Shown here: in pieces, positions 1 to 64,000 of the stretch | Position numbering within the stretch: the first letter of the stretch is position 1 | Layout: each line of letters begins with the position of its first letter | Source: a virus | Length of the DNA stretch: 64,000 nucleotides | Strand: one strand, 5' to 3' | Virus record (IMG/VR): IMGVR_UViG_3300045970_000382 | Span: 64,001 to 128,000 of that record | Notes under the pieces: model-generated | Told to the model about the DNA's origin: nothing | What the model saw: only the letters and a program-made list of their open reading frames with translations | The model's database searches: none | Made by a program: the position numbers and the translations under genes

Positions 1-2
1 CT

Positions 3-1382
3 TTACCTGCTAATATAACAAATCTTGTTCCAACAGGTTTAGGTACTGATACCAGTTATGCACTCTATTTTAAAAAAGTAGTTGTATCCACTTCGTTAAC
101 AGAATATTATGCCATTCTTATTCCAGATGTGTTTTTAGATAACGAACCATTGCTGGATGCTGAAACGGGTATCCAAGGAACTAAATCTTTGCTTTTTGAA
201 AGTACTCCGTGGTCGTATGGAGTAGGTTATCCTACTTGGAATAAATATTATTTAGATAGCAATGGTGCTGTTCTAACATCTAGTTATGCTAAAAAGATTT
301 TATCTGTTACTACGAATACCAGTACTGGAGCACCTATTATTGGGACTTATCCGGCATTAGTAGCTATTACTGATCCTAAATCCATAAATGGTTATATTGA
401 ATTTGGGTTGTCTTTTGCTTGGGCTAGTGGTGTGCAAGTTACGGGTACTATTTCTGCTGATTTAGATGGTGGAGTGTATCCATTTCAATTAAAAGTTAAT
501 GGTAATTCCTATAAGAAATTTGCAGTGGTAAATGATGCTCCTTTTGTGAGAAATACTTATACTGTCACTAATTTAGCCGCTCCTACTACAGATATACAAA
601 GACCTGACTATAAGTTTAATAATGGTATTACGGGAATTACTGTGCTTGATTCAGGTGGTTGGGCTATTGCATCAGACTATTCAGTAGTCTATGATATGGC
701 TACTAAACGTTGTGCTGTTCTTGAAAATAGATGGCAGGAAGATTTAAATTATATTCAAGCGGTGGGCAGCACCACTTACAATTTTGAAACCATTGTTTCG
801 GAAGATGTTAATTATGCAGGTTGGCGTTATGGTGATTGGTCAGATGTATCTATAAATGGCAATTATAAACTCCATAATTCAGCAAAGAATAAATGGCTCA
901 CTATTTCAGTTATTAATTCCATGTTACCTGTTTCTGGAAATAGATTTCAAATAGTAGATATTCAATCCAGTAATAAAAAGAATGAGTTATTTGATTCTAT
1001 AAAACGAGCAGAAGCACATTTTGGTGATACGGAATATAGATCTTTTTATATTGCTAATACCCATGCAACAGAAGCTATGTGGCAAGTTAAAGTCTATATA
1101 GATTCTCAACCAGTATCAGGAATAGATACACTAGAATTAGGATTAGATCCTGCTGGAATAGGCAATGGATCAACTACGGGGGTGGCTGTCACTATTGTAG
1201 ATGAGAGTACTGCTCCTGTTGGAGTTACTTTTACTACTCCAACTAAGTTAGCTCCTCTAGTAATAGGAGATTTATTACCCTATGAATGTGCTGCGGTTTG
1301 GATTAAACGAACAGTACCGGAAGGAGTGGAATGTGACATTTGGGATAATTTTAGCAGTATTGGAGTATCTGGTCTAATTTAA
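3..1382 (+). CDS. Tail/virion structural protein (5'-truncated by window)
   Basis: Frame is open from position 3 through the ORF called at 129. C-terminal LFDSIKRAEAHFGDTEYRSFYIANTH...AAVWIKRTVP resembles a recurrent phage tail module. Confidence 0.55.
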   Translation, partial: LPANITNLVPTGLGTDTSYALYFKKVVVSTSLTEYYAILIPDVFLDNEPLLDAETGIQGTKSLLFESTPWSYGVGYPTWNKYYLDSNGAVLTSSYAKKILSVTTNTSTGAPIIGTYPALVAITDPKSINGYIEFGLSFAWASGVQVTGTISADLDGGVYPFQLKVNGNSYKKFAVVNDAPFVRNTYTVTNLAAPTTDIQRPDYKFNNGITGITVLDSGGWAIASDYSVVYDMATKRCAVLENRWQEDLNYIQAVGSTTYNFETIVSEDVNYAGWRYGDWSDVSINGNYKLHNSAKNKWLTISVINSMLPVSGNRFQIVDIQSSNKKNELFDSIKRAEAHFGDTEYRSFYIANTHATEAMWQVKVYIDSQPVSGIDTLELGLDPAGIGNGSTTGVAVTIVDESTAPVGVTFTTPTKLAPLVIGDLLPYECAAVWIKRTVPEGVECDIWDNFSSIGVSGLI

Positions 1383-1393
1383 AGGGGATTAAT

Positions 1394-1594
1394 ATGTTAG
1401 ATTATCAACAAAGAGTTATTGATGAAAAAATAGAATTAGATGAAAAACTTGAAAAATTATTGATTTTTATTTCTTCTGATTTTTTTTCTAAAACAATATC
1501 TTTTGAAGAACAAATTAGATTAAGAAAACAGTCTGTAAGTATGACAGCATATTCAGAAATTTTAGCAGAAAGAATAGAAGCATTTAGTCTTTAA
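1394..1594 (+). CDS. Small coiled-coil protein, crAss001_48-like
   Basis: YQQRVIDEKxELDEKLEKL..FI...RLRKQ..SM.AYSEILAERI pattern; RBS AAGGGG upstream. Confidence 0.6.
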   Translation: MLDYQQRVIDEKIELDEKLEKLLIFISSDFFSKTISFEEQIRLRKQSVSMTAYSEILAERIEAFSL

Positions 1595-1600
1595 TATCTT

Positions 1601-3247
1601 ATGCGTATATATTTCGGTTTTGGATGGATTCATACTCCAGATGTAATAGCCAGTTTTACAGGTGGACTTATTCAGAAAAGTTGGCATTTAGATTTAATTT
1701 GTAAAAGGGATTATTTAAATAATTTATATCTAGGTGGTGCTTTTTCTGAAAGTGGTAAAAATGTAGCTATTTATATTTTAAGTACAGGTATAACATTTAG
1801 TTCTAAAACTCTTAAAAATAGAGTTTTTCAACTTTATGGTAACGAAGATATTGATGGTCATGGAACTGCATTGGCTTCTATAGTGGCAGGTGTTCAGTAT
1901 GGTATTGCACGTTCTGCTCATGTTTATGGTCTTACTTTAGATTATGCTAATTTAAGAACTTCTTTAGATGCTGCTATTACTGTAGTTTTAAATCATATTG
2001 CTAATGGAACTAATAAAGCTGTAGTATTATTAGATGCTTTAGAAGTTCCTGAAGAGTCTAATAATTTTAGATTTACCAGTGATTCTGATAATGCTCTTAC
2101 TCTTAGTGTGCAAAGATTATTAGATTTAAACATAACGACAATTGCTTGTGCAAAATCAGGTTACTATAATAAAGGTAATTGGCTAGGAAATTTGAATTTG
2201 GATTTTCTTCCACCAATCAGTACTACAGACGTTATGTCTTTTGTTGGTTTTGATAATAGATTTATTCATTATCTTTATTGCAATTATGGAGCATCAGCTT
2301 TCTTATATGCTCCATGTTGTATGATTGTTGTAGAATCTTTACAAGGTATTTTGTATTATGATTCTCATGCAGATTATGCTTCAGCTATTGGTACAGGTAT
2401 TGCTGCATTATGCCTATCAAAAAATCCACATTGGGGGCATAAACAAGTAAAAGCCTTTCTTAAAAGAATTTGTAGAACTAAAAAAATAAATAACAGTAGG
2501 TCTTATGGTTATGATGCTATTGTTGGTATGGATAGAGATTTTGTGTTAGATAAACAAGGGCATATTATTGTTTATACTTATCCTAATTTTACAATGTTGA
2601 CCAGTGATTCTGTTAATGCTTATTTTATTAAAAATCTGTTAGAATTTAATTCAGATGCAGATCTTGGAGAATTTAATAGTAACCAAACTATCTCTATATC
2701 TTTTGATGTAATTTGTAAGTCTTTTTATGAAGAAAATAAACCTTATCTTTTAAAGATACTTTCTAGTGACTGTGCTTTTTTAAAAATAGATTCAGCTAAT
2801 AAACTCTATGGTTTTGTACCTGTTCATAAAACAGATATTTCATACAGTATTATTTTAGGAATAAGTAATGGTGTTAATGCTCTTTCAAAGACTTTGATTT
2901 TTAAAATAAAGACCACGGTGACTCAAAGTAAGGTAGCGGCTGTTAAAGTTATTGTAAAAGAAAAGAATTGGTTAGATTTTAATTTAGTATATAAAGAACA
3001 TGAGAAATATAATTTAGTTGAGACGCAATTTCATTTAAAGACTTCTATTACTAGACCTGTCAGTAGAGAAGTAGGATTTTATGACCATGTTTCAGGTCAT
3101 TATTCTAATTCAATAAAATCTTCTCCTAATACAGGGGATGCTTTCGTTGATACTAAGTCAGATAGATTGTATGCTATAATAGCAGAAGATAAAAAAGATA
3201 GATTAATATCTGATTCTAAAATAATAAGTAGGATAGATCCGCAATGA
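1601..3247 (+). CDS. Subtilisin-like (S8) domain protein, probably catalytically degenerate
   Basis: DGHGTALASIVAG (His motif) and SNYG-like CNYG..LYAP present. Asp motif reads YILSTGI; Ser motif reads ADYASAIGTGIAAL. Confidence 0.65.
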   Translation: MRIYFGFGWIHTPDVIASFTGGLIQKSWHLDLICKRDYLNNLYLGGAFSESGKNVAIYILSTGITFSSKTLKNRVFQLYGNEDIDGHGTALASIVAGVQYGIARSAHVYGLTLDYANLRTSLDAAITVVLNHIANGTNKAVVLLDALEVPEESNNFRFTSDSDNALTLSVQRLLDLNITTIACAKSGYYNKGNWLGNLNLDFLPPISTTDVMSFVGFDNRFIHYLYCNYGASAFLYAPCCMIVVESLQGILYYDSHADYASAIGTGIAALCLSKNPHWGHKQVKAFLKRICRTKKINNSRSYGYDAIVGMDRDFVLDKQGHIIVYTYPNFTMLTSDSVNAYFIKNLLEFNSDADLGEFNSNQTISISFDVICKSFYEENKPYLLKILSSDCAFLKIDSANKLYGFVPVHKTDISYSIILGISNGVNALSKTLIFKIKTTVTQSKVAAVKVIVKEKNWLDFNLVYKEHEKYNLVETQFHLKTSITRPVSREVGFYDHVSGHYSNSIKSSPNTGDAFVDTKSDRLYAIIAEDKKDRLISDSKIISRIDPQ

Positions 3248-4152
3248 CAGTTTCCACTTTTAGATCAATAGATTATGGAGCACCCGTTCTTAATGGTGAA
3301 TTTGGAGCTTTTTTTAATGTTCTTAATACGTGTTTAGTGACAGGTTATGCTGCTAATGGTGGTGCTGGTTGGACTAATCCTTATTTTGATGCTCAAAATA
3401 ATTATGTTTTACGAACGGGTTTACCTGGGTATGGTTTTTGTCTTAGAATAGCAGATCAATATACAGACCATGCCAATTTTGCAGTTATGGCGGGTTTTTC
3501 TAGTATGACAGGTTTAAATGTAGGTGAAGATTGTACTCCTACTGTTTTACAGTCCCTTTATGGTGTAGGACTTTGTAAAAGCATTACTGCAAATACAGTT
3601 GCTAGAAATTGGCTTATTGTTGCTAACCAACGATTTTTTTATCTGTTTATTTGTGCAGATGGTTCTTCTGATTTTACTACAGCAGAAGGTTATTGTTTTG
3701 GACAGTTTGATTCATTTAGAGTTGATGATGAATTTAATTGTATTCTTATTGGTAGAGATCCAGTAGACTTTTCAATAGGTAATTATTCTTATTTTGCAAA
3801 TTCAGGTGCGACAAATGCTGCAATAGGTAAGCATTGGTTAATGCGGAGTTATACTCAAATAGGTGCTGCTGTACCTTGTGGTAAGCATTATGATATCAGT
3901 AAAACTGCTCTGCCTTTTCCAAATCTAGTAGATGGAAATTTATATTTATCTCCTGTATTTATAACAGAATCTACTTTGAATTGTGTACGTGGTAAATTAC
4001 CAGGATTATGGGCTATTTGTCATAATAAATCTTATTTTAATCACGGTGATGTTTTTACAGGTAATGGAGATCTTGCTGGTAAGACTTTTATGGTAGTAAA
4101 AGTCTATAATGGAGCTTTTGCTTTAGAAACATCTGATACTTGGGATGCTTGA
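3244..4152 (+). CDS. Virion structural/tail-associated protein
   Basis: N-terminal DYGAPVLNG..G....VL.TCLVTGY..GAGWT and C-terminal RGKLPGLW motifs typical of phage tail proteins. Confidence 0.6.
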   Translation: MTVSTFRSIDYGAPVLNGEFGAFFNVLNTCLVTGYAANGGAGWTNPYFDAQNNYVLRTGLPGYGFCLRIADQYTDHANFAVMAGFSSMTGLNVGEDCTPTVLQSLYGVGLCKSITANTVARNWLIVANQRFFYLFICADGSSDFTTAEGYCFGQFDSFRVDDEFNCILIGRDPVDFSIGNYSYFANSGATNAAIGKHWLMRSYTQIGAAVPCGKHYDISKTALPFPNLVDGNLYLSPVFITESTLNCVRGKLPGLWAICHNKSYFNHGDVFTGNGDLAGKTFMVVKVYNGAFALETSDTWDA

Positions 4153-7100
4153 TTGTGGCTACCAAGATTTTAAAGCCTACAAAAGAAGCAACTTTTTTTG
4201 CTGCTCCATTTGGCCCTTATAATCAATTTCTTTTCAATGATAGTGGACTTTATGTAGAAAGTGGAGCTCTTTCACTTCAATATTCTGGCTATGCTAACAT
4301 CAATTCTTATTTTCCAGAACAACTTTATACAAATATAGAAACTTGTCCAATAACTGGATATCTTTTTGTTAATTCTTCTAGAGTGAATTCTTCTGATGGA
4401 TGTCAAGAAGATAAAGTAGTGAGTGTTAGTGGGACTAATACTGCTAAAGGAGTTAAGGGATTTTTAGAATCAATAGCATTTGGTTGTGAGAAAAAAGTAG
4501 ATGAAGTTGAGTGTATGAATCCTAATGGAAATTCTTATACTCTATATAGACATGAAATTGCACCTAAGACTATTATAGATTTTCCTATTTTACCAATAGT
4601 TCCTAGTGCTGGCGGTCAGATGGCAGTAGGACAAGCTTATCTAGAATGGAGAAATAATTGGTTAAAGTCTCAAATGACCCAATCTTATATAAAAGGTTAT
4701 AGTTTTAATAGTTCACCTTTTGCTTTAAAGAGTGAGAAAGCTGATATTTGTGATTGTGATTTAATAGATAGAAAATATAATCTTAAAAGATATGTACATC
4801 CACAAAGTTTCAGTGGTAAAACTAGACTATTTGTTCAGTCTATTTTTGGATCTAAAGAAAAACTGATGGATGTTGAAATAAATGGAATTACTGTTTCAGT
4901 TATGTATCATGGTTTAGCAAAAAATACTGATGATACTAAACGTAAAAGAATTGCATCTTTAGATAAACAGTTTACGAAGTTACATACGGATGATGCGGGA
5001 AATTATTATCTATTACAAGTATCTTCTTCAATATCTATTAATGCGCTTGTACCTTCTAGAGAAGGACGTTTATTACAAAAATGGTTGAAGACTAAGAATT
5101 TTGATAAAAAGAAAAGTTCTGTTTATGAAGCATTTATTTTATCTTCTTGTTCACCAACCAAGACTGTTAATATTGCAGGAAGTTCTTTAGAAGGAGTATG
5201 TTATCAGAGTTTAGGTGGTTATGGGTGGAAGTCTAATTGGCGGGGTAATGAATTTTCAATAGCTACTTTAGATTGGGAAACACCTTGTAAAGCTAAACTC
5301 TTTACAGCTAATGTTACTTTAACAGATCCTGTTGTATTATATTCCGATGAAAAAGATAGAAAATTAGCTTCCATAGTAGAACAATATGAAGCTCCTGAAA
5401 TTTTAAAAAAATTGACAAAAGAAGAAAGAGAAGCTCTTGTTCCTGCCGTAGTTTCACAATATAAATCTATATATTCTTTATTAGTTACAGAAATTCCAGG
5501 TGAAAATCCAGAAGATCCTCCTATTAAAAAATATTGTATAGATGGTGATATACATGAAGGAGAATGGGGATGGGTTATATCTAATGAATTTAATGTGACT
5601 CCTTCTACAAAAAAGAATTTAGAAGATGAATTAAAAACTAAAAATAAACAAGATGGTGGCTTACCTTATTCTCCTACTTTTTTTAAAGATTTAGCTGATG
5701 CTTTTATAGTTTCAGAATCTTTAGCTGATTCTGGTGAATTTAAGTTCCCTTATTATGCAGACCGTATATTTACTTGGGATGAAATGTATGGAGTATTTAA
5801 TTTAGAATTACCTTACGACGTTCGTGACCATATTGGAGGTATGGCTGGATCAGGTCCTGTATATTGTTTTTATAATGATAAAGATCTGTTAAAGATAGTC
5901 TATTATCAAAATGGAGCAGTCACTCCAACTTCAACAAATGATAACGATAATTCTGAGAATCAGTGTGGTGATGCTTTTACAAGAGGATCTACTATAAATG
6001 GAGGAGGTGGAGGTTCTAGTTCTTTTTATATAGGAGGTATTGAAGTATTGAATTTGGCAGCTAGTAGTTATTCTCAATCTGAATCTTCTTCTAAACAATC
6101 TTGTGGTGGTTCTAATTTAGAATGTCTTGAGTATCCACCACACCCAGGGCCTTGTAATATTGTTTATTGTGGAACTTATTTTTGGAAAAATTTTAGAGGC
6201 AGTGTACAAGGAAGTTCTTTTTCATTTTCAGGAGGCCAGTCATCAAAAATATGTTTAGTAATTTCTAAATATGATTGTGAGACTGTTTTTATGGCTAGTG
6301 TTACTTCTTATAGTGGCAGTCATTCTGAATCACAAACAGATGGTAAAAATTGTATTTGTGCCCAATGGGTATCTCCAAGACGTAGTGCTGCTTATTGGCA
6401 ACCTTGTTTTTCACCATTAGAAAACTGTACTGCTCAAGGTGGTGAAGCTCCTTGTTGTGCTAAGGAAAAACAATATGGGCCTAAATTTGATCAGAACTAT
6501 GGGCCAGGTCAAGCCTGTGCTGATATAGGTCCTACTATGGGTGTAAATGGTGCTATTTTTATATTTGATGTTTATGGATTTTGGTTTAATGGCCCTAATT
6601 CTGATGCTGTTAGAGCAGGTGATAATAATCCTGACCCTAATAGAAATAATTTTGATTGGTCTAATTATAGTCATGTAGATCAAAATGCTATAGGTTGGCG
6701 TCCTTCTAAAAAAGGTAATATTCCCAGTAGAGGAGGATATTGCACTTATAGACCTACTACCCCTGATTGTGCGGGTGAAGAATTAAAATTTATTCCACAA
6801 GGAATCCAATTTGCGTATTTAGGAAGTGGGGCTGCATACGATTCTGATTGCAATATTAATTATTCAAGTAAATCTAAAAGTATGACCAGTTCAGTATTAA
6901 AAGTCTATGCTGTTACTAGAACTGATGAAACTCTTGTTTTAGAAGGCACTGAAGGTTATGGTGATCTAGGTAATATGTTTGCAGGTGATATTAGTGCGGG
7001 AAATGCTGTTTTTACTCCAGGTTGTCATGAATGGACTGGAGAACAAAAGTTTTTAGGCCGTATTGATCCAATGTTTCCGTATGTTGAATCAGTTGTAACT

Positions 7101-7208
7101 ATTAATCAAAGTGTAAATGGAGTTTATTGGCTTGTATCACCTGATATGATATACAGTGCAGATTATCCTTTTGATAAGAAAGGACTTTATTATATAGGTT
7201 CAGCATGA
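4140..7208 (+). CDS. Large Cys-rich hypothetical protein (probably virion-associated)
   Basis: 1022-aa ORF in the structural operon; Cys/Gly/Ser-rich C-terminal half; start may be GTG 4155. Confidence 0.6.
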   Translation: MGCLIVATKILKPTKEATFFAAPFGPYNQFLFNDSGLYVESGALSLQYSGYANINSYFPEQLYTNIETCPITGYLFVNSSRVNSSDGCQEDKVVSVSGTNTAKGVKGFLESIAFGCEKKVDEVECMNPNGNSYTLYRHEIAPKTIIDFPILPIVPSAGGQMAVGQAYLEWRNNWLKSQMTQSYIKGYSFNSSPFALKSEKADICDCDLIDRKYNLKRYVHPQSFSGKTRLFVQSIFGSKEKLMDVEINGITVSVMYHGLAKNTDDTKRKRIASLDKQFTKLHTDDAGNYYLLQVSSSISINALVPSREGRLLQKWLKTKNFDKKKSSVYEAFILSSCSPTKTVNIAGSSLEGVCYQSLGGYGWKSNWRGNEFSIATLDWETPCKAKLFTANVTLTDPVVLYSDEKDRKLASIVEQYEAPEILKKLTKEEREALVPAVVSQYKSIYSLLVTEIPGENPEDPPIKKYCIDGDIHEGEWGWVISNEFNVTPSTKKNLEDELKTKNKQDGGLPYSPTFFKDLADAFIVSESLADSGEFKFPYYADRIFTWDEMYGVFNLELPYDVRDHIGGMAGSGPVYCFYNDKDLLKIVYYQNGAVTPTSTNDNDNSENQCGDAFTRGSTINGGGGGSSSFYIGGIEVLNLAASSYSQSESSSKQSCGGSNLECLEYPPHPGPCNIVYCGTYFWKNFRGSVQGSSFSFSGGQSSKICLVISKYDCETVFMASVTSYSGSHSESQTDGKNCICAQWVSPRRSAAYWQPCFSPLENCTAQGGEAPCCAKEKQYGPKFDQNYGPGQACADIGPTMGVNGAIFIFDVYGFWFNGPNSDAVRAGDNNPDPNRNNFDWSNYSHVDQNAIGWRPSKKGNIPSRGGYCTYRPTTPDCAGEELKFIPQGIQFAYLGSGAAYDSDCNINYSSKSKSMTSSVLKVYAVTRTDETLVLEGTEGYGDLGNMFAGDISAGNAVFTPGCHEWTGEQKFLGRIDPMFPYVESVVTINQSVNGVYWLVSPDMIYSADYPFDKKGLYYIGSA

Positions 7209-7969
7209 AATTACGTCTTTCTTCTGATCCACAAGCTAAACAGATTACTGCTGATGTGGATTCTATCCGAAAGATTTTAAAATCCTGTTTAGTGGATGGG
7301 TATGGTTCTTTTGAAGGTTTAGGTTGGACTCAAGTTTTTGTATCTAATACGGCTGCTGTTTTTAAATCTAAAAATGATGTGGTTTTGATCGTAGAAGAAA
7401 CTCTTGATACCGTAAGTTTTAGAGGTTGTAGTAATGCATCTACTATTTCAGATTATACTTTTTCAGAAAAACATCTTTATAAGTTTTTTCCAACGGTGTA
7501 TCAAAGAGAAAATGGACTTACTCTAAATAAAAGTTCTTTAATAACTAATTGGACATTATTAGGAACGGATAGTTATTTTTATTTCTTTTCTGGTAATTTT
7601 TTATTGTTCTTTGGATCTTTTATGGAAACTAGAACTAATGAATCTGAAATGTTAATATGTTCCTCTTCGTTTGGTACGTTTACAAATACAACAGATGACC
7701 ATATTGTTACTAAAAAGAGTAATAATTTATTTAGTCCAGAATTTGTAGGAAAGATAACAATTTTTGATAAATATAGACAGGGTGAGACTTTTTCTTATGT
7801 AAATATTTATGAAGATCTTTTTTTTGCATTGTTAGGTATTTTACCCGAAGTTTTTGTAGTGGATATACAATCACCTTTTAATGATGGATCTTTTTCTACT
7901 ACTTTTGGTAAAAATATTCTAGTTAAGAATTTTAATGGCAGACCTTTCTTTTTTCAAACAGATGGCTGA
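7205..7969 (+). CDS. Tail-associated protein, paralog of 3244..4152
   Basis: ILKSCLVDGYG..GLGWT and W.LLGTD.YFYFF parallel the 3244 protein. Confidence 0.55.
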   Translation: MKLRLSSDPQAKQITADVDSIRKILKSCLVDGYGSFEGLGWTQVFVSNTAAVFKSKNDVVLIVEETLDTVSFRGCSNASTISDYTFSEKHLYKFFPTVYQRENGLTLNKSSLITNWTLLGTDSYFYFFSGNFLLFFGSFMETRTNESEMLICSSSFGTFTNTTDDHIVTKKSNNLFSPEFVGKITIFDKYRQGETFSYVNIYEDLFFALLGILPEVFVVDIQSPFNDGSFSTTFGKNILVKNFNGRPFFFQTDG

Positions 7970-8372
7970 TTTAGGTAATTGCGGATTTACTATTAATTCT
8001 TTTAAAGTTAATATAGTGAGTCCTATTTTTAATTATTTTACCAAGTCTTACGGAGTTAGTAGTACAAATGTCTTAACTCCATTGACGGGTAGTATATCTT
8101 TCTCTACAATGTTACCATTGATAGAAAATATAGAAGTAATAACTAAGTCTATCAAAGGTATAACAAGAAAGGACGAAATTCCAACACCTAAACTAGTTCG
8201 TTTATATGATAGACAATCTGGAATAATGATTCATGAAGTTCTCAGCAACCTTGATGGATCATTTGAATTTAATGGGTTAAGTATTACAAAAGAGTTTTAT
8301 GTAATAGTTTTAGATGATGGTGACAGCATCTATAATGCCTTAATAGAAGATCATTTATTTGCCTTATGTTAA
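7962..8372 (+). CDS. Tail-associated protein with carboxypeptidase-regulatory-like beta-sandwich
   Basis: VRLYDRQSG.MI.EV.S..DGSFEF.GL....FYVIVLD...YNALI.D; second ATG (7962) preferred over 7935. Confidence 0.5.
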   Translation: MADLGNCGFTINSFKVNIVSPIFNYFTKSYGVSSTNVLTPLTGSISFSTMLPLIENIEVITKSIKGITRKDEIPTPKLVRLYDRQSGIMIHEVLSNLDGSFEFNGLSITKEFYVIVLDDGDSIYNALIEDHLFALC

Positions 8373-8384
8373 ACAGGATAAAAC

Positions 8385-8801
8385 ATGATACCTCAAAATG
8401 AAGAAGATGTAGAATACTTAACAAGGGGAGATAGACGTCCCCAAAGGTATAATTCTCAATCAGGTGGTAGTCCTGATGAACATGGTTGTAATAAAGATTA
8501 TCCTTTTGCAGATATTCTACCTAAAGATGAAGCTTATATAGATTTTTTAAAAAATAAAGAAGTGGTAGGAATAGCTGTTAATGATATTGGTATGAAATGT
8601 TCCAGTGTTATGAATTTTGTTCATAATCTTAAAAATTATTATCCTGAAGAACTTTTAAAAAATAATATAGAAGGATTACAAAATTCTGTCACTAGTCTTA
8701 ATTCTGCTTTAACAGAATTACAAGAATATTTACTTGCCAGAGAAAAACTTGCCAGAGAAGTGCTTAAGTCTGGTAGTACTTGGATAAGACGATCTTTGTA
8801 A
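8385..8801 (+). CDS. Hypothetical protein
   Basis: 138-aa ORF with RBS AGGA. Confidence 0.6.
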   Translation: MIPQNEEDVEYLTRGDRRPQRYNSQSGGSPDEHGCNKDYPFADILPKDEAYIDFLKNKEVVGIAVNDIGMKCSSVMNFVHNLKNYYPEELLKNNIEGLQNSVTSLNSALTELQEYLLAREKLAREVLKSGSTWIRRSL

Positions 8802-8810
8802 GGAATTAAT

Positions 8811-9227
8811 GTGGCAGCTTGTATATTTGATCTTATAATTGAACAAGGATCTCTTTATGAAGCATTATTTTCTTGGACTGACGACCAAGATGTACCTATT
8901 AATTTGTCAGGTTGGTCTGCTAGGATGCAAATTAGATCTACTGTAGAATCGAATGTTGTTTTAGTAGATTTGTCTACTGAAAATGAAGGTATTTTACTGA
9001 CTTACAATAACCCAGGAACAATCCTCATTCGTCTCACTACTAGACAGACTAATGCTTTTACTTGGGTAACAGGTGTATATGATTTAGAATTATACAGCCC
9101 TCAATTTGAAAGTTATCGGCTTATAAAAGGAAAAGTTAAAATAGATCCTCAGGTAACTAGAGTTCCGCCCATGATTATAGGTGTATTTAATTTTACAACA
9201 GGACCTGTGATTAGTCTCATATCTTGA
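8811..9227 (+). CDS. Baseplate/tail-fibre-associated protein (BppU/LtfC-like fold)
   Basis: DLIIEQG...PINLSGWSARMQIR...GVYDLEL...RLIKGKV.IDPQVT. Confidence 0.55.
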   Translation: MAACIFDLIIEQGSLYEALFSWTDDQDVPINLSGWSARMQIRSTVESNVVLVDLSTENEGILLTYNNPGTILIRLTTRQTNAFTWVTGVYDLELYSPQFESYRLIKGKVKIDPQVTRVPPMIIGVFNFTTGPVISLIS

Positions 9228-9242
9228 TAAAAGAGGTTCTGA

Positions 9243-9635
9243 ATGGCTGTTATCCCAGGTCAACCTGATAAAGTATTAAAAAATTCTAATAGAATAGTTC
9301 TTATAAAAAGAGAAGTAATTAGAAGAGTTGTAACGACACATGAACAAGGCCCTCCTGGTGTATCTGGACTACCTGGATTAAAGGGTTCTGAAGGTGTACA
9401 AGGGCCACAAGGCCCTTTAGGTTTAACTCCTATTCCCAATCAATTAGTATTTTTCATTACTGAGAATACTAGAAATAGATTTACACTTTCATCTGTTCCT
9501 ATAGTTAATTCTGTTTTAGTAGCCATGAATGGAGTATTCCAGCATGGTTGGACTTTAGATGGATTAGATATAGTATTAAACACTCCAGCGGAAAAAGATG
9601 ATTTCATTTTAGTTTTCTGGTTTGAAAGCGTATAG
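9243..9635 (+). CDS. Short collagen-like fibre protein
   Basis: Gly-X-Y run GPPGVSGLPGLKGSEGVQGPQGPLG; C-terminal VxMNGVFQ domain. Confidence 0.7.
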   Translation: MAVIPGQPDKVLKNSNRIVLIKREVIRRVVTTHEQGPPGVSGLPGLKGSEGVQGPQGPLGLTPIPNQLVFFITENTRNRFTLSSVPIVNSVLVAMNGVFQHGWTLDGLDIVLNTPAEKDDFILVFWFESV

Positions 9636-9672
9636 TAAAGAATTATTTTATTAGATTATCAGGATAAGTACC

Positions 9673-10431
9673 ATGACCGTTTCTACAATTAAAGGCAGTC
9701 AAATTAGACTGGGTGCAATTACCGCTGCACATTTAGCCGCAGATGCGGTGTATATTGCCAATGCATTTAATTATGTGAGTGGTATTGCTGGTGGGGCTAC
9801 AGGTTCAGCAACAGATTTAGCACTACAGAGTGCTGATGGAAAACGTGCTGGATCGTATTATAAAGTCACTACTGCGGGTTACTTTAAGGTATCTGCACCT
9901 GTAGTAGAACCATTAGATCCAGATTTACAAGCCGAGTTTTATGTTAATAATAATGACGGGTTAGTTTGGAATACGGGCGGTACTGTTGATATTATTGATA
10001 ACTCTAATTCCACTTTAACAGGTACAGATCATTTAATTGGCGTATCAGGTTCCACTAACTTAGGTTACACTGTCACTATACATAGTGACTTCACCACTAA
10101 GGTTTCAAATTTAGAATCAGCCGTTGGTACAATAGGTAGTTTAGCGACTACTGCAACAGACTTGGTTGCTGCTATCAATGAAGTCCACGGTGAGTTAGTT
10201 GCCGCTGCTCCAGTATTTGTCCACGAAACACCTGCAGGTGATATTGATGGTGCTAATAAGGCTTATCTTATCACAGATACATCTATTGCTGGAACTGTTC
10301 AAGTTTATTTGAATGGAGTTTTACAAGAATTAACTGCTGACTATGCTTTTGCCACCAAGACCATCACATTCGTAGATGCTCCTGTTGTAGATGATAAAGT
10401 ATCTACCATTTATTACAAATTAGCGGCCTAA
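9673..10431 (+). CDS. Tail fibre-like protein (paralog A)
   Basis: LATTATDLVAAINEV coiled motif; C-terminal VYLNGVLQ..DY domain. Confidence 0.6.
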   Translation: MTVSTIKGSQIRLGAITAAHLAADAVYIANAFNYVSGIAGGATGSATDLALQSADGKRAGSYYKVTTAGYFKVSAPVVEPLDPDLQAEFYVNNNDGLVWNTGGTVDIIDNSNSTLTGTDHLIGVSGSTNLGYTVTIHSDFTTKVSNLESAVGTIGSLATTATDLVAAINEVHGELVAAAPVFVHETPAGDIDGANKAYLITDTSIAGTVQVYLNGVLQELTADYAFATKTITFVDAPVVDDKVSTIYYKLAA

Positions 10432-10458
10432 TATTCGTAGATTTAGGGAGATATTATT

Positions 10459-11205
10459 ATGACAATTTCTACAATTCATGGCTCACAGATACGGTTGGGA
10501 GCGATTACTGCCGCCCACTTGGCTGCGAGTGCAAAATATATCAGTAATGCCTTTAATTATGTAGGTACTATTGAAGGTGGTTTAACAGGTTCAGGTACAG
10601 ACCTTTCGTTACAAAGTGCTGACGGAAAAAGACCTGGATCATATTACAAAGTGATTACCGCTGGTTTTTTTAAAGTAGATGCAGGTGCTCAATTTTATGC
10701 CAACATCAATGATGGTCTGGTTTGGAATTTAAGTGGTTCTGTTGATATTATTGATAATACGGGCACTCTTATTTCTGGTGACACTGGTCTTATTGATGTG
10801 TCAGGAACCGTGGATGATGGTTTTACGGTTACGGTTGCAGATGCTTTTACTGGTAGAGTCACTACTCTTGAAACAAATGTTGATACTGTTGCTAATTTAG
10901 ATACCGATTCTAAAAACTTGGTGGGAGCTATTAATGAGCTTCATGCTGCTATAGTACCTCCAGCTCCAGTTTATGTACGGCAACAGCCCACTACAGGTGC
11001 TATTAATAGCACTAATTTAGATTATACGTTAGAATTTGCTCCTATAGCTGGAACTTTGTTAGCGTATTTGAATGGAATTTTACAGGCACTGACTGATGAT
11101 TATACTTATGCTGCACCTAACGATGTACCTACTGTATCTTTTGTAGAAGGTGGAGCACCTAAAACAGATAGTGTGTTGACGTTCCTTTATTTTAAATTAG
11201 GTTAA
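10459..11205 (+). CDS. Tail fibre-like protein (paralog B)
   Basis: Colinear paralog of 9673 ORF (GSQIRLGAITAAHLAA, NLVGAINEL, YLNGILQ). Confidence 0.6.
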   Translation: MTISTIHGSQIRLGAITAAHLAASAKYISNAFNYVGTIEGGLTGSGTDLSLQSADGKRPGSYYKVITAGFFKVDAGAQFYANINDGLVWNLSGSVDIIDNTGTLISGDTGLIDVSGTVDDGFTVTVADAFTGRVTTLETNVDTVANLDTDSKNLVGAINELHAAIVPPAPVYVRQQPTTGAINSTNLDYTLEFAPIAGTLLAYLNGILQALTDDYTYAAPNDVPTVSFVEGGAPKTDSVLTFLYFKLG

Positions 11206-11254
11206 GCTATTGTGGTGGTGAGGGATAAGTCTTGCCACTATTTAAGGAGCTATC

Positions 11255-11521
11255 ATGGCTAGAACACAAATTCGCGGTACTCAGATATTAGATAAGACTA
11301 TTGAACCGATAGATTTGTCTGTTGATTACGCTTTAGCTAATAATGTTTCTTATCAATTTTTGCCTGTTCTTAAACACGACTCTTTTATAGCTAAAGTCCC
11401 ACCACCCCAATTCTTAGCAATTTTTACTCGTAGTCAAACTTACACCCAGTTAGTCATTTATTTGGGACTCTTACCCGTGGTTACTAGAGCGGGTTCTACT
11501 GTGCAGGTGCAATTATCATGA
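11255..11521 (+). CDS. Small fibre-associated protein
   Basis: RBS AAGGAG; N-terminus TQIRGTQI resembles N-termini of the 9673 and 10459 proteins. Confidence 0.5.
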   Translation: MARTQIRGTQILDKTIEPIDLSVDYALANNVSYQFLPVLKHDSFIAKVPPPQFLAIFTRSQTYTQLVIYLGLLPVVTRAGSTVQVQLS

Positions 11522-11754
11522 CCCAACGTTATCCCTTAGTTTTGAACGGTGTGCAGATTCAGGAAATACAGGCGGGTGAATTTTTAGCTGTGCCAGAGTT
11601 GTTTGCAGACAATGGTGTGGTTTGCAATAAACAAACTATAGATACCAGCATCACATTCCCAGAAGCCACCAATGTTATTTCAGTGGGAACACTAACCATA
11701 AGCCCAGGTGTCACTGTCACTCTGGGTGCAGGCCAGAAATGGTCTATCATTTAA
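11518..11754 (+). CDS. Small tail-fibre-associated protein
   Basis: C-terminal N.ISVG.LTI.PGVTVTLGAGQKWSII motif common in phage fibre regions. Confidence 0.5.
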   Translation: MTQRYPLVLNGVQIQEIQAGEFLAVPELFADNGVVCNKQTIDTSITFPEATNVISVGTLTISPGVTVTLGAGQKWSII

Positions 11755-11767
11755 AGGCAGGTTTAAT

Positions 11768-12421
11768 ATGACCACTGTAGTAAAAACTAATAGTTCAGGA
11801 TATTCGGTCACACCAGGTGTGGATAATATCTTTGAATTTAAAACCAATGATATACTAGCTCTCACAATCAATGCTTCTCAAGTCGTTTCCTTAGTAAATC
11901 CATTACCTGTAAATTCGGGAGGTATTGGTTTTGCTGCTCCAGGTATGGTTGGTAACATTTTAAGAAGCAATGGCACTATCTGGGAATCAGTAGCACCTAC
12001 ACCTACTATTACCGATGACACTACCACCAATGTTCTTCAATATTTGGGTATGTCCAGAGCCACGTCAGGGGCTTGGATCACTGATTATATTTGTACCTCT
12101 AAGTTGAATTTTAATCCGTTTACTGGTGTATTAACTTCCTTTTTATTCAATGCTTCTTCTGACGTGACTCTGAAAGAAAATATTACACCTATTGTAAACG
12201 GTTTGTCTACTATAGAAAGTCTTAATGGTGTTAGTTTCAATTGGAAAGATAGTCAGTTACCATCCATAGGTTTAATTGCTCAGGAAGTTGAAAAGGTTTG
12301 TCCCATATTGGTATCGGAAGAAGATGGTTTAAAGTCTTTGAACTACAATGGCATCATTGGCTTGTTAGTAGAAGCGGTTAAGGAATTGTCGGCACGGGTT
12401 AAAGAATTGGAGAACGGATAA
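11768..12421 (+). CDS. Tail fibre protein with intramolecular chaperone (peptidase S74) domain
   Basis: SSDVTLKENITPI...LNGVSFNWKD...IGLIAQEVEKV.P.LV...LNYNGIIGLLVEAVKEL; ATG 11768 preferred. Confidence 0.85.
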   Translation: MTTVVKTNSSGYSVTPGVDNIFEFKTNDILALTINASQVVSLVNPLPVNSGGIGFAAPGMVGNILRSNGTIWESVAPTPTITDDTTTNVLQYLGMSRATSGAWITDYICTSKLNFNPFTGVLTSFLFNASSDVTLKENITPIVNGLSTIESLNGVSFNWKDSQLPSIGLIAQEVEKVCPILVSEEDGLKSLNYNGIIGLLVEAVKELSARVKELENG

Positions 12422-13581
12422 TGGCCTCTAACTATACTGAAGATGACCCTGTTTTTGGCACTGTAGACTTGGATGACGAGTATATAACTGATGCTTGGTT
12501 GGTTGACAGATATGTGGGTAATACATTATGGTCTTTTGGATATAATAATAATGGACAATTAGGTAACGGTACAATTATTGATTATTCTAGCCCTATTCAG
12601 ATAGGTTCACTAACTAACTGGAAACAAGTTGCTTGTGAATATAGACATACTTTAGCTATTAAAACTGACGGCACTTTATGGGCTTGTGGATATAATGATT
12701 ATGGGCAATTAGGTAACGGTACAGCTATTTATTATTCTAGTCCTATTCAAGTAGGTAGCTTAACTAATTGGAAACAAGTTGCTGGTGGATATAAAAATAC
12801 TTTAGCTATTAAAACAGATAATACATTATGGGCTTGTGGATATAATTATTATGGACAATTAGGCAACGATACAACTATTGCTTATTCAAGTCCAATCCAA
12901 ATTGGTAGTCTGACTAACTGGAAACAAGTTGCTTGTGGGCGCTATCACACTGTAGCCATTAAGACAGACGGCACTTTATGGAGTTGTGGATATAATTATT
13001 ATGCTCAATTAGGTAATGGTACAGTTATTAAATATTCTAGTCCTATCCAAATTGGTTCATTGACTGATTGGAAACAAGTAGTTAGTGAGCAATACTCTAC
13101 ATTAGCTATTAAGACAAATGGAACTTTATGGGCTTTTGGATATAATGGTAATGGACAATTAGGCAATGGTACAACCATTAATTACTCTAGTCCTATTCAA
13201 ATTGGTTCATTGACTAATTGGAAACAAGTTGCTGGTGGATATTTTTTTACTGTAGCCATTAAGACAGATGGAACTTTATGGGGGTTTGGTACTAATTCTT
13301 ATGGACAATTAGGCAATAATACACGTATTCATTATTCCAGCCCCATTCAAGTAGGTAGCTTAACTGACTGGAAACAAGTTGCTTGTGGAAATAGTACTTT
13401 AGCTATTAAAACTGACGGCACTTTATGGGCTTTTGGATATAATGATTATGGACAGTTAGGTAATAGCACATCTATTAATTATTCCAGCCCTATCCAAATA
13501 AGCAGCCTGACTAATTGGAAACAAGTTGCTTGTGGAGATAAACATACTGTAGCAGTCACATTTAAAGATATAGGAGATTAA
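12421..13581 (+). CDS. RCC1-repeat (7-bladed beta-propeller) protein 1
   Basis: Seven ~50-aa repeats LWxxGxNxxGQLGN.T...YSSPIQIGSLTNWKQVA.....AIKTDGT. Confidence 0.9.
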   Translation: MASNYTEDDPVFGTVDLDDEYITDAWLVDRYVGNTLWSFGYNNNGQLGNGTIIDYSSPIQIGSLTNWKQVACEYRHTLAIKTDGTLWACGYNDYGQLGNGTAIYYSSPIQVGSLTNWKQVAGGYKNTLAIKTDNTLWACGYNYYGQLGNDTTIAYSSPIQIGSLTNWKQVACGRYHTVAIKTDGTLWSCGYNYYAQLGNGTVIKYSSPIQIGSLTDWKQVVSEQYSTLAIKTNGTLWAFGYNGNGQLGNGTTINYSSPIQIGSLTNWKQVAGGYFFTVAIKTDGTLWGFGTNSYGQLGNNTRIHYSSPIQVGSLTDWKQVACGNSTLAIKTDGTLWAFGYNDYGQLGNSTSINYSSPIQISSLTNWKQVACGDKHTVAVTFKDIGD

Positions 13582-13583
13582 AA

Positions 13584-14240
13584 ATGCAATATTTACTGAC
13601 CGAAAACAAATCTGTACTGCTAGGCCCGATTGATTGGAAACCAAGATTCATACAATCAGAGCTAGATGATTTAGAGGTAGACTTTAAAATACCTATCGCA
13701 GAACCAGGTTATTTGGCTATTAATGAAACCTTGGAAATTATTCCGGTAATCACGTCTTATAAGCCAGCCGTGGATTTCAATTTTGAACATTTGGCAGGGC
13801 CATTCTATACCTTCACCAACAATGGGGCACATGAAGTCTATAGCTCCTATCGTTTGTCGTTAGACATTATCAAGGAGAATTTACATGCCATTGCTGCAAT
13901 GGCAAGGTTCAGAAAGGAAGAACTGGGTACTAAAACCACTATCCAGAACTTGGAAGTGACTGTAGACACCACCCGAAGTAGCAGAAACATCTTCGTACAA
14001 AAATACTTATTGATGAGTGAGTCTGATACTGTGTTGTTAAAGTTTGCTGAAGGTTGGTTTACGGTGACTAAAGCAGAATTAGGTCAAGTTGTGCAAGCGG
14101 GTAATAATTATATCCAAGCTCAATTCGATGCTGAAAAGGTTAAGTTGGGTGAGATAGATGCTCATGACACTTTTGAAGGTCTGCAAGCTGTAGTTATTAT
14201 ACCACTACCTGAAGTACCAGAAGCTCCTTTAGGAGGCTGA
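13584..14240 (+). CDS. Tail fibre assembly-like protein (DUF4376-like)
   Basis: AMARFRKEELG...VDTTRSSR...KFAEGWF.VTK.EL......YIQAQFDAEK pattern. Confidence 0.55.
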   Translation: MQYLLTENKSVLLGPIDWKPRFIQSELDDLEVDFKIPIAEPGYLAINETLEIIPVITSYKPAVDFNFEHLAGPFYTFTNNGAHEVYSSYRLSLDIIKENLHAIAAMARFRKEELGTKTTIQNLEVTVDTTRSSRNIFVQKYLLMSESDTVLLKFAEGWFTVTKAELGQVVQAGNNYIQAQFDAEKVKLGEIDAHDTFEGLQAVVIIPLPEVPEAPLGG

Positions 14241-14241
14241 T

Positions 14242-15423
14242 ATGCTGACCGGATTTAAGACTATAGACCCTAATACAGGTAATGCTAATGATTTGGGTGA
14301 ACGGTATCTGACTAAAGACTATATGCTCGATGCTTATCCTAACTTGATTCCAGGTATGAACCCTAGTGGGTTGTGGAGTTTTGGATATAATGGTTTTGGG
14401 CAATTAGGTAACGATACACGTATTAATTATTCTTCTCCTATTCAAGTAGGTAGTCTGACTAACTGGAAACAAGTTACTTGTGGGCGTTACCATAGTGCAG
14501 CTATTAAAACAGACGGCACTTTATGGGCTTTTGGCGATAATTATAGTGGACAATTAGGTAACGGTACAACCATTAAATATTCCAGCCCTATTCAAATTGG
14601 TAGTCTGACTAATTGGAAACAAGTTGCTACTGGTTTTTATCATACTGTAGCCATTAAAACTGATGGAACTTTATGGGCTTATGGAAATAGTGGTTATGGA
14701 CAATTAGGCAACGGTACAACTAACAGTTATTCCAGTCCTATTCAAATTGGTAGCTTAACCAACTGGAAACAAGTTGCTTGTGGGTATAGATATTCTTTAG
14801 CTATTAAAACTGATGGCACTTTATGGGCTTTTGGCGATAATTATAGTGGACAATTAGGTAATGGTACAACCATTAAATATTCCAGCCCTATTCAAGTAGG
14901 TAGTTTAACTAATTGGAAACAAGTTGCTACTGGTTTTTATCATAGTGCAGCTATTAAAACAGATGGGACTTTATGGGGTTGTGGATATAATGGTTTTGGT
15001 CAATTAGGCAATGGTACAACTGACAGTTATTCCAGTCCAATTCAAATTGGTAGTTTGACTAATTGGAAACAAGTTGCTACTGGTTTTTATCATATTGTAG
15101 CCATTAAAACTGATGGGACTTTATGGAGTTTTGGTAAGAATTGGCAAGGACAATTAGGAAATAGTACAATTGACAATTATTCCAGTCCCATTCAAATTAG
15201 TAGCTTAACTAATTGGAAACAAGTTGCTTGTGGAATTGATAATACTGTAGCCATTAAAACAGATGGGACTTTATGGGGTTGTGGATATAATGGTTTTGGT
15301 CAATTAGGCAATGGTACAACTGACAGTTATTCCAGTCCCATTCAAATAGGAAACTTAACTAACTGGAAATTTATATATGCTGGTCGGAATAATAATTTTG
15401 TTATTTCAGCTTTATATTTATAG
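14242..15423 (+). CDS. RCC1-repeat protein 2
   Basis: Seven 50-aa RCC1-like repeats. Confidence 0.9.
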   Translation: MLTGFKTIDPNTGNANDLGERYLTKDYMLDAYPNLIPGMNPSGLWSFGYNGFGQLGNDTRINYSSPIQVGSLTNWKQVTCGRYHSAAIKTDGTLWAFGDNYSGQLGNGTTIKYSSPIQIGSLTNWKQVATGFYHTVAIKTDGTLWAYGNSGYGQLGNGTTNSYSSPIQIGSLTNWKQVACGYRYSLAIKTDGTLWAFGDNYSGQLGNGTTIKYSSPIQVGSLTNWKQVATGFYHSAAIKTDGTLWGCGYNGFGQLGNGTTDSYSSPIQIGSLTNWKQVATGFYHIVAIKTDGTLWSFGKNWQGQLGNSTIDNYSSPIQISSLTNWKQVACGIDNTVAIKTDGTLWGCGYNGFGQLGNGTTDSYSSPIQIGNLTNWKFIYAGRNNNFVISALYL

Positions 15424-15434
15424 GTAGGTGAATT

Positions 15435-16568
15435 ATGGCAACGTCAGGTTTTCAAAGTAATTCAGCTACATTAGAAGGTATTTTTGTTAAAAAGAATATT
15501 TTCCTAGAATCTAATTTATGGGCTTTTGGCGATAATTATAGTGGACAATTAGGTAATGGTACAACCATTAAATATTCCAGCCCTATTCAAGTAGGTAGCT
15601 TAACTAATTGGAAACAAGTTGCTTGTAGATGTACATATACCTTAGCCATTAAAACAGACGGCACTTTATGGGCTTTTGGCGATAATTATAGTGGACAATT
15701 AGGTAATGGTACAACCATTAAATATTCCAGCCCTATTCAAATTGGTAGTCTGACTAATTGGAAACAAGTTGCTACTGGTTTTTATCATAGTGCAGCTATT
15801 AAAACAGATGGAACTTTATGGGGGTTTGGTACTAATTCTTATGGACAATTAGGCAATAATACAACTATTGATTACTCTAGTCCTATTCAAGTAGGCAGTT
15901 TAACGGATTGGAAACAAGTTGCTTGTGGATGTACATATACCTTAGCCATTAAAACAGACGGCACTTTATGGGCTTTTGGCGATAATTATAGTGGACAATT
16001 AGGTAACGGTACAACCATTGGTTACTCCAGCCCTATTCAAGTAGGTAGCTTAACTAATTGGAAACAAGTTGCTTGTAGAGATAAATATACTGTAGCTATT
16101 AAAACTGATGGCACTTTATGGGCTTGTGGATATAATGGTTTTGGGCAATTAGGTAACGATACACGTATTAATTATTCTTCTCCTATTCAAGTAGGTAGTC
16201 TGACTAACTGGAAACAAGTTGCTTGTGGGAGCTATCATACTTTAGCTATTAAAACAGACGGCACTTTATGGGCTTATGGAAATAGTGGTTATGGACAATT
16301 AGGCAACGGTACAACCATTAGATATTCCAGCCCTATTCAAATTGGTAGTCTGACTAATTGGAAACAAGTTGCTTGTGGATATAAACATACTGTAGCCATT
16401 AAGACGGATGGGGCATTATGGACTTGTGGATATAATGGTTTGGGACAATTAGGCAACGGTACAAGAATTAATTACTCCAGCCCCATTCAAATTGGTAGTT
16501 TAACTAACTGGAAACAAGTTGCTGGTGGGAGCTATCATACTTTAGCCATTAAGACAGATGACTTATAA
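15435..16568 (+). CDS. RCC1-repeat protein 3
   Basis: Seven 50-aa RCC1-like repeats. Confidence 0.9.
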   Translation: MATSGFQSNSATLEGIFVKKNIFLESNLWAFGDNYSGQLGNGTTIKYSSPIQVGSLTNWKQVACRCTYTLAIKTDGTLWAFGDNYSGQLGNGTTIKYSSPIQIGSLTNWKQVATGFYHSAAIKTDGTLWGFGTNSYGQLGNNTTIDYSSPIQVGSLTDWKQVACGCTYTLAIKTDGTLWAFGDNYSGQLGNGTTIGYSSPIQVGSLTNWKQVACRDKYTVAIKTDGTLWACGYNGFGQLGNDTRINYSSPIQVGSLTNWKQVACGSYHTLAIKTDGTLWAYGNSGYGQLGNGTTIRYSSPIQIGSLTNWKQVACGYKHTVAIKTDGALWTCGYNGLGQLGNGTRINYSSPIQIGSLTNWKQVAGGSYHTLAIKTDDL

Positions 16569-16577
16569 CAGGATTTT

Positions 16578-17351
16578 ATGAAAAAATACATATTCACGGC
16601 AGGACTACCTAGAGCTGGAACTACGCTCTTAGGTACTATTTTAAAACAAAACCCACGGTTTGAAGCCTCCATATCAGGGCCACTGGCACGGTTTGTCAGA
16701 GCTGTTATTCAAGAGTCATCTTCCCAAGGCGGATATCGCCATGAATGTCCACCTCCATTACGAAAACGGCTTATCCAAGGGCTGTTTGAGAATTATTACA
16801 GCGACCCCACCAAAGATGTTGCGTTCAATCATAATCGCGGTTGGGGTTTGTTGCTACCTACTATTAAAGACCTTTACCCCGATTGTAAGTTGATTCTATG
16901 TGTGAGAGACATGGGCTGGGTGTTGGATTCATTTGAAACTTTAGTAAGAAAGAATCCTTATTCGTTTTCCTCCATGTTCTCTTTAGATGAAAATATCAAT
17001 GTTTATACCCGTTGTGAAACTCTATTAAGACCAGATAGGACATTAGGTTTTGCTTACAATGCAGTTAAGCAAGCCATCACTTCCGAACATAATGATTCTG
17101 TTTTTATACTTGAATATGACAAGCTGGCACAAGTCCCAGAACTGATGCTTAAAGCCCTGTATAACTTTATTGAAGAACCTTACTTTGAGCATGATTTTAA
17201 TGATGTTGAGGCTTCTTATGATGAATTCGATGAAGATGTACAGTTACCCGGACTACATACTACTCGAAAAAAAGTGGAGTTTATTGAACGTAAGACTATA
17301 ATTCCACCTGATATATGGGAGCGTGTCAAAAACATGGAAGTGTGGAAATGA
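16578..17351 (+). CDS. Sulfotransferase family protein
   Basis: 5'-PSB loop GLPRAGTTLL; 3'-PB-like KLILCVRD...VLDSFE. Confidence 0.85.
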   Translation: MKKYIFTAGLPRAGTTLLGTILKQNPRFEASISGPLARFVRAVIQESSSQGGYRHECPPPLRKRLIQGLFENYYSDPTKDVAFNHNRGWGLLLPTIKDLYPDCKLILCVRDMGWVLDSFETLVRKNPYSFSSMFSLDENINVYTRCETLLRPDRTLGFAYNAVKQAITSEHNDSVFILEYDKLAQVPELMLKALYNFIEEPYFEHDFNDVEASYDEFDEDVQLPGLHTTRKKVEFIERKTIIPPDIWERVKNMEVWK

Positions 17352-18079
17352 TTTACAATGTCATACCTGGAACGTTTAATAATTATGGAATAAGAAATGG
17401 AGATATGATTGCCATTATCAATTTCCTGCAATGGTTTAGAATGCAGGAAGACGACCCTACTATTAAACTCCACATAAAATCTAATGTCATAGTTAAAACT
17501 GACTATTGCAAACAGTTCTATAAATTGTTATGTGAACTGACCGACTGTTTTTCTCTGACAGAAGGCTATCAAAATCTACCTTATCATGAACTGATGCTTT
17601 GGGACTTCAGGGACATTTGTGGGGATGTAGTATCCATTCATAATCCTCATATCCAAAAGAAAAAGATTGTAGTGTTTCCGGTCTATGATTCAGATTACCA
17701 TGTTTATAGGAATTGGAATATAAGTCTACTTGAATCCATACTAGAAGAGTACACTGAAAAATATCCCGATTATGAAAAACTGCTCTGTGTTAAAGACCTA
17801 CCTGATTTAGATATAAAAATGTCAGGGTTTTCCATCAGCACCCACTTTATGCAAAACATAAAACATATTATGGAAGCGGAGATATTCATTGGTGGTGATA
17901 CCGGGGTTTCACATTTCGCTTCAGCACTTAACCTTGGTCCTAAAGAACTAGTGTACTGTTACAATGGCAGGAGCACGGTACATACTTTGCCTTTTCATTT
18001 ATTAAGTGGTAAAGGCACGTTAAGAAAATACTGGTTAAATTGCTATAAAACAACCTATAAAGGACAGCTAGTGTTATGA
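17348..18079 (+). CDS. Glycosyltransferase-like (GT9/heptosyltransferase-like C-terminus)
   Basis: AEIFIGGDTGVSHFASA matches GT9 FIGNDSG.MHLAAA; ATG 17348 overlaps previous stop. Confidence 0.6.
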   Translation: MIYNVIPGTFNNYGIRNGDMIAIINFLQWFRMQEDDPTIKLHIKSNVIVKTDYCKQFYKLLCELTDCFSLTEGYQNLPYHELMLWDFRDICGDVVSIHNPHIQKKKIVVFPVYDSDYHVYRNWNISLLESILEEYTEKYPDYEKLLCVKDLPDLDIKMSGFSISTHFMQNIKHIMEAEIFIGGDTGVSHFASALNLGPKELVYCYNGRSTVHTLPFHLLSGKGTLRKYWLNCYKTTYKGQLVL

Positions 18080-18663
18080 AGATATTGTTAGGTAGCGGTT
18101 ATAAAAAAGAAGAAGGTTTTGTTACTATAGATGACGACCCTATAGTGAATCCAGATTATCTGATAAATCTGGATGATGTTAATATAAAACTACCTTTTGC
18201 GGATAATTCAGTTAGTGAAATCAGGGCTTATCATATTTTGGAGCATATTGGTGAAGGGTTTATACCTCTAATTCAAGAGATGTATAGAATATCTGAACAT
18301 AATGCAATATTGGATATTAAAGTACCCCACCATAACCACGAAGTCTATTATGGAGATCCTACCCATAAACGACCTATCACAGTCAATGGCATGAAATTAT
18401 TTGACCAAGACTACAATCGGGAACATATAGCGGAGCATAATGCCAGTTCGGGATTAGGTATCCGGTATAAGGTTGATTTCAGAATGCTCTGGTATAATTT
18501 TGATTATGACCCTTTTTATATGGATATGATTAAAGGGATTGAACAACGCCAAGCAGCAGGAACTTTATCCAAAGAAGAAGAATTTGCTTTTATGCGTTTA
18601 ATGCGTGAGGCTAATAATGTGGCAATGAACACTAACATTAAGATGCTGGCTATCAAGGAGTAA
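18076..18663 (+). CDS. Class I SAM-dependent methyltransferase
   Basis: KILLGSG...TIDD...LPFADNSVSEIRAYHILEHI...DPTHKR. Confidence 0.8.
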   Translation: MKILLGSGYKKEEGFVTIDDDPIVNPDYLINLDDVNIKLPFADNSVSEIRAYHILEHIGEGFIPLIQEMYRISEHNAILDIKVPHHNHEVYYGDPTHKRPITVNGMKLFDQDYNREHIAEHNASSGLGIRYKVDFRMLWYNFDYDPFYMDMIKGIEQRQAAGTLSKEEEFAFMRLMREANNVAMNTNIKMLAIKE

Positions 18664-18667
18664 TGCA

Positions 18668-20065
18668 GTGGCACAACCTATAAAGTATGACAGTAATGAC
18701 CCATTATCTTTTATTATAGAATATTTAGAAAAAGCTAATGAGGATGAACTAGCTAATAAGGTACTAGATGTATTTGCCAGAAACTCCAATCAATTGGAGC
18801 AGTTTAACTTGTTGGCTAAACTGTATTTGGATTTACGGAACGGTGACAAGGCCGAAGAGTTTTCCCTAAAAGTGTTGTCCATGGTGGCTGACCCGCAAGC
18901 TCAATATAATGCTAGGTCTAACATCGCCAAGATGTATAACAACATGAACAAACCTGATAAGTCTTTACAGCACTCCAGCCTGAATAGGATTATTACTCCA
19001 GATGACCCAGATACCCTGTTAGAATCAGTATTTTCGTTATACTTATTAGGTCAAAAAGACGATGCTGAAAAGATACTGAGAGATTTGAAAGCTAGGGAAG
19101 ATACTTTAAGCGAACACCATCAAACTATTGTTGATTTTAACTTGGGTACGTATGACATGGAGCAAGGTCACTTCCTAAAAGGGTTGGCTGGGTTTTTAAT
19201 TAATATCAAAAAATTAGGCTTATGGTTCTCCAACAGGGAACTACCCTACAAGTATTGGAATGGCGGTATATATCCGGGTAGAACTTTAATCTTGTTTATG
19301 GAAGGCGGAGGCATTGGTGACGAGTTCATATCTGTGAGACACATGGATGACCTTAAAAGACTTGGGTTTAGACCTATCTATTATACCTTTAGACCGGACT
19401 TATATAAGATTTTTAACCGTTGTGGCTATGAAACGGTATTAAATCTTGATGATGTACCTAAAGATTCCTTATGGACTTACGCCATGCAAGTGCCATTATG
19501 GATAAAGAAGACTCCTGAAACTATTATCAGGGAAAATTATCTATATCCATCTGATGAAGCCAGATCTAAATGGCAGTTTATAAAAGATTCTAACAAGTTT
19601 AAGATTGGTGTACGTTGGCAAGGTAATGCTAAAAATGAACGTGACTTGCATCGTAAGGTTCCTCTTGACGGGATTATGGACACTTTAAAATCAGTATATA
19701 AGAACAAAGATGTAGAATATTATTCGTTACAGATTGGTGATGGTGAGGAAGAGATTGTTAATTACCTTGAATTGATAAACGTATCTGATAAAATAGAATC
19801 TTATGATGATACTTTAGCATTATTGGAAAACTTAGATTTGGTTGTATCTTCGTGTACTTCGGTACTCCATGCCTCAGCTATAGTGGGTACTGAAACCATT
19901 GGTTTGATTCCAATATCAGCTTATTTCACATGGTTAAGTCCCACTCCTAATAGACCTATTTATACCAGCATCTGGTATGGCGACAATTTAAGAATTTTTA
20001 AACAGACTACTATCAATAGTTGGGAAACTCCTTTTAATCAGATAAAGGAATATCTTAATGGATGA
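18668..20065 (+). CDS. TPR-repeat plus GT9-like glycosyltransferase protein
   Basis: Helical N-terminus; EGGGIGDEF, IGVRWQGN, LDLVVSSCTSVLHASAIVG. Confidence 0.75.
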   Translation: MAQPIKYDSNDPLSFIIEYLEKANEDELANKVLDVFARNSNQLEQFNLLAKLYLDLRNGDKAEEFSLKVLSMVADPQAQYNARSNIAKMYNNMNKPDKSLQHSSLNRIITPDDPDTLLESVFSLYLLGQKDDAEKILRDLKAREDTLSEHHQTIVDFNLGTYDMEQGHFLKGLAGFLINIKKLGLWFSNRELPYKYWNGGIYPGRTLILFMEGGGIGDEFISVRHMDDLKRLGFRPIYYTFRPDLYKIFNRCGYETVLNLDDVPKDSLWTYAMQVPLWIKKTPETIIRENYLYPSDEARSKWQFIKDSNKFKIGVRWQGNAKNERDLHRKVPLDGIMDTLKSVYKNKDVEYYSLQIGDGEEEIVNYLELINVSDKIESYDDTLALLENLDLVVSSCTSVLHASAIVGTETIGLIPISAYFTWLSPTPNRPIYTSIWYGDNLRIFKQTTINSWETPFNQIKEYLNG

Positions 20066-20744
20066 CTTTTATACTTTTATTGTATTATCCACTATCAATA
20101 CTGATACAGGTGTTCTTGACAGATTGGTTAGATTTGAGCAGACTATTAACACTTTAAATTCAATAAGGTTGAAAGTACCCAATGCAAAGATAATCTTTTT
20201 AGATAACTCTATAGAACCCTTGACACCTGAACAACTTAAACAGATATGGGCTAAAGTAGATATTTGTAAGTATGCTTTCCAAACTTTACCCAACCTTTAT
20301 TTTAATCAGAGAGGTCTGAAAGGTGATGGGGAAATTTGTATGATGTACGAAGCCATGCAAATACTTAAAATTTCTGAATTGCTTGGAAAACGTGTTTTTA
20401 AGTTATCTGGCAGATATTTTTTAAACGAGCATTTTAATATAGATGCTTATAATGATCTACAAGGTAAATATGTAGCCAAGATTAACGCTTGGGACATTAC
20501 TAAAGATAATTGGGTTACTAGAGAACAAGTTTATTATTTTGAAACAAGATTGTGGTCATTCTGTGGTACATTATTTGATGAATTTTATAATCAACTACCT
20601 GTCATTTTTAATTACATGATGAATGTGGATAATAATCTTGAGAAAGCTTATTTAAAATTATTAGATCCAGATAAGATAGTACCTATGGATGTTATCGGAG
20701 TTAGTGGTTATTCGGCTGATACTGGGGAGATAAAGATAGAATGA
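20058..20744 (+). CDS. Glycosyltransferase-like hypothetical protein
   Basis: RFEQTINTLNSIR...IIFLDNS...KGDGE...VFKLSGRY motif; sits among sugar-modifying genes. Confidence 0.45.
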   Translation: MDDFYTFIVLSTINTDTGVLDRLVRFEQTINTLNSIRLKVPNAKIIFLDNSIEPLTPEQLKQIWAKVDICKYAFQTLPNLYFNQRGLKGDGEICMMYEAMQILKISELLGKRVFKLSGRYFLNEHFNIDAYNDLQGKYVAKINAWDITKDNWVTREQVYYFETRLWSFCGTLFDEFYNQLPVIFNYMMNVDNNLEKAYLKLLDPDKIVPMDVIGVSGYSADTGEIKIE

Positions 20745-21133
20745 AGATATTGATTTATGGATTATCCGGTTCAGGAAAATCTACGTTAGCTAAGAAATTA
20801 GCTGATAGATTAAATATCCCAATTATTAATGGAGATGAAGTTAGGATGCAGTTTAATGACTGGGACTTTTCCATTGATGGAAGATTGAGACAAGCAATTC
20901 GTATAAAGGATATAAGTGAGAGTTATGATTTAGTTATTTTAGATTTTATTTGTCCGTTATCTGAATCTAGAGATACACTTAATCCTGATATAACTATTTT
21001 GATGGATACAATTGAAGAATGCCAATATGAAGATACTAATTCTATTTTTGAATTTGGTAATCCTGATATAATTATTTCAAAATTTGATTATGATGTAGAT
21101 AGAATTTTAGAAAGGTTATTAGAAAATTCATGA
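20741..21133 (+). CDS. Adenylyl-sulfate (APS) kinase-like P-loop kinase
   Basis: GLSGSGKST, NGDEVR, DFS.DGRLRQA.RI, DFICP..R parallel CysC motifs. Confidence 0.7.
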   Translation: MKILIYGLSGSGKSTLAKKLADRLNIPIINGDEVRMQFNDWDFSIDGRLRQAIRIKDISESYDLVILDFICPLSESRDTLNPDITILMDTIEECQYEDTNSIFEFGNPDIIISKFDYDVDRILERLLENS

Positions 21134-21432
21134 TTGAAAAAGATCCCTCCAGTTATTCCATGTTGACTTATACAGCTATCCTGCTGTTGTCAACATGGGG
21201 TTCTATTGTCAATATCATTAACAAAAAAGAATTCAAAATAATGGAAGCTTTGGGTGAGGTATTCACTTCGGCTTTTATAGGTTTGCTGGTATTCTGGTTA
21301 TGTGAAGGTGCAGATATAGTTCCATTATATACAGCCGCTTTAATAGGTATCAGTTCTCACATGGGGTCGAGGGGTTTATTTCAATTGGAACTTATATTAC
21401 AAAAAAAAATAAACAAGATAGGAGATTTATAA
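21130..21432 (+). CDS. Holin (LydA-like)
   Basis: EKDP.SYS.LTY...WG..V, GE.FTSAF.GLL.FWLCE, AALIGISSHMGSR; three hydrophobic segments. Confidence 0.8.
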   Translation: MIEKDPSSYSMLTYTAILLLSTWGSIVNIINKKEFKIMEALGEVFTSAFIGLLVFWLCEGADIVPLYTAALIGISSHMGSRGLFQLELILQKKINKIGDL

Positions 21433-21515
21433 TGAAAAATCCAAGTGACACTAAAAAAGGCCCAGGTCGTAGACCCGCCAACAAACAAGACCATAAAAAG
21501 AAGAAAAATAAATAA
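21432..21515 (+). CDS. 27-aa basic peptide
   Basis: TAATG coupling to holin stop, GGAG RBS; MKNPSDTKKGPGRRPANKQDHKKKKNK. Confidence 0.35.
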   Translation: MKNPSDTKKGPGRRPANKQDHKKKKNK

Positions 21516-21860
21516 GGGGGACAGACCATAAAAATATTACCCATAAAAATAGAATCAAATACTATTTACAACGTACTTATGAATGGCGAGTATAGATTGA
21601 GGGCAGGTGGTGATTTAATTACGGACGGCTTTAGTGTAATCGTCATTAAGATGTCGCAGCAAGATGTAAAGGACGCTTTAATGCCGTTGCGAAGGCATTA
21701 TATGGAGCGTATAGGGGATAATTTAGATGAGGGTTTATAATGCGTAATTTTTGGGCTATCTTAAAAGTGTGGTAGTCTGACCCTTTAATAGTAGGATTCA
21801 TCTGGGGAATACTACTGAGTGCAGTTATTATTTTGTTAATTAATTTACAGACCATTCATT

Positions 21861-23120
21861 GTGGATAATATGGCTGCAATATTTGATGCCCTTACTGATG
21901 AAGATAGACGAATGACTAATCATGTTAATAAAAACCTAAAAGAACAGTTAAGTGAACGAATTAAAGAACAACGTTGTTTTAACGATATTTTTTACAGTGT
22001 CAGTAATTTGGATACACCTATACCTGAATTGTTACAGACTATTGTAAATTTGTTACCCAAAGGTTGGATGTACCCGGAAGTAACCGCCGCCAGAATAGTT
22101 GTTGAAGACCGTTGTTATGACACCATCAACTTTCGTGAAGGTTTTGCCCAGTTGACGGCTCTGATAGAACTTGATGGTTATTGTTACGGAAGTGTTTGTA
22201 TTACTTACCTTGAAGCTAAACCAGAACAACAGGAAGGCCTTTTTCTTTATGAAGAAAGTGTATTGTTAGATGCGGTAGCTTTATTAATAGCTAGAATTCT
22301 TAAACGTATCAGTCTAAATAAAGAACTGGCTCTTGAATATGAAGAAAAAGCCATACGGGCTGAAGAATTAAAAATAGCTAACAAAAAACTGGCTTTTCAA
22401 CAGGAAGAAAAAGCTAAACGTGCAGCAGAACTGGTAATTCTTACTACTTTAAAACAGGAAAAAAATAATCAGACAGCGGAACTGTTAATAGTTAACCAAA
22501 AATTACGCTTGTCTATCTTTGAGACCATTACCTTAGCACGGCAACTCGGTGAGATGCGTGACCCTTATACTGCGGGGCATGAAGAGCATGTAGGGGATTT
22601 GGCAGCGGCAATAAGTGTCGAAATGGGTCTGACTAAAGAATTTCAGGAAGGTATTCGTGTTGCTGGGTATCTGCATGATGTTGGTAAGATAATTATTCCT
22701 GCGGAAATACTGTGCAAACCGACAAAATTAAGTTTTGAAGAATTTGCTCTAATTAAAACTCATGTCATGGCAGGCTATGAGGTCGTTAAAAATATCAGCT
22801 TCCCTTGGGAAGTGGCACGACCTATTTTAGAACACCATGAGAAACTGGACGGCAGTGGTTATCCAAACGGTCTTAAAGGTGATGAAATATCACTGAATGG
22901 GCGTATTTTGGCAGTGGCGGATGCCTTAGATGCCATGTCTACGCATCGGCCCTATCGCCCGGCATTGGGGCTGTTTTTTGCAGTCACTGAAATAGAACGT
23001 TGTGCGGGTACTTACTACGATCCGCAGGTTGTAGAAGTCTGTGCAAGGCTATTTAAGGAAAAAATGATAACCGTTTATCATGACTATGCTAAAGTAATAT
23101 ACCCACTTGGACATAAATAA
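21861..23120 (+). CDS. HD-GYP cyclic-dinucleotide phosphodiesterase
   Basis: RDPYTAGH, LHDVGK, HHEKLDGSGYPNGLKG, AVADALDAM..HRPYR all present; GAF-like and coiled-coil N-terminus. Confidence 0.9.
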   Translation: MDNMAAIFDALTDEDRRMTNHVNKNLKEQLSERIKEQRCFNDIFYSVSNLDTPIPELLQTIVNLLPKGWMYPEVTAARIVVEDRCYDTINFREGFAQLTALIELDGYCYGSVCITYLEAKPEQQEGLFLYEESVLLDAVALLIARILKRISLNKELALEYEEKAIRAEELKIANKKLAFQQEEKAKRAAELVILTTLKQEKNNQTAELLIVNQKLRLSIFETITLARQLGEMRDPYTAGHEEHVGDLAAAISVEMGLTKEFQEGIRVAGYLHDVGKIIIPAEILCKPTKLSFEEFALIKTHVMAGYEVVKNISFPWEVARPILEHHEKLDGSGYPNGLKGDEISLNGRILAVADALDAMSTHRPYRPALGLFFAVTEIERCAGTYYDPQVVEVCARLFKEKMITVYHDYAKVIYPLGHK

Positions 23121-23390
23121 ATGAAATCCTTATATTATTTAACCCCAGTAGTGTTATTAATGGGGTGTACCATCGTCCATTATGACGCCTTACCTGGGCA
23201 AGGCACTAGCGTTTCCATTTATTCATTAGGGTCTGATAAAGCCTTTACAGACTTTAAAGCCAGCATAGATCAAAAAGGCAGCAGAAAACTATCTATTGGA
23301 GCTTTTGATGAAATACAAACTAAGGGCATGGAACAGGTTAATCAAGGATTAAAAATGATGGTGGAAGGGGCTGTTGCGGGGGCTAAATGA
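23121..23390 (+). CDS. Lipoprotein (possible spanin component)
   Basis: Signal peptide with lipobox LLMG-C inside the lysis cassette. Confidence 0.55.
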   Translation: MKSLYYLTPVVLLMGCTIVHYDALPGQGTSVSIYSLGSDKAFTDFKASIDQKGSRKLSIGAFDEIQTKGMEQVNQGLKMMVEGAVAGAK

Positions 23391-23480
23391 TTATGAAAAT
23401 TATTGAAATTACTATTCTTACTCTAGTAGCAATGGGTATTTTATCTTTATTTGGCATGTGGATGTGTGCTTTGTTGAAAG

Positions 23481-23663
23481 ATGATGATGAATGAACTGGA
23501 AAAAATAACTGCCGAATTAAGAATGGAACAGGCTAGTATAATCCTGAAAATTCTAGTATATAGCTTTGGAAAATCTTTCTTTTGTGACAATTTAAGATAT
23601 TCCAGATTTTTTGGTAACGATTATCTAATTACGTTTAATTGCAAGAGAAATTCACATGATTAA
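23481..23663 (+). CDS. Hypothetical protein
   Basis: 60-aa ORF overlapping the endolysin start. Confidence 0.35.
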   Translation: MMMNELEKITAELRMEQASIILKILVYSFGKSFFCDNLRYSRFFGNDYLITFNCKRNSHD

Positions 23664-24081
23664 CAGTAGAGATTTTAAAGACTTATTACCCCAAGTAGCA
23701 GACTTGGCTAAACAGTTTGTAGCTGTTTGTGAATCTAGAGGTCTGCATGTATTGATAACATCCACTTATCGTGATAAAGAAAGTCAAAATGCTTTATATG
23801 CAATAGGTAGAACTACTCCAGGTAAGCGTGTCACTAATGCTAAAGGAGGTGATTCTATGCATAATTACAAAATCGCTTTCGATTTCGTACCCATGTTATA
23901 TGGCAAACCTGCCTGGAACGAACTTGGATTATTTACCAAGTGTGGAGCTGTTGCTAAGAGTGTTGGTCTTGAATGGGGTGGTGATTGGAAAACTTTTAAA
24001 GATTTACCACATTGCCAGTTTACAGGTGGATTAACTTTAAGCGATTTTAGAGCTGGAAAAACTTTAACTAAAACGTCTTAA
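23656..24081 (+). CDS. Endolysin, M15 family L-Ala-D-Glu peptidase
   Basis: TYR..ESQNALYA.GRT..G..VTNAKGG.SMHNY..AFD...LEWGGDW..FKDLPHCQ. Confidence 0.9.
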   Translation: MINSRDFKDLLPQVADLAKQFVAVCESRGLHVLITSTYRDKESQNALYAIGRTTPGKRVTNAKGGDSMHNYKIAFDFVPMLYGKPAWNELGLFTKCGAVAKSVGLEWGGDWKTFKDLPHCQFTGGLTLSDFRAGKTLTKTS

Positions 24082-24564
24082 TTGAATAAATTTGTAATAA
24101 AGATCTCCATCTTTAATTAATTCTGTATTAACTATTTTCCATTTAAGAGGATCTATATCTGGAAAATAAGTGTCACCTTCAACATCTATAGGTAGTATTG
24201 ATAGATACAGACTATCAACATCTTCAATAAACAATTGATAAATCTCACCTCCTCCAATAATAAAAGTCTTAGTACAAGACCGACCTAAAACCAGAGCTTG
24301 TTCTTTGTTGTTGACTACGACCACATCACCCGCACCTGGTTCAGTTTCATAATGAAGTAAATCTTTTGTTCTTGATAAAACTATGTTAGTTCTATTTAAT
24401 AAAGGCTTACCTAATATCTCATAAGTTTTACTACCCATTATAATGGAAGAATATAAAGTTAGTTCTTGAAACCGTTTTAAATCTGTAGGTAATTTCCAAG
24501 GAATAGATCCATCTTTACCTATCACTCTGTTATTACTCATACAAGCTATTATTATTAAAGACAT
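24064..24564 (-). CDS. folA: Dihydrofolate reductase
   Basis: NRVIGKDGSIPWKLPTDLKRF, IMGSKTYE, KPL.NRTNIVLSR, IIGGGEIY, EGDTYFP. Confidence 0.92.
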   Translation of the reverse strand: MSLIIIACMSNNRVIGKDGSIPWKLPTDLKRFQELTLYSSIIMGSKTYEILGKPLLNRTNIVLSRTKDLLHYETEPGAGDVVVVNNKEQALVLGRSCTKTFIIGGGEIYQLFIEDVDSLYLSILPIDVEGDTYFPDIDPLKWKIVNTELIKDGDLYYKFIQLRRFS

Positions 24565-24620
24565 TCGGTTATTCCTTTAGTTATAAAATTTGTTTTGAAA
24601 ACAGCATTAACAGTGATAGT

Positions 24621-24722
24621 TAAAACCTGTAAAATAAGCCACTAAAAACGTTGCTGGTGGCACGAAAGCAAATAAACCAGCATCAGTGTATTACTTATAA
24701 AATTATCTCAGCTTAAACGTTA
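24621..24722 (+). repeat. Dispersed ~97-bp repeat, copy D (inverted relative to the others)
   Basis: TAAAACCTGTAAAATAAGCCACTAAAAACG...GCTTAAAC matches the - strand of copies A-C. Confidence 0.55.
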
Positions 24723-24898
24723 ATTTTTTCAATTAGTGTCATTTCAAGATCATCAAAATAAATCTTTAGATTACTTTCATTAATAACTATTTTTAAATTG
24801 TGATACTTCCCATCATTAAAAATCCAACGTTCTATAGTTTCTGAAACTGTATAAGAATAGGGTTCCAAATCTTCGTTAGTATCTTTAATCATTTTCAT
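24713..24898 (-). CDS. Hypothetical protein
   Basis: 61-aa ORF coupled to the HNH gene stop. Confidence 0.4.
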   Translation of the reverse strand: MKMIKDTNEDLEPYSYTVSETIERWIFNDGKYHNLKIVINESNLKIYFDDLEMTLIEKINV

Positions 24899-25622
24899 CT
24901 ACCACATAATTCATCATAGCTTCATAAATATCTGGATCTATGACATCTTTATAGAAATTAGCCAGTCTTTTAGCTTCAGCTTCTTTAGCAGGTTTATAAA
25001 CTAGATATGCTTCTTGTTCTGTTTTGTAACAACCAAGATATTTTTGTCTTCCTTCAATATTACATACAGCCATATATGGATTTATTTTACAATCTGGATA
25101 ATAAGTAACTCCAATACAACATTCACCTCTACCAGCATCACATTTTACTAAAAAGGAATTTACTTCTCGTGGTACTAGTCGGCATGTTTCTGGTGAATAA
25201 ATTTTATTGCCTTTAATAAGGCAATCTTTATCTATAAACCAATTTAAATCTGAGCCTACCATTAATAAATAATCATGAGCAAAGTTTTGAAAATTCTTCC
25301 ATCTTTCACAAACAGTGCAGTTTCTGTAAGTAGGATGTAAATTTTTATAATCTTCGTTATAACATCTTCTCAACATGTCACTCCAAACCATATAAATTCT
25401 TCTATGCGTTTTTTGGGAATAAATTCCAATTCCAATAAAACCAATCCCACAAACATTAGGATGGTTTGGATTCTTAACATTACCATTTCTTAAATTACCC
25501 GCGGTGCAATACGTTTCAGATCCATTTTCAAATATAACTCTTACGTTGCGAGCAGAATTATATTCTAAAACAGTGCAAAACCCAGATCTAGTTGTTTCAA
25601 AAACATCGCCTACTTTTATCAT
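24885..25622 (-). CDS. HNH-type homing endonuclease with AP2-like C-terminus (copy 1)
   Basis: W..MLRRCY...CTVCERW.NFQNF..D...DKD.LIKGNKIYSPETC.LVP.EVN; C-terminal YLG.YKTEQEAY. Confidence 0.8.
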   Translation of the reverse strand: MIKVGDVFETTRSGFCTVLEYNSARNVRVIFENGSETYCTAGNLRNGNVKNPNHPNVCGIGFIGIGIYSQKTHRRIYMVWSDMLRRCYNEDYKNLHPTYRNCTVCERWKNFQNFAHDYLLMVGSDLNWFIDKDCLIKGNKIYSPETCRLVPREVNSFLVKCDAGRGECCIGVTYYPDCKINPYMAVCNIEGRQKYLGCYKTEQEAYLVYKPAKEAEAKRLANFYKDVIDPDIYEAMMNYVVDEND

Positions 25623-27163
25623 AATAAATCCTTAATAGATATCTTACCTTCAATTAATCTAGATGATAGATCTATTCCTTCTTCTAAGGAAGATAATATC
25701 TTTTCTTCTATACTGTTCTTTGTTAATAAGAAGTAGTAGAACACTCGGTCACTTAACTGACCTTCACGGTGAATTCTCTTTAACGATTGACGGTACGTAA
25801 TTACATTATCTGTAATTTCATAGTAGATACAATATGCTGCGTTCTGAAGGTTGAGACCAGTGCTACCACTTGATATATTAATTAAAAATATCTTAGATGT
25901 CTTATCTTTCCTGAAATTTTCATACTCCTTTGCTAGATCTTTTTCACCACCATTAAATTTGAGATTCATTTTAACAAGACGTTCTTTTATCATGATGCCG
26001 CTTTCTTGAAAGTGAAAAAAGATGATGGCTTTTTGATCTTCTGGTAACTCCTCTATTATCTCAGAAAGTTCATCAAGTTTTGGATTGTCTTTAAAACGTA
26101 TTGCTATTCTAGATCCATCTTCAAAAACTTCGTATACGAAACCAGAACTTATCTGTCTACCTTTATTATAAAAATTAACAGTGGTTTTTTTATCCTCAAT
26201 TGTTTCTCTCGCTAATGTCCGTAATGTTTGCATTTCAGAATGACTCTGATCTGAAAAAGGAACAAATCTTTTTATAAAAACTTGCTTCGGTAAATCCCCG
26301 CATTCTTTATCAGAATAGTAAATTGATTTGTTCTTGATAAAAGAATGTAATAATTGTTCTTTCCTTTTATCAAGAACAAAGTCTACACCACCAAAATATC
26401 CAGGTTTAGCATTGTAAAATGCTTGACGAAACATGGATATACTTGTCCCTAATGTTTCTCCTCTATCAATTAAGTACATTTGACTCCAAAGATCCTGACT
26501 ATCTTTACCAAGAGGAGTACCTGTAAGTGAATATCTATAAGGTGTTCGTTCACAGATATAATTACAGATTTCAAATGTCAGAGACCGATGATTTTTTGCA
26601 CGATGCGTTTCATCTAGAACAACCATATCGAAAGAATTAATAAAATCTTTTGCCTTTATTGGATCAAATACTTTAGATCTTTTCTTTTTATTCCTTGTTT
26701 TTTGTAAATTGGTCGTCATCACGGACAACCCCTCATAATTTATGACATATACACCTGCTTCTTCATTAAGCAACTCTTGTCTTTCTTTTAAAGAACCATA
26801 GAGTTTAACTATCTTATAGTCAGAAAATTGTTCTATCTGTTCTTTCCAATTTTGGATATTGATGACTCCAGGTACTACGACCAAGAGTTTATCTATTTTC
26901 TTTTGTTGTTTAAGATAATCAAAGATCATTAATGCTATAACAGTTTTACCCAAACCCATATCAAGATGAAGAAGAAAATTATCAGTAGTAGCACAGAGAT
27001 AAAAGACTGCTAACTGGTGGGTGTGCGGAACTAATTTTAAATTAGATTTATAACCTAGCTCTTTAACAGCTTCTTCTAATTCCTCTCTTCCAACAGACTT
27101 AATCCAATCGTAGTTTTCAAGCTTTCGGTTTAAAAACACATCAACAACACTTTTACGAATCAT
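25619..27163 (-). CDS. SNF2-family helicase
   Basis: DMGLGKT, INYE, LDETH, LTGTP, GLNLQ, QSLKRIHREGQ. Confidence 0.9.
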   Translation of the reverse strand: MIRKSVVDVFLNRKLENYDWIKSVGREELEEAVKELGYKSNLKLVPHTHQLAVFYLCATTDNFLLHLDMGLGKTVIALMIFDYLKQQKKIDKLLVVVPGVINIQNWKEQIEQFSDYKIVKLYGSLKERQELLNEEAGVYVINYEGLSVMTTNLQKTRNKKKRSKVFDPIKAKDFINSFDMVVLDETHRAKNHRSLTFEICNYICERTPYRYSLTGTPLGKDSQDLWSQMYLIDRGETLGTSISMFRQAFYNAKPGYFGGVDFVLDKRKEQLLHSFIKNKSIYYSDKECGDLPKQVFIKRFVPFSDQSHSEMQTLRTLARETIEDKKTTVNFYNKGRQISSGFVYEVFEDGSRIAIRFKDNPKLDELSEIIEELPEDQKAIIFFHFQESGIMIKERLVKMNLKFNGGEKDLAKEYENFRKDKTSKIFLINISSGSTGLNLQNAAYCIYYEITDNVITYRQSLKRIHREGQLSDRVFYYFLLTKNSIEEKILSSLEEGIDLSSRLIEGKISIKDLL

Positions 27164-28620
27164 TTTCTGGATGACTCCCGTTTTCTATACTTTATTTTTT
27201 CATTTTCTTTTCCATTAGTATCTCCAGTACTAGGAAAATGAACATTCAGCTCGTCCCAGTAACGATTCTCGTTCATCATAATTGCATCAAGACAGAATTG
27301 ACCTATTCTGTAGCATTGGCTAATTAGTACACACTGCTCTCGTTCCTCGTCACGAGCTTTAGCAATAAACAACCGTGCTAATCCAATTTTGGACTCAGCC
27401 TGAGTTTGGCAATATGCCACAATATTATCTGCTGTTGCAGCTTTACTATAATCTTCAGCCAGATGTTTTAGAGTAATTATTTTAGCATCTTCAGCCAATC
27501 TATTAGACTGAGATGCTGTAGCTATTGCTAAATTTCGTTCCACAGCAACACGCCTTAGTTCTTTATAAATTATACCCGTATCTATACGAACATTAGAACT
27601 GCCAATTTGCATTAGGTCTGCATAGTCAAGTATTAATAAATCTGGAATGTAGTTTAAGAATCGCTCCATACTATCTAAATATGCTTCAAGCCCTTGTATA
27701 GTTAAACCATTGGTGGGGAATCTTTTGATGTATAGTCGCCATCTGTTTTTAAATTTGCTTAATTTATTGGCTATTATTTTCCTACTATCTGATTTATGGT
27801 CGATAACAGCTATGGTTATTGTTTTAAAATTGATACTTGAAAACCGATTCATTTCATCCATTTCAAATTTTGCTATTCGTGCTTCATCTTTTGAAGTACT
27901 TAGAGCAAACATTCCTTGAATATATTTTCTACTCATTTTCTCTTCTGACATTTCTAAAGATATATGCAATACTTTTAATCCAGATCTTACACATGTTTTA
28001 CCTACATGGACTAAAAAACTTGTCTTTCCTTTGTTAGCTGGAGCCAGTATCACGAACAATTCTCCAGGTGCTGGACCAAATTTCATATCATCTAAAGGTT
28101 GGATGCCTGTTGGAAATGGATCCAATTCTTCACTTAAAAATTTAAGTGATTGGTTTGGATCAGCAAAAAAGATACCTGGATTGAAAGTGAGGACTTCTTG
28201 TTTAGATGATGTATTAAGTATAGCTCTAGCATTTTCTAAGTTACCAGATTTTAATGCGCCAGCCGCTTCTATTATGGCTGTTTTCAATAACTGGGAGTTG
28301 ATAAATTCTGTAATTTGAGATAAGACATAAGTCTCGTTAACCGAATCTTGATTCTCAAATAAGGAATTTAAAGTAGAACTATAAACTCGTTCTGTTTTTG
28401 GATCATCAAGATGAGATTGTAACAGATCAGCAATATGATCCTTAGCTGGTTCTTTAAATTTTATATAGAATTCAATAGCCTGAATAGCAATAGTTTTATA
28501 AATTGTGTTATCCAAAAGTCCCGGATCTAAAACATTGACTAAATATGGGGCAGCTGTATCTGAGAAGCAAAGTAAAACAAGTAGATTTTCTTGCAGCGAA
28601 CCTGTTAAATTTTCATTCAT
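27160..28620 (-). CDS. DnaB-like replicative helicase
   Basis: APANKGKT, HISLEMSE, ILDYADLM, TASQSNR, AKARD. Confidence 0.85.
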   Translation of the reverse strand: MNENLTGSLQENLLVLLCFSDTAAPYLVNVLDPGLLDNTIYKTIAIQAIEFYIKFKEPAKDHIADLLQSHLDDPKTERVYSSTLNSLFENQDSVNETYVLSQITEFINSQLLKTAIIEAAGALKSGNLENARAILNTSSKQEVLTFNPGIFFADPNQSLKFLSEELDPFPTGIQPLDDMKFGPAPGELFVILAPANKGKTSFLVHVGKTCVRSGLKVLHISLEMSEEKMSRKYIQGMFALSTSKDEARIAKFEMDEMNRFSSINFKTITIAVIDHKSDSRKIIANKLSKFKNRWRLYIKRFPTNGLTIQGLEAYLDSMERFLNYIPDLLILDYADLMQIGSSNVRIDTGIIYKELRRVAVERNLAIATASQSNRLAEDAKIITLKHLAEDYSKAATADNIVAYCQTQAESKIGLARLFIAKARDEEREQCVLISQCYRIGQFCLDAIMMNENRYWDELNVHFPSTGDTNGKENEKIKYRKRESSRK

Positions 28621-28623
28621 AAT

Positions 28624-29478
28624 CTATCTAAACCACGAAAATGCTTCAGACATCTTATCTGTTACATGTATCCCTTGTGAGATAAGTAAACGATCTATTT
28701 TTGATTGAGAAGATTTGTGTTTTAATAAAATATCTGAATCTAATTTATTAAATTCCATATTTGGATATGGTAGGGTTATTACTTTGTAAGCTAAATCAAA
28801 ATGATCTTTGTAATCTCTTTTTGTTTTAAAACTTAAATCAATATTAGATAATATTTTCCTAGCCCCTACATCACCAATTCCTTTTATACCTGGGAAACCA
28901 TTATGCGTACCTACTAGTGAAGTATAATCAATCCAGTCTTTGGGTGACAGTGGATGATAATCTTTTTTGAACTCTTGTTGCCCATAAAGATAAGTTTTTG
29001 CACCCTTTCTTTTATAAATGTAAAAATTGTTTTGATCTAAAATCTGGTATAGATCTGAATCATTAGATATGCAAATGATCTTATCAAAAACTTTTTCATA
29101 TTTCTTTGTTAGTAGAGAGATCCAGTCATCAGCTTCATATCCACGTTCTTTAATAATGGGAATATTCATTAATTCTAAAAGTTGAATACACAAGTCTTTG
29201 TTATAAGTTAGAGCTTCAAAGAAGGAGTTGCCATCTTCGTTTTTTCTACGATCTTTTTTATACTTTGCGTAAAAAGATTCCCTTAAATATGGTTTTCTAT
29301 CATCTGTTACTATGATGTTGGTAGGTAGGGTAAAATTAATAACTGATGTAAGCATACCAATAAATCCGTATATGCCACCTGTGAGCTGTCCGTTGTAGGA
29401 CAAATTCTTGTTAGCAGCAAGTCCTCTTATTAAAACATTATTAAAATCAATAAGTACAAGCGTTTTTTCATCTGTCAT
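28624..29478 (-). CDS. 5'-3' exonuclease / flap endonuclease
   Basis: LIDFNN, YKKDR, GYEADDWI, SNDSDLYQ, PGIKGIGD. Confidence 0.9.
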   Translation of the reverse strand: MTDEKTLVLIDFNNVLIRGLAANKNLSYNGQLTGGIYGFIGMLTSVINFTLPTNIIVTDDRKPYLRESFYAKYKKDRRKNEDGNSFFEALTYNKDLCIQLLELMNIPIIKERGYEADDWISLLTKKYEKVFDKIICISNDSDLYQILDQNNFYIYKRKGAKTYLYGQQEFKKDYHPLSPKDWIDYTSLVGTHNGFPGIKGIGDVGARKILSNIDLSFKTKRDYKDHFDLAYKVITLPYPNMEFNKLDSDILLKHKSSQSKIDRLLISQGIHVTDKMSEAFSWFR

Positions 29479-30516
29479 TTATTCACCTTTAAAAAGTTTT
29501 AAACCTATATCAAGTAAACTACCTGATATTTTTTCAGTCTGTGCAAATTTTAATAATACATCTTTTGATGATAAAGATTTTATATTTGATTTTATATAAT
29601 CCTTTATTTCATCCGATGCTTTTGTTTCAACTATTTTTTCCATACGGATATCGTGGAGTTCAATAGCATTATCTTTACAGTAATTAATAGTCTGTGCTTT
29701 TAATTCTGCCCACTTATGAATAAGATTTCTATCTAACAATAATGTTATTTTAACCTGATCTTCTTTTTTTAATTTCTTTAAGTCAACTAACAAATCATCA
29801 AAAGAATTAACTTCCTTTTTTATATGAGGTCTTTTTATTGTTTTAATATCTATAAATCTTAATTTACCATCTTCAATAACAGACATTCGTGGCTGGTAAT
29901 CATCCCCGAATGACACGGGGTGCTGGGTGCCAGGATAATTTACTTTTCGTAATGTTTGAGGAACGTGAATATCACCACTTACTATCTTAGCTGATACATT
30001 TTTAAAAAAGTTTGGATCAAGACCACAGTTGAGTTCATGAAAATTAGATACTTTTGATCCAATAATAGATTGGTGTATGAACAAAAATTTTAAATTTGGA
30101 TCATTTATTATTGGTAGCCACTCTTCCCATTCAATTTCAGCAACTCTACTATGTGGAAGAAATAAAAACTGATCTCTTTTCCAATATGTTGGTTTATCTA
30201 TAAATGTTATGTTTTCGTACTTGGATACGAAACGTAAGAAACAGTGATTTCGGTCTACTGTATAGTCGTGGTTGCCTCCCAGTATGGATATAGGGCAGTA
30301 CTTGTCTCTAATTTCAAGGAACGAGTTGACAGTTCTATTAACCAACTGGGACTTATGCTTATCCTTCCTATCTAAAACATCCCCAAGGTGTAGGAAAAGA
30401 TCATATCCACCTTTATCTAATTCAGCCTTAGCGAAATCAAATACCTTCCAACGATACTCATTACTTGGATTATCGTCGAGGTGCGTATCATTGATAATAA
30501 GAATTTTTCTAGTCAT
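29479..30516 (-). CDS. SbcD/Mre11-like metallophosphoesterase nuclease
   Basis: DTH, GDVLD, GNHD, HQ, SGDIH. Confidence 0.85.
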   Translation of the reverse strand: MTRKILIINDTHLDDNPSNEYRWKVFDFAKAELDKGGYDLFLHLGDVLDRKDKHKSQLVNRTVNSFLEIRDKYCPISILGGNHDYTVDRNHCFLRFVSKYENITFIDKPTYWKRDQFLFLPHSRVAEIEWEEWLPIINDPNLKFLFIHQSIIGSKVSNFHELNCGLDPNFFKNVSAKIVSGDIHVPQTLRKVNYPGTQHPVSFGDDYQPRMSVIEDGKLRFIDIKTIKRPHIKKEVNSFDDLLVDLKKLKKEDQVKITLLLDRNLIHKWAELKAQTINYCKDNAIELHDIRMEKIVETKASDEIKDYIKSNIKSLSSKDVLLKFAQTEKISGSLLDIGLKLFKGE

Positions 30517-31252
30517 TAATATCCACCTTATAATTTATCATTGCTGATAGTATATCTGGATCTATTGTATCCTTAAATACATTTGCTAGTCTTTTAGCTT
30601 CAGCCTCTTTAGCGGCTTTATAAGCTAAATAAGCTTCTTGTTGTGTTTTAAAATAACCAAGATGTTCTTGTTTTCCTTTAATCCTGCAACTAGCCCTATA
30701 TGGTGTTGATGTACCTTCATAATAATTGACTCCAATACAACACTCACCTCTACTAGCATTACTTTTTTCTAAAAAATTATTCACTTCTTGTGGTACTAAA
30801 CGACATGTTTCTGGTGAATAGATTTTATTACCTTTAATAAGCCAATCTTTGTCCAGTTGGTAATTTAAATCAGAACCAAACATGAGTAAGTAATCATGAG
30901 CGAAGTTTTGAAAACACAACCATCTTTCACAAACAGTACAATCTTTATAAGTAAGTTGTTTTTTCTGTGTAAATTCTGAATAACATCTTCGTAACATAGC
31001 AAGCCAACAATTATAAATTCTTAGATGCGACGTACAAGAATAATTTCCAATTCCAATAAATCCAATTCCATAAAATTTAAGACTTGGGTATTTAACATAA
31101 CCATTTCTTAAAGCACCAGCTTCACAAGTCGTTTCAGCCCCATCTTCAAATCTGACTCTTACATTGTGAGCATTTATATACTCTATAACAATGCAAGAGC
31201 CAGATTTGTTTGTTTTAAAGGCGTCACCAACTTTAATAGAAGGTAAAAGCAT
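30509..31252 (-). CDS. HNH-AP2 homing endonuclease (copy 2)
   Basis: Colinear paralog of 24885 ORF. Confidence 0.8.
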   Translation of the reverse strand: MLLPSIKVGDAFKTNKSGSCIVIEYINAHNVRVRFEDGAETTCEAGALRNGYVKYPSLKFYGIGFIGIGNYSCTSHLRIYNCWLAMLRRCYSEFTQKKQLTYKDCTVCERWLCFQNFAHDYLLMFGSDLNYQLDKDWLIKGNKIYSPETCRLVPQEVNNFLEKSNASRGECCIGVNYYEGTSTPYRASCRIKGKQEHLGYFKTQQEAYLAYKAAKEAEAKRLANVFKDTIDPDILSAMINYKVDIND

Positions 31253-32121
31253 TAGGCATCTTCTTCTAGTTCTACTTCTGAGTGTGTCAATTTCTCTTCT
31301 TGTATTATGTCAAAAGTATCTCTGTCGTAATCACGGATTAATGATCTCTTACCATAAAAGATACTAGATATGAGACTGTCAGTTGATAATAACGAAGATG
31401 CTGTTTTGGATTCGTGTGTGGAGTAAGCTGTCAATATATTGTACAACGTCCATAAGTCACAAGGGAACAGATTTGGATCCAATAACGTTTCAAGTGTTTT
31501 GTCTGAAAACTTTTTCTCAAAGAGTTGGAGTGCTTCGTCGTAAGTGATTATGATTTCCCTCCAAGACATCCAAAGGTCATAAAGATATTTACTATCTTCT
31601 ATTATTCTAGCTACCTTACCCTGTAGTGATGTTGGATTGAACCCTTCGTCAAGAAGCTGGCGGGAATTGAATCCAGCCACAGCCTGGCCGACTACAGCAC
31701 CATTACTGCAAACTTGTCTGAACACACCTAACTGCAATTTAAATCCACTAGCATGAGCATAACTATTGTTGAGAAGTAAGTGAATTTTATTAGTGTCACC
31801 ATTTCCTAAATCCACTTCAGGGAATTGGTCAAGTGATATTTTAGCCCGTATAATAGCTCCTGATTTTATAGACGTCACTTCAATCTGTGGTTCAGCTCCA
31901 AACATCAAGTTTACACAATCACTTACAGTCTGCAACGCAGACTCGTGCCTAATCAGGAAGGATTTTGAACTGTGTATACCAAATAATAAGTCATGTTCTG
32001 AACTCAGAATTACCTTTTTCTCATCGTATTCGTGGTGTTGTGCTAGTTCGGGGAATGCTTGTATATAAGGCAAGAATTCAACTTCACGCCTCCACAAATT
32101 GTTATTTTCAAGAATATTCAT
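31252..32121 (-). CDS. DUF932-like protein
   Basis: LLLNNSY...GFKLQLGVFRQVCSNGAV...LWTLYNILTAYSTH. Confidence 0.65.
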   Translation of the reverse strand: MNILENNNLWRREVEFLPYIQAFPELAQHHEYDEKKVILSSEHDLLFGIHSSKSFLIRHESALQTVSDCVNLMFGAEPQIEVTSIKSGAIIRAKISLDQFPEVDLGNGDTNKIHLLLNNSYAHASGFKLQLGVFRQVCSNGAVVGQAVAGFNSRQLLDEGFNPTSLQGKVARIIEDSKYLYDLWMSWREIIITYDEALQLFEKKFSDKTLETLLDPNLFPCDLWTLYNILTAYSTHESKTASSLLSTDSLISSIFYGKRSLIRDYDRDTFDIIQEEKLTHSEVELEEDA

Positions 32122-32164
32122 AATAAAGATCTCTTTTTATTTTATTGGTTTTAAACGAGCTTGT

Positions 32165-32193
32165 ATTATACAAAATATTAACTAAATTAACAA
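32165..32193 (-). promoter_or_regulatory. sigma70-type promoter
   Basis: TTGTTA-N17-TATAAT upstream of 32121. Confidence 0.55.
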
Positions 32194-32753
32194 GATGCTC
32201 TTTGACGTTTTTTAAAAATATATTCAGGTTGGTTCTGTACCTTTTTTACATTAGCTTTACTTAAAAAGGTAGTTAAAGGCAGAAGATACAGATCTAAATA
32301 AAGAATATGGATTTCAACATCGTGGTGTAATTCAAAAATATCTATTCCATTTTTAGATAAACCTACTAAAATAGGTTTATTATTTTGACGGGCTATATAT
32401 AAAGGGAGTTTATTATAGAACTCACATTCTTTTAAAAGTTTATTCCAGTGCTCAATTATTCCACTCTTGCTTGTTCTAAAAATTAAACTTTCTAAATTTA
32501 GATTTTGATAATGCTTCACTTCTATGTAAAACATATTGGTGAACTTATTACCTTCAAATGCGGCTGAAACAATATCTCCAGCTTGGCTGACAAAATTTTT
32601 ACCTGTGTAAGATAGAACAGTGGCTCTACCGCCTGAATTTTGAGAACGAATCAGCACATCTTCACGTTTACCATTGGTTATCCAAAGTGATAGTTTTCGT
32701 GCAATTAGATTTTCCATCTGATTGCCCTTTTGTTTACTACCCCCTGAGCGCAT
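32187..32753 (-). CDS. Holliday junction resolvase (PD-(D/E)XK)
   Basis: SKQKGNQMENLIARKLSLW...RSQNSGG...GDI...YIEVKH. Confidence 0.75.
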   Translation of the reverse strand: MRSGGSKQKGNQMENLIARKLSLWITNGKREDVLIRSQNSGGRATVLSYTGKNFVSQAGDIVSAAFEGNKFTNMFYIEVKHYQNLNLESLIFRTSKSGIIEHWNKLLKECEFYNKLPLYIARQNNKPILVGLSKNGIDIFELHHDVEIHILYLDLYLLPLTTFLSKANVKKVQNQPEYIFKKRQRASC

Positions 32754-32759
32754 GGTTCT

Positions 32760-33818
32760 TTAATACTTAGATGATTTTGGAAGGAAAGATTTTTCAATGT
32801 CTTGCCACAGGGTTACTATAGCAGAATTTAAAACAGTTCTAAGTTTTTTTGCTTCTTCTTTATCTTCCATTATTTTTTTGATACTTTTCAATTGAGCTGG
32901 AGTCAGTTTATCAGTGTCATTAATTCCAATACCTAATTTTGCTGATACAGTATGTAATTCTTTACATGTTTCTAGAAAAGTTATTCCAGCTTCTATATCG
33001 TCAACTCCATAGCCAAAATATACGGGATATTCGCAGGTACGAAAGGGTAGACCTATTTTATTTTTTTTACAATTGGCTTTTACCATGATACCTATAACAC
33101 GATCTATACCTTTTATGGTCTTTTTTAATTTTTTTATCTCGGCTAACCATAGAATGTGTGTAGCATAAAAATCCATAGCTTTACCACCTGAACGTGTATA
33201 TTTTTCACCAAAAGTCACACCTATGTTTTCTCTAACTTGAGATATTATCATTAAGTGAATAGTGCTTTTTTCAAGTGGTTTAATTAAACGTCTAAACATT
33301 TCAGACATTTTCTTTTGTTTACCCATAGCGTATGTACCTTTATCAATTTCACGTTCTTTTTCAGAACGATCTGATAGAGCATCAAGTGAATCTACAATAA
33401 AAAGAGTAGGCACTTTTACTTTTAAAGTAATATCCATCAGATATTCGTGTAGAAATTCTACAGTATTATCTCCTTCACAATCTATAAAAGTTATGGAATC
33501 TACGGGCATACCGATAGCCTCAGCATAACCAAGATCAAAAGCTGCTTCTGCTTCTAAATAATACACTTGTCCATTAGAGTATTTATTTAAAAAATTAACA
33601 CAAGCTTCTATAGCCAACAGAGTTTTTGAGCTAGATTTATCTCCAACAATATTAGACATTCGTCCTAATACCCAACCACCACCTAGAACACAATCTAATA
33701 ACTGACAACCACTAGAAAACATTTCAATGCCTTCTTTATTAACTGTTGCAAAGTAATTAGATTTTTCTGGTAGAGTTATTGCAATAGTTGGTCTTGTTTT
33801 TTTAATTTCCTCAGACAT
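32760..33818 (-). CDS. recA: RecA-like recombinase
   Basis: LDCVLGGG, GDKSSSKT, EAEAAFD, IVDSLDAL, ISQVRENIGVTFG, SGGKAMDFYA, KNKIGLPFR. Confidence 0.92.
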   Translation of the reverse strand: MSEEIKKTRPTIAITLPEKSNYFATVNKEGIEMFSSGCQLLDCVLGGGWVLGRMSNIVGDKSSSKTLLAIEACVNFLNKYSNGQVYYLEAEAAFDLGYAEAIGMPVDSITFIDCEGDNTVEFLHEYLMDITLKVKVPTLFIVDSLDALSDRSEKEREIDKGTYAMGKQKKMSEMFRRLIKPLEKSTIHLMIISQVRENIGVTFGEKYTRSGGKAMDFYATHILWLAEIKKLKKTIKGIDRVIGIMVKANCKKNKIGLPFRTCEYPVYFGYGVDDIEAGITFLETCKELHTVSAKLGIGINDTDKLTPAQLKSIKKIMEDKEEAKKLRTVLNSAIVTLWQDIEKSFLPKSSKY

Positions 33819-33837
33819 AAATAATTCCTAAGATAGG

Positions 33838-33864
33838 AAAAAGGGGCCTTTATTAGACCCCTTT
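33838..33864 (-). terminator. Rho-independent terminator after SSB gene
   Basis: - strand AAAGGGGUCU-AAUA-AAGGCCCC followed by UUUUU. Confidence 0.7.
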
Positions 33865-33873
33865 GTGCGTATT

Positions 33874-34932
33874 TTATTTGTTGCGGTTACGGAGTCCTGC
33901 TAATCTGGAAGATGTTGATGGAGGTTTTGGTTTTTCTTCCTCTTCCTCTTCCTCTTCTTCTTGTTCTGGTTCAGGTTCCTTTATTACTGGTTTTTCAGGT
34001 TTAGCTCTTCCAGTTTTAGGTTTAAACATTTTTTTGAGTTCATCTGCAATATCAATAACCAAGTCATCCAGAGTTTCGTATTCACTGGGATCTATTTCAG
34101 AACCCATAGTTTCTATTACTTCTATTAATTCATTTTCATCCATGTTTTGTAAATCTTTTTCAGTTAAAGATTCAAGATCAATTTTTTTAGCTTTCTTTTT
34201 CTCAGGAATTTCATTAGTTTTAACTCCACTGGCAGGAGCTCCACTAAAAACAGCGGTCAGATAATCATAATCGTAGAAGATTAAATTTTCAGGTAATGAA
34301 TTTTTACCGCTGATTTTGCTCCATATTTCTTCTTCAAAATCTTCAATTGCAGAAGGTCGTCTAGCAACTTTAATTGCATATTTGGTAGTCAATGAAGTTC
34401 CTTCTCTGACAACATCCAAATCATAACCTTCTTCAGGACAATCTACGGGTAATACTTCTCGTGTATCATCATCAACGGCTTGCATCATAATAGTTTTATC
34501 TAATGATGCGGGCATTGACCAAGCTTTTAAAACAGGTTTGGATTTGCCTTCCCGAACTAAAATATAGACCAGTACACGGCTAGCAGGTTTTAATGTTTTA
34601 GCATAATCAGGATCGTCAACAGCTACACGTTGTCTTTCCTCACAGATTGGGCAACGTAATTTGGTTTCTCCAGTATGAGGATTAACTGTATTGAAAGGAC
34701 AGATGTAGGCATCATTATTTGGCCCTACTTGATAGTGGACGAAAATTCGGTAGCCATAATGATCTGCATTTTCCCAACCTGGAGGTAAAATTCTTACACG
34801 ATTTGTTCCTTCCGCTGGTTTGAATAAGGGTATGCTTGCAGTTAGATAACCGTCACGAATACCACTGTCTGCTTCACTGATCTGTGATTTGGTTTCTTCG
34901 TAGGTACGTTTTCTGTATGTAAATTTAGCCAT
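33874..34932 (-). CDS. Single-stranded DNA-binding protein (gp32-like)
   Basis: RVRILPP, H...YICP...CPICE Zn site, GYDLDV.REG...TKY; acidic C-terminal region. Confidence 0.7.
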   Translation of the reverse strand: MAKFTYRKRTYEETKSQISEADSGIRDGYLTASIPLFKPAEGTNRVRILPPGWENADHYGYRIFVHYQVGPNNDAYICPFNTVNPHTGETKLRCPICEERQRVAVDDPDYAKTLKPASRVLVYILVREGKSKPVLKAWSMPASLDKTIMMQAVDDDTREVLPVDCPEEGYDLDVVREGTSLTTKYAIKVARRPSAIEDFEEEIWSKISGKNSLPENLIFYDYDYLTAVFSGAPASGVKTNEIPEKKKAKKIDLESLTEKDLQNMDENELIEVIETMGSEIDPSEYETLDDLVIDIADELKKMFKPKTGRAKPEKPVIKEPEPEQEEEEEEEEEKPKPPSTSSRLAGLRNRNK

Positions 34933-35045
34933 TGTAATTACCTTCTATTGTTTAGATTTAATTGATTATGTGTCGGTATGCGTTTTGGATTGCGTTTGAC
35001 AGTTTATATACTATATTCTTTTTATTTTCTCCTATTAGTTAAAAA

Positions 35046-35546
35046 TTATTCTGCTTTTCTACGGGTGCGGAGTTTGGATTTGTTTTTTTCATATTCTAGA
35101 TCTGAAACTTTGTTTTCAGCAGTTTTTATGTTAGTAGATGTATAATATCCAGCTATAAAAAGATTACACAATTCTTTTAATAAAAAGCCTTTAGATTGAA
35201 ACCCCTCTTTTAGTGCAGACCATTCATCTGCTTCTTTTTTAGTATCAAGGTAGTATTTTTGGGCTAAAATATATTTCTCATCACTTTTGACCAATTGATC
35301 TATTAAAGCTTCAGTCATCTTAATGGCTTTATCTTTTAAACATTCTTGTCTAATAGATAAAGATACTTCAGAATAAGATCGTTCAAGGTCATATTTTGCT
35401 GATTCCTTGTAATTTGATTTTATAGCGGATATTTGAGCTACCTGAAAGAACAGCTCAGCTTGCTGAGATACCTCGGTATTGAGATCATTTTCATTAATAA
35501 TTAATCTTTCTCTAAAAATTTCTAATTCTGCATTAGTTATCTTCAT
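35046..35546 (-). CDS. UvsY-like recombination mediator
   Basis: Helical; L.I.E.DL..E...Q...F, KMTEA.ID..V..DE.Y; adjacent to SSB and RecA. Confidence 0.5.
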   Translation of the reverse strand: MKITNAELEIFRERLIINENDLNTEVSQQAELFFQVAQISAIKSNYKESAKYDLERSYSEVSLSIRQECLKDKAIKMTEALIDQLVKSDEKYILAQKYYLDTKKEADEWSALKEGFQSKGFLLKELCNLFIAGYYTSTNIKTAENKVSDLEYEKNKSKLRTRRKAE

Positions 35547-36475
35547 AATAATAATTTTCCTAAAGCGAGTAAAAGTGGAGCCATTTTTTCAGATTGTCTA
35601 AATGGTTCAGAAAAAGCTTCAACTATTGCAAGGACTTCTTCAGCTTGTTTTTGAGTCTTAGTTGATAAAAGGACTTTACTCATGTATGCTAAGATTACTA
35701 AACGAATTGATTCTGGATTATTTTCTGTTAGTTTTTTTATTATTTGAAGTACATCAATGTAACTGATTCCTTTTAATAAAGCTCTACACAGCTCGATAGT
35801 CTCCCCTTCTTCTGTATCAGGTTCTTGTAATACTAATCTAATTTCACTTATTTCAGTAAGACCACGACATTTTGAAAGCATTGTTAATGCTCTACGAGGT
35901 GATCCATAACAGGAATTAGCAATAACAGATAAACCTTTTTCAGGTATATCAAGTTTTTCTTCTGAGTTTACAAGATCTATTAAATCAAAAATATCGTCTG
36001 CACTTACATCTGCTAAAGCATAAACATGACATCGTGTTTTAATATTATCAGGAACTTTATCTGATTCAGTTGTACAAAACATAAAGTAAACATGCTTTGG
36101 CGGTTCTTCAATTATCTTTAGTAATGATGCCCATGCAGGTTTGCTACAGAAATGGACTTCATCAAGTATAATTACTTTTACGGGGCTTATGCCAAAGGCC
36201 GAATATTGAAGGTTCTCTTGTAAACTTCGCATAAAGTCTATGCCATTGTTTGAAGCGGCATCAATTTCTAAGATATTAGCAGCATCCGCACCCAATTTAT
36301 GAGCAACAATACGTGCAAGGCTGGTTTTGCCGACTCCAGTACCTCCAACAAAAAGTAGAGCATGAGGCCATGCTTTTTTTCTTTCCAATTCTTTGAGTGA
36401 TTTTATAACATGATCCTGACCAATCACTTCGTCAAGATCTTGTGGTCTATAAGCTACGTGAAAATCAAGATTCAT
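35543..36475 (-). CDS. Clamp loader ATPase (DnaX gamma/tau-like)
   Basis: YRPQDLDEVIGQDHV, GGTGVGKTSLARI, EIDAASNNG, IILDEVH, LLKIIEEPP, IKTRC. Confidence 0.9.
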   Translation of the reverse strand: MNLDFHVAYRPQDLDEVIGQDHVIKSLKELERKKAWPHALLFVGGTGVGKTSLARIVAHKLGADAANILEIDAASNNGIDFMRSLQENLQYSAFGISPVKVIILDEVHFCSKPAWASLLKIIEEPPKHVYFMFCTTESDKVPDNIKTRCHVYALADVSADDIFDLIDLVNSEEKLDIPEKGLSVIANSCYGSPRRALTMLSKCRGLTEISEIRLVLQEPDTEEGETIELCRALLKGISYIDVLQIIKKLTENNPESIRLVILAYMSKVLLSTKTQKQAEEVLAIVEAFSEPFRQSEKMAPLLLALGKLLL

Positions 36476-36650
36476 TTTTTCTCCTCTTTTTATTCTTTAT
36501 ACCCGCTTTAAATCCATTCACAAATCCATGTAAATAATTTAGTAATTCTTCTTCATCTTTATTGAGATGATTTATTCCATCTCTTAGCGAGTCTTCAGTC
36601 TTTTCATGTAGAGCTTCAAGTGCTTTGATGACATTAAGTGTCTCATTCAT
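36465..36650 (-). CDS. Hypothetical protein
   Basis: 61-aa ORF directly downstream of a promoter. Confidence 0.5.
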   Translation of the reverse strand: MNETLNVIKALEALHEKTEDSLRDGINHLNKDEEELLNYLHGFVNGFKAGIKNKKRRKNES

Positions 36651-36682
36651 AAAGATGGTATTATGGTTATTTTTGAAGCTAT

Positions 36683-36711
36683 ATTATACAAAATATAAAG
36701 TAATAATGCAA
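36683..36711 (-). promoter_or_regulatory. sigma70-type promoter
   Basis: TTGCAT-N17-TATAAT. Confidence 0.65.
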
Positions 36712-36721
36712 GGCTATTTTT

Positions 36722-39289
36722 TTATAAATATTCACGATAAAAATCGTAATTTTCGTGTAATTTAGTAGGTACAGAACAAAACTCAGTAGAAGTAAAAACA
36801 TCAATCTGCTCCTGTTCATACCAATTTTTTCCATAACTCATTTCGCAAGTTAAAGGTATATTTAACCATGGGTAGGAAGAAGTATCTAGCATTAACTCTG
36901 CAACCAATAAACATGATTCTTCTAATTTAGAATCTTCAACATAGCATGTTAAATCATCATGGATCATCATAACTATTTCTAGTCCAGAATCACACAATTT
37001 ATTCATAGCATTAACACAAAGTCTAGCAGCTAGACTTTGTATTGGAGTGTTAATTATTTCATTGAATGATAGAGGCCCATGTCTACGATGACCTAACATA
37101 CTTTCAACATAACCATATTTTTTATAAAATCCAACTAACCAGTTCTGCCATTTTTTTATACCATGAAAAACTTCCCAAAATTCTTCATTAATAGGTATTA
37201 AAATATCTATAGGTATATTTAAACCTTTAGCAATATTATAAACAGATGCTCCATAAAATTGTGGGAAAGTCCATTGGTTTTTAATTTCGTTACGAAACTT
37301 CTTAATGGCTTTGGGATCATTTAAAAATTCTATACCTCCTACTGCTTGTGGATATGCTTTGGCAATTTTTTTGCACCATTCTAAATGCACATCATAATCT
37401 TCCCAAACCATTTTACAAAAGACAGGATCTTGGGATGCTACAGCAATAAGACGTGCTTCAATTTGACCATAATCTGCACAGACCATCCAATGCTCTTCTG
37501 GTGCTTTTATGATACGTCTAATTTCTTTACCTTTACGATTTGGGAAGTTTTGGAGATTTGGGTTTTGAGAAGAAATCCGACCTGTACTAGTAAATAGATG
37601 ACTAAATTGAGTATGAATCTTTTTATCTATAGTGTCACTGTGCTTAAAAATAGGATCAATATAAGTGCCTTTCTTTTTAGTTAATGTTCTATTTTCAAGT
37701 AACAGTTTTCCAATTGGATGTGTTATTCTTGCTAAGACGGATTCATCTGCTGACTCTTTTCCTATAAAGAATGATTTATCAAGATTACAGAAATTTTTAA
37801 TAAAGACTAATACTTGGGCGGGAGAATCATAGTTAAATACTTTATATCTAGTTTCGTACTTCTTAACGTCAGGCAGTTCTTTTATTTGATTATGAATCTT
37901 ATCTAATTTTTCACTAAGATCATTAAAGATTTCTAAAGTGGCTTCTTCATCAGGAACAACTCCGTTAATTTGTGTAAGTACTAGAGTAGCACTTGATCTT
38001 TTTAGATCATTGTAAGGTTTTAACATTCCTATTTCTTTTAGAATCTCAAGCTGTTTTTTATATAGCGAGTAAGTCCATTTAACATCTAGACCATTATAAG
38101 GAAGTATTTGTTTTAAAGAGTGTTTTTCTAAATCAGTTCTATCTAAATTTGATATAATCTTTAAATTGAATCCAAAGTATTGTCTTATCAAAAAATCTAA
38201 TGAATGAGTCCGCATCAACTCATTGATGCAGTAAGCCTGTGCCTGAGAACATTCCCATTTGTTCCAATCTTTTAATATCTCCTTACCGAAAATTACTCCA
38301 AGCCACTCTTGCTCGAACTTACTATTATGGGCCACTAGTTTTTTAACATTTAAGAAAAACTCTTTAAGACGGTTATGTAAAGATTTAAATTGCTTGCTAT
38401 TCCAAGTTCCTTCTCTGTACTGATAAGGGAATGCAACGGTATGTTCAAATGTCCCAATAGATATGGAAAGTATTCTTGAATCCGGTTGGTAAGGACTCAA
38501 TTGATTCGTTTCAATATCTAACGAAACTATATCTAGCTTTTCAAAATTATCTAGCCACTTAAACACGGTTTTAAGATTTTCATCTGTGGGAAGTTCAACC
38601 CATTCAATACCCAAAGTTAATTCTGATTTTTTAGGTATCCATGGAGGATTGTAAGAATTTAAAAAATTATCTAATTCATCAATATGACTTTGAAAATATC
38701 CATCCCATTCACTTGTTTGGGTGTATGAACTACCATCTTTCTTTCTTCTTTCCCTATGCTTGCTCATTATAAAAGCTGGATCATGGATTGGATATAGCCA
38801 ACATCCATATGTGTCTATTTTTACAGGAATAAACTTACCGGCATATAATCTTTCTCCACCTTCTAATCCAAACCAAACTAAGGCAGAAGTCCCTACAGCT
38901 ATAATTATTTTAGGTCTGGATTCAAGAATATCTTTCTCTATTCGTAATCTACAACATGTTAGTTCTAATTCGTTTTCATCTTTCTTAGAATAGCAATTGA
39001 GTATAGAATTAAAACGCGATCTATCAAAAACATCTTGTGTTAGTTTTTCTAGAAGAAACTCTATTGAATCTCCTTCTAAGTAGGATCCTATTTCATCTTG
39101 AATCCGTGTCATCTTAGGAAGTAAAAAATAAAAATCTGGATTTTTCACACCTTCAGCATCTAGTTTAGGAGACTTTAATTTAGCTCTATTCAGAGGACAA
39201 ATTTTACATCCAAGTGCTCTAGCAGAATGGATCGGCATCTTTTTCGAGATGGTTTTGTTGTTTTTGGTATCATCAAAAAAAAAGGACAC
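36722..39289 (-). CDS. polA: Family A DNA polymerase with N-terminal UDG-like domain and 3'-5' exonuclease
   Basis: Exo DIET, HNSKFE, YNGLD; pol TGRISSQNPNLQN, DYGQIEAR, K..TFPQFYG, NTPIQS, MIHDDL; N-terminal CxxC-P-L, CC, IIAVG..AL, HDPAF. GTG 39289 with GGAG RBS preferred over 39307. Confidence 0.9.
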   Translation of the reverse strand: MSFFFDDTKNNKTISKKMPIHSARALGCKICPLNRAKLKSPKLDAEGVKNPDFYFLLPKMTRIQDEIGSYLEGDSIEFLLEKLTQDVFDRSRFNSILNCYSKKDENELELTCCRLRIEKDILESRPKIIIAVGTSALVWFGLEGGERLYAGKFIPVKIDTYGCWLYPIHDPAFIMSKHRERRKKDGSSYTQTSEWDGYFQSHIDELDNFLNSYNPPWIPKKSELTLGIEWVELPTDENLKTVFKWLDNFEKLDIVSLDIETNQLSPYQPDSRILSISIGTFEHTVAFPYQYREGTWNSKQFKSLHNRLKEFFLNVKKLVAHNSKFEQEWLGVIFGKEILKDWNKWECSQAQAYCINELMRTHSLDFLIRQYFGFNLKIISNLDRTDLEKHSLKQILPYNGLDVKWTYSLYKKQLEILKEIGMLKPYNDLKRSSATLVLTQINGVVPDEEATLEIFNDLSEKLDKIHNQIKELPDVKKYETRYKVFNYDSPAQVLVFIKNFCNLDKSFFIGKESADESVLARITHPIGKLLLENRTLTKKKGTYIDPIFKHSDTIDKKIHTQFSHLFTSTGRISSQNPNLQNFPNRKGKEIRRIIKAPEEHWMVCADYGQIEARLIAVASQDPVFCKMVWEDYDVHLEWCKKIAKAYPQAVGGIEFLNDPKAIKKFRNEIKNQWTFPQFYGASVYNIAKGLNIPIDILIPINEEFWEVFHGIKKWQNWLVGFYKKYGYVESMLGHRRHGPLSFNEIINTPIQSLAARLCVNAMNKLCDSGLEIVMMIHDDLTCYVEDSKLEESCLLVAELMLDTSSYPWLNIPLTCEMSYGKNWYEQEQIDVFTSTEFCSVPTKLHENYDFYREYL

Positions 39290-39290
39290 T

Positions 39291-40022
39291 TTAATCTCCG
39301 ATATCAACGGTGCGATTCATTAGAGCTATATAAGCTCTTGGATCTATAGTATCTTTATAAACATTGGCTAGTCTTTTAAATTCAGCCTCTTTAGCTACTT
39401 TATAAACTTGTCTAGCTTCTTTTTCTGTTTTATAAGATCCAAGACGTTTTAATCTTCCTTCAATATGACATCTAGCCACATACGGATTTGGCTTACCTTC
39501 AACATAAGTAACTCCGAGGATACGTTCACCTCTACTAGAATCACCTTTTTCTAAAACATAATTTATTTGTGGTGGAACTAAACAACATGTTTCCGGTGAA
39601 TATATCTTATTTCCTTTAATAAGCCAATCTTTGTCCAGTTGGTAATTTAAATCTGAACCCACCATTTGTAAATAATCATGGCAAAAGTTTTGAAAATTAA
39701 ACCATCTTTCATCTACAGTACAACCACGATAAGTAGGCCGTTTTAATTGAGCAGCTTCGTGATAACATCTTTTTAACATATAAATCCAACAATAATAAAT
39801 TCTTGGATGTGATGTACAAGAATACTCCCCAATACCAATAAATCCAATACCAAAAAATTTAAGTTTTGGGTTTTTAACTCTACCATTTCTTAACTGACCC
39901 GCTTGACAAATTTTTTCAGTTCCATCTTCAAATCTGACTCTTACGTTAATAGCAGAATTATACTTTATAACAGTACAAAAACCAGATGTATTCGTTTCAA
40001 ACCTATCTCCAACTTTAATCAT
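39291..40022 (-). CDS. HNH-AP2 homing endonuclease (copy 3)
   Basis: Colinear paralog. Confidence 0.8.
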   Translation of the reverse strand: MIKVGDRFETNTSGFCTVIKYNSAINVRVRFEDGTEKICQAGQLRNGRVKNPKLKFFGIGFIGIGEYSCTSHPRIYYCWIYMLKRCYHEAAQLKRPTYRGCTVDERWFNFQNFCHDYLQMVGSDLNYQLDKDWLIKGNKIYSPETCCLVPPQINYVLEKGDSSRGERILGVTYVEGKPNPYVARCHIEGRLKRLGSYKTEKEARQVYKVAKEAEFKRLANVYKDTIDPRAYIALMNRTVDIGD

Positions 40023-40036
40023 ATTTTATTCCTTAA

Positions 40037-41134
40037 TTAAAAAGCCTTGGTTGAGATCAAGTGCAAGAAATTACCATTGCAACTCTTGCAGGCTATAATG
40101 CCACTTGTGTAGCTGATACAGATGTGGGTCATTTTAGGTAAAACTCTATTCAATATTTCTGGATCAACTTGGAAACGGCCTGATTCAAGTAGAGTTGCAA
40201 CTTCAAAGCTATCATCACTCCTTCCTGATTTAGAAAGTGTGTCGAAGAATATGGTTTTATCTTTGCTTTCAATCTTGGTTATCATTTTGTCTTCAGGGGA
40301 TACCAAAATACAAGCTCTGCTTATGATATTTTCTAATTCTTTTGTTACTTCTATAAAAGAAGTAAACTTATTTTCTAAGGTACCTATCAAGTTTACAAAG
40401 TCTGTCTTAGTATCAACGTCTATTAAACGGGTAAATATAGTCGTATTTTCATCTATTTCTGCTATTAAGAATAAATTATCTTCATCTTCTGACACATAAA
40501 GATCTATATATTCTATATCCTCATTATCTGTTGGTTTAGCTTTTATCAATCTAATAAGTTGTTCACAAAAAGTGCTTGGAATAATTACATCTATAACAAT
40601 GTTATCCATGATATTGGGAGATTCGTACTTATATCTGCTGACAGTAATTCCATCAATTGAATAAAACTCTAATTTTCCTTCGTCAATAATTAGCCTTACC
40701 CCGCTCTTTTCAGGAGAAGATAAATCTTGAGAAATACTTACCAGACAACTAGCTAGACCATCTATAACATCTAGTGGTAAAGATATTTTTTGACATGATA
40801 TTATGTCTGGCATAGTGAAAATGAAATCCTCTTTAGGTAAGGTAGGGAAACTCATTTTTGTTCTACCACTCTTAAAGATAATTTCATCCATCTTTTTAAC
40901 TATTTCAACATCATTGCCTGAAATAGAATTCAGCATCTTTATAAGCAGAGCAGCGGGTATAGCACATTCTATATTATTTTTGTATTTTACTTCTATAGCC
41001 TGTAAATCATTGTAGGCTGTCACTTTAGTAGAATCAAAACAAAAATGGGTTAAGATCGGGGCAAATGATCTAGTCATGATAAAGGGATAAGCTTTATCTA
41101 AAAGATTTGATAATTCATTTTTATTCACTAGCAT
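40037..41134 (-). CDS. DNA sliding clamp (DnaN/beta-like)
   Basis: 365 aa; ...PILTHF.F......AYND...IEV, AIPA.LL, F.SGR....LP.EDF, SGV.L......YSIDG..VSR. Confidence 0.75.
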   Translation of the reverse strand: MLVNKNELSNLLDKAYPFIMTRSFAPILTHFCFDSTKVTAYNDLQAIEVKYKNNIECAIPAALLIKMLNSISGNDVEIVKKMDEIIFKSGRTKMSFPTLPKEDFIFTMPDIISCQKISLPLDVIDGLASCLVSISQDLSSPEKSGVRLIIDEGKLEFYSIDGITVSRYKYESPNIMDNIVIDVIIPSTFCEQLIRLIKAKPTDNEDIEYIDLYVSEDEDNLFLIAEIDENTTIFTRLIDVDTKTDFVNLIGTLENKFTSFIEVTKELENIISRACILVSPEDKMITKIESKDKTIFFDTLSKSGRSDDSFEVATLLESGRFQVDPEILNRVLPKMTHICISYTSGIIACKSCNGNFLHLISTKAF

Positions 41135-41136
41135 CT

Positions 41137-42660
41137 TTATTTTCCTTTAATTTTGGGTAAGATAATTTTATAATTTATTGAACCTAACAACTCTGTTATA
41201 TTTTCGGTTACTAATAAATTAATTTCATCTGTTGAAAGATTAATTGGGACTTTTAATTCCAAATCCAGTAATTTAATAATAGGTGAGACTTTTATTAATT
41301 TTGTTTCAGGTAATTGTTCAGTAGTTACTGTTATGGATAGTTCTTCTTCTGATTCCACTACAACAGTACTGGATTCATTAATGATTCTTGTTTGTTGTCT
41401 TTTTACCAGTTTGATTTCTTGTTTAACAGGAGTTATTTTTTCAACTTTAGTCTTTTTAAATATGGGATCTGAAGTAATTGATTGTTCTAGTTCCTTTAAA
41501 GTTAAATCTGTTAAATGAACTCTATTTTTCAATACATGTTGGTAATTATTTTCAGAACTTTTTTGTATTATTATTAACTTTTTCTTAGCTAATACCATTT
41601 CAGGTAAAAAATCTTTATTAAATTTGTCTTCAATAAAATAATCATTAATGGCTAAACAAGCAGAGGCATAATTATCGTAAGAATAAGATAAAAGAAATTT
41701 TAGATTGTCTTCTCTTTCAAAAATTCTATCAATAACAGTATAGATTCCAGGAACAGTATTTGAAGATGACGAAGCAGTACCTGCTAAATAAATATTCCCA
41801 CCTTGTTCATAATTAAAATTATCTTTATAGTGATTTTTTAATTCTTTTTCTGCATTAATGTAAAATAAGGCATTAACAGTATCGCGTTCTAAATATCCAA
41901 CATTTTTTTCAGCAGACAATTTTTCTATAGATGAATTTAAAGATGAGATATATGAATCAATTATTTTTCTATTGGATGGAGTTAAACCATAATAATGACT
42001 TGGACTAATAACACGACCTGCTGTCACTGCTATGCTTTTTATTCTATGAGGAAAATAATCGTATTTAACGACTTCATTATTCTTAATTACAAAATTTGGT
42101 ATTTGAATATGGCCTAGTCTAGCTCCAAATCCCCAAGTACTGGAATCACAACTATAAAATGGATATAGTTTTAATATATCAAGAGCAGTTGCAGCAAATC
42201 CATGAATCTTTACACGAGGTGATCCATCAGGAAGTTGAATATACTGCTCAAATACTCTTTTAATCCATCCCTCATACGGAGCAGCGTAAGGTCCTTTATT
42301 GACACCCGCTACGCCTATGTATTCATAGGCATCTATCATTTTAGATAACCATTTGAAATCTTCAAATAAATGAAATGCAGGAATAGGATATAATCCATTT
42401 GATTCCATGTATTTAAGTATGTCCCAACTGTATCCAGGATGACCAATCACATCTAAAGTCACATAGAATGTAAGATTTTTAGATGCATGTAAGTATCCAA
42501 TATACTTGTCAAGCATCGTTTTAAAAAATCTTGTTCTGATTATATTGTAATTTAGATTTGTATTACTTCTGAAGGATTTATCTTCGTAGTGCTGAATATA
42601 ACGAGCAAAAACTGTATGTGCTCCACTATCGAGTGATAACCATAACTCTTTATCTTTCAT
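41137..42660 (-). CDS. TGT-like / DpdA-like 7-deazaguanine DNA transglycosylase
   Basis: LDSGAHT, TLDVIG, PIPAFH, YIGVAG, KIHGFA, YPFYSCDSSTW; FolE and QueD-like genes nearby. Confidence 0.7.
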   Translation of the reverse strand: MKDKELWLSLDSGAHTVFARYIQHYEDKSFRSNTNLNYNIIRTRFFKTMLDKYIGYLHASKNLTFYVTLDVIGHPGYSWDILKYMESNGLYPIPAFHLFEDFKWLSKMIDAYEYIGVAGVNKGPYAAPYEGWIKRVFEQYIQLPDGSPRVKIHGFAATALDILKLYPFYSCDSSTWGFGARLGHIQIPNFVIKNNEVVKYDYFPHRIKSIAVTAGRVISPSHYYGLTPSNRKIIDSYISSLNSSIEKLSAEKNVGYLERDTVNALFYINAEKELKNHYKDNFNYEQGGNIYLAGTASSSSNTVPGIYTVIDRIFEREDNLKFLLSYSYDNYASACLAINDYFIEDKFNKDFLPEMVLAKKKLIIIQKSSENNYQHVLKNRVHLTDLTLKELEQSITSDPIFKKTKVEKITPVKQEIKLVKRQQTRIINESSTVVVESEEELSITVTTEQLPETKLIKVSPIIKLLDLELKVPINLSTDEINLLVTENITELLGSINYKIILPKIKGK

Positions 42661-42679
42661 CTATTATCCATTTAAATTT

Positions 42680-42779
42680 TGCTGTTTAAGCCGTGTTTTT
42701 ATACAGTGCTATGGTGGTATTACCGCCACCATTTTCTAATCGTCAGCACGTTGTTTTAGTTGAATTTTTACAGGTTTTA
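42680..42779 (-). repeat. Dispersed ~97-bp repeat, copy C
   Basis: - strand TAAAACCTGTAAAAATTCAACTAAAAC...AAACACGGCTTAAACAGCA; overlaps 3' end of HNH copy 4. Confidence 0.6.
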
Positions 42780-43342
42780 TCGTGTACTTCATAATTCATT
42801 AAAACAATATAAACTCTTGAATCAAGATTCTTTTTATACATACGAGTTACTCTTTTTATTTCAGCTTCTTTAGCATTTTTATAAGCTAAAAATGCCAATT
42901 CAATTGTTGGAAAATGACCTAATGATTTATTCTTTTTATTAATGTAACAAAGAGCCCTATAAGGGCTCTTTGTTCTATTTGACCAAGATACTCCAATTGG
43001 AAGATTATTATTTTTACTCTTATAACATGTCATAATGCAGTTCAGTTCTTGGGGCAGTAATACACACGTATCTTTACTATAGATTTTATTATCTTTAATA
43101 AGAATATCTTTGTCAAGTTGCCAATTTAAATTAGAACCATTCATAGCTAGATAATCATGACAAAAATTTTGAAAATTATGCCATCTTTCATCTACTGTAC
43201 AACCAATGTAACTCTGTTGTTTATCTTGAACCTTTTTAACATAACATCTAAAGAGCATTGTACTCCAAGTAAAATAGATTCGTCTATGAGACACCGACGA
43301 ATATTGGCCTTCTCCAAGAATACCTACACCATGTGCTGCCAT
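42743..43342 (-). CDS. HNH-AP2 endonuclease (copy 4, N-terminally shortened)
   Basis: Same core motifs; lacks the ~50-aa IKVGD.F.T domain; C-terminus runs into repeat C. Confidence 0.75.
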   Translation of the reverse strand: MAAHGVGILGEGQYSSVSHRRIYFTWSTMLFRCYVKKVQDKQQSYIGCTVDERWHNFQNFCHDYLAMNGSNLNWQLDKDILIKDNKIYSKDTCVLLPQELNCIMTCYKSKNNNLPIGVSWSNRTKSPYRALCYINKKNKSLGHFPTIELAFLAYKNAKEAEIKRVTRMYKKNLDSRVYIVLMNYEVHDKTCKNSTKTTC

Positions 43343-43344
43343 AT

Positions 43345-44472
43345 TTATTCGTAATTCCTTACACAGATTCCTCTTGCATGAAACGGCACTTTATACTCTG
43401 TTAGGTTCTGGTAACGGACTGTCAAATATTTACCTATTAAGTTCTCTTTGTCTTTAAACCATCTTGTTCTTGTAGCAGCATCGCCTTTTGGCCTCACATT
43501 AAATTCAGCACCTAACTTTGTGGCACACGTAAAAATGATTTGATTTTCTTCTTTACCTACACCACAGTATCCACCTGTGATAATAAATTCTTCTTCAAAG
43601 TAATCCTTTAATTTTAACAAATCATAAGATCGATAATCTACTTTGTATAAACCATCTTTGTTGCGTAACATACTACCTTCATACCCTTGTTCTACTGCTT
43701 GGATATGAAATTCTTGAATTTCATCATAGCTATTTACTTTTATAGTCTCAACTAGATGTATATTTTCAGTAGAGCTACCAAACCATTTATTTAGCTCCTC
43801 AAATCTTTCATAATAAGGAACATCGAGTCTCACAAAATCATAGATATGAAATTGTATAGGATTATCTGATATGTTTTCACGAGATGTTAAAACTCTTTTA
43901 ATCCTACTTACTATTTGATTCAGTGGTAAGTTTGGATTATATAATTCTCCATCAAGTATTGTTCCGACAGGGCATTTTTCAAGTATCTGTTTGCTAAAAA
44001 TATCTAAGGTAGTAAAAGGTTTGTTTTTTCGTGAAGTAAATTTAACTGTGTTATTAGGCATAACTTCTGCTAAACATCTAACCCCATCCAGCTTTCGTTG
44101 TACGTATGCGGGGTATTTAAGTCTATCAGGGTGTTTAAGATATGACTGTGCCAGCATTGGTAGTATTATCTTATTTTCATTACAATCCTGTAAATCTTTT
44201 CGATAACCTTCATCTCGTTTTTTTTCAGCAGTCGAATCTAATTCAGACCATGCCTGCATAAGTGGAGAAGTTTCATTGCTCTTACCAATATTTTTACCTG
44301 ATCTAATATGTTTGACAGCTTGTTGTTTCTTACCGTCAATATATCCATGTTCTACTACAATGTCAGCACTTTTATCATCTTGACTTTCAATCCATCCTGA
44401 CCAGACTTTAATTTTGCCTGTTGATGACTTCCCAAATAGAGTTATTTTATTGCTTATTGTAATCATTGCCAC
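43345..44472 (-). CDS. ATP-dependent DNA ligase
   Basis: PMLA, QRKLDGVRC, LDGELY, FHIYD, YEGSMLR, LLKLK, TVRYQ, PFHARG. Confidence 0.92.
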   Translation of the reverse strand: MAMITISNKITLFGKSSTGKIKVWSGWIESQDDKSADIVVEHGYIDGKKQQAVKHIRSGKNIGKSNETSPLMQAWSELDSTAEKKRDEGYRKDLQDCNENKIILPMLAQSYLKHPDRLKYPAYVQRKLDGVRCLAEVMPNNTVKFTSRKNKPFTTLDIFSKQILEKCPVGTILDGELYNPNLPLNQIVSRIKRVLTSRENISDNPIQFHIYDFVRLDVPYYERFEELNKWFGSSTENIHLVETIKVNSYDEIQEFHIQAVEQGYEGSMLRNKDGLYKVDYRSYDLLKLKDYFEEEFIITGGYCGVGKEENQIIFTCATKLGAEFNVRPKGDAATRTRWFKDKENLIGKYLTVRYQNLTEYKVPFHARGICVRNYE

Positions 44473-44497
44473 TCCTTTTATATTGCTTTAAAAACAT

Positions 44498-44526
44498 ATT
44501 ATACATAAACTATACAGTCAAGTCAA
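44498..44526 (-). promoter_or_regulatory. sigma70-type promoter
   Basis: TTGACT-N17-TATAAT upstream of ligase. Confidence 0.75.
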
Positions 44527-44543
44527 GAGTTATAACTTGTTAA

Positions 44544-45278
44544 TTAATCATTAAATTCTACTACACGATTCATTAAAGCAACATATACTCTTGATTCTAA
44601 TAAATTTTTGTAAAAATTAGCCAGTCTTTTAAATTCAGTTTCTTTAGCTACTTTATAAGTTAGATATGCTTCTTGTTCTGTTTTGTAAGAACCAAGATAT
44701 TTATATTTTCCTTTAATACTACATTGAGCTATATATGGATTTATATAACGTTCATCATAAGTAACTCCAATACGAAATTCACCTCTATTAGCATTACATT
44801 TTTCTAAAACATTATTTATCTCTTGTGGTACTAAACAACATGTTTCTGGTGAATAGATTTTATTACCTTTAAATAATATATCTTTATCCAATTGCCAATT
44901 TAAATCTGAAATCATCATTAGTAAATAATCGTGACAAAAATTTTGAAAGTTCCACCATCTTTCACAAACAATACATCCAATATAAGATTGTTGTCTTGAT
45001 TGAGTTTCTAAATCATAACACCTTCGTAACATTTGAAACCAAACCATATAAATTCTTGGATGTGATGTACGAGAATAATTTCCTACGCCAATATAACCAA
45101 TTCCAGAAATACTAGGATGATTTGGATTTTTAACATGACCTCCTCTTAAATTACTTGCTTGACAAATTATTTCAAATCCATTTTCAAATCTAACTTTCAC
45201 ATTTCTTGAATCTATAAATTCTATAACAGTACAAGATCCATAATTATCCGTTTTAAAAACATCTCCAATTTTAATCAT
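44544..45278 (-). CDS. HNH-AP2 homing endonuclease (copy 5)
   Basis: Colinear paralog. Confidence 0.8.
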   Translation of the reverse strand: MIKIGDVFKTDNYGSCTVIEFIDSRNVKVRFENGFEIICQASNLRGGHVKNPNHPSISGIGYIGVGNYSRTSHPRIYMVWFQMLRRCYDLETQSRQQSYIGCIVCERWWNFQNFCHDYLLMMISDLNWQLDKDILFKGNKIYSPETCCLVPQEINNVLEKCNANRGEFRIGVTYDERYINPYIAQCSIKGKYKYLGSYKTEQEAYLTYKVAKETEFKRLANFYKNLLESRVYVALMNRVVEFND

Positions 45279-45492
45279 TTTTTAGTTTCTCTGAAGTGTT
45301 GATTATATTAACCCATTCTTTTATAACACGCATTTTACTGTGGGGTGTCAAAACTGAATCAAAATGTAGACGAAATCGATCTATCTCATATTTCGTTACT
45401 TCGTTTAGACGAAAAATTCTTAAGACAGTCTCTTTTAACTCGAAAGGAGACGAATTCTTATTTCCATAAATAGATAGATTGTAACGAGGCAT
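45271..45492 (-). CDS. Hypothetical protein
   Basis: 73-aa ORF in operon. Confidence 0.5.
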   Translation of the reverse strand: MPRYNLSIYGNKNSSPFELKETVLRIFRLNEVTKYEIDRFRLHFDSVLTPHSKMRVIKEWVNIINTSEKLKND

Positions 45493-45495
45493 TTC

Positions 45496-45852
45496 TTATT
45501 TTAAAAAACCTTGTAGAACTATAGATCCATTTTCATTATCTTCTGAAACAGATACTTTATCTGCATTAAAGTGAGTTAAGATTAATTCAGCCAGTAATTC
45601 ACAGCTTGTTGTACCCATATATGGTATGTTGTTTATTTTATTGGGGAAAATAGTAGTGAGAAAATCATTGACTCTATGTTTTAGTTCAATAAATTCAATA
45701 TTACGATCTGAATGATAAACTGGAATTACTACTTCTATATGAAATATATGCCTGTGATAGTTTTTTAAATATTGGCATTCTTCTGTATCAAGTATATCTT
45801 TCCAACAATGAAGTCCCTCGAATGTGGTTTTACAAAATATATATCTTTTCAT
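45496..45852 (-). CDS. QueD-like (6-pyruvoyl-tetrahydropterin synthase-like) T-fold protein
   Basis: FEGLHCW...YL...HRHIFH...DR.IEFIELK...SCELLAE...VSEDNENG. Confidence 0.7.
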   Translation of the reverse strand: MKRYIFCKTTFEGLHCWKDILDTEECQYLKNYHRHIFHIEVVIPVYHSDRNIEFIELKHRVNDFLTTIFPNKINNIPYMGTTSCELLAELILTHFNADKVSVSEDNENGSIVLQGFLK

Positions 45853-46974
45853 TCAATTTAGCCTTGTCATAGAAGAAATAATATGATGGAACATATTGGG
45901 TATAGCAGCAGCACTTTTAGTTTCCACTTGTTCTCTATTAACGTTTATTAATTCAGATAAATAATTATTATCCATTTTTTGAAAAGTATCTAATAATTTT
46001 AGAGTGTATTGTGTAGAGTAATCAGTATTAGCAGGATATCTAAACAGGTCTAAGAATATTTCAGGATATGATAATGCATCAGGAACTATGGGGATGCAAC
46101 CTGCAAAAAGTGATTCAATCATACTGATTCCAAAAGTCTCTTGTTTGGCTAAAGATATACTGTATTTGCATTGGTTTAATAGAGTGTAAAACTCATCCTT
46201 AGTCTTAGTAAGATTTTGAGTAATTTTTAATTCATAGCCACGATTCTTTAATTCTTTATTAAGGAAATCTAATGAACTTTTACTTTTTTCTTTACTAAGT
46301 CTATGTGGAAAAGCTACCCAATTTTTCTTATGTTCAAGTTTTGTATTGACTAAAGATATTGAATCATAAAACGGTAAAGATGTCACTTTGATTTTTTTAT
46401 TAATAGATATATAATCTTTATCATCTAATTGTGTTCTCACAAATTTAAGAATTAAATTTTTATGGAACTCCGTTGCTACGAAAATGGTATTTGAAATTAA
46501 AAGCCAACCTGTTTCAAAATTTTTTGACCAATTTTGGACACATTTTTGATAAGTTAAATCCCACTCGTCCCAAGTTCCAGCGTGCAATATGCCAAATATT
46601 TTTATTGATATTTCTAACATGGATTCAATATATTTTAATTGCTCTATACCAGGATTCCACAAGTCGTGAAAAAACACTCCAAACTCAGTTTCACCCTCAT
46701 AGTGGTGATGTTTAATAATTTTTATTATTTCACACATCTGGGATGTTTTCCAAATGCCTGTATTTAATGGATTTAAAAAATGATGATTATCTATTGTATT
46801 TGAATCAAGTTTACTTCCATAAACAGTTATATAAGTTATGCCATTTTTATCACCTGAAAGTATTTTATTTAGATAAGATCTAATCCATTCATCCCATTGT
46901 TTGCTATAACGGTTTTCTATCGGTTCGATTGGAGCATTGATTAAAAACATTGTTTTATTCCTTATTATAAACAT
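45853..46974 (-). CDS. Glycosyltransferase (GT-B, GT4-like)
   Basis: PIEPIENRYSKQW, FPHRLSKEK, QETFGISMIES...GCIPIVPDALSYPE. Confidence 0.8.
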   Translation of the reverse strand: MFIIRNKTMFLINAPIEPIENRYSKQWDEWIRSYLNKILSGDKNGITYITVYGSKLDSNTIDNHHFLNPLNTGIWKTSQMCEIIKIIKHHHYEGETEFGVFFHDLWNPGIEQLKYIESMLEISIKIFGILHAGTWDEWDLTYQKCVQNWSKNFETGWLLISNTIFVATEFHKNLILKFVRTQLDDKDYISINKKIKVTSLPFYDSISLVNTKLEHKKNWVAFPHRLSKEKSKSSLDFLNKELKNRGYELKITQNLTKTKDEFYTLLNQCKYSISLAKQETFGISMIESLFAGCIPIVPDALSYPEIFLDLFRYPANTDYSTQYTLKLLDTFQKMDNNYLSELINVNREQVETKSAAAIPNMFHHIISSMTRLN

Positions 46975-47242
46975 TTAGTATTTGAGTAGGCCAGTTTTGT
47001 ATCTCTTTTTTTAATGATTCTTTACCCGTGTCCCCACTCATGTAGAAATCGAAAAGGCGACATTGTTCTGAAATAATTTTCATATTTTCAGCTAATAATT
47101 CTATACCTTTTATTATTTCAATGTCTTCGTGTGTAATATCATAATCTATTATTCCTTTTACTGAATTATGTATATCTGATAACATTTCATCTGCTAAATT
47201 GCTGATCTGATAATGCACGTAATTGTAGTGTCCTCCACTCAT
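46955..47242 (-). CDS. Hypothetical protein
   Basis: MSGGHYNY...YMSGDTG.E conserved-looking phage motif; GGAG RBS. Confidence 0.55.
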   Translation of the reverse strand: MSGGHYNYVHYQISNLADEMLSDIHNSVKGIIDYDITHEDIEIIKGIELLAENMKIISEQCRLFDFYMSGDTGKESLKKEIQNWPTQILNVYNKE

Positions 47243-47252
47243 TTTGTTTCTC

Positions 47253-47822
47253 CTATCTTATTGAGTCAAAAAATTCTGTTCGAGAAACTAGGTTCTCAAA
47301 ACAACCAAGGTATGCAGTTGTAGATATAGTGCTGTTATGAGTTTTTACTCCCCTAATTTTCATACAAAGATGCTGTCCTGTAATATGCACTATACAGCCT
47401 TTTGATTTAAGACTTCTATCAAGAGTTTTAACAATATCTGTTGTTAATTGCTCTTGAAGAATTGGTCTAGCTGCTAGTAATTCAATAACTCGTGGTATTT
47501 TACTTAATCCAATAACTACATTATTTGGAATATACGCAAAATTTATTTTCATCTCAACTGGGAGAAAATGGTGTGGGCAAACACTCCAAACATCTAAATT
47601 CCTGAACGTTATCATTTCGTTATAATCTGCTGGAAATGTTGTATTAAGAATCTTTTCCATTTCTTTTTCAGAATCGGGACTTAATCCTCTAAATATCTCT
47701 TTGTATGATCTTGCTACTCTAGCAGGGGTTTGTGCAAAATTAGGATCATTTAAATCTAATCCTAGAGTTTCTAATATGGATTTAAAGTGTTGTTCAATAT
47801 CTAATAATTGATTAGGTGTCAT
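47253..47822 (-). CDS. folE: GTP cyclohydrolase I
   Basis: TPARVAR, SVCPHHFLP, AYIP, IGLSKIPR, LQEQLT, HLCMKIRGV. Confidence 0.93.
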   Translation of the reverse strand: MTPNQLLDIEQHFKSILETLGLDLNDPNFAQTPARVARSYKEIFRGLSPDSEKEMEKILNTTFPADYNEMITFRNLDVWSVCPHHFLPVEMKINFAYIPNNVVIGLSKIPRVIELLAARPILQEQLTTDIVKTLDRSLKSKGCIVHITGQHLCMKIRGVKTHNSTISTTAYLGCFENLVSRTEFFDSIR

Positions 47823-47878
47823 ATTATTTCCTTAAAGTATATCCGATTATTTTACATCGGATATACTTTAGTTATTTA

Positions 47879-48847
47879 TTACTCTGTTACTTGTTCTTTT
47901 TCCTGTTCTTTTAACAGTTTAGCTGCCTTACGCTCTTCATTCAATTTTTGTAATGGAGAAGTAGCACGTTTTATTTCTGTTTTTATATCCTCATTAAAGA
48001 AACAATGAAAACCAGCAGTATCAATGAACGCAGAAACTATTGTTTCCAATTCTTCTTCTGATTTGGAATCTATTTTTATTAGTATATAATCATCTGGTAT
48101 GGGGTGTTTTGGTCCTTGTATTTTTTCTTGTTCTTCTATCTCTTTTTCTTCTTGCAAAACTTCGTTGTGGTCTTTAACATCGTTTTTTCCAGTAGCCTTG
48201 TCAACATGCTTTTTCAATTCAGCTACAGACCACTTTTTATCCACTGCTTTTTGAGCCATAGCAAGTTGTTCTTCTTTGGGTAATGATAAAATATTTAAAC
48301 CATGCCAATATTCCAATTCTTTCTTAGTAATCATTGTTTGGATAGCACTTTCAAGCTTTATAAGTCTCAAAGCATTAGCCACATGGGGTCGTGACTTACC
48401 AATTTGTTTGGCGAGTGTTTCTTGAGTAAACTTGCCTTTTTCCATAAGACTTCTCAAGGCGTATGCTTCTTCTATGGGCGATAAATCAGTCCGTTGTAAG
48501 TTTTCAATCAAAGCTAGTAACGAAGATTCATTTTCAGTATGAACAGATATGATTGCTTTAATGCGTTTTTTATCCAATAAAATATGTGCCCGCCAGCGAC
48601 GTTCACCAGCAATCAGTTCATATTCTTCTCCATCTTCAGCCGGTTCTTCTAACAAACGAACTGCTATGGGTTGAATCATGCCATTAACATCAATGGATTC
48701 AGCCAGCTCTTCTAACTCTTTTTGGTTAAAATCCTTTCGGGGTTGGTTCCGATTAGGGACGATGTTTGAAACTTCTACGAATTTCAATTCGTCAGTCAGA
48801 GTTTCAGTGACGGTTTTTCTTTTTAAAGCACTCATAATATTCTCCAA
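47879..48847 (-). CDS. parB: ParB/Spo0J-family protein
   Basis: NQPRKDF, LAESI, GMIQPIAVR, YELIAGERRWRA, IENLQR.DLSPIEEA; HTH TQETLAKQIGKSRPHVANALRL. Confidence 0.9.
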   Translation of the reverse strand: MENIMSALKRKTVTETLTDELKFVEVSNIVPNRNQPRKDFNQKELEELAESIDVNGMIQPIAVRLLEEPAEDGEEYELIAGERRWRAHILLDKKRIKAIISVHTENESSLLALIENLQRTDLSPIEEAYALRSLMEKGKFTQETLAKQIGKSRPHVANALRLIKLESAIQTMITKKELEYWHGLNILSLPKEEQLAMAQKAVDKKWSVAELKKHVDKATGKNDVKDHNEVLQEEKEIEEQEKIQGPKHPIPDDYILIKIDSKSEEELETIVSAFIDTAGFHCFFNEDIKTEIKRATSPLQKLNEERKAAKLLKEQEKEQVTE

Positions 48848-48898
48848 TTGATAAGATTAATATGTTTTATAAATTACAAATAAATAAAATCATGGCTT

Positions 48899-48927
48899 AT
48901 TATATACAAACTAAAACCGCTTGTAAA
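48899..48927 (-). promoter_or_regulatory. sigma70-type promoter
   Basis: TTTACA-N17-TATAAT upstream of parB. Confidence 0.65.
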
Positions 48928-48955
48928 GTGTTTTATAAAACTTTTTTAGGGGAAC

Positions 48956-48980
48956 AAGACCCCGTTTTAAACGGAGTCTT
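48956..48980 (-). terminator. Hairpin, possible terminator
   Basis: AAGACUCCGUUU-AAAACGGGGUCUU after 49014 ORF; weak U-tail. Confidence 0.4.
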
Positions 48981-49013
48981 ATCTTAAGATATGCACTTTA
49001 GAGTGCATTGAGA

Positions 49014-49619
49014 TTATTTTTTAGTAATAGAAAAGACTTCACCAGCTGCATTGACAATTTGGCCTTTTTTGACAGCAGCTTCAAGTATACGGAGACTGTT
49101 ATACCAGATGATATGAGCAGAAGATCTTTTTGCAACTACGTTAAGTTTTTCTAATTCATCCATTAGACAATCGAGAGTTAAATCAAAATGGTCAAGAATA
49201 ATTTCCCGCATAATGCCACTGTTGCTGGGTGCTGAAACTTTAGGAGTTTTAGGAGTTTTAGGTTCTTTTGCAGTTTTAGGAACTTTAGGTTCTTTTGCAG
49301 CTTTAACAGGTTTTGGTTCTTTTTCAGTTTTTTCTTTGATTGAACGGATTCTGGCAGGTTTTGCAACAATTGGAGTGTAAGCAGCAATAACTTCATCTAG
49401 ACCATCCAGTTCAGGTGGTACCCAATCATCATTATCAATATTATTCTCGAATCCATCTGCAAAAAGTATGTACCAATCTTGAGCTTCAGGATCTAACGCG
49501 TCCCAATCTTCTTCTGGAGCTTTTGACAGCAAGAGAGCAACTTCTTTTAAGTATTCAAGTTTATCTTCGCCTGCATAAGGCTTTTTTAAAAATTCTTCTA
49601 TCTTATCATATACTGACAT
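49014..49619 (-). CDS. Hypothetical protein with acidic N-terminus and Lys/Pro-rich repeat linker
   Basis: AKEPKVPKTAKEPKTPKTPK; GAGG RBS; promoter TTTACT-N17-TACAAT at 49686-49714. Confidence 0.6.
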   Translation of the reverse strand: MSVYDKIEEFLKKPYAGEDKLEYLKEVALLLSKAPEEDWDALDPEAQDWYILFADGFENNIDNDDWVPPELDGLDEVIAAYTPIVAKPARIRSIKEKTEKEPKPVKAAKEPKVPKTAKEPKTPKTPKVSAPSNSGIMREIILDHFDLTLDCLMDELEKLNVVAKRSSAHIIWYNSLRILEAAVKKGQIVNAAGEVFSITKK

Positions 49620-49733
49620 AATTATTTTCCTCTTATTAAAAGTTATTAGATTTTTAATTAAAAATCTTAATTAAAATGAGCGTGAATTGTAGTTCAAAAA
49701 TCTTATAAAGTAAAGAGTTGATTTAAATTAATT

Positions 49734-49943
49734 TTACAGTTTAGTAAATGGATAATTCCCCTTAATTTCAGCATTTAAAAATTTGCCTTTTGAATCGGCA
49801 TCTAAAAAGTCTTCAAAAATTTTTAATGGCACATGATTATACATATACTCGGAGCCATTTTTAAATTCAACAGTTAACTCCTTGCTTTCTTCATTGTAAG
49901 ACAGACTTGCAATATTACTGGATGATACCTCAATTTTTTTCAT
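49734..49943 (-). CDS. KTSC domain protein
   Basis: VSSSNIASLSY....ELTVEFKNGSEYMY..VP...F..FL.ADSKGKFLN..IKG.Y. Confidence 0.9.
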   Translation of the reverse strand: MKKIEVSSSNIASLSYNEESKELTVEFKNGSEYMYNHVPLKIFEDFLDADSKGKFLNAEIKGNYPFTKL

Positions 49944-49964
49944 ATATTACTCCTATGTTAATAA

Positions 49965-50062
49965 TGTGTTTTAAGCGTGTTTAAATTTCAACGGTTATCA
50001 GTGCATAGCTATGTTTAAAACTAAGCTTAAAACGCATTTTTAGTGGTTATTTAACGGGATTT
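49965..50062 (-). repeat. Dispersed ~97-bp repeat, copy A
   Basis: Starts at the HNH copy 6 stop; 12-bp imperfect inverted repeats at 49965-49976 and 50025-50036. Confidence 0.7.
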
Positions 50063-50797
50063 TCAGTCATCAATATCGACTACGCGATTCATTAGTATTG
50101 TATATATTTCAGGATCTAAATCATCTTTAAATAAATTACCTAACCTTTTAAATTCAGCTTCTTTAGCTGCTTTATAGGCTAGCCTAGCTTCTTCTTCTGT
50201 TTTGTAACTACCAAGGTACTTTAATTTTCCTTCAACGTTACAAGCAGCTTTGTATGGATTTGTTTTACTACCAGAAGGAGAAACTCCAATACGAAATTCA
50301 CCTCTACTAGCATCACTTTTTTCTAAAACAGTGTTTATCTGAGGTGGAACTAAGCAACAAGTTTCTGGTGAATATAGCTTGTTTCCTTTAATACGAAGAT
50401 CTTTGTCTATTTGCCAAAATAAAGCAGATCCAAACATTGATAAGTAATCAGGAGCAAAATTCTGAAAATTCCACCAACGTTCACATACAGTACAAGCACT
50501 ATAAGTAGGCCATACACCTCTAATAGTTTCATTATAACATCTTCGTAACATCTGAATCCAACAATTATAAATTCTTGGATATAATTTACAAGAATAATTT
50601 CCAACTCCAATAAATGCAATACCATAAATAATTGGATGATTTAGATTCTTAACCTGACCATTTCTTAAAGCGCCAGCATTACAAATTTTTTCAGTCCCAT
50701 CTTTAAATCTAATTTTTACATTGTTATAATCTATATATTCCATAACAGTGCAATTACCAGATTTATTTGTTTTGAATACATCACCTATTTTAATCAT
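50063..50797 (-). CDS. HNH-AP2 homing endonuclease (copy 6)
   Basis: Colinear paralog. Confidence 0.8.
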   Translation of the reverse strand: MIKIGDVFKTNKSGNCTVMEYIDYNNVKIRFKDGTEKICNAGALRNGQVKNLNHPIIYGIAFIGVGNYSCKLYPRIYNCWIQMLRRCYNETIRGVWPTYSACTVCERWWNFQNFAPDYLSMFGSALFWQIDKDLRIKGNKLYSPETCCLVPPQINTVLEKSDASRGEFRIGVSPSGSKTNPYKAACNVEGKLKYLGSYKTEEEARLAYKAAKEAEFKRLGNLFKDDLDPEIYTILMNRVVDIDD

Positions 50798-51927
50798 GCT
50801 GTCTCCTTTATTAAAGCTTTTGCCTGTGTTACTACTTTTGGTGCAAGAGTTTTACCAAGGAGTTGTATAACTTTGTCTTTGTTTTCAACTATATCTTCTA
50901 AAGTTTTTATTCCAGCAGCATCCAACTTCTTGGCTTTCACTATTCCAATTCCATCTAACGAAACTAATTCGGCTAGACCGGCTCTGACACCATGTTTTAC
51001 ACGGAGTGCAATAATAGTTAGTTCTTTAGAACTCTCCCAACCAAATAATCCATTCATCCACGTTAATGCTCCAATTATTCTATCAATATCAGATCGTAAT
51101 TGTCGTGAGTAAATATGGATTCCTTCTTGTTCAGTTAGAACATCATATAAATCTGCAGCAATAGTACTTTTAGTTATAGATTTTGATACTAGTTGAGGAA
51201 TTGTATCTAAAACAGCTTCAGAATAATTCTCAACGAATTCTATATCTTTAGCAGCTATATAACCAGCCTGCATACTTGGAGTTGTTCCAAGAGTATAGGA
51301 AATAGCCAAATCACTAGACCAGAGATTATGATTATAGATATTCATAAAATTCATATACCAATGAAAAACATCTCTTGGATAAAAATAAAGAGTAGCACTT
51401 ATTTTACCTAACGAAGTAATCTTAAACACACCAGTATCTGTAAGTGTTAACATTCTTATTTTAATAAGATCAGCTAATACTTGATCTATAAACCCATCTT
51501 CTAATTTTAACTGAATAGCTGCCAATGATCTTAAAAACCAATGTCTTAGTGTTTCCCTATTCCAAACCTCACCATTGGATATTTCAGCCAGTACATGAAA
51601 TCCTAAAATGTCACTGTTAATCAAAGTAGATATGATATTTCGTGGATTATTTATTTTATATTGCCATGAAGAAACATTATCACAGATAAAATAACAACGA
51701 CCTATATCAGACCAACCTAAACGACCACAACGTCCAGCAGCCTGCAATATATCTAATTCATCTATTTGACTAAGACCACGTGTGTTACCTACAATAATAA
51801 CATTGGTAGCACAGGTGTTGCAGTTATGTGTTAAGATTTTATTAGCAAAAAAGTTATGGTTCTTTTCTACAGATAAGTCTATATGGATATTTTCTGATTT
51901 TCGCTTCACAATAGATGTTATTTTCAT
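50794..51927 (-). CDS. Ski2/Hel308-like helicase C-terminal half, preceded by split-intein C-fragment (IntC, 35 aa)
   Basis: MKITSI...DLSVEKNHNFFANKILTHN|C, then motif VI QAAGRCGRLG and C-terminal HhH LDGIGIVKAKKL. Confidence 0.88.
   Translation of the reverse strand: MKITSIVKRKSENIHIDLSVEKNHNFFANKILTHNCNTCATNVIIVGNTRGLSQIDELDILQAAGRCGRLGWSDIGRCYFICDNVSSWQYKINNPRNIISTLINSDILGFHVLAEISNGEVWNRETLRHWFLRSLAAIQLKLEDGFIDQVLADLIKIRMLTLTDTGVFKITSLGKISATLYFYPRDVFHWYMNFMNIYNHNLWSSDLAISYTLGTTPSMQAGYIAAKDIEFVENYSEAVLDTIPQLVSKSITKSTIAADLYDVLTEQEGIHIYSRQLRSDIDRIIGALTWMNGLFGWESSKELTIIALRVKHGVRAGLAELVSLDGIGIVKAKKLDAAGIKTLEDIVENKDKVIQLLGKTLAPKVVTQAKALIKETA
51823..51927 (-). mobile_element. Split intein C-fragment
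   Basis: Intein blocks F/G ending HN, followed by Cys+1. Confidence 0.88.
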
Positions 51928-52771
51928 AATTTTTTAATATTTTTTTAATTTCAATTTGGAATTTATTAAGAACAGCTTGTGGAGAATCTTTCCTATAATT
52001 AAAAGGAATTCTTATAACATGCCATCCTAATGATTGTAAAAATAAATCTTTTCTATTATCACTTTCTATTTTTTCAGGACTTGAGTGACATATATCTGAA
52101 TCTATTTCAATAGCAATTTTAAATTCAAGAATAGCAAAATCTATACAATATCCTCTATGACATTTACCATTATTATCAGGTTCAGGATAATTAAAATCTA
52201 TTTTAAAAGGTAATTTAATAATGTTTATCCAAGAAATTATTTTCTTTTCAAATTTACTAGGCTCTTGATACATACCAAGATAATGCCAAGCTGTATGTTC
52301 ACGTTGAAGTTTTTTTGATTCTTCAGTATGTTTTTTCCCATAAAAATGATTATCTTTACCTGATTCATTTTCATTTTTTACACGTCTTGGGAATGTTGGA
52401 GTATTTTGATAATGGGCTTTCATTGTCTTGCTTATCTGTTGTTTTGTTTCATTTGTTTGTGCAGGTCTTAATGCAAAAGATGCTTTCATTTTTAATGAAA
52501 ATTCTTCTGTTTTCCAAAGTTCTTTATTTTGTAAATTACGCTCTTTAACTTTGTCAGGATTAGCTTTGCAATAGGCTTTTGAAGTTTCTCTTTTATTATC
52601 TTTCCATTTTTGACTAACTAAAGGAGCGTTAGGATATTTAACTTTGTATTCAGTTAATTTATATCCATGCGTAAAAAATAAATGTCCATTAGTTATTTGT
52701 TTACATTGTTTACCACATTCTCTACAAGAGATTGTTTCATATGTATCATTTTCAAACATTAGCTTCACCAT
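51854..52771 (-). CDS. Free-standing Vsr/DUF559-like endonuclease with Zn finger and NUMOD3
   Basis: CRECGK...HL..H; NHFYGKKHTEESK; IDFA....KIAIEID...H......D.RKD.FL...GW.VIRI. Confidence 0.8.
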   Translation of the reverse strand: MVKLMFENDTYETISCRECGKQCKQITNGHLFFTHGYKLTEYKVKYPNAPLVSQKWKDNKRETSKAYCKANPDKVKERNLQNKELWKTEEFSLKMKASFALRPAQTNETKQQISKTMKAHYQNTPTFPRRVKNENESGKDNHFYGKKHTEESKKLQREHTAWHYLGMYQEPSKFEKKIISWINIIKLPFKIDFNYPEPDNNGKCHRGYCIDFAILEFKIAIEIDSDICHSSPEKIESDNRKDLFLQSLGWHVIRIPFNYRKDSPQAVLNKFQIEIKKILKNYENNIYCEAKIRKYPYRLICRKEP

Positions 52772-52802
52772 TAGCTTACCTTAGGATTAGCTTACATTAA
52801 CA

Positions 52803-53111
52803 TTAACTAAAATCAGTGTCAAGATTAAACAAATCTTCTTCCCCTGTAAGATTTTGTGCTTCAATTATTGAAAAAGAATTATCTTTATTTTTACAATAAA
52901 AAGGATGTTTTCTATCTACAATTATTGTTTTTCCATTTTCTAATGTAATAACAAACTCATTAATAGGTCCATATTCTAAGACATTAAGAATATTATCTTG
53001 TTCTAAATATCCTTGTTCATTCCAAGATAAAATTTCATCATTGATTTTAATATCTTTAGCTAATTTTTCTGTCCCATTAGACATAGTTACTAATGTATCT
53101 TTTGATACAGA
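52803..53111 (-). mobile_element. Split intein N-fragment (102 aa)
   Basis: SVSKDTLVTMSNG.EK.AKDIKIND.ILSWN...I.LENGKTIIVDRKHPF, then stop. Confidence 0.85.
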
Positions 53112-55952
53112 ACCCCATGCCAAACCGCTGGTGGAAATTAATACTTGTAAAGATTCTTTAGTATTTTCAGCAAAATCTTCTAAAAATTGTGTTCGGGAAC
53201 TCATTTCTAAATCAGCATTATAAAATAAACAATCAATTTCTTGATCTTTAAATTTAGATTCAAGCATCCGTCCAGTATTTTTATCATGTACGAAGATTAG
53301 TGTTTTCTCATTTGGATTTTTATAATAACATTCAAGAGCTAGATTCAATTTATCTTGCTGTTGGTCAGCATATCTTAAAGATGTGTCATATTCTAATAAA
53401 TTCCATTGAATAACAGTGGGTCTCCAATTATTATTTATTACTTCTGTCGGTTTACCGTTTAGTGTTGTAAGCCAAGTCTTAAATTCAGATACATTTGGCA
53501 TAGTAGCAGATAGCATCAATATCTTAGCTGATGGTACTAACTTTGAAAATCGCATGATTCCTACTTCAAGTGCATGTCCTCTATTTGTAGTAAGAAGTGA
53601 TGATTCGTCGGTAATTATCAGCCCAATATCAAATAACCAATCTGATTTTTCAGATTTATAATTTCGTGAACGGGAGTTATGTAACATAATTCCACCTTGT
53701 CCGCCAATCCAATTTTGTATTGGGTATGAAACATTTTTAGGTTGTATTTCAAGATCATATACAATATCTTTTCTTAAAAATTCTATACTTTTAATTTTGA
53801 CAAAATGTAAATGTGGATTGAGATTGTTTCTTTGTCTTGGGTTATTTTCATTAATTCGTATATCCCATGTTAAATATTCTTTATCTTTGTATATTCTAGT
53901 ATTTTTTATTACAAAACTAAATCTTCCAACTAATAGTGTTAAATTTTGAATATCTTTAGATAGTTGAAAAGATGCTGTTCTAAAAAGATGTCTATTTTTA
54001 CTTGAGTTATCAAAAAACCCATCACCGCAAAGCATTCCATTTAAAAAGGATTCTATTTTAGATGCTTCCCAAGTAAAAACAAAATCAGGAATAGATTTTT
54101 CACGAGATAATCCACCAAACAAATGTCCTATGTATTGCCATAAAACTGAATTCACATGCAGTGTGTGTATTATTCCACCAATAGGTCTAATATCTGTTTT
54201 TGAAGTAATATTACCACCAAAAACTTTTTGTGCCCGTTCTAAAAATTGTAAGTTGTCATTTTTTTGCTCTATGGTTAATCTTGGGCCACGAACACAGCAT
54301 CCATCAGCAACAAAAAATCCCAATGCCCATGCTAGATCATTGTCAACTTCAATTTTTGCTGGAAATTCTAATTTAGAATGATATGCTTTTACTTTTTTCA
54401 TTTCATTTATATCTAATAAACCTAATCTAAATGAATTTTCAAGTAATATTAATGGGAGATAACCTCGTTTTCTCCAATCATTTATTCTTTGTGTTGTCTT
54501 ACTTAGACGTTCGTTTTCATATTTTATTGATGGGACTGCGCTAATTAAATAAAAATCATTTGAAAAAAGATTTAGTATTTTATCACTTGTGAAAAATGTT
54601 CTAGTTTTATTTACTATAGGTAAATCTAATAACAGTTCAGCAAACGGAATTATAGATTTAGTTGCTAAAGTTTCAAATCCAGTACTTATAGCAACTTGAT
54701 CTTTTTCTATATCAATATCTTTTAATATTTTAGGTATTAGTTTCTTTGTAGTTTTATCTAAGATAAATAAATTATGGCATTCTGTCATTTCAACAGATCT
54801 TCCTCCAATTAAAGATACTTTATAAATATCTTTTGGTTCTATTTTAATTCTTCCAGTTATTTCAGTCGGTAAGATTCCTTTTCCTTCATGGTAAGAAAAT
54901 ACTTCACAATCAATATTATCTTCAACTATGTTACCAATACAGTCTTTCCAAACATTGCCGTTTTTATAACAATAAAGCTCAGTTTCGTATGGATACGAGT
55001 CGGTCATTTCTGATGTACAACAAATAATATCAGCTTCGTTTAGTTCTTTAGCTTTTGTTTCTGTTAGAACAAAGTCTCCAGTTAAAATACATATTTTATA
55101 ATCTTGTCCAAATGATTTAGTCCAGTCGTTAAATTTTTCAAGAGTTAATGCTTTTAATGGTGAGACATAACAAATCTTCTTTTTGTGTACTTTTAATGTT
55201 TCCCAAACAAATAATTCAGCAGATATAGTTTTTCCTGTTGATGTAGCTGTTCCTAATACTAAGTTACAATCTTGATGCCAATAACCGTGTTTTAAAATTG
55301 TGGATTGCACACGATTGAATTGCTTAAATCCATATTTAAAATGTGGAAAATAATTATTTAAATAACAATCTTCAATCTCAACTAAATCTGTCATCATTTC
55401 TTTTGATGCCAAGTCTTTTGTTGGTTTATAAACAGGTTCAATAGAACTTTGTACCGATTTAATTGTCGAATTTAAAGATCTTAAATGATGTTCTGTTTTT
55501 GTACCACAGTTAGGAAATGCAGCACAACCCATGAATTTTACACCTGTAGCTTTAACAGTTCTTTCAACGGTATAAGAACCACATTTTTTACAGAATATAA
55601 TCTCATTAGATATTTTAATCAGATTATTTACTCGAAGAGTTATTCTTTCAAATACAGTAGTGTTACCCTCTGTTCGTAATACTTTAGGTTCCTGACATAT
55701 AATTTTATTTGCAATAGTGTCGTATAAAATGTTACGAATGGCGTCTTCACCAATATCTCTGGTTTTGCCAGTACCATCAACAGTGGTATAGATATGTATT
55801 TCAAGTGAAGGTTTAGATTTTAAAGTGGCACAGATGACTAACTCTGTTCCTCTCTTTGGAAGTTTAAATTCCCATTTTAAAAAATCGTGTTGAGGAGTAA
55901 AAAAAGTATCTGCCCAGTTTTCAAATTGATCTTTTGTTAGAGCAACAAACAT
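52803..55952 (-). CDS. Ski2/Hel308-like helicase N-terminal half with cis LAGLIDADG intein and terminal split-intein N-fragment
   Basis: FNRVQS, ATSTGKT, SPLKAL, LTGD, LIITDESSLL, LSATMPN, NWRP, ISTSGLAWG|SVSKDT; Zn ribbon CKKC..FMGC..FPNC. Confidence 0.88.
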   Translation of the reverse strand: MFVALTKDQFENWADTFFTPQHDFLKWEFKLPKRGTELVICATLKSKPSLEIHIYTTVDGTGKTRDIGEDAIRNILYDTIANKIICQEPKVLRTEGNTTVFERITLRVNNLIKISNEIIFCKKCGSYTVERTVKATGVKFMGCAAFPNCGTKTEHHLRSLNSTIKSVQSSIEPVYKPTKDLASKEMMTDLVEIEDCYLNNYFPHFKYGFKQFNRVQSTILKHGYWHQDCNLVLGTATSTGKTISAELFVWETLKVHKKKICYVSPLKALTLEKFNDWTKSFGQDYKICILTGDFVLTETKAKELNEADIICCTSEMTDSYPYETELYCYKNGNVWKDCIGNIVEDNIDCEVFSYHEGKGILPTEITGRIKIEPKDIYKVSLIGGRSVEMTECHNLFILDKTTKKLIPKILKDIDIEKDQVAISTGFETLATKSIIPFAELLLDLPIVNKTRTFFTSDKILNLFSNDFYLISAVPSIKYENERLSKTTQRINDWRKRGYLPLILLENSFRLGLLDINEMKKVKAYHSKLEFPAKIEVDNDLAWALGFFVADGCCVRGPRLTIEQKNDNLQFLERAQKVFGGNITSKTDIRPIGGIIHTLHVNSVLWQYIGHLFGGLSREKSIPDFVFTWEASKIESFLNGMLCGDGFFDNSSKNRHLFRTASFQLSKDIQNLTLLVGRFSFVIKNTRIYKDKEYLTWDIRINENNPRQRNNLNPHLHFVKIKSIEFLRKDIVYDLEIQPKNVSYPIQNWIGGQGGIMLHNSRSRNYKSEKSDWLFDIGLIITDESSLLTTNRGHALEVGIMRFSKLVPSAKILMLSATMPNVSEFKTWLTTLNGKPTEVINNNWRPTVIQWNLLEYDTSLRYADQQQDKLNLALECYYKNPNEKTLIFVHDKNTGRMLESKFKDQEIDCLFYNADLEMSSRTQFLEDFAENTKESLQVLISTSGLAWGSVSKDTLVTMSNGTEKLAKDIKINDEILSWNEQGYLEQDNILNVLEYGPINEFVITLENGKTIIVDRKHPFYCKNKDNSFSIIEAQNLTGEEDLFNLDTDFS
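53676..54998 (-). mobile_element. Cis intein with LAGLIDADG endonuclease (441 aa)
   Basis: Begins SYPYET after motif Ib TSEMTD; block B TECHNLF; LGFFVADG and FLNGMLCGDG; ends VYDLEI...GGIMLHN|S. Confidence 0.88.
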
Positions 55953-56024
55953 GCTTATGCCTTTTATGAATTAATTGGTATTTCATTATATAAAAACTAT
56001 AATAAATAAGCTAGACTGTATTAA

Positions 56025-57026
56025 TCATTTATTTTGTTGGAATTCTAGATTATGGAGTCGTTCACGGATTAGAGTACAATATTCTGGATTTTTTTCTATA
56101 AGAACGTAATTTCTATTTGTGAATAGACATGCTATTCCTGTTGAACCTGATCCAGCAAAAGGATCTAATACTGTGTCACCTTTTTTTGAAATCATTTTAA
56201 CTAAATGCTCCATTAATTTTAAGGGTTTTACAGTAGGATGTTTATTACTTAAGATTGAATCTAGACCTAAATTTCTTTCACTCTTTACAGATTTTGTTGA
56301 GTAAAAATATCTAGATATTTCAATATTTGGAAAAATAGATAAAACTTCATCTGATTCATCATGCATTACATTTGACGGATATCTTCCTAAATCATTGGGT
56401 ATCCAAGTATCTTTAGGATTTAAATAATAACTTGAAGCATGTTCTCTCCTTTTTTGTTTTGAATTATCTATTTTTACATTATCTACGTCTCCAAATCTAA
56501 CATCATCTATATTAAGTGCTCCTGTTCCCCAACGAACGATGTTCTCTGTTATGGTATGATATAAAAGTGGCTTCCTAGCCAATGTTATAGGTTCAAGTGC
56601 TGGTTTTAAGCAAGAAGCAGAACCTTCCCATTCACCTTTATCATCTAATATCTTATCTATACTTTTACCTAAATTGACTCCTTTTGGAAACCCACTACCA
56701 TATAGCCAAATGAGCATATCTCTTATTTCAAAACCAGCATCTTCAATACGCACAGCCATTCTATGCTGAGTTTTAGTTCCTGAAAAAGATAATAGATGTC
56801 CTCCAGGTTTAAGTACCCGTAAACATTCTTCCCATATATCTTGAGAAGGAACATCATAGTCCCATTTATTACACATAAATGAGATTCCATAAGGCGGATC
56901 TGTTATGATTGCATCAATAGAATTTGAGGCAAAATTCTGCATTTCTAACAAACAATCTCCCTGATAGACTTTGTTAGTCTTAAATCTATTTTTGTAATTA
57001 GATTTTAATTCTTCAAACTTAGACAT
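56025..57026 (-). CDS. DNA methyltransferase (N6A/N4C, beta class)
   Basis: ITDPPY precedes HPTVKP and VLDPFAGSGSTG. Confidence 0.9.
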   Translation of the reverse strand: MSKFEELKSNYKNRFKTNKVYQGDCLLEMQNFASNSIDAIITDPPYGISFMCNKWDYDVPSQDIWEECLRVLKPGGHLLSFSGTKTQHRMAVRIEDAGFEIRDMLIWLYGSGFPKGVNLGKSIDKILDDKGEWEGSASCLKPALEPITLARKPLLYHTITENIVRWGTGALNIDDVRFGDVDNVKIDNSKQKRREHASSYYLNPKDTWIPNDLGRYPSNVMHDESDEVLSIFPNIEISRYFYSTKSVKSERNLGLDSILSNKHPTVKPLKLMEHLVKMISKKGDTVLDPFAGSGSTGIACLFTNRNYVLIEKNPEYCTLIRERLHNLEFQQNK

Positions 57027-57244
57027 TATTTATCTAATAAAGAGGAATTATCAGTTCTACTTATATAACTCAAATCTGAGACATAATGTTGTATTTTGTT
57101 TTTTGAATCTAATTTAAATCTAGCTTCAAAATGATAATAACCTTCTCCTTCCTTAGTTAGTTTTTGTAAGGCTTTTATGATTTTTTGTTGAAGGTTATGT
57201 TCATCAAGATTAATTAAAGAATCATCTGTTATAATTATTACCAT
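57026..57244 (-). CDS. Hypothetical protein
   Basis: 72-aa ORF coupled at both ends. Confidence 0.5.
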   Translation of the reverse strand: MVIIITDDSLINLDEHNLQQKIIKALQKLTKEGEGYYHFEARFKLDSKNKIQHYVSDLSYISRTDNSSLLDK

Positions 57245-57519
57245 CTATTTTTAGGATTAAGATTTTCAATTAATTTTACTAAAATATCACCATGACAGGC
57301 TTTTGGTTTACAACAACACCCTAATACTTTATCTTGTAAATTAGGTAACATTTCTCTAAGATGTTCAGCTTGTGGAGAATTAGTTATCCATTCTTCATAT
57401 TTTTGAATAACTTCTTCTCTGTTACCATCTTTACCTATGATAAATGGATTACCCCACTGACCTGGACGTCTTATATCTACATCATATTTACTATTATAGG
57501 CATTTACTACCTTAGTCAT
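57238..57519 (-). CDS. DUF4326 protein
   Basis: YDVDIRRPGQWGNPF.IG.DG.REEVI.KY...L..K.LGCCCKPKACHGDIL. Confidence 0.85.
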   Translation of the reverse strand: MTKVVNAYNSKYDVDIRRPGQWGNPFIIGKDGNREEVIQKYEEWITNSPQAEHLREMLPNLQDKVLGCCCKPKACHGDILVKLIENLNPKNRW

Positions 57520-57525
57520 TTTAAT

Positions 57526-57867
57526 TTATTCCTTAAGAAAGATTTTCCAAGCGTTACGTTCATAAGAATCAGTTGTATAGCCATTTTTTAATAAATTTTT
57601 TAACAGATTTTTATCTAAAATACTTTCTACATAAATTGTTTTTTTGAAAGATTCAAGATGTAGAATCATTCCTTTAAAATAACCTTGACCTTGATATTTT
57701 TCTGGTATAGAAACGTTAGCTACATCAATTGTGTTATAAATAACTCCACCCAAATTGTGATAACCATGCCGTAAATAGACCTTGATATGTTTAGTTTCAA
57801 TCCAGGTATTTTTTACATGATTATCTATAAAATAATCAATGAGTTTTAAAAGTGTCTTATCTTTCAT
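57526..57867 (-). CDS. GNAT-like hypothetical protein
   Basis: IDVANVSIPEKYQGQGYF acetyl-CoA-loop-like motif. Confidence 0.5.
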   Translation of the reverse strand: MKDKTLLKLIDYFIDNHVKNTWIETKHIKVYLRHGYHNLGGVIYNTIDVANVSIPEKYQGQGYFKGMILHLESFKKTIYVESILDKNLLKNLLKNGYTTDSYERNAWKIFLKE

Positions 57868-58433
57868 TATGAAACCTCAGCGTATTTAAAATTCTCAATT
57901 ACGAACGGAGTGTCATTTCCGTATTTCTTTTTATACTGTAGGTACTCGTTTTTATTCACTAAAAAATAGACGGCATCGTTTAACATTAATCCATTAAGAC
58001 TAGCCCTTATTTCATAAAAGTTTTTATATATCTCGCTTTCTTTTGGTTTTAGATCAATAAAAGTTTCGTGATATTTTCCTTTATGCTGATTACTAAAGTG
58101 AGACTTAAACTTTTTAAGAGAAATATTTTTACTGGGTAACACTGTGACATCTAAAATATTTTCAATTATTTCAGGATAATTGTTGAGTAAGAACGATAAT
58201 GAATCTTTATTTACGTATCTTGTGTATGTTAAATAAAACCATTTAAAAACATCAGAATGGTTTTTTAAGTTATATAATCCATTTCTTGTTTTTGAGAATG
58301 GTACTTTGTCATTAAGAACTTTTGCTATTTTAAACAAAAGAATAATTTCATTATTCTTTATGGCTACATGTACTTGGAATATTGCTCTTTCATTAGGGAT
58401 TATTGTTATAGTCTTTCCGTATTTTGTTCTCAT
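57867..58433 (-). CDS. Hypothetical protein
   Basis: 188-aa ORF in operon. Confidence 0.55.
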   Translation of the reverse strand: MRTKYGKTITIIPNERAIFQVHVAIKNNEIILLFKIAKVLNDKVPFSKTRNGLYNLKNHSDVFKWFYLTYTRYVNKDSLSFLLNNYPEIIENILDVTVLPSKNISLKKFKSHFSNQHKGKYHETFIDLKPKESEIYKNFYEIRASLNGLMLNDAVYFLVNKNEYLQYKKKYGNDTPFVIENFKYAEVS

Positions 58434-58445
58434 AAATCCCCTTAA

Positions 58446-59300
58446 TCATCTTATTATTGAATTTTCACGTTCACCTTCGACTCTTCTTTTAACTTTTTCA
58501 TAAAAGACTTTAATATCAGTAAAGGCTAAGTCAGCTATGCCTTGAAAACGACCTGCTATGAAAGCTGTTTGAATTGAATCATCGTCAGATATAACACATT
58601 CTTTAATACCATTACATGTAATTTCATAATTTTCTAAATCATTAAATACATTGTGAATTAATTCCCATTGAGATACATTAAAACGGCCTTTAAGTAGTTC
58701 TTTATCTACTAAATTAGTGTCACCTGTTTTTATTTTGTTGATGATTTGTCTCTGCATAGCTTTATCGCCATTTGACTTGCGAATGATACCTAATGCGTCA
58801 TTGGTCTTTAATTCACCACTTTTCATTGCTTCTTTTACAGAGTCATCAGCATTAAGAAGTGCTATGCGATTGCTTACGTGAGACAATGATTTACCAATTC
58901 TTTTAGCTATATCAGCTTGGCTCCAATTATAAGGATCATCACGGAGTCGTTGCAACATTTCAGCTTCTTCAAGCGGTAAAAAATGCTTACCATCATTAGA
59001 TGTTATCATGTCGGCAAATATATAGGCTTCTGATTCATTTTCATCTATTACTAGAGCAATAAAATCAGGAATAATTCCTTTTTCAACTAAACTCATACAG
59101 GCCATGTATCGTCTATGACCATCAATGAGTTGGTATTCACCATCTTTTAGTTGAACTCTACAAGGCTGTAACATGCCACGCTCTTTAATAGATTCAGCCA
59201 GTATCTTCAAGTCCCCAAAATCAAAGCGGGTGTTTCTTCCAGGAATTACTGTTACGTTTCGTGGATCTAATGTTTGAAAGTTATTATTTATAGGAGTCAT
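58446..59300 (-). CDS. ParB-like protein
   Basis: NTRFDFG.L..LAESIKERGMLQP..V....YQLIDGHRRY.A; HTH WSQADIAKRIGKS; ATG 59300 preferred. Confidence 0.8.
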   Translation of the reverse strand: MTPINNNFQTLDPRNVTVIPGRNTRFDFGDLKILAESIKERGMLQPCRVQLKDGEYQLIDGHRRYMACMSLVEKGIIPDFIALVIDENESEAYIFADMITSNDGKHFLPLEEAEMLQRLRDDPYNWSQADIAKRIGKSLSHVSNRIALLNADDSVKEAMKSGELKTNDALGIIRKSNGDKAMQRQIINKIKTGDTNLVDKELLKGRFNVSQWELIHNVFNDLENYEITCNGIKECVISDDDSIQTAFIAGRFQGIADLAFTDIKVFYEKVKRRVEGERENSIIR

Positions 59301-59598
59301 AAGAGCGTATTGCAGAGTAGTCGTTGGTTGTGATGTCTTTAATTGAATTAAAAAACTGTTTAAGAGTTTCAGAATCAAATCCTTTTTTCAATAATGCTTG
59401 TCTAATTAAAGGAGCATCACAATCTTCCTCTAAATAAGCATTGTCATCTTTCATATAAGAATATGAAGATATTTTATTTTCAATACCTAATACCATTAAA
59501 TGACCTTTATTAATACGGAGCCAACTGTGTCCAGGATCAGAATAAAATGTTAATGCTTTAGAATTAAGAGTTACGTTTTTACCATTTGTGATAATCAT
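59284..59598 (-). CDS. Conserved phage hypothetical protein
   Basis: FYSDPGHSWL.I...ISSYSY....AYLEEDCDA. Confidence 0.65.
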   Translation of the reverse strand: MIITNGKNVTLNSKALTFYSDPGHSWLRINKGHLMVLGIENKISSYSYMKDDNAYLEEDCDAPLIRQALLKKGFDSETLKQFFNSIKDITTNDYSAIRSYDSYK

Positions 59599-59630
59599 AC
59601 TTATAGCCTTTTGTTTTTGTTTGGTAATAT

Positions 59631-59659
59631 ATTATACAAAAACTACACTTGTATGTAAA
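59631..59659 (-). promoter_or_regulatory. sigma70-type promoter
   Basis: TTTACA-N17-TATAAT. Confidence 0.65.
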
Positions 59660-59668
59660 GATACAAAA

Positions 59669-60145
59669 TCAATATATTTTTATCAAACGGTTGGAATCAT
59701 CACCCACTTGAGTAGAAAGACGGATGTGATATTGATTTGGATTATTTGCTTTGTGAATAACTAGGCGTACACAGTCGTAGTGTAAATGATATTGTTCTAG
59801 AATAGGTGAAGTTTCGTGATCTAAACACCAGATTATCTCGAGTTCGTCATCTTTTTCGATAAGACTTAAAATGGTCAGCCATTCAATGGATAGTGTAGCT
59901 GGATTTAAAATTACAGAAGCTTTATATTTTCTAGATTTGATAGGATACTTATCTATAATCTCAGATAAAATGTAAAACATATATTCTCTAGGAGCACCTT
60001 TCTCAGTAGTGTACCTTAAATTGATTCTAGATTTGTTTTCATTTGTGAGAGTAAAAGCAACAAAATCAGATCTTTTTAGATTAAGGATATCTAATTCTGA
60101 TAGCAGAATCCTAGTTCCGAAAGTAAAGGCTTTTTGTTTTATCAC
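59669..60145 (-). CDS. Hypothetical protein
   Basis: 158-aa ORF; its start lies in the 110-bp duplication. Confidence 0.5.
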   Translation of the reverse strand: MIKQKAFTFGTRILLSELDILNLKRSDFVAFTLTNENKSRINLRYTTEKGAPREYMFYILSEIIDKYPIKSRKYKASVILNPATLSIEWLTILSLIEKDDELEIIWCLDHETSPILEQYHLHYDCVRLVIHKANNPNQYHIRLSTQVGDDSNRLIKIY

Positions 60146-60281
60146 GGAACTAGAATTAAAGATTAAGCAACAAAATCAGATCTTTTTAGATTAAGGATAT
60201 CTAATTCTGATAGCAGAATCCTAGTTCCGAAAGTAAAGGCTTTTTGTTTTATCACGGAACTAGAATTAAAGATTAAGCAAC
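60055..60281. repeat. Perfect 110-bp tandem duplication
   Basis: 60055-60164 is identical to 60165-60274; bounded by 7-bp AAGCAAC microhomology. Confidence 0.95.
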
Positions 60282-60410
60282 CTGTTCATAAGATTTTCTT
60301 ACAGGTTGTTTTTTAGCAGGAATCATTGTAAATAATTTCATATCTATGATATGTGGATTGGTTAAAGTTTTGGTCTTATTCACCAAGGCAACTATATTGG
60401 ACTTTTTCAT
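60273..60410 (-). CDS. 45-aa small protein
   Basis: GAGGAG RBS; MKKSNIVALV...YEQVA. Confidence 0.4.
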   Translation of the reverse strand: MKKSNIVALVNKTKTLTNPHIIDMKLFTMIPAKKQPVRKSYEQVA

Positions 60411-60504
60411 TCTAAATCTCCTCTTGTTTAAGTTCCAAATTTGACTCTGGATATTCGTACAAGTTCAGATTAGCATATCTTGAATGAAAGTCAATATTTA
60501 ATTT

Positions 60505-60601
60505 TGTGTTTTAAGCACTGTTTTATTAACTTATGTCAGTATATCAAGCCAGTTGCTTTCTAAGCTTAAACAGCGTTTTTGGCGGCTATTTTAACAGGGT
60601 T
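60505..60601 (-). repeat. Dispersed ~97-bp repeat, copy B
   Basis: Starts at the HNH copy 7 stop; aligns end to end with copy A. Confidence 0.7.
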
Positions 60602-61336
60602 TTAGTCGTTTGGTTCGACCACATAATTTATTAAAGCTAAATACACTTTTAGATCTAACTGATCTTTATAAAAGTTTGCTAATCTTCTAATTTCAGCTTC
60701 TTTAGATACTTTATAAGCTAGATATGCTTCTTGTTCTGTTTTGTAATAACCAAGATATTTATTTTTTCCTTTAATACTACATCGAGCTTGATATGGATTT
60801 GGTTTACCTTCATAATAAGTAACTCCAATACAACATTCACCTCTATTAGCATCACGTTTTATTAAAAGTTTATTTATTTCTTGTGGAAGTAAACAACATG
60901 TTTCTGGTGAATATATCTCATTATGTTTAAAAAGTATATCTTTATCTAGTTGCCAATCTAAATCTGATCCAAACATTTGTAAATAATCATGAGCAAAGTT
61001 TTGAAAATTCCACCATCTTTCACAAACAGCACAACCAATATAAGAAGGTTGTTTTAATTGAGTATCTTCGTTATAACATCTTCCTAGCATAGACTTCCAA
61101 CACTTATAAATTCTTAAATGTGTTTTAGGAAAATAAATTCCAATTCCAATAAAACCTATATTACAAACACTAGGATGATTTGGATTTTTAACTAGACCAT
61201 TTCTTAATTGGCTTGCTTGACAAGTTGTTTCAGTCCCATCATCAAATCTGACTCTTACATCATTACAATCTATATACTTTATAACAATACAAGAACCAGA
61301 ACTATTCGTTTCAAATCTGTCACCTACCTTAATCAT
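60602..61336 (-). CDS. HNH-AP2 homing endonuclease (copy 7)
   Basis: Colinear paralog. Confidence 0.8.
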   Translation of the reverse strand: MIKVGDRFETNSSGSCIVIKYIDCNDVRVRFDDGTETTCQASQLRNGLVKNPNHPSVCNIGFIGIGIYFPKTHLRIYKCWKSMLGRCYNEDTQLKQPSYIGCAVCERWWNFQNFAHDYLQMFGSDLDWQLDKDILFKHNEIYSPETCCLLPQEINKLLIKRDANRGECCIGVTYYEGKPNPYQARCSIKGKNKYLGYYKTEQEAYLAYKVSKEAEIRRLANFYKDQLDLKVYLALINYVVEPND

Positions 61337-61343
61337 TTTTTAC

Positions 61344-61607
61344 CTATAAAACCTGAACAATGTTAAAATGAAAGCTTATTGTTTCTACAATAAACATTCT
61401 ATGATTCATGAAAAGTTTAGTCTTAGGATCCCAAACAGAAGTCAAATTAAGAGTATCAGTTTTATTCTTTATATCACGAAGTATCTCATGGTAAGATACT
61501 TTATCAATGTATATGTAGAATTTTATATCTGTTTGGTTTGGATTGTTTTTTAATACTCTAGCTGTATCAGCACAAATCCTATTATAAAGATCATAAAATG
61601 TTATCAT
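61344..61607 (-). CDS. Hypothetical protein
   Basis: 87-aa ORF, ATGA-coupled to Ro60. Confidence 0.5.
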   Translation of the reverse strand: MITFYDLYNRICADTARVLKNNPNQTDIKFYIYIDKVSYHEILRDIKNKTDTLNLTSVWDPKTKLFMNHRMFIVETISFHFNIVQVL

Positions 61608-63232
61608 AATAGTGAGAAAGAAGATATTACAGCTGGAGTATTACTATCAAAACCAACAACATCTAACATATTGCTATCTAATGGGTCTGCTATTGTAAAT
61701 CCATTTGATTCCATAGCAGTAACAATTAATTTAGCATTAGGTTTATTCATAATTGTGCGGTATTTCTTAAGTAGCGTACTAGGATGTGATCCCTGATTTA
61801 CTTCATTATCAGTATAACAAACAAATACATCCACATCCAGTTTATTGTCTATAGCGTATTCAAACATCAACCCTATATTGGTAGATCCAAAACTGGTATT
61901 ATTTAATACATCAGTAACTTCTTTAAGACTCATAGTCTCATTTATAGCTAAAGGTTGTATCACGTTATGAAATCCAAGAATATAACATTTAGGTTCTGCT
62001 TTAATGGTAGTCATGGCAAGAACAGCAGAAGCAACTCTTGGAGTAAATCCTGGAATACCACCAATATTGTTCCATGACATGGATGCCGACACATCTATAC
62101 ATAGTAAGTATTTTTTATTTGTGGGTTTAATATTTTCAAAGGCCATATAAAATGCTTTTTCAAGAGCAGTAACAATTCTATTTTCAGGATTCCAAATTAA
62201 GTTACCTTTTAAACCTCTACCTGATTTATAGATATGGTAAGCCATTAAAATTTGTATAGGATGTTGACGAGAACGTTTAAGTTCTTCTTCATTGGTAATT
62301 CTACCAATAATATAATCCACATTATCAGATAAAGGTTTTATATAACCATTAGCAGTAAGAACACCTAAATTACGCATCATGGCATCATACGGACTGTTTT
62401 TGATTAAAGAAGCCCAAATTTCTGGAATCTTCAACCAATCAGTAGGAATCATCTCCCTAGTTAAACCATAGCAATCAATAGCTTCTTTCTTTTCAGAAAT
62501 AGTTGTTAGATGGTCATACTGAAACGCTAGTTCATGTCCCACTAATATTCGTAATTCTTTATTAGCGCAATTTAGTTGGAAAGGTTTTTTAACAGCCCAT
62601 GCAAAAAGGGTATTAATATCTTTGTTATCAGTCTTTGGTTTACAAAGACGAAGTACGTCTCGATGTGACCAACCATTTCTTGATTGGTATTTAACCAGTT
62701 GATAGGCTAATTTTGAAACATCTAAATCCAAATACCAGTTTTTAAGAGCATCAGAAAATAGTCTACCCCGACCACGGAAGTATTTAGAGTATTCAACAAA
62801 AGCAAACAAATGAGTTCCAATTCTACAAACCTCATTTAGTTTAGATAGTGCATATTTTCTTGTTTCTTTATTATCAACACTACCAGCATAAGCAAGAGCA
62901 AATATACAAGTTTCGTTTTTAAGACAACGTCCTTCAGTTGAAATGTTGACAATAAGATCAATAGTTTCAATAGGATGTTTGAAGAGAGCTTTGTCTAAAT
63001 CACTTACATTGTCTTTTGTAAGCTTTTTTTCTTTGACATAGTAGGTTCCGCCAGTTGTACCAAGAATAAGAAACCGTTCTACTTGTTTAAGTAATGGAGT
63101 TTCAAATATAAACCCACTTGTGTTATTTTCTACCATATCTGTACGACCAGCAATAGGTCTATCTACAGGTTGGTCGCCAACTATTTTTTTATGGGGGACG
63201 TGCTGCTCAAATTTGAAGGCCATAATTTTCAT
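61604..63232 (-). CDS. rsr: Ro60/Rsr RNA-binding protein (TROVE + vWA)
   Basis: NNTSGFIF, RFLILGTTGGTYY, RIGTHLFAF, KYQSRNGWSHRDVLRL, AMMRNLG; MIDAS IDVSASM and YTDNE. Confidence 0.93.
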   Translation of the reverse strand: MKIMAFKFEQHVPHKKIVGDQPVDRPIAGRTDMVENNTSGFIFETPLLKQVERFLILGTTGGTYYVKEKKLTKDNVSDLDKALFKHPIETIDLIVNISTEGRCLKNETCIFALAYAGSVDNKETRKYALSKLNEVCRIGTHLFAFVEYSKYFRGRGRLFSDALKNWYLDLDVSKLAYQLVKYQSRNGWSHRDVLRLCKPKTDNKDINTLFAWAVKKPFQLNCANKELRILVGHELAFQYDHLTTISEKKEAIDCYGLTREMIPTDWLKIPEIWASLIKNSPYDAMMRNLGVLTANGYIKPLSDNVDYIIGRITNEEELKRSRQHPIQILMAYHIYKSGRGLKGNLIWNPENRIVTALEKAFYMAFENIKPTNKKYLLCIDVSASMSWNNIGGIPGFTPRVASAVLAMTTIKAEPKCYILGFHNVIQPLAINETMSLKEVTDVLNNTSFGSTNIGLMFEYAIDNKLDVDVFVCYTDNEVNQGSHPSTLLKKYRTIMNKPNAKLIVTAMESNGFTIADPLDSNMLDVVGFDSNTPAVISSFSLL

Positions 63233-63251
63233 TCCTTAATAGGATAAGATA

Positions 63252-63510
63252 AAAAGACCGTCCTTCCTACATTCCCATAGTTCACGGATCGGACTTATTT
63301 ACTTAAGGTAATATTTTTTCCTTTGTAAGGTTTAAAGAATATGATACCTTCTCAGCCAGTCATGCCCGTCTACTCACACTTCAGTAGCAGAACACTGTTA
63401 GTAGAGCATATACCTCACCTTGACAGTAACAAGGGCTACATTTGTTTTGCTGTAGCTTACATAGGTTTCTAAACCATTAGCCGTCTAACGCTCAGGCAGC
63501 GGGAATAGGG
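63252..63510 (-). ncRNA. Unassigned ~260-nt structured RNA / leader upstream of Ro60
   Basis: Closing helix CCUAUUCCC/GGGAAUGUAGG enclosing hairpins GGUUU/AAACC, GCUACA/UGUAGC, CCUUG/CAAGG, AUGCUCUACU/AGUAGACGGGCAU and AAGGUA/UACCUU. Confidence 0.5.
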
Positions 63511-63604
63511 TGTTGCTGTTCCGAATCGAACGGAATAAGCAAAATATAAAAGGAAAGGTGGCAACCTGCCATATTTAAACTTTAGAGTCATTACTCACAG
63601 CAAC
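63511..63604 (-). ncRNA. tRNA-like element (non-decoding)
   Basis: Acceptor GUUGCUG/CAGCAAC+A; T-arm UUCCG-UUCGAUU-CGGAA; mini D-arm GAGU/ACUC; no canonical anticodon arm. Confidence 0.65.
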
Positions 63605-63607
63605 AAA

Positions 63608-63675
63608 AGAGCAAGTTAAATAAGATTCGGAGGAGTCATTTTCAAAGAAGTGATAACCAAATCTAATTCAGCTCT
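63608..63675 (-). ncRNA. Y RNA (animal-like topology) 1
   Basis: 5' AGAGC-U-GAA ... CUUGCUCU 3' bulged helix; upper stem AGAUUUGG/CCGAAUCU; UUAUC loop motif; near Ro60. Confidence 0.75.
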
Positions 63676-63826
63676 AATCCAGTAACAGTTTAGAGTCAAT
63701 ACTGGGAGACTTAAAGTTGCCGTGTATTTGTCCACACACGGCGTGTGTTCAGGCCAGGTATTTATTTGCGTGAGTTATCGGCACTGACGGTTTCCATCTC
63801 ACATCCACCAACCACGGAGGATTTAA

Positions 63827-63892
63827 TTAGAGCAAGTTATTCAAAACTTGGAAGGATCATTATGAGGGATAACCAAGTCTTTTCAGCTCTAA
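63827..63892 (-). ncRNA. Y RNA (animal-like topology) 2
   Basis: UUAGAGC-U-GAA ... CUUGCUCUAA; upper stem AAGACUUGG/CCAAGUUUU; UUAUC motif. Confidence 0.75.
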
Positions 63893-63899
63893 ATTGAGC

Positions 63900-64000
63900 G
63901 GTTACTGGTGGGACTCGAACCTACGACAAACTGTGTTTTGATAATCTAATATCATCAGTTCAAAAGAACAAGATTGAATATTAGTATTTTATGACGGCTG
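63900..64000 (-). ncRNA. YrlA-like tRNA-mimic Y RNA (5' end beyond window)
   Basis: Permuted Ro helix CUUGUUC-UUUU-GAAC-U-GA inside a CUAAUAU/AUAUUAG stem, then UUAUC, T-arm GUAGG-UUCGAGU-CCCAC and acceptor 3' strand CAGUAAC. Confidence 0.7.

Follow-up and report, generated by a model that had tools for sequence, protein, structure and literature searches.

Fractured genes of phages, such as those of gp41-1, NrdJ-1 and IMPDH-1, were described by Dassa, London, Stoddard, Schueler-Furman and Pietrokovski in 2009 (NAR 37:2560; PMC2677866). The hosts in that study were the gp41 helicase, IMPDH, DnaE, NrdA, NrdJ, DNA ligase and terminase, and a Vsr-like endonuclease was present in 12 of the 26 loci (PMC2677866). 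The prototype of the EDxHD (Vsr-like) homing endonucleases is I-Bth0305I (Taylor et al. 2011, PMC3239194), whose gene lies in a group I intron and which carries NUMOD2 motifs. Contiguous inteins are on record for the archaeal Ski2-like/Hel308 helicases (COG1204; Novikova et al. 2016, PMC4760082), and according to PMC10189870 (citing Bachmann and Mootz 2015) the sole known intein with Ser1 and Cys+1 is GOS TerL. The original prediction, made from the letters of the DNA, had classed the locus considered here with the known fractured genes that carry split inteins and intervening homing endonucleases, and its layout is indeed the published type with a Vsr-like endonuclease (PMC2677866).

The record IMGVR_UViG_3300045970_000382 is an uncultured phage of 156 kb whose Hel308-type repair helicase is divided between two genes, both located in the window, by which we mean the whole analysed stretch of 64,000 nucleotides (positions 64,001 to 128,000 of the record). 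The N-terminal ORF (55952-52803, minus strand, 1049 aa) ends with QVLISTSGLAWG/SVSKDT (the slash marks the splice or insertion site here and below) and runs through a 102-aa IntN to a TAA stop. The C-terminal ORF (51927-50794, minus strand, 377 aa) starts with MKITSIVKRKSENIHIDLSVEKNHNFFANKILTHN/CNTCATNVII. Between the helicase halves sits an endonuclease ORF (52771-51854, minus strand, 305 aa) that overlaps the start of IntC by 74 nt (51927-51854+1). Both ORFs of the helicase, with the 102-aa IntN and the 35-aa IntC, had been predicted at exactly these positions (Table 1).

Table 1. Features of the fractured helicase locus (window coordinates).
Feature	Position	Strand	Basis
N-extein part 1 (aa 1-318)	54999..55952	(-)	Pfam DEAD 5.6e-16
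First intein, contiguous, 441 aa, LAGLIDADG endonuclease domain	53676..54998	(-)	Pfam Intein_splicing, LAGLIDADG_3
N-extein part 2 (aa 760-947)	53112..53675	(-)	phrog_6819; Brr2/Hel308 alignments
IntN, 102 aa	52806..53111	(-)	PF14890; stop codon 52805-52803
IntN-endonuclease spacer, 31 nt	52772..52802	(-)	read from sequence
Free-standing homing endonuclease gene (predicted), 305 aa	51854..52771	(-)	Pfam, profile search
IntC, 35 aa: MKITSIVKRKSENIHIDLSVEKNHNFFANKILTHN	51823..51927	(-)	PF14890; alignment
C-extein, 342 aa, Cys+1	50797..51822	(-)	Hel308 structures, phrog_6819; stop codon 50796-50794

The N-terminal, endonuclease and C-terminal ORFs occupy three different frames. Read in the IntN frame, the endonuclease region contains more than 50 stops, and in the IntC frame a stop codon precedes the ATG by 9 nt. 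Because of the separate frames and these stop counts the intein must be regarded as truly split, and a contiguous or an overprinted intein is ruled out. An assembly error is as good as excluded, since the layout recurs in other metagenomic phages. Three copies of AAGCTAAT lie for the most part in the spacer between IntN and the endonuclease gene, the run reaching the first endonuclease codons (to about 52758), and the spacer also contains a Shine-Dalgarno-like TAAGGT. The IntC ORF lacks a Shine-Dalgarno site, but so do about half of the window's genes. Scans for promoters and terminators, and folding of the IntN-endonuclease spacer, gave no signal or stable hairpin above the shuffled controls.

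Judged by its sequence, the interrupted host protein is a Hel308/Ski2-like SF2 DNA helicase. The first part of the N-extein comprises an N-terminal domain of unknown function, which bears a C4 zinc ribbon of the topoisomerase type (aa 121-151; Pfam Zn_ribbon_Top1 1.7e-4, below the cut-off), and the RecA1 domain from motif I (GTATSTGKT, from aa 234) through motif Ib (TSEMTD). The second part continues with motif II (DESS), motif III (SAT) and RecA2 up to where motif V breaks off (STSGLAWG). The C-extein completes motif V (CNTCATNVII) and adds motif VI (QAAGRCGR), followed by the winged-helix, ratchet and HhH domains. The C-half matches the Hel308 chains 9b15/2p6r (phmmer E 1e-15, chain residues 332-677) and, weakly, Pfam HHH_5, and the two halves correspond to positions 128-299 and 322-638 of the profile phrog_6819 (Holliday-junction branch-migration helicase). 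In the PDB alignments the end of the N-extein falls on 'STATLAWG/V' of Brr2 and the start of the C-extein on 'VNLPARRVIV' of Hel308, which agrees with the expectation that the joined exteins would restore motif V exactly.

In the helicase spliced in silico the SF2 motifs I, II (with H to S), III, V (STSGLAWG+CNTCA) and VI are all present, and 86 of the 93 columns with at least 90% conservation in the family are kept. The departures include DESS for DESH, NTCA for NLPA and GRCGR for GRAGR; the seven deviating columns involve motif II and two positions adjoining the insertion site, and the protein ranks as the sixth most deviant among 48. The first intein of this helicase, which is contiguous and intact, is placed in motif Ib and has Ser1/Ser+1 as its nucleophiles (TSEMTD/SYPYETE...GGIMLHN/SRSRN), the intein-less relatives reading TSEM.D/SRTRK; the relative P0002 shares this intein and its site.

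The halves of the second intein retain catalytic residues of a splicing domain. IntN begins with block A (SVSKDTLV, nucleophile Ser1), and its block B reads GKTIIVDRKHPF, with Asp66 at the Thr position of the TxxH motif (DRKH) and with His69. IntC contains block F, IHIDLSVEKNHNFFAN, with its Asp in IDL and its His in NHNF, and block G, KILTHN/C, ending in His-Asn. We aligned the IntN of the window with five other split IntN and two contiguous inteins, and its IntC with seven other split IntC. The Ser1/Cys+1 junction and the DRKH variant of block B, both pointed out in the original prediction, proved correct and typical of the whole split family. Position 1 is Ser in six members and Ala in one. 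Most split members have Asp in place of the block B Thr, P0156 has Gly, and the contiguous alleles of this site have Ser/Thr there. The block B His (His69 in the window) and the terminal His-Asn/Cys+1 are invariant in every family member, and the eight aligned split IntC also conserve the block F Asp, the block F His being Gln in two of them. No second, NX-type His was found in IntN.

The two halves cover complementary parts of the Pfam profile Intein_splicing (PF14890), IntN at positions 3-90 (18.2 bits, E 2e-3) and IntC at positions 122-155 (27.1 bits, E 4e-6); each lies below the 35.8-bit cut-off, and the scores sum to 45.3 bits. An acidic N-intein and a basic C-intein are a hallmark of natural split inteins. 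The net charges in the window are -10 for IntN and +3 for IntC, and throughout the split family they range from -10 to -15 and from +1 to +7, respectively, the same region of the contiguous alleles being at +7/+8.

The distribution of the element is patchy. The nearest relatives of the window helicase have empty, uninterrupted sites: 'SGLAWG/ISTFASNVII' in P0154 (67% identity in RecA2) and 'STLAWG/RNLPAVNVII' in P0002 (58-61% identity). Among 81 IMG/VR loci, 72 are empty, eight contain contiguous Cys1 inteins of about 430 aa and one is split. One allele found in two collections (L037, identical to L117) has the same split layout with a homologous endonuclease, its identity to the window being 53% in IntN, 63% in IntC and 37% (tblastn) or 47% (MAFFT alignment) in the endonuclease. 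Intein position 1 of this allele is Ala, and both of its helicase ORFs and the endonuclease are intact. In the locus L118 the helicase halves lie 28 nt apart without an endonuclease, which indicates that the split survives the absence of the latter. At least five further N-halves are separate proteins ending 98-102 aa after LAWG, and at least six further C-halves are separate proteins starting with MKI(K/T)SI; the start and stop positions of the halves are shared by at least seven independent sequences whose mutual identity is only 40-60%.

The RecA2 tree pairs the window with the empty P0154 as its sister (99% support), and on this tree the split alleles need five changes, at least three of them forced by well-supported branches. 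Such scattering of the split alleles on the helicase tree fits the expectation for a mobile element. Taken with the charge complementarity, the empty alleles, the occurrence of the cassette elsewhere and the independent halves bear out the main point of the original prediction, a naturally split intein in a Ski2/Hel308-like helicase. The host had also been presented as one without a familiar split-intein pair. It is only the split form that is unreported for this host in the searchable literature: contiguous inteins of Ski2-like helicases are on record for archaea (PMC4760082), and contiguous Cys1 inteins occupy the same LAWG/C site in other phage helicases (P0017, P0048, L051-L086).

The intervening gene is supported as a putative free-standing Zn-finger/NUMOD3/Vsr-like (EDxHD-type) homing endonuclease. 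Its product has a Ros/MucR-type C2H2 zinc finger (aa 12-65), a NUMOD3 motif (aa 137-157) and a Vsr-like/DUF559 nuclease domain (aa 206-272), with Pfam scores of 28.6 bits for ROS_MUCR (cut-off 25.4), 27.5 for NUMOD3 (20.4) and 26.5 for DUF559 (20.6); MTES_1575, at 34.1 bits, stays under its cut-off of 38.2. These matches and the coordinates confirm the domain composition and the 74-nt overlap that had been predicted for it. Homologues are found in L037 and L056, and the last ~24 codons, those overlapping the IntC ORF, have no counterpart in them. A profile of the window endonuclease and its two homologues matched the PDB entries 3hrl, a DUF559 structure (E 4e-4), and Ros 2jsp (E 0.03). It also gave a weak match, over profile positions 179-240 (E 0.047), to 3r3p ('Mobile intron protein'), which we take to be the nuclease domain of I-Bth0305I. 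All three aligned sequences share E175, D211, E222, D224, D238 and D242 as invariant residues; each of them also has the His, but it is gap-shifted in L037 (KLHD) and so forms no single invariant column. The AF2 model built from this alignment (pLDDT 48.7) was too poor for fold comparison. A word-index search with the endonuclease found only itself, and tblastn against cultured phages returned just weak partial matches in Vibrio and Rhizobium phages. The I-Bth0305I consensus TTxG-N6-CxAA was not seen when the junction was looked over by eye.

The gene arrangement and the conserved residues make it very probable that this is a helicase gene fractured in motif V by a split intein and a Vsr-like (EDxHD-type) homing endonuclease, and that its product is restored by splicing. 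A cassette made of the split intein and the endonuclease gene would have been inserted after the Gly of motif V (LAWG/xNLPA). The three ORFs are probably co-transcribed, and the 377-aa C-precursor would be produced separately from the 1049-aa N-precursor, which would also have to cis-splice the 441-aa LAGLIDADG intein from motif Ib. The acidic IntN and the basic IntC may then bring the precursors together to form one HINT domain, and trans-splicing would proceed through an N-O acyl shift at Ser1, thiol transesterification by Cys+1, cyclisation of Asn35 and an S-N shift. The expected product is a helicase of ~848 aa with the motif V STSGLAWG-CNTCATNVII (predicted junction peptide ...GLAWGCNTCATNVIIVGNTR). 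The endonuclease would cut the intein-less helicase alleles of co-infecting phages, and the subsequent repair would copy the whole cassette (homing). We infer the splicing and its chemistry, as well as the activity of the endonuclease and its target.

Other explanations of the locus have to be weighed against this one. That false stops and frameshifts introduced by assembly or sequencing disrupted a contiguous intein has a negligible probability: nothing specific speaks for it apart from the metagenomic origin of the record, and it is opposed by more than 50 in-frame stops rather than one, by a complete and conserved endonuclease gene filling the gap and by the same architecture in unrelated samples. 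It is also highly improbable that the helicase gene is dead, its pieces decaying since the insertion of an endonuclease disrupted a once contiguous intein. The seven deviating helicase columns, DESS among them, and the high rank of this protein among the deviant ones could be read in this way. On the other hand, all three ORFs and the first intein are intact, the boundaries of the halves coincide in the independent, 40-60% identical sequences, and the charge segregation is confined to the split alleles; the conservation of the intein residues, of the charge and of the 86 helicase columns thus counters a pseudogene as the main explanation.

The remaining alternatives concern what the intein halves do. 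They may only associate without ligation, the helicase then being a two-chain enzyme similar to NrdA of the Aeromonas phage Aeh1, a phage enzyme fractured by an endonuclease whose non-covalent assembly is published (PMC3045599). We consider this very unlikely, although the Ala1 of the sister allele would suit it and L056 and L035, whose helicase genes are cut after motif I by endonucleases without any intein, show that the family tolerates such a break. The window keeps Ser1, the block B His, the block F Asp and His, the terminal His-Asn and Cys+1, and the conservation is family-wide except for position 1 and the block F His; mere association does not need these catalytic residues, so their conservation argues against it. 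Moreover, a domain of ~137 residues would still interrupt motif V. A class 2-like route, in which the N-terminal scissile bond is attacked by Cys+1 directly, with residue 1 taking no part as a nucleophile, is unlikely for the family as well. The Ala1 of L037/L117 would block the standard class 1 first step, and this allele comes from two collections with its ORFs and endonuclease intact; besides, residue +1 is always Cys and IntN lacks the NX-type His, as reported for GOS TerL (PMC10189870). Against this, most members have Ser1, the family keeps the block F Asp and block B His of class 1, and the lone Ala1 lineage might just as well be one that does not splice. There is a small chance, somewhat speculative, that the sequences form a distinct split-intein family, characterised by the canonical split site, Ser/Ala1, invariant Cys+1, block B Asp and no NX His, with a first step that proceeds without a residue-1 nucleophile or by means of a Ser1 activated by Asp66. 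Either kind of first step, if true, would represent a new catalytic variant and would offer orthogonal tools for trans-splicing.

With trans-splicing of a fractured gene as the preferred reading, the locus extends the hosts of such genes to a Hel308/Ski2-like helicase, at motif V. A split intein in this type of helicase is not reported in the searchable literature, and the layout has been known since 2009; the novelties are modest and consist of the host gene with its insertion site, the uncommon Ser1/Cys+1 combination at the canonical split site, the block B Asp and the Ala1 sister allele, and they leave current concepts unchanged. The single motif V site, with its empty alleles, its mini and full contiguous Cys1 alleles and its split alleles with and without the endonuclease, presents a natural series for the study of intein splitting. 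The split family, at least eight pairs or halves of 40-60% identity, could yield orthogonal splicing reagents. As the mature helicase would need one cis-splicing and one trans-splicing event, its maturation may be a point of post-translational control.

With the fractured genes of Dassa et al. 2009 the locus shares the overlap of frames at the IntC start and the Vsr-like type of endonuclease; the sister allele L037 also has a hairpin upstream of the endonuclease, as described there (PMC2677866). Unlike those loci, it has a Hel308/Ski2-like host, which is absent from their list (PMC2677866), together with Ser1/Cys+1, the block B Asp and a second, contiguous LAGLIDADG intein. The endonuclease resembles I-Bth0305I in its N-terminal NUMOD-type DNA-binding region and C-terminal Vsr-like nuclease domain (PMC3239194). 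It differs in being free-standing between intein halves and in having a Ros/MucR-type zinc finger and NUMOD3, and the similarity is marginal. The GOS TerL intein is reportedly split atypically and located in a terminase, whereas the present inteins lie in a helicase and are divided (102 + 35 aa) at the site where an endonuclease is canonically inserted. The two have in common Ser1, the Cys+1 nucleophile and the lack of the NX-motif histidine (PMC10189870 for GOS TerL). The contiguous Hel308-like inteins of archaea and phages belong to the same host family as the split intein of the window, and the phage ones occupy exactly the same LAWG/C site and have blocks F/G in common with it (..HN/CN.PA). 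They differ from it in being single-chain (about 165-430 aa) and in having Cys1, Ser/Thr in block B and a basic N-part.

The motif V intein of the window helicase is really split. As the original prediction had it, the helicase N-half, the endonuclease and the helicase C-half are consecutive minus-strand ORFs, and their coordinates reproduce the 74-nt overlap of the endonuclease ORF with the start of the C-half. They belong to a long minus-strand gene run. The N-half ends with ...QVLISTSGLAWG, a further 102 residues (SVSKDT...DTDFS) and a stop codon. The three ORFs occupy three different frames. Read on through the endonuclease gene, the IntN frame meets over 50 stop codons, and a stop lies in the IntC frame 9 nt before the IntC ATG. 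Because of these frames and stops, both a contiguous intein overprinted by a nuclease gene and a single sequencing error as the cause of the split are ruled out; no single contiguous frame exists in the record sequence (156,223 bp, rated complete by CheckV; the window covers its bases 64001-128000, with a GC content of about 30%).

Features of the split helicase locus (slashes, here and in the text, mark splice junctions or the insertion site)
Feature	Position	Strand	Description
Helicase N-half ORF	55952-52803	-	1049 aa; DEAD/Helicase_C core
Contiguous first intein, motif Ib	53676-54998	-	441 aa; TSEMTD/SYPYETE...GGIMLHN/SRSRN; LAGLIDADG domain
Endonuclease ORF	52771-51854	-	305 aa; Pfam ROS_MUCR, NUMOD3 and DUF559 above curated cut-offs, MTES_1575 just below its own
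Helicase C-half ORF	51927-50794	-	377 aa; starts MKITSIVKRKSENIHIDLSVEKNHNFFANKILTHN, then CNTCATNVII and the remaining Hel308-type helicase

IntN and IntC match complementary parts of the single Pfam Intein_splicing profile (positions 3–90, E 2e-3, and 122–155, E 4e-6), each alone staying below the gathering score. The proposed Ser1/Cys+1 junction is seen in block A (S1-V-S-K-D-T-L-V) and block G (K-I-L-T-H-N/C), and DRKH does stand in place of TxxH in block B (G-K-T-I-I-V-D66-R-K-H69-P-F); block F reads I-H-I-D-L-S-V-E-K-N-H-N-F-F-A-N, and the class 1 catalytic positions are all filled with the one exception of Asp for the block B Thr. Every family member retains His in block B, Asp in block F and the terminal His-Asn/Cys+1, while the block F His of the split-intein family is Gln in two members. 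His69 is the single His of IntN, which thus lacks the NX His; this extra histidine has been described in Ser1 inteins with Ser/Thr+1 (Pasch et al. 2023, PMC10189870). The net charge is -10 to -15 in split IntN and +1 to +7 in split IntC, and +7/+8 in the corresponding N-part of contiguous alleles. Segregation of acidic and basic charge is known to mark natural split inteins, DnaE among them. Salt bridges between intein halves were described by Dassa et al. 2009 (PMC2677866).

Sequences of the IntC type (VYDITVEKNHNFFAN.ILVHN/C; 50–79% identical to the window IntC) also head, or sit within, ORFs of other phage genes at loci L001–L032, with C-exteins that start CEISLRPFQFCNL, CGYRGE, CQEITLP and others, and the type is therefore common to several host genes. 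Elsewhere in the same phage genome, outside the window (G000:C1:12588-12752, locus L034), an intein-like C-terminal block within a 948-aa open frame is 36% identical to IntC plus the extein start.

The identification of the host protein as a Ski2/Hel308-like helicase split at motif V was borne out by the profile and structure matches. PHROG 6819, the Holliday-junction branch-migration helicase (Hjm/Hel308), is matched by the N-half at profile positions 128–299 and by the C-half at 322–638; the C-half aligns with the Hel308 crystal structures 9b15/2p6r (chain residues 332–677, E 1e-15; the aligned Hel308 stretch opens with LAAGVNLPARRVIV), and the Brr2 alignment of the N-half runs up to QVLVSTATLAWG/V. 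The joined exteins read STSGLAWG-CNTCATNVII against the family consensus STSTLAWG-xNLPARNVII, so that joining restores motif V, with Cys at +1. The helicase spliced in silico has 848 aa. Of 93 columns with ≥90% conservation among 47 relatives it keeps 86; it departs at seven, among them motif II, where DESS replaces DESH, and two positions beside the insertion site. This DESS lies at ~53610 (-) (aa 781-785 of the N ORF), and the 47 relatives have DE[AS]H, itself a criterion of their selection. Motif VI reads GRCGR in the window vs GRAGR in the related proteins P0002 and P0003.

Relatives, gathered by exhaustive phmmer with the C-half and by a word-index search for which the N-half end was the query, form three classes: empty-site helicases, contiguous Cys1 inteins at exactly the same site, and separate halves. 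The closest empty-site relatives are P0154, 67% identical in RecA2 (SGLAWG/ISTFASNVII), and P0002 (58–61% identity, STLAWG/RNLPAVNVII), which shares the window's first intein, at the same site, and lacks the second. That first intein, Ser1/Ser+1 with cysteine at neither junction, is missing from P0152, P0153 and P0155. Contiguous Cys1 inteins at the LAWG site include many mini-inteins as well as those of P0017 (431 aa, LAGLIDADG domain) and P0048 (233 aa). Separate N-halves (P0152, P0153, P0155, P0156, P0157) end 98–102 residues past LAWG, and separate C-halves (P0003, P0015, P0016, P0027, P0086, P0111) start MKI(K/T)SI...HN/CN. Among 81 IMG/VR loci of the helicase family, 72 are empty, eight have contiguous inteins of ~430 aa and one, L037 (identical to JGI contig L117), is split and carries the full cassette, so that the predicted combination of split intein and intervening endonuclease recurs there. 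L037 is 53% identical to the window in IntN and 63% in IntC, and only 47% and 32% in the exteins; its endonuclease is a 240-aa homologue (37% identity by tblastn, 47% in the MAFFT alignment). At L118:2569-3043, in the same split intein family (Ser1, VDKKH), 28 nt with a Shine-Dalgarno site separate the IntN stop from a TTG start of IntC; there is no endonuclease gene between these halves on a contig that ends soon after, so the intein can stay split when the endonuclease is absent.

The P0156 N-half (protein only) has, besides the split IntN, a contiguous motif II intein (DEAH/CFPGS...LVAN/CV) that encloses a nuclease-like region and C2H2-like zinc fingers. Cys is already present at +1 in some helicases that have no intein (L035/L040, LAWG/CNTSAQNAII; L042, LAWG/CNTPARNCII), possibly as footprints of precise intein loss or as ready recipients.

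A tree was built with FastTree from 81 sequences of the RecA2 N-extein segment (FastTree local supports only; rows below 40% identity left out unless already labelled split, P0156 missing through the BLAST coverage filter). On it the five split alleles require five changes, as many as with shuffled labels, and branches with ≥95% support force three or more of these. The window groups with the empty P0154, and P0155 with the empty P0041, both at 99%. Such scatter fits acquisition by homing, repeated loss or both, rather than a single vertical lineage.

The gene between the halves encodes, as anticipated, a Zn-finger/NUMOD3/Vsr-like endonuclease, with Pfam domains in the order Ros-type C2H2 zinc finger, NUMOD3, Vsr-like/DUF559; its final ~24 codons, the part overlapping IntC, have no counterpart in homologues, and its AF2 model was too weak for use. 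A three-protein profile (window, L037, L056) matched PDB entries 3hrl (a DUF559 endonuclease-like protein, E 4e-4), 2jsp (Ros zinc finger, E 0.03) and 3r3p (annotated 'Mobile intron protein', E 0.047). The last is presumably the nuclease domain of I-Bth0305I. The EDxHD family has I-Bth0305I as its prototype (PMC3239194). At L056:290-3889 a related helicase is interrupted right after motif I (GKT...) by a 279-aa homologue of the window enzyme, with the N-terminal piece present and no intein; at L035:5352-8059 another helicase is cut at the same point, again with no intein, an HNH endonuclease gene lies there, and no N-terminal piece was found upstream. An HNH endonuclease gene in the window (50063-50797 (-), phrog_953, E 9e-60), starting in an ATGA overlap with the C-half stop, places another selfish nuclease next to the helicase gene.

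Since no promoter, terminator or hairpin above shuffled controls was found in the window, co-transcription of the N-half, endonuclease and C-half is the simplest reading. The IntC ORF has no Shine-Dalgarno site, and neither do about half of the window genes. In L037 (2995-3075) a 15-of-16-bp inverted repeat (GACTTGGGGTTATATT / AATATAATCCCAAGTC) and a promoter-like TTGACT-17-TATAAG lie directly upstream of the endonuclease Shine-Dalgarno AAGGAGG; the window spacer has no counterpart of either. AAGCTAAT occurs three times at 13–15 nt spacing at ~52758-52800 (-), from the N-half stop through the spacer into the opening codons of the endonuclease, which may be chance.

Splicing most likely begins in cis and continues by class 1-type steps. 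The N-precursor would excise its LAGLIDADG intein, IntN and IntC would associate electrostatically and then fold, an N-O shift at Ser1 would be followed by passage of the acyl group to Cys+1, and after cyclisation of Asn35 an S-N shift would form the peptide bond. A first step that is class 2-like or modified in some other way is conceivable in view of the Ala1 allele (L037/L117) and of the Asp that takes the place of the block B Thr across the family, and we consider it improbable.

A real split-intein helicase locus with a rare nucleophile pair is thus well supported, and it fits the fractured genes defined by Dassa et al. 2009. Full-text literature searches returned no description of a split intein in a Hel308/Ski2-like helicase, in agreement with the proposed novelty of the host protein; archaeal Ski2-like helicases are already known to carry contiguous inteins (PMC4760082). 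The hosts of Dassa et al. 2009 (PMC2677866) are gp41, IMPDH, DnaE, NrdA, NrdJ, ligase and terminase, whereas the host here is a Hel308/Ski2 helicase, absent from that list. Of their 26 fractured loci, 12 have an endonuclease of the type seen in the window, and the hairpin before the L037 endonuclease matches those they reported.
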